64,000 bases of DNA from Moniliella sp. 'wahieum' (taxonomy: Eukaryota), in the NCBI GenBank assembly GCA_003971905.1, contig RSEE01000015.1, positions 1-64,000 of the forward strand. The letters are read 5' to 3'. The notes under the pieces were generated by a model that saw nothing but the letters and a program-made list of their open reading frames with translations, was not told the origin of the DNA and did no database searches. A program made the position numbers and the translations under genes. Shown here piece by piece: positions 1-64,000 of the stretch. The stretch's first letter is position 1, and the number at the start of each line of letters is the position of its first letter.

Positions 1-92
1 CCCTCTTCTCTTCCTCTTCCCTCTTCCCTTCCTCTTCCCTCTTCCCTCCCTTCCCCCCTTTCCTTCCTCCCCTACCCTCGCGCACTGCCTCC

Positions 93-2055
93 ATGCTAAC
101 CGCCTTTTCCCACCCAGACACCGCCTCGGAGCCTCAGCTGTCTGCTACCTCTGCGCCGGCCGAGGGTGCCGCGCCTGCAGCGCCTACGTCCACCTCCTCG
201 AGCCATCCACCAGCGCGCCGCCCCGGCTTCGGTATCGGCGCCTCCTGCCCCGCGTGGGCCGCTGCCCGAGTACGATCCGAGTATTGTAATTGGCGGGGAG
301 GCTGGGCGTCCGCTGAAGCTGACGGTGGCCCAAGTCAAGTACTTGCAGAACGTGCTCAAAGCTCTCAAGAGCCGGACCGAGGCGCGTGCCTTTCTTGCGC
401 CCGTCGATCCCATCGCGCTCGGTATCCCGCACTACCGTACGATCATCACTCGACCCATGGACCTGGGTACGATCGACATTAAGCTTGCCTTGACCGCGGC
501 CGCGGTCAAGGGCGGGAACAAGCCGACGGAGAAGGTCAAGTTGGCGCCGCGCTGGGGCCTGGATCTGCGACGGGACGTGTATGCAACGGCAGAGGAGGTG
601 GAGGAGGAAGTGCGGTTGACGTTTAACAATACCCGAATCTTCAATGGCCCAACCCACCTGATCTCCCTTGCGGCCGATGTGCTGGAAACAGTGTTTGACA
701 AACAAATCAAGGGCTTACCCAGCCCCGATGCGCCCGAGCCGCGCAAGAGCTTGGAACTGACCGACAGTGCGCGGCCCAAGCGCGAAGTGCACCCGCCCGC
801 GCCGCCGATGCCGTATGTGGAGCAGGAGGCACCCACCAAGCCCAGTACCAAGTACCGACGCGACTCGATGTCGCTGGCGGAAGAAGCGCATTGGGACAAG
901 GTGGCGCGGGACGAAGTGCGGTTTTGTGGCAAGGTGATCAATGAGCTGTTGAAGCCGGTGCACAGTGCGGTGGCATGGGTGTTTTACGAGTTGCCTGACC
1001 CGACGCTGGACTATGCGCCGGCGTACTATGCCATGATCTCCCATCCCATTGCGCTGGACACCATTTTGTCCACCTTGCGCCAAGGCGGCTATGCCGATGC
1101 GAGCGAGTTTGACGCCGACATGCAACTGCTCTTTCGCAACTGCTTCACCTTCAACCCAGCTGGATCGGACGTGCATTTGATGGGCGAACAGCTCAAGGCA
1201 GTGTACGACCGTGCGTTTGCCAAGCTCCCGCCGCCGCGGCCGTACTTGCCTGCGCCGACACCGGAACAAGCCGAGGCACTGCAGGTGGCCACCTTGCTAC
1301 GCGACCAAGCCAACGCCTGGCTCGCTCAGGCCGCCGAATTGGAACACACCCCGACGCCCAAACTGATCCAGCAGGCCCGGCAGGCCCTCAGCTCGCTCAG
1401 TGCGGGCGGCAGCACGGGCGCTGGCGCAGGGGCCGGCCTGGCTCGGGCCGGCTCGCCGCCCAGCACGGCCAAGCGCCGCAAATCGGTGGGCAGCGACGCG
1501 CCCAAGAAACCCCCGGCGAAAAAGGTGAAAAAGACAGTGGAGGAACCGGAAAAGAAGCCCAAGCCCAAACGCAAGCCCAAGCCGAGTGGCGATTCGGACG
1601 AGGAGGATGTACGGGTGGTGACGTACGAGCAAAAGGAAGAGCTGGCCAACAAGATTCAAACCTTGTCGGAGGAACGGATGGATGGGGCATTGAAGATCAT
1701 TGCGGAAGACCGGCCAGAGAGCACCATGGGCGACGAGGAGATTGAGTTGGACATTGACGATCTGTCGCCGCGCACCTTGTATCGGCTTTACCGCTTTGTC
1801 GTGCGACCCAAGGACAAAAAGACGACGCACAGCAAACCCGTCAAGAACGCCAACGATGGTCGCAAACGCGGTACCGGCGGTCTCAAGGGCAAAACGCTCA
1901 ACGAATCCGAAGAAACCGAACGCATTCGCCGTCTGCAGGCGCAGCTGCAACAGTTTGAAGGTACCGCTCTCCCACTTGCTCCGACCGCCCACGATGATCT
2001 GGTCAACTCCGAGTCGTCGGGCGACGAGGAGAGCGACTCGGGCGAAGACTACTAA
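93..2055 (+). CDS. BDF1: BET-family double bromodomain + ET domain protein (Bdf1-like)
   Basis: Bromodomain 1 (FLAPVDPIALGIPHYRTIITRPMDLGTI...NTRIFNG), bromodomain 2 (WVFYELPD...YYAMISHPIAL...LFRNCFTFNP) and ET domain (VTYEQKEELANKIQTL...EIELDIDDLSPRTLYRLYRFV). The ATG at 93 joins the long ORF by an apparent frameshift near 230. Confidence 0.93.
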
Positions 2056-3056
2056 GGTATCTATGAGCCAACCTGCCAAGGTGAGACGGGACAAGCCGGT
2101 GAGAGAAGGAGGGAGGGGATGTCATAGCCAGTTGGGGGTCACCAGTTGGGCACTGGGGTCCTGCTGGTCTTGTTTGACAGGCATATGGAGAGCGCTGTTG
2201 AACCGAGAGGGATCGGGGAAAGGTGTGTCTCGGTTGACAGACACAGGCACAGGTGTGCGGGAAAGGGGCAGAAGGGGGAAGGGGGAGGGGATGGAGTAGA
2301 GGAGTAGTGTTGAACGTACCCCAAGCCAACATTGTTGGAAATGGATTGGCTGTATGTGGAACGACGAACAGGCCCACGGGGGGGCTGCGCCGGGCCCGTG
2401 GGGGAGCACGGGAGGAAATGGAGGTGTGGAAGCACCGAGGAGGAAATGCGCGAAAGCACAGATGGGGAAAAGACACGAAAAACAGGTGCCCGTGGAGACG
2501 CAAAACAGGGAGAGTAAGCGCTGAGAGCGAGCTTCCGATCACCTGGGTCAGGGGGAAGGCGGGAAGGGGAGAGTGGAGGCGAGAGGCAAGAGAGGAGAAT
2601 GTGGAAGAGGGAGGGGGGAAGGGGGCTTCCAAAGTTCAAAAACGATGAAGGCGATTGTGTGGAGCGAGGGAGAAGAGACGAGTGGGGGCATGCACCGACA
2701 CGACGGATGAGATAAGGTGGACCTGCCAGCAGGCAGGAAAAGAGTGGAGAAATGATTCTCTCGATCACGAGATGTGCACAGTGCTGGTGGGGATGCGAAG
2801 CACCGGAGCGTGGGCCAGGGCATAGAGAGTTGTTACATATAGTACACAGTCTTGCGGAGTCCAGGACCCAGGACGGTCCTGGATGTAGTGCGGGGACCTA
2901 CGAGCAAAACGATCACCTCTTCGGCGCTTCTTGGCACGCAAGGTCCATCGAGGCAGCCGAGACGTAGTAAGCAGGCGAACGAAACAAGGCAGAACAGAGA
3001 GAGCCTGGGGGAGAAGTTAAGGGGGGGGGGGGACAGAAGACAAGAGATGCTACTCT

Positions 3057-4626
3057 TTATTGGCGAGCAGCCAACGACGCCCCCCCCGCCCGCTGGCACC
3101 ACCACCCCGGCCACGGCCGCGGTACCCGCCGCGCCCATTCGGGCGCCGGTGGTTGCGTGGGGTGGGTGTCGGTAAAGTTTTGCGATTGCGGGATGGTGGC
3201 GGCATGCATAGCCGCCTGAGTAGGAGGAATAACGGGCAAGCCGGCTTGTGGGTTAGCCGGAATGGGCGGAAGCCCGGCCGGGGCACGTCGCTGGATCTCT
3301 GCTTGGGCCGCAGCCTCCCGCTCCCGATCGTCAATAAGAGCGGGTGAGACATAGAGTTGCTTGTCGATTGTGCCGGGTATGGGCTGGATTTCGGTACCGA
3401 GCTCTTGTTCGATACGGTAGAGGTTAAAGCGGTCTTCGTACGTGATAAGGTTGATGGCCAGGCCCAAGTGACCAAACCGGCCCGAGCGCCCAATGCGGTG
3501 CAAGTATGTCTCAGCATTCTTGGGGAAGTCAAAGTTGATCACCACATTGACAGCTTGGATGTCAATGCCACGGGTGAGCAGGTCGGAGCAGACCAAATTC
3601 CGGCACGCACCGTTGCGGAAGTCATGGAACACGCGGTTGCGGTGGCTCTGCAGCATCTTGGCGTGTGAGTAAAAGCACGAGTAGCCCAGCTCGGTAATCT
3701 TTTTGGCGAGCAGTTCCACACGGTTAGTCGAGTTGCAAAAGATGATCGACTGGTTGATTGCAGACGGCTGAAAAGGGTGTTGAGGCAGTGCACCTTTTGC
3801 CGCTCTTCGACGTAGGCATAGTACTGAGTCACACCGCGCAGCGTAAGTTCGTCCATCAGGTTGATTTCAAACGCGTTCGTCATGTGCTTGTCCTTGAAGG
3901 ACTTGACGATGAGTGGGAAGGTGGCTGAGAAGAGCATGACCTGCCGGTCACTGGGGAGTAGCGCCAGGAGCTGCTCCATCACCGGGGTAAACTCGGGAGA
4001 AAGTAGTTTGTCGGCCTCGTCCCTAATCGTAGGAGGTCAGCACCCGATGAGAGAGAAGACGCAAAAAACAAAAAAGAAAGCACGTACATGGTGAAGATGT
4101 GGCATTGGGACAGGTCGGCAATGCCCTTGCCGGCCAAGTCGAGGATGCGCCCGGGTGTGCCGACGAGAACGTGGACAGTTTGGGAAAGGCGGAGAATGTC
4201 GTCCTTGAGGCTGGTGCCGCCGGTGGAGACCATGACCTCAACCCCCATGTGTTTACCGAGGGTCTTGGTGACTTGAGATGTCTGAAGTGCGAGCTCACGA
4301 GTAGGGACGAGGATGACGGCTTGAATCTTGTTCTTCTTGGTGTTGAGTTTCTCGAGGGTGGGGATGACGTAGGCACCTGTCTTTCCCGTGCCGTTCTTGG
4401 CACGAGCCAAAATGTCGCGGCCGGTGAGGGCAATGGGGATGGCTTCTTCCTGGATGGGGGAGGGGCGCTCGAAGCCAGCCTCGAAGATGCCCATGAGAAG
4501 CTCGCGCTTGAGGTAGTAGTCTTCAAAGTCGTTGCCCTTGATGTCGGTCACATCGGATGTTTGTGGACGGTCGTCCTTGGGCGGGGCAGTGGCCTGGGCC
4601 TTCCAGTCGGACGGAGCAGAGGCCAT
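3057..4626 (-). CDS. DHH1: DEAD-box RNA helicase Dhh1/DDX6
   Basis: [42 protein letters not shown]. An intron at ~4023-4087 (GTACGT..CTGAC..TAG) restores M-DEAD. Also [21 protein letters not shown] and [10 protein letters not shown]. Frameshift near 3760. The 3' end is approximate. Confidence 0.96.
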
Positions 4627-5151
4627 GGCGGGGTGGGTGGGGGTGGGGGCAGCGGCAGCAGAGCGGAGTGCGGGGCTGCGGAGAGTGGTGATGGCAGTGG
4701 TGGTGGTGGGAGCGGTGCAGGCGGGCTGGCCGCGACACGGCCTGGGAACAAGAACAAAGCCCCCCGGCTCAATGCTGGCAGGCTGGGCCGCTTGCGTAAG
4801 CGGCGTGTGCTCTGTGCCTGGCCCCGTGCCGTGCTGCTGAGCGCTGAGCTCAGCGCTCCTGCCCCTCTGCCGCCCTGCCGCCCTGCCGCCCCCCGCCGGC
4901 TGGATCCACCCGCACGGGCGCAGTGTCTGACGTAACGCACCGCGTGAGCGTGGCGGGGGCGCCGGCCTCACTGATCAGTGGGTTTGCAATGTTCAACGCC
5001 CGGGCGGAATGCGCGGAGCTTCCACGTGCTGCTCTTTTTTTCCAACCGAGTACTGATACCAGCTGCCCCGACTTCTGACTCACGCGCGTGTCCCCTACCT
5101 GCCCCTTTGTCTCGTCCCCCCCCGACCACCACCGCCACCCACCACCACACC

Positions 5152-7885
5152 ATGTCCAAGCCCGCCGCGCTCACGCCCGACGAGACGGACGCGCTCAGCG
5201 CTCTTTTTGCCGAGCGTCTCCCTCTCTGGCGCCAAGGCCAAGGACGTGCTCAAGAAGCCCGACGCGGCCCGCCTGCTCCAGCACCTGCTCCAGACTGCTG
5301 CCTCCGGCCCCGTCGAGCCCAAGGTTGCCACCCTCCTGGTTACCGCCGCCACCAGCCCACTCAAACTCGACGCCGACCAGCGCACCTACATTGCCCGCCG
5401 CGCCCTCGATGGCTCGCTCAAGTCCAACGACCAGGTCAACGCCGCCGCCGCCTTCCTCCAGGGCAAGCCTGCCGGCGAGGTGGACAGCAAGGCCTTTGAC
5501 CAGGCAGCCGGGGTCGGTATGTTCCTATCCCCCCCCCCCCCTTGACCTTTTTGTTACGGACTTTTGCCTGCTTACCCTTTCGGGCCTGTTGCTGACGGCT
5601 TTGTGACCAGGCGTGGTGGTGACCCCTGAGCAGGTCAAGACGGAGGTCAGCAGCTATGTCGACACGCACAAGACAGAGTTGGATGCTGCGTTCGGGTGGG
5701 GCAAGCAAGGTGCGATGATGGCCTACCTCAGGGGGCTTCCCTCGCTCCGCTGGGCTGCCCCCTCGACATTAAGAAACAAGTGGAAGGCGTGTTGACGGCG
5801 CAGTATGGCGACCGTACCGAGGCGATGAACAAGGTGCGCGCGGCGGAGAAAGCGGCACGAGAGGCCGCCAAGAACGACGACCGCAAGTCCAAGGCGTCCG
5901 CTGCCAACGCCCATGCCCACAACAGTACCGCCGCCGCGGCCGGGGGCGAACAAGTGGAGGCTGGTGCGCTGGCTCGGCCCGAGGCCATGTTTGAGACGGG
6001 GTTCCTTTCTCGGCTGCACCAGCCGGGGGGCAACCCGCAGACGCACAAGGAGCTCAAAGAACAGCACCTCCGTGCTACTGGTGGCCACGTGGTGACCCGT
6101 TTCCCCCCTGAGCCCAATGGGTTTCTCCACATTGGGCATGTCAAGGCGATTTCGATTGACTTTGGCTATGCTCGGGTGCACAAGGGTCTCACCTACCTTC
6201 GCTACGACGATACCAACCCGAAGCCGAGGAGGAAGTGTACTTCCGTTCGATTTTGGAAAACGTGCGCTGGCTTGGGTTTGAGCCATTTACGGTGACCTAC
6301 TCGTCCGACTACTTCCAGCGGCTCTACGACTTGGCCGTCGACCTGATCAAGCGCGGCGGCGCCTACGTTGACCATTCCACGGGGGAGGAAATCAAAGCCG
6401 AACGCGGTGGCGAGGCCAAGGGCCCCCGGCACGAGTCCAAGTGGCGCAACCGCCCAATCGAGGAGAACCTGGCCGAGTTTGCCAAGATGAAGAGGGCGGG
6501 TACAAGCCTGGCGAGGCCACGTTGCGCATGAAGCAGGACATTCTCGGCAACGGCAACCCGCAGATGTGGGATCTGGTCGTACCGTGTCTTGGCCGCGCCG
6601 CACCACCGTACCGGGTCCAAGTGGTGCATCTACCCTACCTATGACTTTACCCACTGTCTCGTCGATTCCTTTGAGAACATCTCCCACTCGCTTTGCACCA
6701 CCGAGTTCCAACTCGCGCGCGAGAGCTACGAGTGGCTGTGCGATGCAGTGGACGTGTACAAGCCACGTCAGTATGAGTTTGGCCGTCTCTCGCTCGAGGG
6801 CACGCTGACGTCGAAGCGCAAGCTCAACAAGCTCATCCAGTCCGGGCTGGTGACCGACTGGGACGATCCTCGGCTCTACACGGTCATTGCGCTGCGTCGC
6901 CGTGGTGTGCCGCCCGAGGCGTTGCTCGAGTTTGTGTCGGGCCTCGGTGTCAGTACCTCGCCTGCGCTCGTGACGATTGACCGGTTCGAGTGGGCGGTGC
7001 GGGCGCACTTGGAGGCGGTGGTACCGCGGTTGATGCTGGTGCTAGAGCCGCTCAAGGTGGTGGTTGTCGACGATGAGTTGCCCGACGACTGGACCTGCGA
7101 GGTGACCAAGCCCCTGCACCCCAAGGTCCCGGCCATGGGCCAGGCAAGGCAGTGGTGGGCAAGACACTGTACATTGATGCGTCGGATTTCCGCACCGAAG
7201 ATTCGCCCGGTTACTTCCGTCTTGCTCCGGGCAAGACGGTGGGCATCCTCAATGCGCCCTACCCCATCACGGCAGAGCGGTACGAAACCGACGCGAGTGG
7301 CAAGCCGTCGGTGGTGTATGCCAAGTTTGACAAGAGCGGCAAGAAGCCCAAGGCATTTGTGCAGTGGGTCAGTGGTGTGCCAGGCGAGGCGGTGCGCATC
7401 GCCGAGACGCGCATCTTCTCTCGCCTCTTCACCTCCTCCAACCCGGGTGGCGAGCGGACCTGCTCGCCAGCGTCAACCAAGACTCCAAGAAGGTATACAA
7501 GGATGCGCTGATCGAGCGTGCCTTTTGGACCGTCGCTGCCCGCGCCATGGCCGCCGCACGCACCCACGCGGCGGAACGGACAAAGGAGGCCACCGCGCTG
7601 GCCGAGGAGGCGCGCAAACAAACCGGGCTGTTGGAACTGTTGCCGCCCGGGGCTGGACGCGGGGCGCCGGCGCCTAGCCCGGACCAGTTGGTGGGTAAGG
7701 AGGTGGTGCGCTTCCAGGCGATGCGGATCGGCTACTTTACTATTGACCGCGAAGCGGTCCTGCCCGCCGACCTGGCTGCGGTGGCGCAGAAGGGCTTGTC
7801 GGCCGAGGAGGCCAAGACGACCAAGATTGTACTGAACCGGATCGTGGGGCTGAAGGAGGACAGCGTCAAGGCGCAGGTCAAGTAA
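5152..7885 (+). CDS. GLN4: Glutaminyl-tRNA synthetase
   Basis: [15 protein letters not shown] (HIGH), [47 protein letters not shown] (KMSKS-equivalent), [26 protein letters not shown]. Eukaryotic N-terminal extension. Intron at ~5517-5610 plus several frameshifts. Confidence 0.95.
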
Positions 7886-8144
7886 AGTACCCAGCAGGCG
7901 GCTGGGGGCACGATCCCCTTGGGCTCCACTGGTGTGTTGGTGCTGTTCTGCTGGCTGGATGGCTGCGTATATGTGGAATGCATTCGGTAGGATAGAGTCG
8001 CCGAGCTTTGACACAGTCTGTGATAGTAGGAAGGCAGGACGGGACAGGGGGCGCAGTGGAGCAAAAGAGGATAGCAAAAAGGGACAAGAGTTGCGGCCTG
8101 GCAAGACGATCCCGCTTCCAGCCACAAGCCTATATAAAACGACA

Positions 8145-8192
8145 TGTTGCTACGTAAACAAACAAGGGTGTTGCTACGTAAACAAACAAGGG
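8145..8192. repeat. Perfect 24-bp direct duplication (TGTTGCTACGTAAACAAACAAGGG)x2
   Basis: Seen directly in the convergent intergenic region between GLN4 and IMPDH. Confidence 0.9.
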
Positions 8193-8413
8193 TGGCTTGG
8201 TTGAAGAGTGTATTGGTACATGCCCAGCCGAACATGAACGCCATGAATGACTTCGCAGAGACACTAGGTGTTGAGAGGGGGGTAAAGGGGGAGGGAAAGC
8301 TCAGAAATCCATGCCAATTTGCGCGCCAAGGAGGGGCACTCTGCCCTACTCGATGTTAACCCAGAAGCGCCTAACCGTGGAGCCACTGCACGGTCAAGTT
8401 GCCGAGAAGAGAA

Positions 8414-10253
8414 TCAAGCAAACAGGCGCTTGGTGTAGCTCTCCAAGCCCGACACGCCGCCCTCGAGCTGGGCCGAGGCGGTGCGGAGCTCAAAGCGGAC
8501 CTTGCCCGACCCACACCGGCCCGCAAAGCCTCGACCGAGGTGATGCCCATGTCCTGGAACGAGTGCTGCAGACCGGTGTACAAGTAAGGAACAAACTTTT
8601 TGATGCTGCCCTTGTCCTGCACGGCGCCACTCACGCCCTGCGCCACCTTGACGGCATCCGCCTCGGAAAAGTAGCGCTGGGTCGCCGCGTTCTCCTGGGC
8701 TGCGGTGGCCTTGGCCGCCTTGGCCGCTCCGGCGCCAGTCGCACCGCTGTGCGAGGCCTTGTTGCCCTGGTGCTCCATCGCTTCGAGCGATCCCATACCA
8801 CGGTACCCCTTCAGCGCTTGCCCTCACGGTAAAAGTACTCGCCCGGGGACTCGGTCGTACCGGCCAAGAGGCCGCCCATCATGACACCTCCGGCACCCAG
8901 TGCCAGCGCCTTGGCAATGTGCCCCACGTTTGAGATCCCGCCATCGGCAATGACTGGCACGCCAAACTGGTTGGCAAACTCGGCCACAGCATGGACTGCC
9001 GTACCCTGCGGCCGGCCGACGGCCATGACCTCTTGGGTAATGCAGATCGAGCCACTGCCCATGCCAACACGCAGTCCGTCGGCCCAGCGGCAATCAGTTG
9101 CGCTGCCTGCTCCCGCGTCACCACATTGCCCGCCACCACCTCGAGCTGGGGCCACTTGCTCTTGATCCACTGGATCATCTCCACCTGGTACGTCGAGTTG
9201 CCCTGACTCGAGTCAAGGATGACCACGTCCAAGCCTGCATCGACAAGAAGACGCAGACGCTCGCGGTCGTTGGGCCGGGTGCCAATGGCAGCAGCACAGA
9301 GTAGAGCTGCTTGGTAACCGGGTGCTTGCTGGCCAACGGGAAGTTTTGGTTCTTGAGCAAGTCGGAGCGCGCCAGCAAACTCACCAACCGACCCGCCTTG
9401 TCGACAATCGGCAGCTTGCCCTTCTTCGAGTCACGCAGGATGGTGTTGGCTTGCTCCAGCGTCACGCCCCTCGGGGCAGTGACCAGCTCCTTGGTCATCA
9501 CATCTGTCACAGGCAGACTCGGGTCGCGGAACTGCACATCGCGCGCCGTCACAATGCCCAGCAATTTGCCGTGCAGCGCACCCGTGTCTGGAGAGGGAAA
9601 CAAGAAAAGAACAAGCCGTGTCAGTTTCGGGTTGGTGCCACGGGTTGGGCGAACGGGATCAGAGGACATAGGTAATCGGTCTCCGCAAGTCACCATGCAA
9701 GTGGTTGCATTAGGAGGAACGAAGGTAACAAGATGTGGTTTTCATCACTGTTCCTGCCGAGGGGGGGGGGAAACGTACCAGTGATGGGATGCCACAAAAG
9801 CCAAGGCGCTCCTTGATGTCCAGCACATCGCCCACGTCTCAGAGGGGGTGAGGCACAAGGGCTCGGTAATGAAGCCATTCTCAAACTTTTTGACAGAGCG
9901 CACCATCGCAGCCTGCTCGACCGGGGTCATGTTGTTGTGGATGACACCAATGCCGCCCATGAGGGCCATGGCGATGGCCATCTTGGTCTCGGTGACGGTG
10001 TCCATGGGCGAGGAGAGGAAGGGGGTGTTGAGGACCACATTGCGCGTGATGCGCGACTTGAGGCTGACGTTGCTGGCAGGGAAGTCAATGTAGCCGGGGA
10101 GGCAGAGGAAGTCGTTGTAGGTCAGGCCGCCGTGAGCTTGGCGTCCATGAGGTCCTGCATGGAGAGGCCGTCGCCATGCGGGTAGGTGGCGAGATGGGCG
10201 AGCGCCTGGGACGCGTCGAGGACGGTGGGCGCGGAGGATGCAGCAGGGGACAT
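8414..10253 (-). CDS. IMD: Inosine-5'-monophosphate dehydrogenase
   Basis: [34 protein letters not shown] pair, LDSSQGNS, catalytic [35 protein letters not shown]-terminal SYTKRLFA*. One 191-nt intron at 9588-9778. Confidence 0.96.
9652..9754 (-). ncRNA. Intronic box C/D snoRNA, snR54/SNORD59-like (18S 2'-O-methylation guide)
   Basis: On the minus strand inside the IMPDH intron: box C GTGATGA (9748-9742), box D CTGA (9662-9659), flanking GAAC/GTTC stem, and internal ACCTTCGTTCCT complementary to the conserved 18S GAACGAAGGT region. Confidence 0.78.
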
Positions 10254-10780
10254 GGCGTGGATGCGGGTGGTGGTGGTGGTGGTACTGGGGATGGTCGAGG
10301 GTAGAGTACAACAGGACCAGCTGAGGGCGAGGGCAGCTGGGGGCAGGAGGGGTGCCAGGAAGACGGCGCTGGCCGAGGCGAGGGGGGCTGGCTTATATAC
10401 AAGTGTTGTGGCTGCGTGACTTGGGGTTATTTTTTGCCGGGTTTTTTTCGGCGTCTGTGGGTCGTCGTGCTCTGCCTGTTCCGCGCGGCTCTGCGCTGCC
10501 GCGCCGCCGCATGGGGCACTGTGCCGGCGCGCCCCCACGGGCGTTTTTTTGCCGCGGCGGAACGGCTGGCCACACAGACAGACCAGATGACCACACCACC
10601 ACTCGGTGCAAACGGCGCCAACCCTACTGCTGCGCCGTGCCTACCAACACTCCACTCGGCTGCTTCAAACATGCACTTTGGCCCCCACGCCTACGACCCA
10701 CACCGCCTCGCCTCCACCCCGATCAGATACTTGCCGAGGCGCTGAATGAACGCTGGACAGTGCGAACCCCCATGCCGCCC

Positions 10781-13557
10781 TCAGTCGCCAAACTGGATCG
10801 ACCCGCCCGACCGCCCCCAGCGCTTGGGCCCGGCGGTGCTGGCTGCGGCTGAGCGGACGCAGGTTGCTGGTGGTGGTGGTGGTGGGGCTGTGGCTGTGGC
10901 TGTGGCGGTGGCGGTAGCGGTGGCGGTGGCTGTTGCTGCAGGTGGCGCTGGTGCATGTGTTCCTCCAATGCCGCCTGGGCCTGCGCCTCGGCCTGGGCCT
11001 GCGCATACGCCTGGGCTTCGGCCCGGCCCTGGGCATCGGACCGGGAAGCGGGGCTGGGGGCTGGGGATCGGCGGCGTGCGTTTGGGCCGCCTCATCACTC
11101 TGGACCGCTTGGAGGTAGGCGTTGACGCGCCAGATGGGCAGCGTTGAGCTGCTGGGCTTGGTTGTGGAGCGCAGCAAGCGACTGTCCCATCTCGGAGTAG
11201 AAGTGTAGCCCCTCGGCCAGGTTGGCGCTCAGCTCGCGGTACTTGGCCGCGGCGGTATGGAGCTGGCGCAGCGCCACTTCGCGCTCACTGAGCACCTCCT
11301 CCTCCTCGGGCATCGTCTCGGCAAACGCAGCATGCACATCCTAACCAACAAGTGTCAGCATCACCCTCGCATCTCGAGAAAAGAAGAAGACAAAAAAGAC
11401 AGAACACTACTCGATCGCACGCACTTGGCCTCCAGCGCCTGGCCCGCCTGCTCCAGCGCCGCCTGATACGAGCCCAGCTTGAGCTCCACCTGTGCCTGGA
11501 TCAACGGCTCCAGCTGTGCCGGGTCCACCCGGTCACCGTCCACCTCCGGCTCCGTGTGCGGCTGGGAACCGTGCGGCCTGGATCTTGGCTGCCTCAGCAG
11601 GGCAAGCGCCCGGAACGATCCATGGCCCGTCCGAGGCGCCGTCGAGGTGCGCGTATGCGCGTCCCGCACCACTTTCGCCCGTGCCTCCGCCATCTCATCC
11701 ACATCCTCCAGCAGACCTCGCAACTGACGCGCCAGTTCTCTGGTGACCCTCCCACCCCCGAGGGCACCGGCGGCGCAGGAAGATAGTCGGCCATCGTCGG
11801 CTCCCCGCCGAGCAGGACAGAGAGTAGCGGCTGCCATTCCTCCAATTTGGTTCGGACGAGCGCATCGCTTGTGGCCGCTTGGGACAGCGCGGATTCAAAC
11901 GCGTAGCACTGCTCCAACAGCTCGTGTGCCAGCTGAGCATCGGCCTCGGCCTCGGCATCCAGCCCCATCCCCGGCACACGCTCCAGCGCAGCTTTGAGCA
12001 AGTTGGCACTCTCCTCCAGTACGCGGCTGTCGGTCTCTGTCATCCGATCCACATCCTGCGCCGCTTGCAACAGCGCCTCCCTCCCCCTGGGCATGCGCGT
12101 CGGCCGCGGCCCGAACCAAGGTGGCTGGCACGGACGAAATCGGTTCGGCCGCCGACTCGTCCAACGCATCGAGCGAAGCGGGGAGGTTGAGTTCGGTAAG
12201 CGCTTGCGTCGCGTGCGCATCCAGTCCGGCGCCTTGCGGTCCAGGCCATTGAGGACCCCCGCACACGGTCGTAGTATACCTCTACCGCCTGCTCCACCCC
12301 AGCGGGCGCGAGGTGCACAAAAAGCGGGGTGCTTCCCAAGGCGTGCAGAGGCGCCCGCACCGCCCGGGCACGACGGCGCGCACCATGATGGCCGCCTCGA
12401 TGGGGGGAAGGGCAGATTCGCCCGTGGCATGCTGCACGTAGATCAGCTCATTGTCCCGCTCGGACCGCGCTAGATCCGCTTTCAATGCCTTGGCCATCGA
12501 GCTAAGGTCCGACGCAATCACCGTGCCGACCGGTCCTCGTGTTCGGCTCACCTCGCGCTGCGCTTGCTACGTACTTCCACGCGAGCTGCAGACGGCCAAG
12601 TTCGTCGCCGTACCGGCTTGCCTCGAGGTCGTCCTTGGATTTCGGTACTGCGACGCAGCGCGAAAGTGGAGCGACTTGACTCGCAAATGGGCGAGCAAGG
12701 GGGGGAAGTACCCCGGCATCGCCGCGGCTGCCGGGGATCGCGGGCTATGCTCCAGGCCGAATCGTACAGCTGAGCCACCGCGGCGGCCAACTTGGCAATC
12801 GTCACGTTGCGCAAGCCGTCCATGACAGCTTGTTGCCAAAAGCATTCTTGCGCCTGCGCCAGCATCAACACTTCTTCCCCTTCCAACAGCGCGGCGCAAA
12901 GTCCTGCCCGGGACTCTGCGCCGTGGCCAGGTCGGTGGCCTGGCTCGGTGCCAGCGGGGGCGCGCCACCACACGAACATGGTGCAGTACCCCGGCCGCAG
13001 TTTGAAAGTGGGCGACACACGCTCAGCGACGCCTTGTCCCGCCGCGCTTCGTGGCCGCCCAACGAGGCATGCACACTGCTCAGCGCAAGAAGCGCGTTCC
13101 CCCGCTCATATGCGATGCTCGCTCGGGACTCATACGTGCCAGTAGGAGATGGGCGCACACCGCCTGGGAGAGAGAAGGTGGTGGTGTGCGAGGGGAAGGA
13201 CACACTCCAGACAAACGCATGACCAACCTAGCATCCATCCGGATCTGTTAGCGACCGCGATCGCAGCTGGGGCGCAGCAATCGGCAGGGGGGGAGGGGAA
13301 CACACGTTATCAGGAAACCGAGTGGCAAGAAAAGCAAGCTGGGCCTGGTAAGCCAGTGCATCCTCCACTGCCTCGGGCCCAGCGTCAGAGCGAGCGACCT
13401 GGTTCCGGAGCTGGGCCAAGCGAGCCAGGTCCGCCGCGTAGTCGTCCGGATGACTTCCGCTGTGCTCGGAGATCCAGGTGCGCAGCGCGCTCGCCACCGT
13501 CTCCCCGCTTTCCGGGGAGGTTTTGAGCGGCAGGGAAAGCAGGTTGCCACTTTCCAT
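10781..13557 (-). CDS. palA: BRO1-domain pH-response/ESCRT adaptor PalA/Rim20
   Basis: NLLSLPLK...DLARLAQLRN...YQAQLAFLATRFP, SIAYERGNAL, LMLAQAQECFWQQA, ERDNELIYVQH, V-domain ELNLPASLDAL, NLAEGLHFYSEM, and a Pro/Gln tail ending SIQFGD*. Introns near 13205-13305 and 11340-11420, plus many frameshifts. Confidence 0.88.
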
Positions 13558-13837
13558 CGCAAGGGGTGGTGGTGGTGGTGGGCCAGCAAGGCAGACAGGC
13601 CCGATCGACGCGGCTGTCTCCAGATCTCCTCGTCTGCTGGCCCAAATCCGTGCGGTGACGGTGACGGGTGAACGCATGGCACGTGACGTGCCTGCCTGCG
13701 GATAAACGGAACGTAGGTTTCAGCGACGCACGCAGGCAGCGCGCTCTGGCGTCTTGCCACCACGACCGGCACCGACGCCCGTTTGCCTGCGCTGGCCATC
13801 GCCATCTCCCTGCGGTAGGCTGCGTCTGCGCTGATCA

Positions 13838-14511
13838 TGGCCAAGGCGCCGCCGCGCCACCGCTCGCGTCTTGCGGAAGCGCAGCCTCCCGCGCGCAAAC
13901 AACGTGCAGTCCGCGTCGAGACAGGCAGCCGGCCCACCCACGGTCCTACCGCGGCCGCCATCGAGGCCCGCGACGCCTTCCTGCACCGCTGGGACGTCGC
14001 GCGCCAGCGTCGTGTCTGGCGCCGAAGAGAGGAGCTGGAGCGTACCGATGTCAGGGAGGCCCGGCCTGTCATTCCCCACCCGCCTCGCCCTGACGAAGCC
14101 CTGGAGCAGGACAAGGACCGGGACCGGGACCGAGACCGCGATCGCGATCGCGAGAGGGACCCGGGCGCGCTGCCGTCGGCGCTGGGCGTGCCGCCGGCAA
14201 CGAGTGCGGCAGCGCGCAGACAAAGCCACCGTGTGCGGCAACTGGCTCTATCGCAAATCCGTCTTGTCGGTACTGGAGGAGAACCGGACCACGTTCCAAG
14301 GCCGCGCGTACTGGGCTGCCTCCTTGCCCCGACCCCGGCGCCCACCAGCTTGCCTGCCCGTCCGATCCGCAGGGCCGCCGCACCCCTTTGCGCCATGTGC
14401 GCCTACTGGGGCGACGCAACGTGCACATTATGTGGGGACCCCGTGTGTGGCCTCGAGTGTTTGAGGAGGTGCGTTGGCGTCGCTTGCTGGTTTGGCCGTC
14501 CAGGCTACTGA
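13838..14511 (+). CDS. VPS71: HIT-type zinc finger protein, SWR1 subunit Vps71/Swc6 (ZNHIT1)-like
   Basis: C-terminal PIRRAAAPLCAMCAYWGDATCTLCGDPVCGLECL zf-HIT. The upstream RRREELERTD resembles the Swc6 'L..LE.DN' motif. Confidence 0.7.
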
Positions 14512-14951
14512 CTGACCCATGGGTGGCATTGTTTTAACACAGACACCAAGCCACTGCGAAGGGATTCGATGATGTTGGCGGTGGAGCAACTGAGTGAGTT
14601 CGGATCGGTCTATGACGTGACAACCCGTCCGCTCCTCGCTATGCTCTGTAGCCTCATCCCGGCCCCTCATCCAGTCGATACAAGTCGATTCGAGCACAAA
14701 CTACAAGGAAGGAAAAGGGGGAGGGAGCGGAGGAATCCAACAGGACCAATCAAAAGAGGAAGAAGCGAGCGTAACAAGGGGGTGGGGGAGGGAAGGGGCT
14801 CCTGACAGAACCCGCGGAGAACAAACAGCGACAGGGCCTCGAGGCACCGTGTGTGAGAGAGAGGGGATATCAACCGGGCCCACCCCGGCAGGGGGGCGGG
14901 AAGAAACAAGCGAATTGACCATCGCCTTTGAGCTAAGAAAAAGGGACTGCA

Positions 14952-16000
14952 CTAGGTGATCACCACCGGCTCATGGTGTTCATCCCGCACCACCACCACC
15001 TCCACGTCCGCCCGCGCCCGTGTCCATAAACGTGATTGACGTCTGGTCCAGGGTCGGTCCGGACCCCGCGCTTCTCCATAAACGAGCGGCCGAGGATGAC
15101 AGGGAAATACGAGTCTTACACAACATCACGGTGCACGGCACGCCGCGAGCCCACCTGCACCGGCCACTTGCCCAGGTTGGTAATGCCATTGTAGCCATAC
15201 GTGCCTGGGGTGGTGTCCTTGGGGATAAAGCCGTGGGCCAGAGCAAAGCTGGGCTGACATAGACGTGGCGGTAGCCCTCCTTGAGCATCATCGGTACATC
15301 GTGCACGGGGCCCAGGCTGCCGCGCAAGAGACGGACGCCAAGTTGGCTGTGGAACTGCTGAAAGGCCAGCTTGTGCGCAGGCGGGGGGAACGTGCCGTCT
15401 TCCGTCGGGGTTTTCTTGCTGCGCATCGACATGCGTTCGGCGGCCGCGTTGCGCAGGTGAGGTTCGGGCGTCGGGCCGGGCGCCCAGCCGGGTGGCGGGG
15501 GTGGCGTCGGGGCGGCAGGGTACAAAATGCTGTCGCGCCCAGTGGTCAAGTGGGACGCAGCCAGCGTCTGGGTATCAGTGGCCTTGGCGTGCGCGACTCG
15601 AGGCGCTGGACCGAGACCTTGTCGGCGCCTCCGCGTGTCGAAGCGGCCGGCGAGGCGTGACGGCCTCGCGGGCACCCGGACCATCGCGCACGGTTTGCGG
15701 CGTGCCAGCCGGCGGGGCGCCGAGTCGGTTGAGGGGCTCCCTGGCCTGGGGCAGCGCAGGGCTGTTGAGGAAGACGGACTCCTCGGTGAGCTGCTTGACG
15801 CGGCCAACAAAGATGTCCCAGTCATCGTCGTCGTCGAGGGTGAACTGCTCGCCGTGCCAGGCGTAGCGGATGGACGCGCCGTCGACTGGCACATGGGCCT
15901 TCTTGGCGGCGCGGGCGTGGAGGCCGGCCAGGGTGTCGTCGCTGCGCAGACGCAGGGCAAAGGGCGCCAGGGGCCCAGGGTGGACATTGAGGATGGTCAT
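14952..16000 (-). CDS. Conserved fungal protein: N-terminal PB1/ubiquitin-like domain plus degenerate retropepsin-like domain
   Basis: N-terminus ...LAGLHARAAKK...IRYAWHGEQFTLDDDDDWDIFVGRV (acidic OPCA-like PB1 motif). Stitched C-terminus: VPMMLKEGYRHVYVS..FALAHGFIP...GITNLGKWPVQVG...FPVILGRSFMEKRGV...VEVVVVRDEHHEPVVIT*. Confidence 0.7.
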
Positions 16001-16656
16001 GGCCAGTGGGGGGGGGGGAGAGGGAGAAGGAGGTGGTGGAGGAGCAGAGCTAGGATCAGCGGCAGCACTGGCCAAGCAGGCCCAGCAGGACGGCAGGCAC
16101 CACACCGCTCTGGCGCATGCTGGATGCGCGGGATGCGCTTGCAGCTGCCTGCCCCGTGCGCAGCCTGGCTGCTCCGGCGCCCCCGCGCCCTCCGCGGCAT
16201 GACGTCACCTGCGCCCGCGCGGCGGCAAGGCACCCCACTGTGCTGTGCTGTGCTGTGCTGTGCGTGCTAGCTGCTCGGCTGCGCCCCAGCACTGCGCCAG
16301 CCACCAGCCTCTCCGCTGACAACGCCGTGCAGGCGCAGGCGCGGTGTGCTGCCCGCCGACGTCATTGGTGTCAGGCGTGCGACGGCACAGCGTCCCAATG
16401 CGGACAGATGGATTGGATTCCCTCGGCGCCTCAGCGCCCAGTCAGCTGCCTCCTCGCCCTACAACAAAGATGAGCCCCCCACCCCCACATCCCAGGCGCA
16501 CTGATAATGCCCACTCCGAACCCCTTCCAGCCCAATCGGCTGACCGCGTGCTGTCTCGTCTTCTGCGCCTGGCCATGCACTCGGCGGGACCACATCGTGG
16601 GGTGCGTGCAGTCGCGTCCGCGGGCAACCGCATGCGCCTCGTGCCGTCTGCTGAGC

Positions 16657-18726
16657 TCAGCCATCGTCTTCGTCCCGGATGCCCATCGCCTCAAAATACG
16701 ACGGCGGCGGCCAGTCCAGGTCCTCCTCCATCGCCTCCATCTGTTCCAGTGGCGCGGTAGAAGGCAGCGAGGCGTACAGCACCGCTTCGTCCGCCACGGG
16801 ATCCCTGCTCGGTTCAGCACAGCGGGCGGAACCGTGCTGGCAAAGGGAGAGAGCCCGGAGCGGTGCCCGTCCAGGACGATGAAGCTCTTTCGCTTGCTAC
16901 CGTGGCTAAGGGTGCAGTGCTTCGTCGTTTCTCAGAAGGAAGAAAGGCGCAGCTTCGGTTGCTTCGTCAACGGGAGCGGCAACCGACGCGGCAGGGATGT
17001 GAGAAGCAGATGCAGGCGCAGACGTAGGCGCAGGTACAGCTGCAGGTTCCAAAGCGGGGGGTGATGAAAGTGCTGTCTGACAAGGGAATGTCCCGACGGG
17101 AGGACGGCTCCCGGTCGGCTGTGGTTTTTCCGGTGCCGCTGGCGCCGGCGCCGGCGGTGCCGGTGCTGGCCTTTAACTGGCTTCTTGGGCATGGGGAGAG
17201 TGACGCGGCGAGGGGGGGGGTGGTGAGCCGAGCGAGGTGCTGCCACCGTGCGGATATCCGGCACAGTCCGGGGGGGGACAGAAGAGCTGAGGGGGATGGT
17301 ATGCGCCAACGAGGTTGGGTCCAGGCAAGCACGCGAGGTTGGGGGGCCGGCTTGTTTGGCTTGAGAGCGCGAGGCGGGGCGTCCAGCTGGACGACGCCCA
17401 GGTAATAGCCCAACCGGAGCACCTTGGTTTGGAGCGTCGGCCCCGCTGTAGCGGGCAGGTCCACCACCCCGTCCCAACGGTACCTGGTTCCGTGCGGTCC
17501 GGAGACCACAGTGGGCGAAGCAGCGATCCGAGCAGGCGCCAGCAGACTCTCCTCCGTTGCTTGGCTGTCCTTTTTGCGCAGCAAGGTCAACGTTCGGTAG
17601 AGCCCAACTGCCAATGGCGCCTGCCCTGTCCCGCCCGGCTTGAGTTCCGATACAATGGTGAAAGGGATGGAGCCATGGATCGGGAACGAGGCCGGGAGGG
17701 GCGGCATCTCCAGGGTGATGGCCGAAGGGATCATTTTGGGTTTGCTGAACCAGGCAAAGAAGCCGCGCCGTTTTTGGGGTCGGGCGGTCGGGACCGATGG
17801 AGACAGAGTGCCAGGTCCAGATCGGTTCCGAAAGCTGGGCAAACGCGATGTTCCGACGCAACTCGGTTCCGAGCTTGGCGCGTTTGGCCATCAACGTTTC
17901 CATTTCTTGAGGCGGAGGCGGGAGGAACTGGAACGGGATCAGGATCCGATTGTTCTTCTGGAAGATCCCAGGATGAGCAATGGTCACTTTCGCGTACCAC
18001 TTGACGCTAGCCCAGTGGTGCCGATCGGGGACAGGATCGCTTGTCAAGCCTGGGCGGTCGTTTCTTTTAGCGGAAAAGGTACCTTCTCGATTCTTCCGGT
18101 CGGCCACGGGGGGATGAGCAAGATCCCCCGTTGCCGCAAAGACAAAGGAGGCAGGGAGAGGCACACCCTCCTTATCGTTTCTAGGTAGTTCCACCTTAAA
18201 TCCAAATGCGGCCGATCCATCGTCGAGCACCTCGGCGTGAGGGAGATGACTGACGGCCGCAACCGGATGGAAGGGTTTGCCTTCCTGATCTTTCTTGGGG
18301 GTATAGACGAGGTGCTCGAGCTGAAGCAGAGAGAGTTCCTTCTCTGCCACCTTTTCGAACGCGGGACTGCGTCCTGACAGGGCACTGGTGCCGGATGCTT
18401 GGGCGTTGTTGGTCGGCACCCGGATCAAGACCACACACTTGACTTTGACCGTGATGTGCGATACTTTCTCCCCGTTCTTGGGCGCATACACCACTCGGCC
18501 TGCAGTGCGCCCCGGCCCCGTTCCTCTGTCCCGCCCATATACGTCGGCACCGACTGCGGCGGGGTGAACAGTCTGGGATCGAGCCAGTCAGTGGACGAGT
18601 GCCAGCAGGAGCCGTGAAAACGTACTCAACGCGCGCATGGCCATTCGCACCAGGGTACGTGTGCACTGTCTTGGGCGACGACCGAAGCTGGCGGGGCGGC
18701 CAGGTCTGCCTGCGCTTGCCCGTCAT
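16657..18726 (-). CDS. Alpha-arrestin-like adaptor with C-terminal PPxY motif
   Basis: Beta-sandwich-like segments VSHITVKVKCVVLIRV, FGFKVELP...LPASF, SVKWYAKVTIAHPGIFQKNNRILIPFQFLP. The tail reads DLDWPPPSYFEAMG (PPSY near 16695-16710). Frameshifted. Confidence 0.6.
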
Positions 18727-19536
18727 AGGTGTGGTGCGACGGACGCCACGTCGCTGGAAGAATGGTTGGGCTTAGTCACCCAAATTGCTGTGAGACGGTG
18801 GTGGCAAAGGAGAGAGTGGGAATGGCGTCGAGTCCTTTGGGAGGCTGTAGGAAACCGATGTGCCAAGAAAGGCGAAGCCAATTAAGAGCCAATTTAAAGC
18901 AATCAAAACCCCAGTCGCTGGCCTGCCGCCCTAAAACATCTGTGCGCAGTACGAGCACAGTCACCGTACTGACAGTGTCCTCCGGGCGGTCACAATTACA
19001 ACCCTCTCATGCATCAGCGCATCAGCCCTCTCTGATACAACGCGAGAGTAGGGAGATCTGAACTATGTGTGCGGCGTTGACTAGTGACTGCGAGCCGTCA
19101 GCGCGTCAGTACCGAGACAGTCCTGAGGCTCAGGACTGACACAGACCCACCAGGGAGTATAACCCTACGATGGATAAAGACATTCACTAAAGGAGAAGAC
19201 GGCAACAATCAACAACTGTGGCACTGTGGCCTTTTATGTTGGCTTCCGCCGTATGGGGAGGGATGCGGGGAGAGTTGATTGAGACCGTGCGACTGACCAA
19301 CGGCGTTCGTAAGGAAAAGGGAGGCAAGGTTCACACTATAGTTCTCATGGAGGGCGGCCCAAGGGTGAAAGAGCATGGAAGAGAATGTATGAGATTGGGG
19401 TGGGTAAGGAGGGATTCATCTCCTCGAAAAACGCATTGAGACCGCGCACAGAGGAAGGCACAGCAGATGAACAAAACAGAAGAGTGCAAAGGGAAAAAAA
19501 TGTCACGAGGAGAGAGAAACCACCAAACGCGGTAGG

Positions 19537-20131
19537 CTAATAAACACCAAGGTACCCTCCAGCCAATGCGACCATAGCAACCGCCAAAAAGGGTGACGCT
19601 GCCGTGCCTGGTGCTGAGCCGATATGGTAACCATCTCCTGGGCCGGCATTGGACGCGCCGGGAGCGGGGGCACCTTGGGTCCCGGCAAACTGCCCTGTTG
19701 AGTAGTCCGAGGCGGTTGCCAGGGTACTTGGGGTATAAGACGATGAAGAGGAGGAGGAATCTGAAGATGGTCGGTGTTAGCGCCACCCAAACCAGTCAAA
19801 TCAAGAAGAGAGATAGAGACCCTAGAGGAGGCAGAGACGGAGCCAGAGGGGAGCCCGAGACGGATCCTGAGACGGAGCCTGAGTTGGAACCCGAGACGGA
19901 ACCAGATGAAGAGGGGGCTGGGGTTGCCGAGGCAGACGCAGACGCAGACGCAGCCCCGTTCGAGGGAGTGGGCGAGGCCGATGGGGAAGCGGAGCCGCTG
20001 GGTTGGGGATTGTTCGATTGGCTACTGGGAGCGTTGTTGGACGATGCCTGGTTCGAGCCCCCATCAATAGGATTGGCGGCAAGGGCCGAGGCGGTGAGGG
20101 CGGCGAAGACGACGAGGAATCTGACGCGCAT
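19537..20131 (-). CDS. Small secreted Ser-rich, probably GPI-anchored cell-wall protein
   Basis: Signal peptide MRVRFLVVFAALTASALA and a Ser/Ala/Gly-rich body. A probable intron ends CTAAC..CAG at ~19761. The last exon ends in the hydrophobic SPFLAVAMVALAGGYLGVY*. Confidence 0.75.
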
Positions 20132-21370
20132 TGTGGTGGTGGTGGTGGTGGTGGTCGGGGTCGGGGTGGGGCGTGTGGCGTACTCAAGTCGTACTCAGCA
20201 AACTCGATGCGCTGTGGCCACCGTGGCGCTTGAAGCTTGAAGCTTGAAAGGTACACTATACTGCACACAAGCGCTAAAGCACTATTAACCCACCCGTCGA
20301 CGGGGTTCCGCAGTGGCTAGTGAAGTGATGTGCACAGGCGATGGCCCAGACTGGCCCCATGCCGTGTACTGCACCGCTGATCTCGATAATGGATGGAGAT
20401 GCATGATTAATTCATGATTTAAGCGCCACTCAGATCGCAGCCACGAGCACAGTCTGAGGACATCAGTTTGCTCAGGTTGACTTCAAGTAGGGAAGCTCCA
20501 AGCGACTATCCGAAGCTTTTGCAGGACAACGTGGCGATTAGAAACTCTGTTACGCTGGCACTGGGCTACAGCGCCTTACATCCATCCTCGCTCCTCTGCT
20601 CGTCTCTCGCTCCGGTCTTCAGCCTGCTATCTCTCCCTCAAAAAACTTCACGCCTGCCTCTCCGCTCTCGATATGTCATCCCCCATTCTCCTGTTACATG
20701 CTCGTGGGCCCTCAACCTTCTACCTCTTTCTGTCAGCGTTGGCGCCCTCTTACCAGTCTTATATTGTACCCAGTTGGGGATCCCAGTGATGGAGAGGTAA
20801 TTCTCAACCACGGCCATGTCGATGAGAGCCTGACTCTAGGTCAGCCACCAGCGCAATTGAGAGGGGAAGAAGCAGAGGGCGAAGTCGTGGTGGGGAAACA
20901 GGACGCTGATTGTGCCAAGGAGAAAGGAGAGAAAAGTGGGCGCGCACAACGCGGTGGGGTATGGCACACGAACTATATACTACTGCAGCTCTGTCGTCCA
21001 ATAGTCCCCCCTATCGTCCCGAGATTGCACCCCAGTCCCAACACTTTCTGATATTCTACCAGAGGGCCAAGCCAATTCTAAACAGAACGGAAGGTCGAGT
21101 CCCTCTTGCCCCTCTTGCCACTCTACGCTGGCCAACAAAATGGCTCCGTCACTAACTTCCTTAGGTTCACCAATCATGGACTGGCACTGGAGAAAGGACG
21201 ATGGTGTAGTCAGGAATACAGATGATGGGAGTCAATATAGAACGGTGTGGAAAGGACACAGGCTGTGATGGACAGCGATGCCAAATGGATGGGGTAGCGC
21301 CACAAGACGAGAGCGCTCCAAGTTGGGGTCTCGGAGCTGCCACTCACTCGCTCAAGCAGGCGGAGACAGT

Positions 21371-22180
21371 TCACTTGTTGCCCTTTTGAGCCTCGAACTC
21401 GGCGTTGGCCTTGTGCAGCTGGTCGGCAATCGACTCGGCCTTGCGCGTGATGGCCTCCCTCTCCTCGTCCTTCTTGGTCTGGACTGGTGTGGGCGTTGGC
21501 GTTGGCGTTGACGTTTTGCCCTGGTTGGCCAGTTGCGCAGCCAAGATCTTGGCATTGCAATTGCGCAGATTCTGGCTTGCGCGTTCCACGCCACCATCGA
21601 GGGCGCGCTTGTAGGCAACCGCAGCCTCTGAGAGTTGCTCACACGCCTCAAGCAGCGCACCCATGTTGTACTGGATCTCGGGGTCTTCCGGAGACAGACG
21701 AGCGGCCTGCTTGATGTGGTAAATGGCCTTGTCCGGGCGCGCCGGTGTCGAAAGGGCATACGCATTGGACAGGTTCATATGCGCATCCGAAGAGGGCGCC
21801 ACATCGATCGCATCTTCCCAGAGCGTGATGGCGGCAGGCATGTTGCGTTGCGAGTAGTGGCAAATACCAAGGTTGTACAGCGCATCTGCATTCTTCTCGT
21901 CAATGGCCAGAATGGACGAGTAGGCGTCTTTGGCAGCAGAAATGTCGTTCGAGTCCATCGCTTCAAACCCCAGGCGAAGCAAACGCACAATCCTGGCCTC
22001 CGCCGGATCACGACCCTTGTCCTCCTCCGAACTGGAAAGAGTGGTGGCGTAACGCTGCTGCAACCTAGCAGGCGTCGGCAGCGGACGTGGAAGCACGACG
22101 GCACGCGAGCTGGACATGAGCATTGGCGGACGCGCCACGGCGATGGCCGTGCGCGATAGTAAAGTCAAAGTACGCTGCAT
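21371..22180 (-). CDS. Mitochondrial TPR-repeat protein
   Basis: Arg-rich presequence, then TPRs (ADALYNLGICHY, SDAHMNLSNAY, PEIQYNMGALLEACEQLSEA). The ORF is intact. Confidence 0.85.
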   Translation of the reverse strand: MQRTLTLLSRTAIAVARPPMLMSSSRAVVLPRPLPTPARLQQRYATTLSSSEEDKGRDPAEARIVRLLRLGFEAMDSNDISAAKDAYSSILAIDEKNADALYNLGICHYSQRNMPAAITLWEDAIDVAPSSDAHMNLSNAYALSTPARPDKAIYHIKQAARLSPEDPEIQYNMGALLEACEQLSEAAVAYKRALDGGVERASQNLRNCNAKILAAQLANQGKTSTPTPTPTPVQTKKDEEREAITRKAESIADQLHKANAEFEAQKGNK

Positions 22181-22589
22181 GGACAGAGGCGATGGCGGTG
22201 GGGTCGGAAGGCCAGATGGATGGGCCGCCTTGCCAAGTACGTCATGCGGGGCGTCTGGAGCTGAGGGCAGGCTAAGAAGGGGTGGAATTGCCCGAAGAAA
22301 CCCATTCCGCCTTTCAACTCCGCATCCAACTCATATGGCCGAAGGCTCCTAGACTACACCCTATATAGGCTGACAAAAAGGAGATGCTGAGTGTAGACAT
22401 GTGGTCTGTTAGTATCTTTTGCTCCTCACGCACATAGCCCCGAGTCATCAAGGACCTGGAACCCCAACTCCATCACCTCCATGTGGGCCTTCAGTCATTA
22501 CCAGCGCGTGTTACAAGCCCTACTATATACCATCTCGATCGAAAGAAAGAATCGTTCGTGTAAAAAGTAGGGAGGAGCAAACAAGCATC

Positions 22590-24432
22590 TCAACTCCGAC
22601 TTCCGGGCGGAGGGAGATCGCGGAGCTTGACCCTACCCAAGAGACGGCCCATCCGACTATGATCCTTCCCGTGACCTGAGGGGTGCGAAGTTCCTTCCGA
22701 CCTGCCCTCTGACGCACCTGGAACGGCAGCTGAATTAGCCGCACTCGTTGGCCGTGGTGCCTCTGGCACCCCAAATCCCTCCATTTCTGCCATTCCCACA
22801 GGCGCAGGATGACCCGAGGAAACGAACCCAGGCGAGACCTTCTCCCCATTCCACGCGGCCCCCGGGGGAGGCGTATTCCAGGGTAAGGGAGGGGTCAGGG
22901 GTCTCTTGGATGCCGCCTTCTCCGAATGACGAGGAGGCACCGCACTCGAGGTAGGACGGGGCTTGGATGCCGATGCAGGGGCCCAGGTAGGACGAGGCAG
23001 AGAGCTAGCGGTGGCATCCAGCTCCGGTATCCGTTCCTTCGAAAGGTAGATAACGATCACATCGGGCGAATGGTACTCCTTTTCGGGCTCTTTGGACTTG
23101 CCCTTGTATAGGCGGCTGAGCGGATTCCTGCCTTCTTCCCTCTCTTCGGCGGGGGGATCGTTCAGTTTGATCGTCGGCCGGACTCCTGGAGCATCCTCGT
23201 CCACCACCCGCACAGGTGCCGGCTCCGCTGGCTCGACAGTATCCTTAATGTACTGGAACAACTCTTCCTCCTGGGTCCCTTTCTTGCGCTGCGGCAGCTT
23301 GTAGAATCCACGCTTGATCTCCGCGGCAATTTGAATCGCTTTGGGCACATGGCGCTCTCCCTCGGCCCGAAGCACAATAAAGGTAAGGTTTTGGCCCTTC
23401 TGCAGTCCATCCGGTCCCACTGCTGCCCCTGGACCATCATCTCGCAACAGCCAGAGACAGTGTTGACATAATCGCTCTCCAGGCCCCACTCCTCGATGGC
23501 CACTTCGTTCAGCGAGGACTGCGGTTGAAGGTAAGCCAGTGATCAGGGCACAAGAGAGAAACGTACCGGTTTGGTCACCGAACCCTGTCTCTTGCTCTTG
23601 GGTACGTGTTGCTGGGCCGCCACTCCAGCCGGGGTAAAGGAGAGGTAAATATTGTCAACGGGCGTTTTGTAGGTATCGTCATAGTCGGAATCGAGGATGG
23701 TAGACAGGGTCATGATCAGCAGGTATTCAAGCCCTCGGACGTCGGAGAGGTCCAAGCGTTGGATATTGTAGTCGTTCAGTTGCAAGTGGCCCTCGCTCCG
23801 TCCCTCTCCCTGAAGACTCTTGTTACCCACGAGTAAATCATACGCGACCGTTTTCCGGTCCCGCCCGGTGAGTGACTTGTACAAGGCCAGGGGAATGCTG
23901 GGATCTGGACTGCGCAGAGCATAGCATGTATACGAGTTACGTCCCGCGCCCGATCCGCCAATTAGCTTCTCCCGCTTCCAGTTGAGAGTGATGCCGTCAG
24001 TGAGGGGGTAGACAAATCTCCATTCGGACGCGAGGGTCATTCCTTGCTTTTTGATTTCCACCTCCTCCATCGGATCGTAAAGCTGCACCGTCTTGCTCTT
24101 GGAGCCTGCCGAACGGCCCGCAACGCTCGCCAGCGGCACCGACGGCCCAAAGAGAGTGCGGTAGAGAACGGTGCTGTATTCGACACTGCGCGCGGCGCGT
24201 GCGCGCGTGTACAGCGCCTTGGGACGCACGCGCGACGTGACTTCCACCTGCGGGACAGGCGAAGAGGAGGGGGGTTGGGGGGTTAGCGCCGAGCGTAGCG
24301 CTGCGCGCTGGGCTCGCTCCGGCTCGCCACGTGAGCGGATCAGGAAGGGGAGAGACACACCCAGTCGCACACGGTATGGTCCTCGGCACGGCGGACGAGA
24401 TCAAGAGTGTAGAGGTTGGGGTCGAGCGCCAT
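22590..24432 (-). CDS. Conserved fungal hypothetical protein
   Basis: MALDPNLYTLDL..., KTVQLYDPMEEVEIK, LNWKRE, PDPSIPLALYK, LQLNDYNIQRLDLSDVRGLEYLLIM, EEELFQY, IVIYLSKERIPEL. Two probable introns (~24250-24360, ~23520-23565). Confidence 0.65.
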
Positions 24433-24854
24433 GGCTGGGCACGGATGGTGGTGGTGGGGGGCGGCCATCAACGGGGGTCACACGCATCTCTGCCGCCGGG
24501 CCGCTAGCGCCCTGGGGTGCCGGTGGCTGCGGAGCGCAGACGCCACTGGCCCCGTGCCCGCTGTGGCCTCCCTTGGGATGTGGCGCACAGCCTGCTCATT
24601 TCAATGTTGCTGTCTCCTGGTCTCCTGTGTGTTCTGGCTGTGGTTGGCCGTGTCACAGTTGGAACCACACTCGGATCCTATTGGATGGTAGGCCACAATT
24701 CGCCATCATGCATCAACCCCCCTGCCTCTTTCTGTCGTAGGAATCACTAATTGGCTATGCGCTCTAAGTATACTGCACTCTCGTCTCCACATCGGGACCG
24801 GGGATGGAATCAAGCGACGCACGGGAAAAGTACACGGCAAAAAGAACAGCAAGG

Positions 24855-26690
24855 TTACTCGAGCCCGGCATGCGGGTCCTCCATCGGCTCGTCGGGTTGC
24901 ACGGTAATCGCATCGTCGATCCGCAAAAGCCCCGTCGCCGCCTCGAGGGCCGACTTGAGCGAGCGCACCTTGGAAACCGTGGGCTCCAGTACGCCCGCCT
25001 TGAGGTTGTCGCGGATTGTACCGTTAAGCAGGTCCAGACCGTAGAACCTTAGGTTCTTCTTGGGGTCCCCTGCACTTGCCACCTGAGCCGCATTGTGGTA
25101 GGCCCGCAACTTGGCGACCAGCTCGGTGCTGTCCTTGGCAGCGTTCACCGCAAGTTGCTTGGGAATGACCAAGAGCGCATTGGCAAATTCGGCAATGGCC
25201 AGCTGCTCCCGGCTGCCCAGCGTGGTGGCAAAATTCTCGAGGTAAATGTTCAGTGCCGTCTCAACCGCACCACCACCGGGAACGACCGAACCACTCTCCA
25301 GCGTACGTTTGATAACTGACAAGCTGTCATGCAGCGACCGCTCCATCTCGTCCAATGCATAGTCGTTCGCGCCACGAAGAACGATGGAGGAGCTGGACAC
25401 GGTCTTGGTGCCCTTGACGAGGATAAGCTCGTCATCCGAAATGCGTTCTTGTACCACCTCCTCAGCAGTACCCAGGTACGAGGCCTCGTACGTCTCCTCC
25501 CCATCCAAGTTGGCCAAGGAGCTGATCAGCTGCCCTCCGTTGCCTTGGCGATCCGACGCAAGTCTTCCTTCCGGCACCGACGAACACCCATCGCGCCCGC
25601 CTCGACAAACTCCTTGAGAACCAAGTCGTCAATGCCCTTGGTCGTCAACACGACATTCGCTCCCGCTGCCAGGATCTTGCGCACACGCTCTAGCGCAATC
25701 TCGCTCTCCCTCGCCCGGATCTTCTCCAACTGGTCCGGGTCATCAATGGTGATGTGGACGCCCATGTGCATGCGCTGCTTGGTAAGATTCATGTCCAAGC
25801 ACGCAATCTTGGCCCCCTTGATGCGTTTCTTCATCGCTGCGAGGCCACCGTGCAGTTCAGCGCGTAGCCCGAAACAAAGAGCGACTCGCGCGCCGATTTT
25901 CCGTGGCCTTGAGCACATTCACAGCCTTGACCGGGTACTTGATCTCCCCGCGCGGGTTGATCGTCTTGACGGCCAGCATGGCGTCAACCGCCAGCTTGGC
26001 GAAAAAGTCATCGTCCGAGCCAATGATCTTGGATGACATGCTTGTCTTGGCCACATTGATCAACGACTCCTTCCCCAGTGCATCCACCTTGGTGCTAAGC
26101 TGGTCCTGGAGGAACTTGATGGCTTCTTTGCAGGCCAGGCGATATCCAGTGATAATCGTCGTTGGGTGAACCTTGGCCTTGACCAGCTCGTTGGCCCGAC
26201 GCAGCAACTCAGCAGCTACAATCACCACCGACGTCGTGCCGTCCCCGACCTTGTCCTGTTGCTGGGCCAGCTCCACCAGGATGCGGCCGGCAGGCTGGTT
26301 GACTTCGAGCAGCTGCAGGATCGTCGCGCCATCGTTTGAAATGGTGACATCACCAATATCGTCCACCAGCATCCTGTCCACGCGGGTCAGTATCGGTGGC
26401 AGCGCGCCCCACCAAGCGGAAGGAAACGTACTTGTCCAGGCCTACTGGGCCAAGGCTGGTCTTGACGATGTTGGCGATCGTCTGCGCGGCGAGAACATTC
26501 TGGTCCCGGATCTCAGCGCCAGAAAGGCGAGAGCCGCCGATGAAGAGGCCAGCGGTGGGGGGTCCTTGGCGAAGGCTGGGATGGCGGAGGTGGGGGGTGC
26601 GGGGGGAAGAAGCGAGAAAGCTACGCGTTGCGGCCGCCGCCGAAGCCAGTGCATGCGCGCCGAAGCCAGCGGAATGACGCTTACGTACAT
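24855..26690 (-). CDS. TCP1: T-complex protein 1 subunit alpha (CCT1)
   Basis: [86 protein letters not shown]. The start codon and first exon are uncertain. Confidence 0.95.
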
Positions 26691-26844
26691 GCGCCACACA
26701 CCACGCCGGCCCTTTTGAACATTGCTGTGGGGGCGGTCGCCGCTGTCTTTGAAATTTGACTTTGACTGGGACTGTGGCCCTTCGCCTTGTAAGGAGCAGA
26801 TCAGGTCATCCTATATCGACCATCGCTAAGCGCAATCGCTATTC

Positions 26845-27679
26845 CTACCTCTGTGGCGCAGTGTCGGCGGCCGCTGTGCCCGTCGGAGTGGGAGTGGACG
26901 GCGAGCCAGTGAGGATGGCTTTGCGGTACCACTCTAGCACTGTATACAGTCAGTACTGACCCCCCAACCCACACACCACCAACACAAAACAGAACCAAAA
27001 CGTACGGCGGATCGAGTAGCGAATGTCCGTGATAGCGCGGTGCCCAGTGCCTGTAGGGCCGTACTCTGCCTTGTCCTTCTGACTGAACTGCCACTGCTGC
27101 TTGGGGAACCAGCGACGAGTGACCTCGAAAATGGAGGAGACATCCACGATGCGGTAAGGAAGATACTCCACCACCTGCCGCAGTGTCGTGTCATCAGGTC
27201 TGTTAGCCGCCCCACCCGCAGAAACCACCAGGAAGCACGTACCGCAGGAAACGATCGGCGCAGGAACGCCAAGTCGAAATGGACCGAACTGCCAGCCAAA
27301 GAGGCTATCTTGGGCTCATTCACGCGGTCTGTAATGTACTTCAACACCCCTTCCGTGCCTGTTCCAACGTAAGCGACTGTTGTGGGTCCTGGCACGCTGC
27401 CGTCAAGCCCGTCTCGTTATGGGTCTTGGTACACCACTCGTCCATCTGGGACAATACCGCAGGCTCGGTGAGGATGGTATAGGTCAGCCCGGGATCGGTC
27501 GGAACCAAGAAGCCATCCGTCACAATCACTGCAATCTCCAGGATTTGGTCCTTATCTGGGTCAAGGCCCGTCATCCTAAGTGCCGCACGTTAGTTTCCCG
27601 CGCCTGTGGGCAAGTCTGCTCAGGAGAAACATACTCGCAATCAGATCCAGCAAGCGGTTTTTGCCGCTTGCTTAGACAT
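26845..27679 (-). CDS. REX2: Oligoribonuclease (DEDDh 3'-5' exonuclease)
   Basis: WIDCE|MTGLDPDKDQILEIAVIVTD, MDEWCTKTH, LAGSSVHFDLAFL, YRIVDVSSIFEV, HRAITDIRYSI. The last exon is VLEWYRKAIL...*. Three introns. Confidence 0.93.
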
Positions 27680-28271
27680 GGCTTCACTGGAGGGGGTGGG
27701 GGAAGGCGGAAGAGGCAGGCGGATAAGGATTGGCGAGGGCAGGTCCAGGCTCGGTCGCATTGGGTGTGGCGGGTTGCTGCGCAAGGGCGGGCACCGGGGA
27801 GGCTGGGCTGGGGGGCTCTGCAGGCGGCTGAGATGTGGACGAGAGCAGGCGGGGTGCTGGAAGGGAGCGAGGGCAGGCCGGAGCCAATCTACAGGGATCC
27901 GGCAGGCGAAGTGCTCTGGTTGGGCGGAGCAGGAAGCGGAGGCCATGGCGAGAGCGGTGCAGCAGAAGAGCAGGGTGGGCCAGCGAGCTGCACGAGTGGG
28001 GGGATGGAAGCGCCACTCGAAATAAAATGCAGGCAGCGGAATCACTCACTACACGGGCGTTGGACGCTGGGTGGCTTTGTTTCCGCCCCGAATTTGAGAG
28101 GGCTGTAGTTTACTTTGGAGAGCTTCCGAAACGAGCACCTTGGCCTTTTTTTTGCCTGTCTTGCGTCCCCCTTGCTTCTGCTTGCTCCCCTTGCCTCCCC
28201 CTTGCTCCCCTTGCCTCCCCCTTGCCTCCCCCCTGCCTCCTCCTTGCCTCCCCCCCCCAGCCCAGCGGGCC

Positions 28272-30611
28272 ATGCTGTCCCCTCCGCCTTGCTGTGCGCA
28301 GGCGCGTGCTGGCTGCCCCGCCGTGCCTGCGCCCGCTCTCGACCAGCGTCCCCGGCTGCGCTGCCCGCCCGCCCGCGCCCATCTCTCTCCCCGAAGGATC
28401 TGCTTTTGCGCCGCCCGCTCCGCCCATCCCCGCCGCGCCGCCGCGCAAGCTCGACCCACACCGCGAGCCCGACAACTCGCATCTGCGCATCTTCAGCTCC
28501 CGAAAGATCCACCTGCCCCAACGTCTCCCGCCCGTGGCCCAGGGCGCGCCCAGCGTCCGCGTCCGCCGCGCCCGCGCCCTGCCCGACCACACCCCCCAAC
28601 GCCCGGCGAGCCGTCGGAGGAGGTGCGGACAAAGTACCCATGGACCCGCTCGTGGGACCCACGACAGGCTGGCGAAGACGACGTTGCTGTCTTGCTCGAC
28701 GCCCTGGCGCAGGAGGCCCGCGTGGGCCGCCCACCGATGCATTGTTCTCTACGAGCTGTTGCAGGAGGTCATTTGGGTGCGCAGCGTGGACCGGTCCAAC
28801 GAGCTGGGTGTGCCGCTGAGGAAGTGCCAGTTGCCGAGCTAGGGGTGCCGTGGTCCCGCGACGTGTTTGGCGCTCTTTTGGACCTGGCGTCCGAGCAAGG
28901 CTCGTCGGGCAACGCCCGCATCATCCTGGCTGACATGCAGCGGGCTGAGATGCCGCCGACCGTCGTGGAGCTCAACAAGGCTCTTGAGGCTGCCGCCAAG
29001 AAGAACCCCCTGTTTGCGGTCGAAGTGATGGATATGATTGCGCAACTGCCGCCGGACTGAAGAACTGCAAGCTAGGATGGCCCCGCCTTCGCCACCTGGC
29101 GCCCGCTGCGCTTCGAAGGAAAAGATGTGGACCTCCCGCCCTTTGGGGGCCTGTTCCACCCCAGCTACGTGGCCAATTGGACCCCCGAGACGATCCAAGC
29201 GTTGGCCAAATTGGCTTCGTCCACCCACAATGCCGAGTTTGCGCTTGCCCTGCTGGGCTTGGTCACCATTCGCGCTCGTCAGCAGGGCAACTATCCTGCC
29301 TCGATCCAGGACTGGCTTTGCCCGAGTGCAGAGAAACTTTCCTCAACACGCTCCTTTTCTTCCGCGAGCCCGGATTGGCGTATGACTTTTGCCGGATCTG
29401 CATCGCTAGTATGGGCGATGAGTCTCTCCCGTCCCCCTCTTGGCTCGCTCTGTTACGCACCTGTGCTGACTTCACTTTGTACGTCTCCCTCCTGCCCGCA
29501 GCCTAGGGTGGAGCACTGACCATCACTCACCTCTAGATGCCGGGAATTGTGCTGGGGTGGAAAGTGCTGAGCAACCGCCAAGTCGAAATCCACGAGGGCC
29601 TGGCCACCTTGGTGCTCGAGGCCGCAGGACGGAACGGGTCGTGCACCATGGCGGAACGAGCGTTTGCCAAGGTGTTGCAGCTCAAGCAGAATCATTCAGG
29701 ACTGGCACGTAATGCCTCTCTTTGAGGCCTACATTCACGCCCATCGATGGGAAGATGCCTTCCGTACGCTTGCCATGGCGCGTCGCGCTGGTGTGGGACT
29801 GGACGAGAAGGTGAGGACATGATCTCGGACGCACTCAACTCCAAGTACGGTAACGAACTGGACTCGGCCTTGTTTACCGGGCAGCGGATCAACCCCGCCA
29901 AAGACGAGCGGATCAAGGCGCGGAGCAACGGATTGACGATGCGATCCGAGCCATGTATACAGTGGGCAAGGTGCCGCCACCTCAAGGCGGCTTGGACATT
30001 ATCGTGCTCAATGCGATTCTCAAAGCCATCACCTCGTCCTCCGAGCCGGCGCGGGTACTCCAAGTGCTCGCCATGCCCAGCGTCTGTACGGTGTGATGCG
30101 CAGGCCCCCCGCCGACAGTCCCCCTGTCCGAGTCACGCCTACGATCCATACGTACAATGCCGCACTCTTGGCGCTTGTCGAGCTCGGTGACCGACCTGCG
30201 GCCGAAGCGCTGCTGGCCAACACATTTGCCGAGCCACCTTCGCTCGAGACCGAGTTCCCCGTCCGGGGCCGACGAGCGGACCAAAGCAGTGGACCAGCAC
30301 GACGTATGAACGCCTGATCCACCTTGCGCTCCGGTTGCAGACACGTCGCGTGCGCTCCAGCTTCACCGCGGCGCACGGCAGAGTGGTCTGTACCTCACGT
30401 TTTCCACCTACCTGTCCCTGATCCTCTATCTCTTTCATCGCTCCACCCCCGGTTGGCGCGACCTGTTGCTCGAGATGAAACGCTCGGGCGCACCCATGCC
30501 CAAGACCGAGTACCTCCAAACCCTTGGTTTGACCGCACGCGATTGGATAATCTGGGCCGGGCGCAGCAGCGGCCGCCCCAGCTGATCAGTGGCGAGCCGT
30601 TGGCATTGTAA
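28272..30611 (+). CDS. Mitochondrial pentatricopeptide-repeat (PPR)-like protein
   Basis: Presequence-like N-terminus and PPR-like helices (VPWSRDVFGALLDLASEQG..ARIILADMQRAEMPPTVVELNKALEAAAK; TPTIHTYNAALLALVELGDRPAAEALL). Multiple frameshifts. Confidence 0.7.
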
Positions 30612-31857
30612 AAGAGGACGATCATCTGCATCACGTATGCGTTGCTCATTTACCTTGCGTCTATGGTTTTGCAGAACGAGTGGGGTTGAAGGAAGGCTGC
30701 CTGTAACAAGTTGGATCGGCATAGAACTAGGCACCATCTGTCGTCGGTAGGTTCTCCCTTTGGCAACAAGATCGGGACAAGCAAAGCAGACGTGCCCTCA
30801 CTCTTTTTTCCGCCCTTCCTCTCGGTAATCCCTCCACACTTTTGCTTCTCATCTCTCCATCGTTCGATTCGGCGCCCTGTGCCCTGCATCCCGTACAATG
30901 TTGTCCCACCCGCCCACGGTACAAAAGCATAGTGCTAGCTACTATGCCCTGGCCCTTGGTAAAAAAAAAAAAAAGGAATCACCGCTTTTTGGTATCCTCA
31001 ACACTCTCGGCTTTCCCTCCATGAGGGATGATGAGATCACCAGGATAGGTGCGGGCTGGACCGGCCAGCGACCAACTACTCTTGTCACTAGGGTACGCGA
31101 TGATCATTGGCAGGAAAGAGTGCCGCAAAGCGCACAATAGGACTGGAAGTGTAACCGTGAGTGATTTGGAGACTAGATCGATCCTTTTCGGAAAGGGCCC
31201 TTTCCCTCTAGCGAGATCGGAAGACGGAGATCTAGGCTAATACGAGGCAGATTACCGCTCGTGTCTTTTTCCTTGTGCTGTGCGATTTCACCACGGAGAG
31301 CGGCGACGAGGGATAGGGGAGTTCACGGCGGTTTTGCTGCGTCCTAAATAGCCCCCCAGCCCATATGGGAGGATCGCATGGAGCGATCCGATCCTCCGCC
31401 GAGATCCGAGCTGTCGTCCAGTACCCTCACTCCTTTTTCTCTCCGTCGCAAACGCTAGTAGCATGTCTTTGTCTCGACCCGTTATTTCTCTTGCCATCGT
31501 TGGCACTATGTTAGGGGCAACGGGTGTTGTTGCCGTTGGGCGGCCTGTCTCTGCTTTCTCGCCCAGCGTCGGGAGATGGGCGCTCAAACGGGTACCCTCA
31601 TAATGCAATACTTAGGGACAGGGGGAAACAAGGCAACGAAGGAGCAAATGAGCAGAGCGAAGGTGTGGTACTTAGTACCGCTACAGATGCTAGTACTGCC
31701 TAAAGAAGACCAAAAAGAAACCGTACCCGGCAAGGGTCGCCGATGGCCATAGAGATGATACAAGCCGCGGATCAACCGGGCCGACAGGGCAAGGGAGGGC
31801 AAAGTGCCACCAGAGCATTGTGGATACGATTCTCGAAGGATAAACCACCCGGATCTA

Positions 31858-33259
31858 TTACCACCCTGCGGCCTGCTTGGCAGTTTGCAACATGGCTGGG
31901 GTGAGATGGGGATACTGCCAAAACGCCATGCCTGCGTCCAGCCCTGGGTGCGTGCCGAAGAAAGACACTTGCCCAGCGTTTGGGGGGTCATGTACCCGCT
32001 CGACGCATCCGCCGTCGTGGCGGGCTTGCCAACGACCAACTTGTTGAGCGGAATGTGCTCGTTGTTGCTAATCTCAAAGATCGAGGAGCCAGGGCAGGTC
32101 CCAGCAGACGTGTGGAGGAGATTGTTGCACGTCTCGTACATCCCCGCGCCTTGGTTGTACGTCTGCACCAAAAAGGCATCAATCGGCGCCGTGTCCTTGA
32201 CTTGGCTGTAAATCTTGCTGTACCCGCGCCCCACTGGCATTGCGAGCTAAAGTAGGGCGCTTGCGGCGCATGGGTAATGACATACTTGCCTTCCGGCAGT
32301 TGCTTCCGCAGCGTCTTTTGCAGTGTCACCAACCACGGCACTGCCCTGCCGTCCATGAACGAGGCCGAATCCTCATAGTCCACATCCACCCCATCCAAGT
32401 CGTATTGCTTGACAAACTGCGCCAGCTTATTGGCCGTCTGCGTAGCATCCTGGCCCGAAAGAAGGGGGTAGTCGGTCGAGCCAAAGGCCGAAACGAGAAT
32501 CTTGACACCCGCCTTGGCATAGGTCTGCTTGATCTGCTTGCGTTGGGCCGGGCTGGTTTGGGCCCAAGCCAGCGCGTTATCCAACGGACCCGAAGTCGAA
32601 GTCCAAAAGGCCAGGATGTAGTGCGTCAACCCCTTGGGCGGCGTAGGGGGGACACCGTTCGTTTGCCACAAGTCGCCATACACGGCAAAAATCGAGTTGC
32701 CATTCGATCCCGAACCCCCGGAGCCACTACCCGAGCCCGGCCCCGAACTTGAACCAGAGCTAGAGCCAGAGCCAGAGCTGGAGCTGGAGCTGGAGCTGGA
32801 GCCAGAACCCGAGCCAGAGCCGGACCCTGAGCCCCACGAGGCCGGTGGGTGCGAAGACGCCGACGACGACAACGACGATGACTTGCTCCCCCACGGACGG
32901 GAGCGGGAGCGGGAGCGGGAGCGGGACTTCGAAGCCGATTCACTGGCCCAGTGCTGCCCGCCGGAGGAGGAAGCGCGGGAGAGGGTAGGCGCAGAAGTGG
33001 AGCTCGACGAGCGCGAATGCGAGTGGGGACGACGCGAGGAGGTCCAGGAGAGCGAAGAGGAGCGGGACCAGCCCGAGGAAGAAGAGGTGGGGGAGGAGGA
33101 CGGGACGCCGGAGGAGGAAGCGCGGTGCGGACGGCAGCGGCGTCCACGGCGGCGCGGATGACGGTCGACCAAGGGGGACTGTGCCGGGTGCGCACCGTGG
33201 GAGGCGGCGACACAGAAGGCGGCACAGAGGGCGGCAAGGATGAGGGTAAGGAGACGCAT
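31858..33259 (-). CDS. Secreted GH18 chitinase with Ser/Gly-rich linker
   Basis: Signal peptide MRLLTLILAALCAAFCVAA, ILVSAFG, catalytic DLDGVDVDYED (DxxDxDxE), ITHAPQAPYF, FLVQTYNQG, KLVVGKP, and a terminal WQY motif. Confidence 0.92.
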
Positions 33260-34043
33260 TGTGAAAAGAGGAGGGCACCGGGCCAGAGGGGACAAGGGGG
33301 AGGACAAGGGGGAGAGCAAGAGCAGAGGTTGTGAGGCACCAGGCCGAAGGAGCACCAGGCTGCGGGGGGGGACACGTCCGGCGTGCAGAGGAGTGGGGTC
33401 GGGGCGGAGGTGAGGCGAGGCGAGGCGAGGCGGTGGGGGGCGGGGGGGAGGAGAATGGGACGGCGGGCGCGTTTAAGAAGCGGCTGGATGGCGCCCTGTC
33501 GGAGGCGTGGGCCGCCAAAGGCGGCAACTCTGGGGACAGCAGAGGGGGCGAGAGTGGCGCCGTGCTGGGCGACGGCAGGCCGGGGTGGGTAGAGATGGAT
33601 ATTTGGGACACTGGGCAGGTGCGGCAGGCGTGGCAGGAGAGCATATAAAAAACGGTGCGTGGCCGGTCTCAGCACGCGCATGACCGGGGCACAGCGCCAG
33701 TGTGGCGGTGCCTGATCTGGGCATGCGGCGGCCCATCCGCCGCGCGCCCATCGGGTGCCTGGTGATCCGGTGCTTAGTGAGTGCCTGCCTGTTCGGGCAA
33801 CCAGGGGGGGTGGGGTTATGGCACGGGGGCCCTGTGGCATAGCCTGCGTGGCTGGGCATGTTCTGGTTGGAGCATGGCCACATCGAAAGGGTCCAGCCTG
33901 TAGATACTCGCCCGTCCACCGCCTAACCTCATTAATCATTGCCATTCCCGTGGCACCCTGTTTCATCCATTGCCCAAGTATCCATCCTCCGCCGTGTGGG
34001 TATAGGTGGGGCGCACGTTGATCAGCCCCCCCCCCACCTCGGC

Positions 34044-36250
34044 CTAGCCATCCCCAAGCGTCACCACCACCGTCCCCACCACCACCAGCGCCCCCACCAC
34101 CAGCGCCAGCGGAAACGTCAGCAGCGAGTAGCTCGCAAACTGCCCCCGCCCACCTGCACGTGTTCATGCGCCAGCGCCTGCGTCCAGAGCAAGCCGGCCA
34201 GCGACGCTGCCGGCGTGCCGGCCAACGCACCAATGTTGCCGGCCAATGCCAGCGAGTACTGCCCCGCCCGCTCCACGCGCTCTAGGCCCGGGATCGAGCT
34301 GCTGCTGGGCCCGCCGGGCTGGACGTGGGCGCGGTAGGACGCGCTCTGCAGCGCCTGCGCCAGCAGCAACGTCGCCCCAATGTTGGTCCCGGCCAAGCAG
34401 CACAGCACCGTGCCCACGCTGCCCATCAGCAGGCTGGCCATCACGACCGACCGGAGCGGGTAGGAGCGCTGCCCAGCTTTGTCCACCATTGTCCGTCCAA
34501 TCGCCTTGCCCAGCCCTTCGCCCAACAAGTCCACTACCCGCGCTTGCCGCAACGCCGAGATGAGCACAAACACGCCATACGCAAACGGCAACAACGCCCA
34601 CGGTTGCCGCGCCACCACGTAGCTCGTTCGCGGAAACCGGCGTACCACCCGATCTTTCACCCCTCCCTCCCCTGCCCAGGCGCGGTAGGCGTGCGCCACC
34701 CCGCGGCCCCAGCGCGAACACACAATCGGGCCCACGACCACCCAGCACACACCGATTGCAGCTGTGCCCCCACTGCGCCGCACGGCGCTGCACAAGGTCC
34801 ACCACCCTGCTTGCCACCCCGCCTGCCGCGGCAGCTGGCGCCGGCTCGGGTGCCGCCACGGTAGCTTGCGAAGAAGAGGCCGACGCGGGGATCGCAGCGC
34901 TGGGAGAGTCACGTATTGCGCGGCGCGGTGCGCTGGGCCCGGATTCACGCAAATTGAGCGGAGCGAGCTCGACAATGTCCATGCTCTTGAGACGGGAGAG
35001 GGAGGGAGTTCGTTGCATAGTCTGGGGCTGCGGGGGACGGGCAGGGAGAGTCGTGTCTGGTCTGCTTGGCCCGGCTCGGGCGCCGCAGGGCGCGTCGTAG
35101 TGGCAGTGGCCGGATCGGTCGGGTCGGGCGGAGGAGAGGCAGGCGGGGTACAGAGGCGGGCTTGACGCTGGCGTGCGTTGGTCCAGTCGGCCACCACGTC
35201 ACGCACCAAACAAATCCCCGCCCCAGGCGCGGCAATGAACGTGACGTGCACGCCGGCGCCGCTGACCGAGGTGCCAATCAACGCGCCCAGCGTCGCGATC
35301 AACACTGAACTCGATACCACTGCCGCTTGCACATCTACCTGCGGCACGGCTCCACCAGAAGGCGTAGGGCGCTCGACATCGGAGCACGACGGGGGGGAGC
35401 GAGGAGGGTCCGATGGATCCCGTTCGCCTCCAAGCGTGCTGTGGAAGCAGTGGCAGAAACGGGGGGCATCTCCTCTTTCTTCTGGGGCGAAGGAAGAAAG
35501 GTGGATGCGCCCGAGGGCGTCAGGGCGGGGAGAGAGCCAATGAGCATGATGGGTGCCAGGGCCGCCGCCGCCGCCAGCGACGGCAGTAGCATATGCGCCG
35601 AGTACGTGGCAAACGAAAAGTGGAAACTCTGCGCGACGACCAAGTTGGTCGGATTGCCCGACACGAGCACGGCAGACGCCACGTTGGCTGCGGTGAACTG
35701 GGCCCAGGCCGATGCGTTGGCCCATGCCGCGTCCATCTGCGCCGAGCGGGCGAGATGGACAACAAAGCTCGACCCCGAGATCACCGCATCGTTCCCGGCC
35801 ACCGCGCCAAGCAGCCACCAAAACGCGTAGAGGCCCAGAAACAGTCGGTGCAGCCCTTTCCCGCCGCCTTGCCCGGCGGAGGGGCCAGCCAGCCTAACGA
35901 CCCACACTGCTGCAGCGCGGAACAGACCTGAGGCCTCCACACTCACCGCCATGTAGGCCAGGGCAAAGAAGAGCGCCAGCACGTCCCAGGGGAAATGCCA
36001 CTGTCCCAGCCCACGACGGCATCCCGCCATGCAGGCGCCTTAAGGACCTGTGCGATGGACAGCAGGACAGCACCGGTCAGTGGGGCAGTGACGACGTTGA
36101 GGCGCAGATGGATCCAGGGCGTGGGGGAACCAGGCGCATGGGGCAGCGGAGCGGAAGAGTGAGGGGGTAGTTGACGATTAGCGCGGCAAAGATGAGAACG
36201 ACGACGAGGGTGAATGCCTGCCCAGTGAGGTGGACGGGAGGGTGGTCCAT
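34044..36250 (-). CDS. ArsB/NhaD (ion-transporter superfamily) membrane permease
   Basis: PWDVLALFFALAYMAVSVEASGLF, AGNDAVISG, ANVASAVLVSGNPTNLVVA, PWALLPFAYGVFVLISAL, GTNIGAT, AGNIGA...ASLAGLLW. About 12 hydrophobic segments. Confidence 0.85.
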
Positions 36251-36792
36251 GCACAGAAAGAAGGTCGAGGTCGAGGCAGAGGTGGGGGGCAGGGGCGACG
36301 CGCTTGCGGTATCCTTGGCGCACTTGCACTTGGCGGCGCGGTGCAATGAATCAATTGCCCAGGAAACGGGTGCGGGTCTACGATCTAGATCTAATTGGGC
36401 CGCTCGCGGCGGTGCATCATCATAGGTGTTCGATCCTGCGTCACGCGTCACCCTCGCGTACCTTCCGCGCCCCGAGCGTCTTCAGCGCTTCAGCAGGCCG
36501 GATCCTCAGCCCGTTTTCAGGCATGATCAGTCCAGAGCCGGAGGCAAACTCGCTACCCACTATGATGTTGTCTTCCAACAGACGTTCGTCCGAGTTCATC
36601 GCATGTCCCACACAAGGCGAGGGACTGGGACAAGAGGACAGAAGGGCATTGGCTCCGAGAAAGAAGAAGAAAAAGAAACATACCATGTGGGGTTTTATAT
36701 ATGCCAGACACAGTGTGGCATATTATAGTGTGAGCAACCCCTGTGAGATCTGTGAGAGTCGAAGATTGAATGAGAGGAGAGAGGCAGGACTT

Positions 36793-38479
36793 TCACTTGG
36801 CTGCCTGCTCTCCACCGCGTCCGTGGCGCTTGGGCTCTTCGTCGTCGTCTCGTCCGTCGATGCGTAGCTCTATTACTCCCACCGTACCCGCAGTCAGAAT
36901 CCTCGAAAACCCACACAAACGAGAAGTGAGGAACGAGAAGGAAGAAAAAGAGACACACTCCAGCAAACGAAGCACATACTCCCCGCTTTTTCTACGCTTC
37001 GTTCTGGTACCTTGGACAGTACCCTCCCTTGCCTTTTGGTCAAACAAGTCGGATGCATGGCCCATCGCGTACGCCACCCTGTCGTTGCACACATAATACA
37101 GTTAGCTCTTTCTCCCCTCGCCCCCTCCGCTCACAGCACCCCACATCCAGAGACACCGTACAAGTTGGTCTGGATCCCAGCCTCAGCATCGCCCAACTTC
37201 TTCTCCAACACCGACTCGAGCGCCTGCACTGCGGCAGCTCACCCAATGTCTGCGGCACTAACACCTTCACCTTCACCTGTTGGGTCGACGAGTCCAAAGT
37301 ACGACTGTGCGCTTGCTGCAACGTCTCCACGGCCACCGGCGGTCTTGCCGCCCACTCCGTCTCGCGCGACAAGAGGGACTCGGCGGCGCTGGAGAAGACA
37401 TGGGTAGGCTCCTCGCTGCACGTCTCGTCCTCATTCGCGATTGTGGCCTCTTGGGTCGCTCCTGCGCCTGATTGCACGGCGCCGTTCTCTGTGCACGGAT
37501 CGGCTGCTGGCGCTGTGGCCTCGGCAGCACGGGGCCCCGCCGGCGCTGCCACGTTTGAGGAAGACGCAATGGAAACCAGCGTGGGAAGGTCCACTTTGCT
37601 GTTCCCTCCACCAGTTGTGGATGGGGCAGGTGCCGCCCCATCCCACTTTCACCTCCCCTACCGCACCGCACCCGCTTTGGCCATGGCCAGGTGCACAGCC
37701 AAGTTGACCAACTTACTCACCGTGCTTCCACTCGTGCTGGATCCTGCACCTGCACCTACACCTGTTGCTCCTGCGCCTCCGCCAGGCCCCGCTCCCCCTC
37801 CTTCGGCCCCGGCACCCAGAAACGCTTGCCCCGCCTGGCTCGCATGTGTCATCGCCGCAGCTAGAAGCGCACTGAGGTCCGCCCCGCCAGCCCCTCCGGG
37901 CGCTGGAGCACCTGCTGATGCGGCGGCTGGTGCTTCTTCCGTCGCGGCGGAAAAAGGGCACCAGGGGCCGTACCTGTGCCTGTGCTTGTGCTTGTGCTTG
38001 TACTTGTACTTGCGCTTGTGGCCGCCGGCCCACGCGAACTGGCTGCTGCCACAACCGAGGCAAGAAGGTGCAAGACAGTTTGCATGTTGGACGCGGACGC
38101 CGGTGGGGCCGCAGCCGCACCCGCATCGGTTGCCGTTGGAGCGGGCACAGTGGCCGCACCAGCACTAGCACTACTAGCACCCGCACTGGCGCTAGCAGTC
38201 CTACCCTCACCGGCCGTGTGGCTGGCGACGAGCGAGTCTAGCGTGCTCACCACCTTGCTCATGTCGAGGCTGGAAGTGCTGGCGGCCGGGGCGGGGCGGC
38301 CGGACTGACCCAGGGTCAGAAGTAGCGGCGCTACCTGTTGAGCTGCTGCTCGTCGCGGCCGGGGCCCCCGCTTGGTGCTGGGCCAGCAGATTGGAAGCTA
38401 AACCCAGGAGCGCATGCAGATCCACACCCCGCTCGCCATCGGCGGCACGAGGTGCAGCTTGCTGTTCGTCCTGGCTCAT
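36793..38479 (-). CDS. Beta-flanking-protein-like (DUF7721-like) Gly/Ala-rich fungal protein; reading frame disrupted
   Basis: Motifs HVFSSA, DIG*AAAVQAL, VSKLVNLAVHLAMAKA, VAYAMGHASDLFDQKAREGTVQG and DAVE..AAK resemble the family signature (G.AAA.QAL ... AMAEASKLFD ... K.DAV..AA). The 3' end is uncertain. Confidence 0.55.
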
Positions 38480-38692
38480 CGTCGTCGTGGATGAAAGATA
38501 GGGAAAGGGGCAGGGGTGGGGGGGAGGGGTGTAGTGCAATCCACTGTCCTCGGACGCCTACCGCCACGGACTAGTAGTACCTATCCTTTCCTACTCAGGG
38601 GCTATTATGGGAGGAGCGCGGGGACGGGGGCCCACGTGACCGGGGACCATCCCGATGGCCAGCACGCGTGGGGAGATGGCAGCAACATGCAT

Positions 38693-41600
38693 TTACAATG
38701 CCAAAAACGTGCCGTCTTGCGGGCACCGCGCCTGGGTCGGCCGCAGCAGCGGCCCTTGGCCCAGCAAGCCAAACGCGGCGGACGAGGCGGCGGTCTGGAC
38801 CTGGGCGGTGCTCACCGTGCGCGGCTGGGCGGTCGCCGCCGCCAACAGACGGTTCGCCTCGGCGCGTTGGGCGTCGAGCCGCTGTTGCTCCTGGTGCAGC
38901 TGCTGCCACTCGGACGCCAGCGCCGCTTCCTCGGCCACCAGCAGACTGTCCATCTTCTCCAGCTGGTTCAGCTTGGCCTGCCACCCCTGTCAGCAATCCG
39001 TACGAGGCGAAACATAAGGGCCAAAGAGAAGCACGTACATTCATCTTGAACATCTGGTTCTCCAGCACCCGTCCCACGATCATCTGACACTCCACCTCTT
39101 CGAGCGAGGCCAGCACCTGTGCCTTGGCCGCGGCGGCGGCCAAGGCGAGCGTCGCCGTGTGCTCCAGCGGGGTTCGGGCCGGTGCGGAGGGGTCCAAGGC
39201 TACCGCTGCCGCGATGGCGGGCGGGACGGCATTGAGCAAAAACCCAACCACCTCAGTGATCGGGTTCTTGGCGTCCGACAAGGGCCGTTCCAACCCGTCG
39301 TCGCGCATGAACCGCAACGGTCCCAACGCCGCCAGCGGCACCTGGTCCGTGATCCTCGCTTCCCCGCCCAGTGCCACCACCTGCACCACACATTCGTCCC
39401 GTGTCTTGCCCACATGCGCAGCAACCGCGTCCCAACTGGCAGGGTAAAGCGCCAACGCTTCCCGTAGCCGCGCTGTCTCTGCCTCGTCCCAGCCGCCTTG
39501 GAGGGGGGGTTGGACCAGGCGGAACTGGCCGGCCAACAGCCGGGTTGGGAACTTGCCTTCTTCATAGCACTTGGGGCAGAGTAGGAAGGAATCCACCTGG
39601 ATCGCAGCGAAATGCTTGTCCTTGCACTCGACGCCGCAGGTGGCACAGTGCACGCCATCTCCCCTTGGCAGTTCCTCCTCTCGCCTCGTTTCCACCGCGG
39701 GGGGCGGATTGACCGTTCGGCTTGGCAGGCCCGGGTGAAGGTGAGCGGTCTGCGGCGTGCGGAGGGGGGTGTAAGGCGGGCCTAGCGTCGGCGCGCGGTC
39801 GTCCACCATATAATTGATCAACCCCCACTGCTCCAGGAACGCATGGACGCGCATGATGGCACACATCGCCAGGTAAGTTGCGCCGACACGCGGTAAAAGT
39901 GAGATATTCCTTTGGGTTGAGCCGGAAGGTGGACACCATAAAGTCGCGGTAGGCCTTGTACACGCTCGGCGTCTTGGTTGCGTTCTTGCTATTGAAAAAC
40001 TCGGGTAGCGCACGCTCCTCAATCGGGTGGATGCGCCCCGGGTCAAACCACACGGCAAAGGAGGGTACAACGACGGGCTGCGTCTGAGCCGTAAGCGCTT
40101 TTTGCGTGATCGGTTCCCTCACCTCGCGGCTTGCTGTAATGATCACCTTGGCCTCCGTCTCCGCAGGAAGGGCTTCGGCCATGATCGTATCCGTACCTTC
40201 AGTTGGCGCCGGCCCAAGCCCGGCGGGCAGATCAAAATGCACTTCATTTGAGATCATAGCTTCGTCAACAGCTCCACCCTCCAGGGTGGGAACTTCCACA
40301 GCGGGAGTGGGTTCGATCGGACCTGGCAAAACATGGGGTTCTACAGCTGGTATGGCCGGAGTGGATGCTTGTAGAGAGGGTGCCTCCAACATGGGCGTCT
40401 CCGGGGCTGAGACGTCCGGCGCGGGAGCTTCCAGAGCTGGAGCTTCCAGAGTAGGAGCTTCCAGAGCTGGAGCTTCCAGAGTAGGAGCTTCCAGAGCTGG
40501 AGCTTCCAGAGTAGGAGCTTCCAGATCGGATGCCTCCAGTGGGGCGTGTACATCAACCGATGGTGCTTCCACGACTGGTTCAGCCGGAGCAGAGGGGTGG
40601 GGAGCTGATGGATGCACAGCTGAACCTTCCACATCAGGCGGGATCTCCAGGGGGGCGGGTTCAGGAGCTGGTGCCGCCAGGTCGACAGACTCCACCGGTG
40701 GCGCCTCCAGTGTGGATGGTTCCGGCACTGGGGCCGCGGGCGCTGGGGTCTCTACCGGAACTTCGACTGGAGCTTCTGGCAACGGAGTTTCGGTCGCTGG
40801 AACCTCCGCCACTGGAGCATCCGGCATTGGAGCTTGTGGTACTGGGGGGTGGGACACCAGAGCTTCCCCTGGAGCTTGCGGTACTGGCGCTTGGGGCACT
40901 GGAATTTCCATCGGAGTTTCCACGGGCTCTGCTACCGGTGCTTCCACTGGAGCTTCCACCGACGCTTCCACAGGTACTTCCGCTGGTTCTGCTACCGACG
41001 CTTCCACCGGTTCTGCCACCGGCGCTTCCACCGGAACCTCCGGGTTGGGAGCTTCCACTGAATCTTCGGAATCTGGGGCGATCAGCGATGACCCACTGGC
41101 CTGCAGCGACGGCGGGGGTGCAACAAGGATGGAGTAGGTGCGCTCGCCTTGTTGAGTGTGGCTGGGCAGGGGCAAGGAAGAGAGGGTGGGGAGGTAGTCC
41201 TGCTCCTCGGTCCATTCGTTGAAGCGAGCACTATCTTGGAGCCAAAGCAGGGAAACCTGGCAGGGCGTCTCGAGCGGCGGCGGAGCAAGGGGTGGAAACG
41301 TGCTAGGCAGCCACGTATCAAACGAGCTGGGGTGGCGAACAAGGTGGATGAGTGTCGAGTCTTGCTTGGTGTTGAGAGGACGGAAGGTGTACCCCTGCGC
41401 CTGCGCCTGCCCTTGCTCTCGATCCTGGTCGCCCGCGGTCCCCTGTCCCTCTCCTTCGTTGTTGGAGGGAAGGAGGATGTGCGTGGCATCGGTTGGCTCC
41501 GATACCCAGTCCGCTGTACCCTCGGTCAGTCAGATTCCACAAGCCAGGCGGGTCACACGTACCACCCAATTGGCCTGCGAGGCGTTGCAGGTGCTCGACC

Positions 41601-42046
41601 GTGTCGGGTGCCAGCTGCGGCGCAGCAATGCGGATGGGAGGAAGAAGTCCTTCGTCTGTCAAGCGCGCACGGACAGAGCGGAGGAGGTCGAGGTAAAAGG
41701 GCACGGCTTCCTCCTGGAGGATATCGTGCCAGTCGGGCTTGGCGTGCTGCTGGAGAAAGAAAAGGGCAAACTGGAGTGTCCAGCGGGCGGGGGATGTTTC
41801 CCCTGCTTGACAAGGCAGGAGGAAGGAGGCAGGCAGGCGGACAGGCCGGTCGGGGGACGGATGGGCCAAGTGGAGCGCCTGGAAGGTCTGCAGGGCGCGG
41901 GCGAAGGCGACGAGCTCGGCGGGCGTGAGGGTGGTGGATGGGGTGGGGTAGGGCGGCGCCAGGGCGTGGCTGATGGCAGCGGGGAGCGCGTCGAAGGCGA
42001 CAGGCTCGCTGCCAGGAAAGCTGTTGATGCGTACCTCGAGCGCCAT
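38693..42046 (-). CDS. SWI3/RSC8/SMARCC chromatin-remodeller subunit with N-terminal MarR-BRCT-chromo module
   Basis: SWIRM ([26 protein letters not shown]...[30 protein letters not shown]), ZZ ([14 protein letters not shown]), SANT ([28 protein letters not shown]) and SMARCC-C ([13 protein letters not shown]). The upstream exons match the BAF155 N-terminus. Confidence 0.92.
40424..40524. repeat. Coding minisatellite, 15/30-bp unit encoding ([10 protein letters not shown])n
   Basis: GGAGCTTCCAGAGCTGGAGCTTCCAGAGTA occurs about three times in the acidic Pro-rich linker of the SWI3-like gene. Confidence 0.9.
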
Positions 42047-42679
42047 GCGGCCACAAGTCCAGCCACGGGCCAACGCGTCGCGGGGGTGGTGGTGTGCGGA
42101 GTTGAACGCAGGCGCGCCGGCTGGCTCAGCGCCGATGCACCCTCTTACGTCAGCCATCTGTCACGTGCCGGACGGGTGATCTGGGACGCATGACCAGCTC
42201 TCTCGTTGGCTCTTGCATTTGTTTTTTGTTTTGAATTGTTTTGTTTTGGGGCCTGGATGCACCGTGTGAAGATCGAATGCCGGCGCCCCCCAGCTCCTCG
42301 AGCATCACATATCACATGCACGCGTGCGAGCGGGGAAAGGATGGAGGAATGAATCGCACTCAGTGTCGTCTGGCCGGGGTGGCTGCTGTTCACCCCGGAT
42401 GCACAAGCGCCCTTTGGATGGCCCGCGCTGATGGTGCTTGGCTCGGCCGGTGGTGGTGGGGGGGGGGCGGCGGTGATGCGGTGATGCGGGCGGAGGCGGC
42501 GGCGCAGGGACGGGAGGATCACACATGCGTCATGCATTCACACGGATCTGCTGCACGGATGACGCACGGCACATTATGTGCACCAAGCCTGTCACGTGGC
42601 CCCGCGCCCTGCGCTGCCGTGCCTCGCTGGGTTAGCACTTGGCGCTTAGCGCCCTGTATCTCTGCCACCATCTGCCGCC

Positions 42680-44843
42680 ATGTCCACCAGGCCAACCTTG
42701 CGGCGCACCCTCACCGAGCCCGCCGGCGCCTCCCCCGCGCCCGCCCACCCCCGCATCTTCTCCTCGCTCCGCCGCCACCCCGGGCCACAGCATCGCCGCC
42801 GCCCTCGCGCCCGTCCGCGCCGTGGCCGAGAGCACGGCGAGCCCCTTTATGGTTGGCGCCCTGGGCGAAGATGGGCGACGCAGGAACTTTCACCGCCACC
42901 CGCAGGACCGCGATCCGGAGCTGTTTGATCAGCCGACACTGCCTCCCCCTCCCGCGGCCGGTCCGGAAGCGTGGGATCGTCCCTGCCGCATCGGCGGAGC
43001 CTGTTTGGCCTGCGCCGCAACCGCTCCTACTCGCCCGTCCCGCATCACGGCGAGGCTGCCTCTGAGCGCTCCAGCATGGATCTTGGGCGGGTAGAGGAGC
43101 GCGGTGCTCCTCGTGCCTCCGCCGACTCGGCCCGCCCAAGTTCCGTCGCATCCTCCAGCTCCGATGCCAGCTCCCGCTCCCCCGACGATGGTTTGTCGTC
43201 GGCAACCGCGGGCGGTCCATCGGCTACTGCCCCGAACGCCGATGCAAGCTCGTTTGTTGCTCCGCAACCGGCCGGGGACCTCCACCGGGATGATGCCAGT
43301 TCCGAAGTGGAGCAAAGCAAGATCCGGCAGGAAGTGGTAGACTCGGCCATCCGGACAGCACAGGACGAGTCCGAAGATGATAACAGCGATGTGTCGGACG
43401 ACGAGGCAGATTGGGACATTGACCCCATCCTGCTTGACAACACGATTTACAATGCCAACTACCTGGAGCTGCCTCCAGATGATCCGCGGATTCACCAGGA
43501 TCCTGTCGATGCGGGCGATGATGATCATGCAGGTGCACCCAACGTGGTGCTGAGGGACTTTTGCTCCCAGGTGGACCACCTTAAGCACGCTACCATCGAC
43601 ACGCCAGAGCAGCTGGGGTGCAACCATCTTCAAGTGTCCAACCCGATCTTTGAGCGCAACCGCTGTACAATTACCATTACCTCGGGAGATTGGGCTGGGG
43701 CGCAGGGCAAGCGCACACGGCAGAAGCGGTATGTGGTTGCGTCGGATGGGAGCGAGGAGGCGGCATATGCGGCGGAATGGACGATTGGGACCGTGTTGCG
43801 CGACGGCGACGAAGTGCTGGTGGTCAATGTGATGGAGACAGACATCAAGTTTGACGAACTGGACCGTAAGAACGACACGACTGCGGCGCGTGCAGAGCAT
43901 CAAAGCATTCGTGCCGCCGAAGCGCGAGTGCTGGTCGCACAGTGTACCCGTCTCTTGGAGCGGACGCGACTGTCAGTCAAGGTTGTGACCCAAGCGTTGC
44001 ACGCCAAGAATGCCAGGCACATGCTGCTTGACCTTATTGACTTTTACGAGCCGACGATGGTTATCGTCGGGAGTCGTGGCCTGAGTAGCCTCAAGGGCAT
44101 CCTGCTGGGTTCGACAAGCCATTACTTGGTTCAAAAATCCAGCGTGCCTGTTATGGTGGTGCGCAAGCGCTTGACACTTCCGCCCCTGCCCAAGGCCAAG
44201 GCGGATGTAGTGGCGGATGTGAAGGCGCGGCACCGTGAGCTGCGTGATGCAGCCATCGAGAAGGAGTCGAATGTTACGGACCAGAATCCTGAGCTGGCCG
44301 AGGTGGAAGAGCAAGAAATCAAGGATGCAGCGCTCAAGGAAAAGAAGCCTTCCGAAAACTCGAGCGGCCCACGCATTCCGCATGTGCCTGGTGTCGGGGG
44401 GAAGAAGGCAGCGGTTGCCGCGGAGGAGCGGGCGCATGCTGAGGTGGATAAGGTGCGGGAGAAGGAGGCGCAGCGAGAGCTGGAGCGGGAGAAGCAGCGC
44501 TTTGTCGCCCGTTCGGCCGAAGAAGAACGTGATCGGGTTCGGATGGAGCAAGCCGAGCGTGCGCTCAAGCGGGCCAAGGCGGCAGGCCGTGTCGAGACGT
44601 CATCGATTTCTGAGAAGGAAATCCAGGAGGTGGAAGGCATTGGGTCCGCGGATGGGAGCCACGAGGCGAACGGGCTGCACCATGTGCGCTCAGCGTCATC
44701 CCCATCGCGCCCCCCCACCGCGTTGTTGGGGGGCGGCGGTGGGAGACGAGGCTGGCGGCGCGGCTGATTCTGAAGCGCGGCGGCCGCACGCGCAGACGTC
44801 GCTGGGTTCTCCTTCGCGCACGGATGGCGAGGAGGCTGCCTGA
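42680..44843 (+). CDS. Fungal universal stress protein (USP) domain protein
   Basis: RYVVASDGSEEAAYAAEWTIGTVLRDGD...PTMVIVGSRGLSSLKGILLGSTSHYLVQKSSVPVMVV. ATG at 42680. The 3' end is 44767 or 44843 depending on a frameshift. Confidence 0.9.
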
Positions 44844-45271
44844 GATGATATGTAACTGGCTGTTGTGAATGATGGATGCTGTGGACGAAGGGATGTGGTG
44901 GGAAGCGGGTATAGATGCAGGAGAAGAATGGTGATGGGGTGACAGGCTGCTGTGGCGTGTTCTGAGCTCAGTCCGACTCCACCAGCAGCAAAGCACGCGG
45001 TGGATAGCACACTTGCAACATTCAAACCCCAGGCGCAGTCGATGCGTCGACAATGGCCAAACGTTAATGGCCGGTGGCCGGTGATCGGTGGCCGGTGATC
45101 GGTGGCCGGTGATCGAGTGATCTCGCGTGCGATTGAAACGGTCAGCCCCAGCCTCCACCGATGATCACAGCTTGATCCCTCGCCCGCCCGCCCCCACCTC
45201 ACCTCCACCCCCTCCCCCCTCCACCCGCCTCTTGGCCATTTCGCCTCTGCAGCGGACTGGCGTCGCCAACG

Positions 45272-50402
<5,131 letters not shown>

Positions 50403-50926
50403 GAGCGGTGTGCGCGCCCCATCCGTCTTGAGTCCATCCTCTTCGGTCCATCCTCCTACGATCCACAAACAAGCATCGCCCTTAGCTTACCCTGACGATG
50501 TCGGTGATGGAAGTGTGGTTCCAGTGTAGGACGTAGTCCCAGCGATGGGGGAGGGTCACGGTCAACACGTTGACCGCATGCGCCACGGTAGCTTTTACTC
50601 CACCCATTAACCATTTGTCTAGGCTGCGACGTCACATTCACTGGTCAGTTTCAGCCCAGGCTTCCGCATGAGATCTGAGATCGGGGAGCTTCAGCCAGCA
50701 GGCCGGCCGGGGGGGCCAGTGACAGGAGAGGGGGCAGTGGCCAGTAGGGTTAGCCGCAGCTGTGCAAAAATCCCACCGAGACTGTGGTCCAGTGCGGGAC
50801 GTAGGATTGCAGGCACCCGGGTGGTGTTTTGCAACCCTACCCGCGCCCATCCGCCGCCATCAGCTACCTGCAGCATCGCCCGCGGCGGCATTGCTTCGGT
50901 CCCATCCCACCAAGAACTGCTTCAAG

Positions 50927-51515
50927 ATGGCGCCCAAGGCTGACCCCTCGATTCCTGTCACCGTTATCCTCCGCGCCACCGGTGGCGAGGTCGGTGCGTC
51001 CTCGGCTCTTGCCCCCAAGATCGGTCCTCTTGGTCTGGTGAGTGCCCCCATCCCGCCCGCCCCTCCCGTTGCACGTACGCGGGAAAACGGGCAGCATGGC
51101 TAACCATGGTTTTCTTTGTGCCCCACAGTCGCCCAAGAAGATTGGTGAGGACATTGCCAAGGCCACTGGGGAGTGGAAGGGCCTGCGTGTGACGGTGAAG
51201 CTGGTTGTGCAGAACCGTCAGGCGGCTGTGTCGGTGGTGCCCTCGGCTTCGTCGCTGGTCATCCGCGCGCTGAAGGAGCCCCCCCGTGACCGCAAAAAGG
51301 AGAAGAACATCAAGCACGGCGGCAACATTCCGTTTGACGAGATTGTGGAGATTGCGCGCACCATGCGCCCGCGTTCCTTTGCCAAGGACCTTTCCGGCGT
51401 GGTCAAGGAGATCCTCGGTACCGCCCAGTCGGTCGGCTGCCGCGTCGACCGTCGCCCCCCTCACGACATTATTGACGCCATCAACGAGGGGGAGATTGAG
51501 GTTCCCCAGGAGTAA
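50927..51515 (+). CDS. RPL12: 60S ribosomal protein L12 (uL11)
   Basis: MAPKADP...[41 protein letters not shown]...[15 protein letters not shown]. Intron at 51038-51128 (GTGAGT..CTAAC..CAG). Confidence 0.98.
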
Positions 51516-52799
51516 CTTGTTTGCCCTCGTTGCCTCATGTCCCACCACCTTGGGTGTTGTGCGCGCTAATGCTTGTGCGTCCGTCGCACCTTTGCGCTCA
51601 TGAACCTCTTAGTTGGCGCTTTTCTCGCCACATGGGGTGTTCATGGCACCTGTACCAAATGGTTAACCCTCCTTTGGTCCCTCGATGTCATGCCCCCCCC
51701 CCCCCTCCTTGCCTGTGCCGGGCTACCCAACTGCACACATCGAAAAGCTATGGCCCTTGACCATAATCTGCCTACGTTTTATCGGGGCGTTGCTCTCCAC
51801 CATAGTTACAAGAGTGTGTTGGTTTTTGTGGAAGAGAGAGATTGAGCAAAGCAGCTGGGAAGGGGTGCTTAAGGCAAGGTTCGTTCCATCAACAGCATTC
51901 TCAGCAAACATCTCTAGTTTGCCGCCATATTGCATGCGTTTGGTAGCACCTCCGACCATGGACCGACCCTGCCACGTAGCGACAGATTTGTTCAAGCACT
52001 GTCGAGTCCCCTCTGAGGCCCTGAGGCCTGGATGTGGGAAAGGATCATAATGCACACTGGCACGAGACCTCTGCTGGGAAGACAAAAGGCGCACGGAATT
52101 TCCCTCCACACTGCACAACAAACGATGGAACGAGGCGAACCATGGAACTATGGAGCTATGGAACTATGGAACGGTGGGCGGTGGAGCGGGAACCTATTCA
52201 TGGAATGGGAGACTATTGGTAGGCATATGGAGTGGTGCAGTGCAGGGGGTGATGATTGGCTGTGTCTCTCGTGTTGCTCGCGCGCTCACTAGCTCGCTCG
52301 CCGCTCGCGGCCTGAACACCTGCTTGTTGCTGGGTTCTTTGATTCGGGCAAGAGAAGCGAGCCTCCTGTGACGGGGGGGGAGGTGCCAACAGGTGTGTCG
52401 CGTTGGGTTGGGTTGAGTGGGGTGGGGAATGCGGGCACAGAGCGGCTGGGCTGAACTGTACGGCGAGGTTGCGCCCGGCTGGCCGGCACGCCGTTCTGCC
52501 AGGGGCGCCGAGCGCTTCGAGAAGGCGGCGGCCGCGCCTCGATCAATCAATCTAGTTATCAATCAGCTTCTCGGTCAGCGAGAGGAATCGGTGTGTGATG
52601 GGTGATGCTGGCGGGGTGAGCGAGCCGAACAGACGCCCACACAGAACAGCTGCCGGCAGAGCTATCCTGGGTGGGCTGGAGCCACAAGCCACCGGCGCCC
52701 ATCTGCGCGGCCTCCCTGCTGCTGTCGACGATCGCGCCGCGATGATGGCCCGTTCTGGATCCGCCCCGATCACCCTGAGCTTGATCACTTGGTATTGAT

Positions 52800-55700
52800 A
52801 TGGATCCCGCATCTCTCAGCCGCATCGCTTCCGCAATGCAGCGCCCTCGTCCGTCGGCCTGCCCTCGCCGCTCGCTCTCCTGGCAGCTGAACGGCGGAGG
52901 CCAGAGGCTGTCGTCGGGCAGCCGCCTCCATCGCTCCTGCAACCACACCATCCCGATACCCCTCTCTCCACACTCCCCAATCCACCATCGCCACCGCTGT
53001 GGGCCAAGACCGGCCGTGCCGACCCCCGTTCCTGCCAGAGCCACACACGCCGTCCTGAGCGCGCCCCTCATGTCGTCCTCGTCTCGAGAAGCGCTGCCGC
53101 TGCCAATGCCGCACCCGGTCCAGCCTGGCTCCCCGAGCCGCACCCTTGTCTCGGCCGGCACACACTCCTTTTCACGCTCACCGCGATCCTTCCCTTCCTC
53201 CTCCAACCTCTCGTCCCTCTCGTCCTCGCCTACTCCGTCGTTGCTCCCACCCTCGCCCATCACGCCCAACCTGCCCATCACACCTTCGCTTTCTTTGCCA
53301 GAGTGCCACGCCTCCTCTCCGTCTGGCAGAGACTCCGTCTTGGAATCGACAAGTGCCCGCAGTTCTTTCTCCCAACGAAGTGCGCGACCATTGGCCGACA
53401 AGACGACGGCCTGGTGGTCACCTGGATGGATCGATGGTTCCGCTTGGTCGGGTGAAGATGCGCATACAACCTCCCCTTTATCGTCCCAAGACCGCCTGCA
53501 AACCCTCATGCCCCCAAACCGCGTCCCTACACCCGAACGTTCCGCCACCATCACCCCGGCCTGGTACCCGCCCACGTCCAGGCACACTCCTCATTCGTCT
53601 GCCTACGTGGCTGCGGATACAATAACCGGCACCGCCATGGTAGCTCAGAGTCCCGAACCGGTGCACATGGATCTGGGTCCCTCTCCCTCCAAAGCAGGCA
53701 CTGCCCCACCAGGTGATGAGATAGCTTGGTTGATCAATGCGTATTCCACCGATGTACGTTCGTCGGCCGCGTCTGGACATGCTTCACGCCCAGCCCCCAC
53801 GGACAACAAACTGCACTCGGTCTTATCTCCCGTCCCTTCCACCGCGGCAGTATCGCAGCGTCGTCTTACCAAGTGGAGAATACTACTTGGGACCATAAAA
53901 CCAGTGCTTTCCCCCCCTTGGCGCCTACGGTCCAAGTCCGATCGGACGACGGACTGGCTTTCCGTCAAATCCCGTACCACCACAACATCTCCGAGACCAA
54001 CTTGGTCCTCGATGCACATGAAGACGTGGAGGAAGCCGAGCGTGTGTACGGTGGTGGTACCAGTATCGACGGGATAAACACCAGCTCCACGGCCCAAGCC
54101 CGCCCTTATTCCCATCGTGCATCAAGGAGCACGTCTGTCAACCCTGGGTTGAGCCGAATGGCCCATCAATGCTCAACGGTGCCTTGCCGCCCTGTCGTAG
54201 TGGACAAGATGGAGGGCGTGGGGATGGTGAATATCATGACACGACACTGCGAGGGAGCGCAAGTCGCAGGATGATGATCATGGCAATCAACACTCTCCTA
54301 CCACGGAGTGCTTTGACCATGTCCATGGCAGCTATGATGGGCCGTACATTGCCCCTCTTCTTCCGGAAACGCCTCTGTCGTGGTCCCACATTGTCAGAAA
54401 GCCAGTCATTCGCCAATGGCTGTATGATGGAAAGTGAGTCCCACAATCGTATCAGCTACATTGACATGTGATGGCAACATATACTGATACTCGATACCTC
54501 TCTATCAGGTACTATGGTGAAACGCACGAACGGGGGTATCGCGGACCGAACTCGTGTTTGATATGGCAGCTGCTGGTGTTTGTCACATTCTTGCTTCTGA
54601 AGCCGCCGAAGCATCCAATGGGGTGGGCATCGCCAAGTTTGCCATTGTGTTCTACCTTAGTTACTCCATTTGGGGGGACATGCGATCGTGGATCAACCAG
54701 TCCGGTACGGACGATGTGTTGCAACGCCTTGCCGTCCTGGTCTACATGGTTGTAATGGCGGGCTTTGCCGCGAATGCGACGGCGGTCAACATTGTCTTTG
54801 CCGACACAGATGGGTGCCGGGACGAGACGCCTGTCAACAAGGATGAGGGGCTGAGCCGTCGTTGGCTTCCACCCGCCTTGGGCCGTCGTGCCGAGGTGAA
54901 CTCAGGGTTGGGATCGTGTGCAGATACCAGGGCGCACATTGTCGGAGGATACTTCTTTGCTACGGGCTATCGTTCCAGTCTCCATGCAGCAACCGCGTTT
55001 TACGTGTGGGCCAAGGGGATCCGTCTGATTATGCTGGTCTGTTATGGGTATTGGCTCCCGGCGTTCCGTCGGGCGCTATGGATCCAAGCTGGCTGCCTCA
55101 CTGTCCTGGCTGGTATTTTTCTCTCCATCTTGGCTGCTGACAGTTCCATCACGGTAATTGCCCTGACCATGACGGGGCTCGTGACAGATTTAGGACTACG
55201 CTACGCGGTATCGACGGCCACGCAATGGATCCATGGACGCTTCAAGCGGACCTTCAAACCAGGTCATATTCCCAGCCTAGGCCTCGGTCACGTACCCGCC
55301 ATCAACGTGGAGCACATGTCGGAGCGCATGACACTTTTTTGCCTCGTGTCGATTGGTGAAGTGGTCATCTCGAGCATGTTTACAGCGTCATCCAACCCGG
55401 AGCGGTCCGAGGGGGTTTTCCCGCCTTTGGGGCGCTTCGGCCTTGGCCATCACCTGCGCCTTTCTCATCTCATGGCTCACATTTGATGTTCATGGGAGCC
55501 GGACCTATGTGCATGCGCTCCGTCGAGGACCGCTGATCTCTCTCTCCTACACTTCCATCTACTTCCCTCTCTGTGGTGCCGTGGTGCTCCTTGGGTCGGC
55601 CGTGGAACGGATTCTGGACCAAGCCAGCGTCAGTTCCGATTCGATCACTTCCTCATCGATGAGCGAATTGGATGAAAAGCTACGCAGTCGACGTACTGCT

Positions 55701-56565
55701 TCCCTGGGTTGGCTCTTTAGCGGAAGCGTATCGGTCGTGCTTATGTGGCAGTGATTGGGTGCCTGCACAAATCGCTCGACGTTCCTCACACTGCTCTCAT
55801 CTCTACTCGGGTTCGCATTGGAGTGCGAGGCGTGGCCGCGGTGCTGTCCGCTCTGGTACCGCTGGTTACCAACCGCGTTGTGAGTCTGCCAGACAGTTCC
55901 TCCTCGACCACTGGGCATCAAGATTCCGGGCAGGAGACCAAGGAGACGTTGCAAGCCGAAACGCATCCCTTGCCCCTGCTTGGCATTCAGGCCGCTTTAC
56001 TTCTCGTGCTTGTCAGCTTTGAAGTCATCTCCAAAATCGGCTCGGTGGGCAAGTCGTACGACCCGCATCGTGCCGCAATCCGCCACCACGAGCAGATGCA
56101 AGCTCGAGCACGTGCACGACGGACACCAGGGATCAGCGTTGCGTTCCCCGGCTTGGGATCCTCCATGCGAACCAGCGATGAGGACGGCTTTGGTCGGCCC
56201 AGTCGAACCGCCGCCGGGTTTCTCTCCAAGACCGGGACCGGGTGGGACTGCGCCACGCCACGTGCGAGTTTGGGAGATTCCCTATTGGCTTCCGGTCCGA
56301 GGCGTCGTTGAGCCGGGTGGTGACTGTGGACGAAGGGGAAGAGCCGCCGTCACCTGGGTTGCTACGCCGCTTCGTATCGCCCCTCTCTCCTACTACGTCC
56401 GCGCCATCGCATCTGCCAGCTCCGGGCCTGGCCACCGATTGGCACGAGTACAGCGACCTCAGCCCGGCGGAGCGCGGCGTGGCTGACAATGGGGCTGAGA
56501 GCATAGGCCATGTTCACCCCCGGGTGTTGCGTACGTCGATGCGGTGGGCTCTGTTGGCCCACTAA
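52800..56565 (+). CDS. LtrA (low-temperature requirement A)-family multi-pass membrane protein with long disordered N-terminus
   Basis: GETHER...ELVFDMAAAG, YSIWGDMRSWINQSGTDDVLQRL, PAINVEHMSERMTLFCLVSIGEVVIS (LtrA ER..LF..I.LGE signature) and many TM segments. Intron at ~54468-54508. Confidence 0.75.
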
Positions 56566-57285
56566 AGACGGGCTTTGTTTGTTTTCCCATTGTATACACC
56601 CCCACACCAACAGACGTTCCCTCCATACACTGACTTTCCCTATTGTATTACCCTGATACCGTTTTTGCTGCACCACATCAGTTCCACCTTTTGTCACTCG
56701 GACGCTCCCTCCCTTTTCGTGAGATCCCCCAGCTATATCCCGACGGGATGGCAGCAACCCAATTTACACCACCTCTGCTGGCGTCCCTCTATACCTGTGG
56801 CTGCATTGTCATAGACTCTCCCACGTGCACGCTGTATTCCCTCCAATGTGCATTTTCTTAAACAACCACACGCGTTGGCACCACCGCTGCGATCGGATGC
56901 GTCTTATCACACCACTGTCAACCGTACGCCCACGGCCCAAGGCGCGTGCGTGGGGCAGGCCTGGCAGCCAGCAAAAGTGGCCGAGACGGAGTGGTCTGCT
57001 GCGCACGCCAGTGCTGCGCACCGCTGCGCAGCAGCGTACCCCAGCACCGCTGCGCTCGGGCCACACCTCCATCCGAAGGGGGCACGCTCCCCGCGCTCAC
57101 CTAAGGCCAAGGATAGATTGAACATTGCAGCCCATCTGGTGCGATTGTGGCGCTGTGCGGGGGGCGGTATATAATGGCTGTCGCCAATCGCTCGATTTAT
57201 CAGGCCGCCACTGGCCACACGCCCTGCTTTTGCCACCCCACCGCCACCACTCTTGGGCGCCCCCACCCTCCCTCTCACCGTCTCC

Positions 57286-58520
57286 ATGCCGCCTGTTGCC
57301 TCTCGCCCTCCCAGCTACGACGAGACACGCCCTTTCCTCGCCGACGTGCCCGACGAGGAAAAGCCAGCTGTGCCTCTCCCCGCCCCGGCCATCAGCATTG
57401 AGGTCGATGCCGGCACGGATGCCGAACAGGCCTCCAGCCCCGTGTGCACTTGTGCCCAGCATGGATCGCACCGCCGCCGCACCGGACTCTTGGCCTTGGC
57501 CTTGGCACTCCTCTTGTATGCCGGCGGCATTTGGCTCTTATTGACGTCGCTCGGCTCGGTATGCATCTCCTCTGTCGACGGGATGGCGCAATCATTAATC
57601 ATTGCTGACCCTTTCGTTTGACTTGCTCATCCGCCAGGCCCATAAACAGTACCAACGCCACGCCCAGATGATGCAGGCTACCCACGGGTACCCGGCCGAT
57701 CCAGAGCTATGGGCGACGACCGTGGCTCAAACCACTTCGATCGAACGTGTGCAGCCTGGGTACTCGGAAATGGACGTGAACCCAGCGCATTTGAGGTGTG
57801 TGCGACGCTGGAACCGGGCAAAGAAGTGGAGATTCCAGTGGTAGTGCACCATGGCGGCCACTTCCTTATTGGTTGGTCCTTCTCGGGTGTCAAAGAACTG
57901 GCTTTCACACGGGCCGGCCCAGTGGGCATCCCGCCGCCTCACAAGAAGCCTCCGCACAAGAAGCCGCCGCACGGGCCGCCCAAGCTCCCGATCCCAAGCA
58001 AACACCCGATCCCAACTGGGTGGCCCAAGCCCCCCACGGCGGATCTTGACACGCCTCTGGACCAAGAGGGGTTGAAGCCCAAGCCGCCCAAGGACCACCC
58101 CAAACCGTACAATGTTACGGTGAGTGTTTCCCGCGCTGCGACGGCCGGGCCGGATGTGTTTGTGTGTGCATACAAGCTTCCTTTGGCCTCGGTTGGGGTG
58201 GGTGCGTTTGGATTGGTCAACGAAACTATCCGGCCTCTCTTCCCCGGCCGCAACGCATCCACCATTGAGACTTGTCCGTCAAGGTCACGCTGCCTGTGGG
58301 CTTCCCCGCCACGGCCGTCGCTCTCCGCGCGCCCATCTTCCCCCTCCGTCCTGTCCCCGCCCCGCCCGCGGACACCATTCTGCGCATCACCCGCGTCACG
58401 TCGATTGTCACCCAGCGCTTGTCGTCGCTCAAGAACCGTATCAAGCAGGCCATTCCGTGCGGTGGCCGTGCCGGTGGTCGTGGTGGCATGATGCGCCACA
58501 TGCCTCCTGCTAGCAACTAG
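57286..58520 (+). CDS. Hypothetical single-pass membrane protein with N-terminal PPSY
   Basis: MPPVASRPPSYDETRP..., TM segment LLALALALLLYAGGIWLLL, probable intron ~57559-57637, and KKPPH repeats. Confidence 0.55.
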
Positions 58521-59142
58521 GCTCGCGTCCTCGTCATTTGGTTTTCGTTGTTTCGTCTTTCTCTCCAGTCGCCTTGTCTTTCCTGACCCTCCATTTTCTT
58601 CTTCTCCCAATCAGCCATCGAGTGGAGGGACGATGTAAATGCCCACAACAAGAACGATGAGGATTCGGTCTTTTTTACTAGTTGACCGGCATGTAGAACA
58701 GGGCTGAGACCAGATGGGGGTTTATAGAGGTGACCATACAGCTAAGTAGTCATCGGCGGTGGATCATTATAGTAGTGTGTGGTCAACTTCGATGTAGCCG
58801 CGGCAGAGGGTGCCAACCGTTCGGGAGCCGCACCTACGCCGCAGCAACACGGTTGCATGCGAGACCCCGAAAAAAGGTTTGGATCCCTGGGTCTTATATG
58901 CTGTGGTCGGACAAGCGAGGCACAGTTCTGCGCCCGTTTTACGCTTGGCCTCCTGCGGCTGTGGAACGACAGTGCATTGCGTTCCGACCGCAGTGCTTGC
59001 CACCACCATGTCAGCTCCGCCGCCCTTCCCACGCCAGTCCTCCCACCTCCATCCCAGCGGCCGTCACGTCGGCGGCGAGGAGGAGCGCTGGGTCGCATCC
59101 GGACCAGAGACAGGTACCTCGTTCCTTGCCCCCGTGGGCGAA

Positions 59143-61307
59143 ATGCAGTCTTCTGAATCGCTCCTGGGCCCGCCCGGACCGGCGACACCCATCCACCGAC
59201 GCCAGCACCTTTCCTTGACGATGAAGGGGCATTCCCCGTTGCACAGCAGTCTCCCCCCTATCCCAAAGCCTTGACCGCGCCTCCTACGCCCGTGGGCAGA
59301 GACGAGAGGGAGAGCGGTGGGTGGCGGGACGGGATGAAGGACACGGTTCCACCCCTCCGTTCTTCCTCCCGCGCCCACTCGCGCCTCTCCCAGCGTCTGT
59401 CCCAGTTGAGTCCCGCTCCGTCGGGGATGGAGCACCGCCTGTCGGTCCCACGGGTGTCCAGGGCCGTGTCGAGCGCAGCCAGTGCGTCGGCCAGCACGGA
59501 GGAGCCGTCGTCGCGCCCGGTCAGTCGGGTCGGATCCGTTCTCACTTCGCTCCAAAGACGCTTTTCCGTTTCGCTGCTCACTTCGCTGGCCTGGTTGCGC
59601 CTGAGCAACCGCCTCCCCTGGCCGGGCACGACGCAGGATCAGGTGCTGTCCGCCACCGTGTTTGGTCCGCCGATCGACATTGCCGCCTTGTCGGGGCAAA
59701 AGGCACAGGCACAGGCACAGTCTTCGTCTTGTCTTCGCCCGTCTTCCCTCCCAGGTGCATCCGCACTGGCTGGCATTGGGTTGCACCAGCTCGTTACTTG
59801 GCTTCAGTGGCAGGCTCAATTCGGATTGACTCGAACTTCCCATGCGCCGCTGGAACCGGTGCAGACCGCGGCCTCGGCGACGGAGGCCGAGGGACCGACG
59901 GGTGTGGGATCGGAACCCATGGCGCCCGGCCCTGGTCCAGGGTTGGCAGGGGACAGGACCGATGCACCCACTTCTGTGGCTGCGGATGCGACCCAACGCT
60001 ACCCCCCACCATGGCAACATGCTCTACTCTTTTGGTGCGGGTGCAGCGTGCGAGCGTGCACGTGGTGCCCCGCAACTCTCCCGACGGGGCTGAGACTCAC
60101 GAGGTGCAAGTCGTGTACGACTGTGCGGCGCCCCAAGTCGAGGCACGGGTGTATGTGCGACACTGGGGTGTGGCGGCGGAGAACGAGGAGGGGAGCGGGC
60201 GCTTTGGTCCGATATTTGGATCTGACACCGACGCGGTTCCCGTCCTGCTGGGTAGCCAAGTGTGGCCCGGAGGTAGGTTTGGTGCACAGGCTACGTTTCC
60301 GCTTGGTTTGGACCGCGTTCTTTCTGCCTCAGCGGCGAATGCTCAGCTGTGGAGGACGCGTGCCTCAGCGTCATCGGCCACCAACAACATCGGCGGGCTT
60401 GGGTACGGCCCGCTATTCGATCGGGGCGAGCGGCACGGAGTTGGGACGCTAGGTACGTGTACTCACCCCAGTTTGGGGAGTTTGGTGGGTCAAGCTAGGA
60501 ATGGTAGTTACTAACCCAGAACGTACTCTTCCCATCGGTCGCTCTCCACAATCCTCTCCCCTTCACACGAAGGTACGAGTCAAGTGGGTGGCAAGGGAGG
60601 ATGAGGGAGACATTTCTACCGACCCCCTTATGGGAGACCAAGAGGCCGAAGCGGCGGTGTGTGCGCTGGATTCGGAGGGTGCAGAGGAAGACACGACGCT
60701 CCAGTTGGCACTAGTTGTGATCGCTTTGGACCATGCCGGGGCGCCGGTACGTCCGGACAATTGTCAGATGACGTACCTCTCTTCGTCGGGACGTCGCGTG
60801 CGAGGTGATGGGTCGCCTCGCAGCTCACGACACGTCCCCTTTGGCGCCCCAAGATACCGGGGAGGCCACCACGTCAAACGCTGCAGGTGCGGGAATCGAG
60901 GAGAACGAGCAGGTCCCAGCTCGTCTGCCGTTGGGCACTTGGACCACTACGGTCTTGCGGCAAGAAGCGATCGTGCATGGCGGGCTTCGGTTTTGCCTTC
61001 ACGCCATCTACGGCTTGGAGGGAGATCAGAACGGCGACCGGGCGACTGGACAAGACGCGCTTGCTTGTCCCATCTGTTATACCGACCCCCCTTATACACT
61101 CTGTCCGGCACCCACAGTGTCTGCGTCGACTGTGCCGTGCAACTGCGCAATGCAACCTACCAAGCTAATTACGGGTCGACCAATCCCGCCTTCCTCAGCA
61201 CAAGAAGAAGTGGGTCAAGTATGCCTGCCCTGTCTGCCGGAAAGGTGAGTTCCACCGTTCCACCTGGTCCACCTCGCGTACCCCTCCCGGTCTCGAGACC
61301 TGCCTGA
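59143..61307 (+). CDS. Hypothetical protein (fragmented ORFs)
   Basis: A chain of overlapping plus-strand ORFs with globular-looking segments (HEVQVVYDCAAPQVEARVYVRHWGV; LQLALVVIALDH). No family recognised and boundaries are uncertain. Confidence 0.35.
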
Positions 61308-61739
61308 CCTTTCGTTCCAGCGTACACTTGCATGGTGAATCTCGAGCGCATCTAGCCGTCCCAATGTTGAGAGGTGAACCTGGAGGCGAGCAAGGAACTA
61401 TGGTTTGGTGGTGTCTGATTGAGCGAGATACAGGAGCACGTGAGCAGCACGTCTTGCGCCTAGACACGACAGGATCGATTGAGAAAGGCCGCATGGGTTG
61501 GTCCAGCTAAACGCTGGGCTTGGTTGGAAGCCTGCAGCAGGGAAACCAAGCGCAGGCCAGAGGATTTTGTCATCACAGAAAATACACGCACAGAGGCGGG
61601 CTGGGCCTAGAGGGAAGGGAAAGGGAAAGGAAAGGGAAAGAAAGGGAAAGAAAGGCAAGGAAATGAGAAAAAAGGTGAACGGGACAGTTGATAGGGTGAG
61701 GGTGTTGGCGCCCACACCCCCACAAGCGAGCGAGGAACG

Positions 61740-62247
61740 TTATTTGGGCGTGCCCGGCTTGATCGCCTTTTTCTTTGGCATCAAGATGGGATGAATGTGA
61801 GGCAAGACGCCTCCGCCGGCAATTGTAGCTTTGACCAACGCGTCCAACTCGCCATCGCCGCGAATGGCCATTTGAAGGTGCCGGGGCGCGATGCGCTTCA
61901 GGTTGGATTGCTTGGCGACTGAACCGGCGAGCTCCAGCACCTCGGCCGTGAGGTACTCGAGGATGGCGGCCGTGTACACGGCCGCTTTGGCACCGACGCG
62001 CACTTGGCCCTGGGAGCGCTGCTTGAGCCGCCGGTGGATGCGGCCGACAGGGAACTGGGCACGCAGCGCAGTGTCAGTAGCCTACGCCAAGGCGGGGGGC
62101 GGGGGGGGGGCAGAGCGCGCAAGGACACCCGAGGGAGAGAATACGCACCTGCAGGCCAGCACGGGCACTTTGCGTGTGGGCGTCGCCTTGGTCTTGGCAT
62201 CGCCAGGGGGCATGGCCTTGCCCGCCGCCGCCAGGCTTGGGAGGCAT
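61740..62247 (-). CDS. HTZ1: Histone H2A.Z (divergent)
   Basis: [18 protein letters not shown]...[26 protein letters not shown]...[31 protein letters not shown]. Intron at 62055-62148. Confidence 0.92.
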
Positions 62248-63701
62248 AGTGGTGGGAGGAGGAGGAGGCGGAGGGCTAGGCGGGGGGTGCGGGGGATGCG
62301 GCAGGCCCGGCGGAGGAGACGAGGAGCAGAGGCGCGGCAGGAGGCGCGAGCAGAGGTGGGGGTGGGCAGGAGCAGGCCAGGCGGCACGCGACCGCTAGTA
62401 CGACGTACACCGGCTGCTCCCAGGCAGCTGGGCGCGGGAGGAAGCGACGCAGTACGGCGCTCTTGGCAGCCAGCCTGAGCACGCGCAGCGCCCGGCGCAG
62501 CGCCAGTGTGCACCGGGGCGGCGTAGAGTTTGAAAGTGGCAAAAGCCGAGCTGGGCGAGTATATCGCCTGCTCCTGGGGCCGTGCCCCGTGCCAGCACCG
62601 CACCACACCGCGCTCGTGCGCACGCCCGGTGCCCACACCCTCCCCTGCCGTGTGCACCGACGTCGATGGGGCTGCTCGGCGCCCACCCTGGCCCAAGGGC
62701 GCCCCCCCTGCACAGCCAGATCACATCGCATCGCGCCCCGTCCTGTCCTCCCGGGCTGGCCTGGAGACCTCCCGGGCTTCCGTCGCTTCAGCTGTCGTCC
62801 CAGGTCAAGCTTCCACGGCTTCCAGCTTCAAGGCCGTCCGGAGGATCCGATGGAACGGCGGCGTCCCTGCAGGCCATGGTGGACCAAGGTACGCATGCGT
62901 CGGGGTGTGGGCCAGGGCGGGGGATGGATGGGCAGCGATGCGGGTAGCTTGGCGGCCAGCAGGCGGGATGGGCGACGGCAACGGCAACGGCAACGGCAAC
63001 GGCGACAGCGACAGCGACGACGACGACGACGACGAAAGGCAGCAGAATGACTGTGAGCATGTGAGGCATGCAGCCGCGCAGGCGTGGCTCCCGTTTGCCC
63101 GATTCCGCCCTGGCGTCCCACATGGGTGACCAGGTTCACCGGTGGGGCCTAGCCGCCTCTGAGATCTGACGGTACATTTCAAAACGCAACCCCGGCCAGG
63201 CGGCGGGAGTTGAGTGCCAAGTACGCGCCCGCGCATCGGACATTGGCTTCTCTCGGGCTTTAGCGCGCAGCAGGCGTCACGCGTCCTGAGGCGTCACGCG
63301 TGCTGCGGCCTCAGGCTGGCTGGGACAAAGGGACCAGAGCAAGTGGGCGCGAACGGGTGCTGCGCTGGGCGCCCCCCCGCCGGCACGCGTGGCGGCAGTG
63401 TTGTGCTGCGCCGGCCGAACATCGGCAGGCCGCGCAGGGGGGCAGTGCTGGGCGTGCGCCGGCCCCACACAGCGCCTGTGCTGGCCGTGCCAGCTGCGAC
63501 CAGCCCAAGGCACGGCGCCCAGGGCGCGGTGCAGGCTGGAGGCGGGGCGCGTGCCTGCCTGCATGCATGCCTGCCTGCCTGCGCGTGCCCGCACCGGCGC
63601 ATGCGTCCCTCCGCGGTGGCACGCTGCGCCCCCCCTCCCCCACCACCCACCTCGCGCCTCGCACTCGCGCCTCGCACCACCACCTCTCCCCTCCACCAGC
63701 A

Positions 63702-64000
63702 ATGTCGGCTCAGGACGTACGTCGCCTCTGCTCCTGCGCCCCTCGCGCCCACCCCGCGTCGTGGCTTGCTGACTGCGTGCTCCAGTACTACGGCGGCGGC
63801 GCCCCCCAGCAGGGCTACGGCGCTCCCCAGCAAGGCTACGGCGCTCCCCAGCAGGGCGGCTACTACCCCCCTCCTCCTCAGCAGGCCTACGGCGCCCGCC
63901 GCAGCAGGGCGGCTACTACCCGCAGCAGCAGCAGCCGCAGACGGTGTATGTGCAGCAACCTGCCCAAAAGAGCGGTGGCGGCGGCGATGGGTGCTGTGCC
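63702..64000 (+). CDS. CYSTM (cysteine-rich transmembrane module) protein, truncated by window end
   Basis: MSAQD|intron 63717-63785|YYGGGAPQQGYGAPQQGY...QPQTVYVQQPAQKSGGGGDGCC, i.e. Y/P/Q repeats running into the Cys-rich module. Confidence 0.8.
   Translation, partial: MSAQDVRRLCSCAPRAHPASWLADCVLQYYGGGAPQQGYGAPQQGYGAPQQGGYYPPPPQQAYGARRSRAATTRSSSSRRRCMCSNLPKRAVAAAMGAV

Follow-up and report, generated by a model that had tools for sequence, protein, structure and literature searches.

Human SMARCC1/BAF155 and SMARCC2/BAF170 (6YXO/6YXP) share one order of regions: a MarR-like domain, a BRCT domain with an inserted chromo-like barrel, SWIRM, SANT and a coiled coil. PMC13580576 describes SMARCC dimers as the central scaffold organiser and mentions preliminary data on nucleosome binding by the SMARCC1 N-terminal domain. 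According to PMC8099880, the three domains of BAF155 are held together as one unit by a network of hydrogen bonds to which N277, E156 and D284 belong; the human BAF155 chromodomain does not bind methyl-lysine. The closest described fungal proteins are long forms from Ustilaginomycotina (Ustilago, Sporisorium, Malassezia, Tilletia, Exobasidium, Meira, Violaceomyces and others) of ~1000–1270 amino acids (median 1074.5), which their sources name ‘related to swi/snf-related matrix-associated ... subfamily c’, ‘Ssr2’ or ‘RSC8’. Saccharomyces cerevisiae Swi3 and Rsc8, Chaetomium Ssr1 and short fungal SMARCC proteins (493–837 amino acids) share SWIRM, ZZ/SANT and the coiled coil with the gene described here.

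We analysed a stretch of 64,000 nucleotides, referred to here as the window, in which 42046..38693 of the minus strand is very probably a single three-exon fungal SMARCC-family SWI/SNF scaffold gene with a BAF155/BAF170-type N-terminal module. At ~1081 amino acids the predicted product is similar in length to the Ustilaginomycotina long forms, which were also its best core matches (E 3e-43 to 1e-35). The order of regions is identical and colinear with a family HMM, and the start and the spacing at the exon 1/2 junction are the same; BLASTP identity was 25–40%, and at most 46% over trimmed columns.

Gene layout on the minus strand

All peptides quoted in a first-pass annotation of this DNA were found on the minus strand at 41194–42046, in two frames (41564–42046, which includes LQRLAGQLG, and 41190–41511). 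That annotation had taken the LAGQLG/DW join between them for a frameshift; the join is instead a canonical 49-nt intron, 41562..41514 (Table 1). The family HMM, of 1065 positions and built from 32 Ustilaginomycotina proteins, matched with positions 41–189 as far as 41567 and resumed with positions 192–296 at 41511, a gap of exactly two positions, which are the two residues (G and A) across the splice. Across intron 2, the SWIRM-assoc_1 model ran from position 38 on to position 40. Both introns have a GTACGT 5′ site and a CTGAC branch motif, like the intron of the DDX6 gene in the same window. The frame changes, first read as frameshifts, are therefore mostly introns, and one is a real break, located within SWIRM.

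Table 1. Features of the SMARCC-family gene, with positions counted from the first letter of the window.
Feature	Position	Strand	Description and basis
Exon 1	41563..42046	-	ATG 42046-42044; 161 codons + first base of split codon; translation
Intron 1	41514..41562	-	49 nt, phase 1, GTACGT...CTGACTGAC...CAG; sequence
Exon 2 start	41194..41513	-	BRCT remainder (DWVSE...ATHILLPS), 24-residue low-complexity insert, chromo-like barrel, BRCT C-terminal helix region
Chromo-like barrel	~41263-41391	-	within exon 2
BRCT C-terminal helix region with FNEW...QDY	41194-41262	-	within exon 2
Pro/Ala/Glu/Val-rich low-complexity linker	40177..41193	-	~339 codons, in frame, stop-free
SWIRM domain	39810..40176	-	interrupted by frame break; Pfam, PDB matches, HMM score 153
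Frame break in SWIRM	39862..39864	-	indel (minus 2 or plus 1) in gatgtgtgcc, not intron
Exon 2 remainder, second frame	39039..39863	-	275 codons; SWIRM end, ZZ-like finger, SANT/Myb, coiled-coil start
ZZ-like zinc finger	~39534-39650	-	PDB alignment to RSC8 and Ssr1 ZZ-SANT region
SANT/Myb	39387-39497	-	Pfam Myb
SWIRM-assoc_1 coiled coil, first part	39039-39149	-	Pfam SWIRM-assoc_1
Intron 2	38978..39038	-	61 nt, phase 0, GTACGT...TTGCTGAC...GCAG; sequence
Last exon	38693..38977	-	94 codons + TAA 38695-38693; coiled-coil remainder, C-terminal tail; HMM 968-1060

Translation of the chosen frames gave ~1081 codons without an in-frame stop, and in the alignment the start Met of exon 1 lined up with that of the fungal relatives. 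A single stop-free frame of 655 codons (39562–41529) takes in the later half of the module together with the start of SWIRM. All homologous segments that lie in the chosen frames had a GC3 of 70–89%, similar to the 73–76% of DDX6, and the family HMM was colinear with the three frames over the whole length. We read the locus as one gene because the colinear HMM, the shared 655-codon frame, the matching introns and the coding-like GC3 agree, and these frames place the module at the predicted N-terminus of the same polypeptide as the SWIRM–SANT core. A scan for bacterial promoters and terminators upstream of the gene returned 0 sites, with models that are irrelevant to a fungus.

The SWIRM–SANT core and the N-terminal module

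By sequence, the predicted protein is a member of the SMARCC/Swi3/Rsc8 family. Pfam SWIRM (PF04433) scored 58.2 bits (cut-off 28.6) at residues 490–545 of the 655-codon frame, with the last 18 model positions falling on residues 1–18 of the second-frame piece, and the SWIRM matches in the PDB were to SMARCC1/2, Ssr1, RSC8 and SWI3 (E 1e-46 to 6e-20). SANT/Myb (PF00249) was matched at second-frame residues 123–159 by a thin margin (25.0 bits, cut-off 24.4), and the same segment aligned to the SANT domains of RSC8, Ssr1 and SMARCC in the PDB. The coiled-coil model SWIRM-assoc_1 (PF16495) scored 27.3 bits (cut-off 27.2) over positions 2–38 before intron 2 and 20.6 bits over positions 40–82 after it, and the region was colinear with family HMM positions 922–1060. 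Pfam ZZ (PF00569) gave no match in the SMARCC frames at E up to 1; the ZZ-like segment aligned to the ZZ region of RSC8 and Ssr1, with the C-x2-C pairs kept. This putative finger between SWIRM and SANT, as in fungal proteins, and a much longer, repeat-rich linker set the gene apart from the human ones. This linker contains tandem repeats with units of 12 to 60 nt at 40424–40539 and 40766–41042 (TRF), and it spans ~339 codons where the family HMM has 133 positions (297–429) between the flanking matches.

The C-terminal half of the module, on the evidence of its sequence matches, is a BRCT domain with an inserted chromo-like barrel that closes in a FNEW..EEDY-type segment. When the 107-residue exon-2 piece was searched with phmmer against 177,635 distinct PDB sequences, only three were returned, all of them SMARCC1 or SMARCC2 (E 2.2e-8, 2.3e-8 and 1.6e-6); the best alignment placed residues 41–106 on 191–259 of SMARCC1 chain 6yxo_A. 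SWI3 (825 amino acids), RSC8 (557) and Ssr1 (694), which are in the same PDB set, were not matched by this piece at E up to 10, which fits the first-pass statement that yeast Swi3 and Rsc8 lack the module. Among fungal relatives, 46 were matched at E 1e-16 to 2e-6, and W67, W90, E99, D105 and Y106 of the piece, invariant in 34 relatives, are retained here. Also kept are the FNEW asparagine and the QDY aspartate, which were matched to BAF155 N277 and D284, the offset between chain index and residue number being inferred. Compared with human SMARCC1, the FNEW...DY segment is common to both, whereas the window's BRCT domain has a 24-residue low-complexity insert and its chromo strand reads HLVRHPSSF in place of the aligned HWGFYPDSY. 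The substitution of some chromo aromatics, already remarked on in the first-pass annotation, was borne out by comparison with the 34 fungal relatives: V, R and F stand here at positions that are W in 28, Y in 30 and Y in 31 of them. With these residues, the aromatic cage of a canonical methyl-lysine-binding chromodomain is absent from this copy. Folded alone, the exon-2 piece gave a poor model (pLDDT 59.0), and its Foldseek rows to 6yxo/6yxp (TMq 0.26, rmsd >12 Å) were discarded as structural support.

For exon 1, a fold prediction and a transitive profile match suggest that residues ~1–132 are a MarR-like, SWIRM-assoc_2-like domain, and that residues ~136–161 form the first strand and helix of BRCT. 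The AlphaFold (AF2) model of exon 1 had a pLDDT of 88.3 and a pTM of 0.83. VIA-align superposed model residues 4–161 on residues 33–192 of 6yxo_A (Z 16.1, rmsd 2.8 Å over 151 residues, ~11% identity to human SMARCC1), with the next unrelated chain at Z 3.2 only. Foldseek, the structural comparison with the BAF155 N-terminus that the first-pass annotation had proposed, placed 6yxo/6yxp in its top three rows (probability 1.00, TMq 0.59–0.64), all other listed rows having TMq ≤0.24. The profile link ran through an Entomortierella protein, P0041: the exon-1 family profile matched its residues 6–171 in hhalign (97.6%, E 3e-12), and P0041 itself scored 76.2 bits with PF16496 over residues 4–141, together with a weak BRCT match. 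Direct searches were negative. In Pfam, at E up to 1, neither N-terminal piece was matched by any model, PF16496 included; phmmer with exon 1 found no SMARCC chain in the PDB; and a PDB profile search with a seven-sequence exon-1 alignment returned 35 rows without SMARCC, the best being uS10 at E 0.15. Neither N-terminal piece found a protein at E up to 0.001 in word-indexed searches, which yielded 2354 and 45 candidates; the ESM Atlas gave no usable match to exon 1, and a metagenome scan with exon 1 produced 428 pattern stretches of which 0 were confirmed. Exon 1 matched only six of 1.84 billion representatives in a full HMMER scan, all of them exon-1-sized ORF calls of 192–324 amino acids. 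The resemblance to SMARCC1 is not due to chance: phmmer with exon 2 returned SMARCC1/2 only, and the exon-1 fold matched only the BAF155 module. The first-pass identification of a SWI3/RSC8/SMARCC-family gene that joins a BAF155/BAF170-type module to the SWIRM-ZZ-SANT core is supported by HMM, phmmer, profile and fold evidence.

Divergence of the copy and the frame break in SWIRM

As assembled, the open reading frame is broken inside SWIRM. The Val codon of ...NLPGDV (39864–39862) and the Cys codon of CAIMRVH... (39863–39861) overlap by 2 nt. In four solved homologues the first-frame piece ends at 6kag_B 170, 6lth_N 494, 5gjk_A 73 and 23cp_N 187, and the second-frame piece begins at 171, 495, 74 and 188 of the same chains. 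Because the flanking residues are adjacent in all four structures and the codons overlap, the break is an indel and not an intron. Similar breaks were seen in other genes of the window. The two DDX6/Dhh1 frames meet between residues 242 and 243 of 4ct4_B, with a 1-nt codon overlap at 3758; CCT changes frame between Pfam model position 293, which starts at 25538, and position 294, which ends at 25532, with two further frame switches at 25830–25900; and for GlnRS, the segments matching model positions 45 and 47 lie in different frames and overlap at 6217–6226. Since three other genes of the same 64-kb window are broken in this way, the most likely cause of the SWIRM break is an indel in the assembly rather than a biological change.

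The copy is also strongly divergent. In a tree of the core (121 rows) its terminal branch was 1.96, compared with a median of 0.075, a next longest branch of 0.72 and end branches of 0.01–0.2 for the Ustilaginomycotina long forms. The tree failed to place it, giving a long-branch join with Blastocladiella rows at a support of 19. The basidiomycete origin put forward in the first-pass annotation has the best core matches, in Ustilaginomycotina, as its sole basis. Near-invariant positions are altered (Q for an E present in 34 of 34 relatives, E for an N and S for a D each present in 32 of 34), as is a ‘FLQLPIED’-type segment that flanks SANT. Hidden compensating frameshifts were considered as a source of the divergence and rejected, since neither of the two remaining frames contained a segment that matched the family HMM significantly. 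One relative, P0006, has a similarly divergent exon 1 (48% identity), and reading it through past its last aligned residue opens G-T, the next two residues of the window's frame.

These features could instead reflect a pseudogene in decay, or an additional SMARCC paralogue that is relaxed or neofunctionalised; the SWIRM break would then be genuine, and the genome would have a canonical SMARCC gene at another site. The intron-free break falls within a motif that hardly varies among 34 relatives, and the extreme branch length with its poorly supported placement, the changes at invariant or near-invariant positions, the missing Pfam ZZ match and the expanded linker would all fit such decay or relaxation. 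We nevertheless consider it improbable. Intron-free frame switches also occur in the highly conserved DDX6, CCT and GlnRS genes, so that indels appear to be a property of the assembly; the ~1081 codons contain no in-frame stop, GC3 periodicity is coding-like, and conservation is patterned, with a SWIRM score of 153 bits and retention of the ZZ-region Cys pairs, the SANT tryptophans and the network N and D. Moreover, at least one other organism, the source of P0006, has an exon 1 that is similarly divergent. We regard it as far less probable still that 41180–42046 is a separate small MarR/BRCT/chromo gene beside an ordinary short Swi3/Rsc8 gene. Prokaryote-style calls in public collections do list proteins of exon-1 size (the six HMMER matches, P0006–P0011); however, the intron splits BRCT, so exon 1 alone would be an incomplete fold, the chromo/BRCT half and the start of SWIRM share the stop-free frame 41529..39562, and the family HMM is colinear throughout. 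In addition, in all 41 listed relatives with a complete N-terminus a single protein carries both module and core, arranged as here. A single SMARCC-family gene interrupted by an assembly error thus remains the preferred reading.

Fungal distribution and proposed role

The module followed directly on an exon-1-like region in 46 of the 120 best fungal relatives listed, mostly Ustilaginomycotina, together with Dimargaris-, Dispira- and Syncephalis-type fungi and an Entomortierella. It was not matched in the other 74, at least one of which (P0028) is a fragment that lacks its N-terminus and belongs to a module-bearing cluster, and the module was not found in the listed Agaricomycotina, Pucciniomycotina, Ascomycota, Mucorales-type and Blastocladiella rows. 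Many of the module-bearing relatives are already named SMARCC-, Ssr2- or RSC8-like. Because so many of the best relatives bear the same module and are already annotated, the architecture is not novel: it is known in many annotated smut-type and early-diverging fungi, and the find is correct but ordinary. The first-pass annotation had itself noted that prior annotation in many basidiomycetes would lower the novelty, and such is the case; its expectation that automated annotation would miss the gene did not hold, since full-length orthologues of ~1000–1270 amino acids are annotated in many fungi, and precomputed Pfam results assign PF16496 to 4 of the 120 listed relatives. In the literature, no description of the fungal distribution pattern of the module was found; supplementary conservation figures of PMC8099880/PMC13580576 (fig. 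S21), outside the scope of our analysis, are possibly relevant.

The first ~270 residues are predicted to form a MarR-like winged-helix-type domain packed on BRCT with the inserted chromo-like barrel; by analogy with the family, this module may serve as a rigid protein- or nucleosome-contact unit and not as a methyl-lysine reader. Methyl-lysine reading is not proposed because the human chromodomain has lost this binding and the present copy has lost more of the aromatics. SWIRM would hold the Snf5/SMARCB subunit in the nucleosome-binding lobe, and the coiled coil would dimerise and organise the base module with SMARCD/E-type subunits. The module itself is probably an ancestral trait that this lineage has retained and budding yeast has lost. 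More tentatively, and on balance doubtfully, within Dikarya it may be left only in Ustilaginomycotina, with SMARCC strongly accelerated in this lineage and in the source of P0006, and the chromo/BRCT surface and SANT flank remodelled. If true, such acceleration would suggest that the module has a different partner or that its role has been relaxed, and not that it was simply retained.

For annotation, the frequent small indels of this assembly will break gene models. PF16496 was above cut-off in only two of ten orthologues scanned; it thus under-detects the fungal MarR-like domain, and the BRCT/chromo half is without any Pfam model, so that domain annotation of the fungal proteins is incomplete. 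Beyond annotation, the importance of the find is small. It indicates that the SMARCC N-terminal module predates animals and has been lost repeatedly among fungi, as public protein sets already imply, and a smut-type fungus could be a simple genetic system for the poorly understood N-terminal module of BAF155.

Gene structure and continuity

All of the peptides that the first-pass annotation had quoted as a BAF155-type N-terminus are encoded on the minus strand, from 42046 to 41194. The junction between the two N-terminal frames, which that annotation had treated as a frameshift, proved to be an intron of 49 nucleotides, and GTACGT and CTGAC signals are common to both introns of the SMARCC gene and to the DDX6 intron in the same window. 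Together the exons comprise about 712 + 275 + 94 = 1081 codons. The SMARCC gene and the neighbouring universal stress protein (Usp) gene form a divergently transcribed pair.

Features of the SMARCC gene, alignment to the family HMM, and neighbouring genes
Feature	Position	Strand	Detail
Start codon	42046	-	ATG
Exon 1	42046-41563	-	last residues ...LAGQLG, then one base of a split codon (41563)
Intron 1	41562..41514	-	49 nt, GTACGT...CTGACTGAC...CAG
Exon 2	41513-39039	-	one frame break inside, 39862-39864
Intron 2	39038..38978	-	61 nt
Exon 3	38977-38693	-	TAA at end
HMM 41-189	41953-41567		
HMM 192-296	41511-41194		
HMM 430-536	40176-39856		
HMM 534-588	39866-39726		
HMM 665-836	39656-39198		
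HMM 922-971	39179-39030		
HMM 968-1060	38980-38708		
BET-family double bromodomain ORF	100-2052	+	Pfam
GH18 chitinase-like ORF	31991-33472	-	Pfam
Universal stress protein (Usp) ORF	42929-44764	+	Pfam
LtrA-like ORF	54521-55483	+	Pfam

A family HMM of 1065 positions, derived from 32 long proteins of Ustilaginomycotina, aligned colinearly across the gene and gave no significant match in the other reading frames. At the intron 1 junction, exactly two HMM positions remain for the two residues spanning the splice. Because of this colinearity, and because a 655-codon stop-free frame (39562-41529) holds both the second half of the N-terminal module and the start of SWIRM, the N-terminal region was rejected as a separate gene. 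The linker between module and SWIRM, about 339 codons compared with 133 positions in the HMM, contains in-frame tandem repeats (40424-40539 and 40766-41042; periods of 12, 15, 24, 30, 36, 45 and 60 nucleotides) that encode EAPVEA-type repeats, among others.

In the core, Pfam identified SWIRM (58.2 bits), Myb/SANT (25.0 bits, cut-off 24.4) and SWIRM-assoc_1 (27.3 bits, cut-off 27.2), the last continuing into the final exon. Pfam returned no ZZ domain match in the core; a ZZ-like segment is alignable to the ZZ region of RSC8 and Ssr1, with its Cys pairs retained. Core matches in the PDB sequence search were SMARCC1, SMARCC2, Chaetomium Ssr1, RSC8 and SWI3.

The N-terminal module and BAF155

Neither N-terminal piece matched Pfam at E up to 1, and exon 1 (161 codons) matched no PDB sequence, either as a single query or as a seven-sequence profile. 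Three independent lines of evidence tie the region to BAF155 (SMARCC1): a sequence match in exon 2, the predicted fold of exon 1 and a profile match to P0041, an Entomortierella protein. Residues 41-106 of the 107-residue exon-2 piece matched SMARCC1 (6yxo_A 191-259) with E 2.2e-8, and SMARCC2 matched with E 1.6e-6; these were the only returns among 177,635 PDB sequences. An AlphaFold2 model of exon 1, made from a 36-row alignment (pLDDT 88.3), retrieved only 6yxo and 6yxp, both structures of the BAF155 module, at Foldseek probability 1.00 (TMq 0.59-0.64), every other row listed having TMq 0.24 or less. VIA-align placed model residues 4-161 onto 33-192 of the 6yxo chain (Z 16.1, rmsd 2.8 A, 151 residues; Z of the runner-up chain, 3.2). 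The exon-1 family profile matched P0041 residues 6-171 (97.6% probability, E 3e-12), a protein that carries PF16496 (SWIRM-assoc_2, the N-terminal SMARCC domain; 76.2 bits, residues 4-141) followed by a weak BRCT match at 145-190. BAF155 is thus covered over residues 33-192 and about 217-285 (the latter via an inferred numbering offset), nearly the whole crystallised module. Folded by itself, the exon-2 piece gave a poor model (pLDDT 59.0). Half of a BRCT domain would be expected to behave in this way, and the Foldseek rows of this model were discounted as evidence.

Frame break and divergence

The frame break in SWIRM is an indel and not an intron. The piece ending ...NLPGDV aligns to 6kag_B 100-170, 6lth_N 424-494, 5gjk_A 3-73 and 23cp_N 117-187, and the CAIMRVH... 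piece takes over at 171, 495, 74 and 188, respectively; V and C are therefore neighbours in the homologues, and since their codons (39864-39862 and 39863-39861) overlap by two nucleotides, no intron fits. Similar switches between adjacent residues, with no space for an intron, occur in three other, highly conserved genes of the window: DDX6/Dhh1, where frames meet between residues 242 and 243 of 4ct4_B with a 1-nucleotide overlap at 3758; a CCT chaperonin subunit, where Pfam model position 293 starts at 25538 and position 294, in another frame, ends at 25532, with two more switches inside 25830-25900; and GlnRS, where model positions 45-47 overlap between frames at 6217-6226, with more switches at 6470-6600. 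These breaks look like 1-nucleotide losses in short homopolymer runs. The assembly thus seems indel-prone, and the SWIRM break is probably an assembly artefact.

In a FastTree analysis of 121 core sequences the window row had an end branch of 1.96 (median 0.075, runner-up 0.72) and was not placeable (support 19); the highest identity of its core was 46% over 261 trimmed columns. This divergence reflects acceleration of this particular gene rather than noise throughout the sequence, since the DDX6 fragments of the window resemble human DDX6 very closely. The main rival reading, a relaxed paralogue or pseudogene, is improbable: conservation follows a pattern, with a SWIRM score of 153 bits and with zinc ligands and network residues retained, the gene frames contain no in-frame stops, and their GC3 is coding-like. 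A similarly divergent exon 1 (P0006, 48% identity) also exists in one other source, its read-through past the last aligned residue starting with G-T, the continuation residues of the window frame. A functional, fast-evolving SMARCC orthologue is, on these sequence features, the best reading.

Distribution in fungi and likely role

Of 8000 candidates scored against the core, 1294 proteins matched with E no higher than 0.001. Top matches were Ustilaginomycotina proteins of about 1000-1270 residues, with source names such as 'related to swi/snf-related matrix-associated actin-dependent regulator of chromatin subfamily c', 'SWI/SNF and RSC complex subunit Ssr2' and 'RSC8'. Among the best 120 of the 1294, 46, of 782-1269 residues (median 1074.5), had a match to the exon-2 module piece with a domain E under 1e-3; the remaining 74 measured 493-837 residues (median 667.5) and include at least one N-truncated fragment from a module-bearing cluster (P0028). 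Module-bearing Ustilaginomycotina listed include Ustilago, Sporisorium, Malassezia, Tilletia, Exobasidium, Meira, Ceraceosorus, Violaceomyces, Testicularia and others; outside that group, the matches listed include Dispira, Dimargaris, Tieghemiomyces, Mycoemilia, Syncephalis and Entomortierella. The module was not found in the Agaricomycotina, Pucciniomycotina, Ascomycota, Mucorales-type or Blastocladiella rows of the best 120, a result that concerns these rows and not whole groups, and the module piece did not match full-length yeast SWI3 and RSC8 or Chaetomium Ssr1 in the PDB set at E up to 10.

The long SMARCC architecture is already public; its PF16496 domain is under-annotated, being precomputed in only 4 of the best 120 of the 1294 and scoring above cut-off in 2 of 10 relatives scanned. 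A literature search found no paper on the fungal distribution of the module. The window gene is an unusually divergent member of this known, publicly annotated fungal architecture, in an indel-prone assembly. The first-pass observation is confirmed; its interpretation holds in substance but overstated the novelty. Two observations concern public records. P0046, whose record assigns it to the fern Adiantum nelumboides, is nearly identical to the Meira miltonrushii SMARCC P0040 (end branches 0.009 and 0.012, support 100), which suggests fungal contamination of the fern assembly. The exon-1-only 'proteins' P0006-P0011 (192-324 residues), from public metagenome and run-assembly sets, extend 0-38 residues beyond the last exon-1-aligned residue and resemble the output of prokaryote-style gene calling on fungal contigs that ran on into an intron.

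PMC13580576 gives SMARCC-family dimers the part of central organiser in the base module, places SWIRM in the lobe that binds the nucleosome, and mentions preliminary data for nucleosome binding by the SMARCC1 N-terminal domain. According to PMC8099880, the three BAF155 N-terminal domains form one unit through a hydrogen-bond network including N277, E156 and D284, a conserved cleft may bind a peptide, and the chromodomain does not bind methyl-lysine. Among 34 relatives the FNEW asparagine (N) is near-invariant and the QDY aspartate (D) invariant, and the window gene has both. The suspected substitution of chromo aromatic residues was borne out: V stands where 28 of the 34 relatives have W, R where 30 of 34 have Y, and F where 31 of 34 have Y. 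Retention of the network N and D, loss of the chromo aromatics and the reported behaviour of the BAF155 chromodomain suggest, by extension from the family, that the module would have a structural role, in contacting proteins or the nucleosome, and not act as a histone-mark reader.
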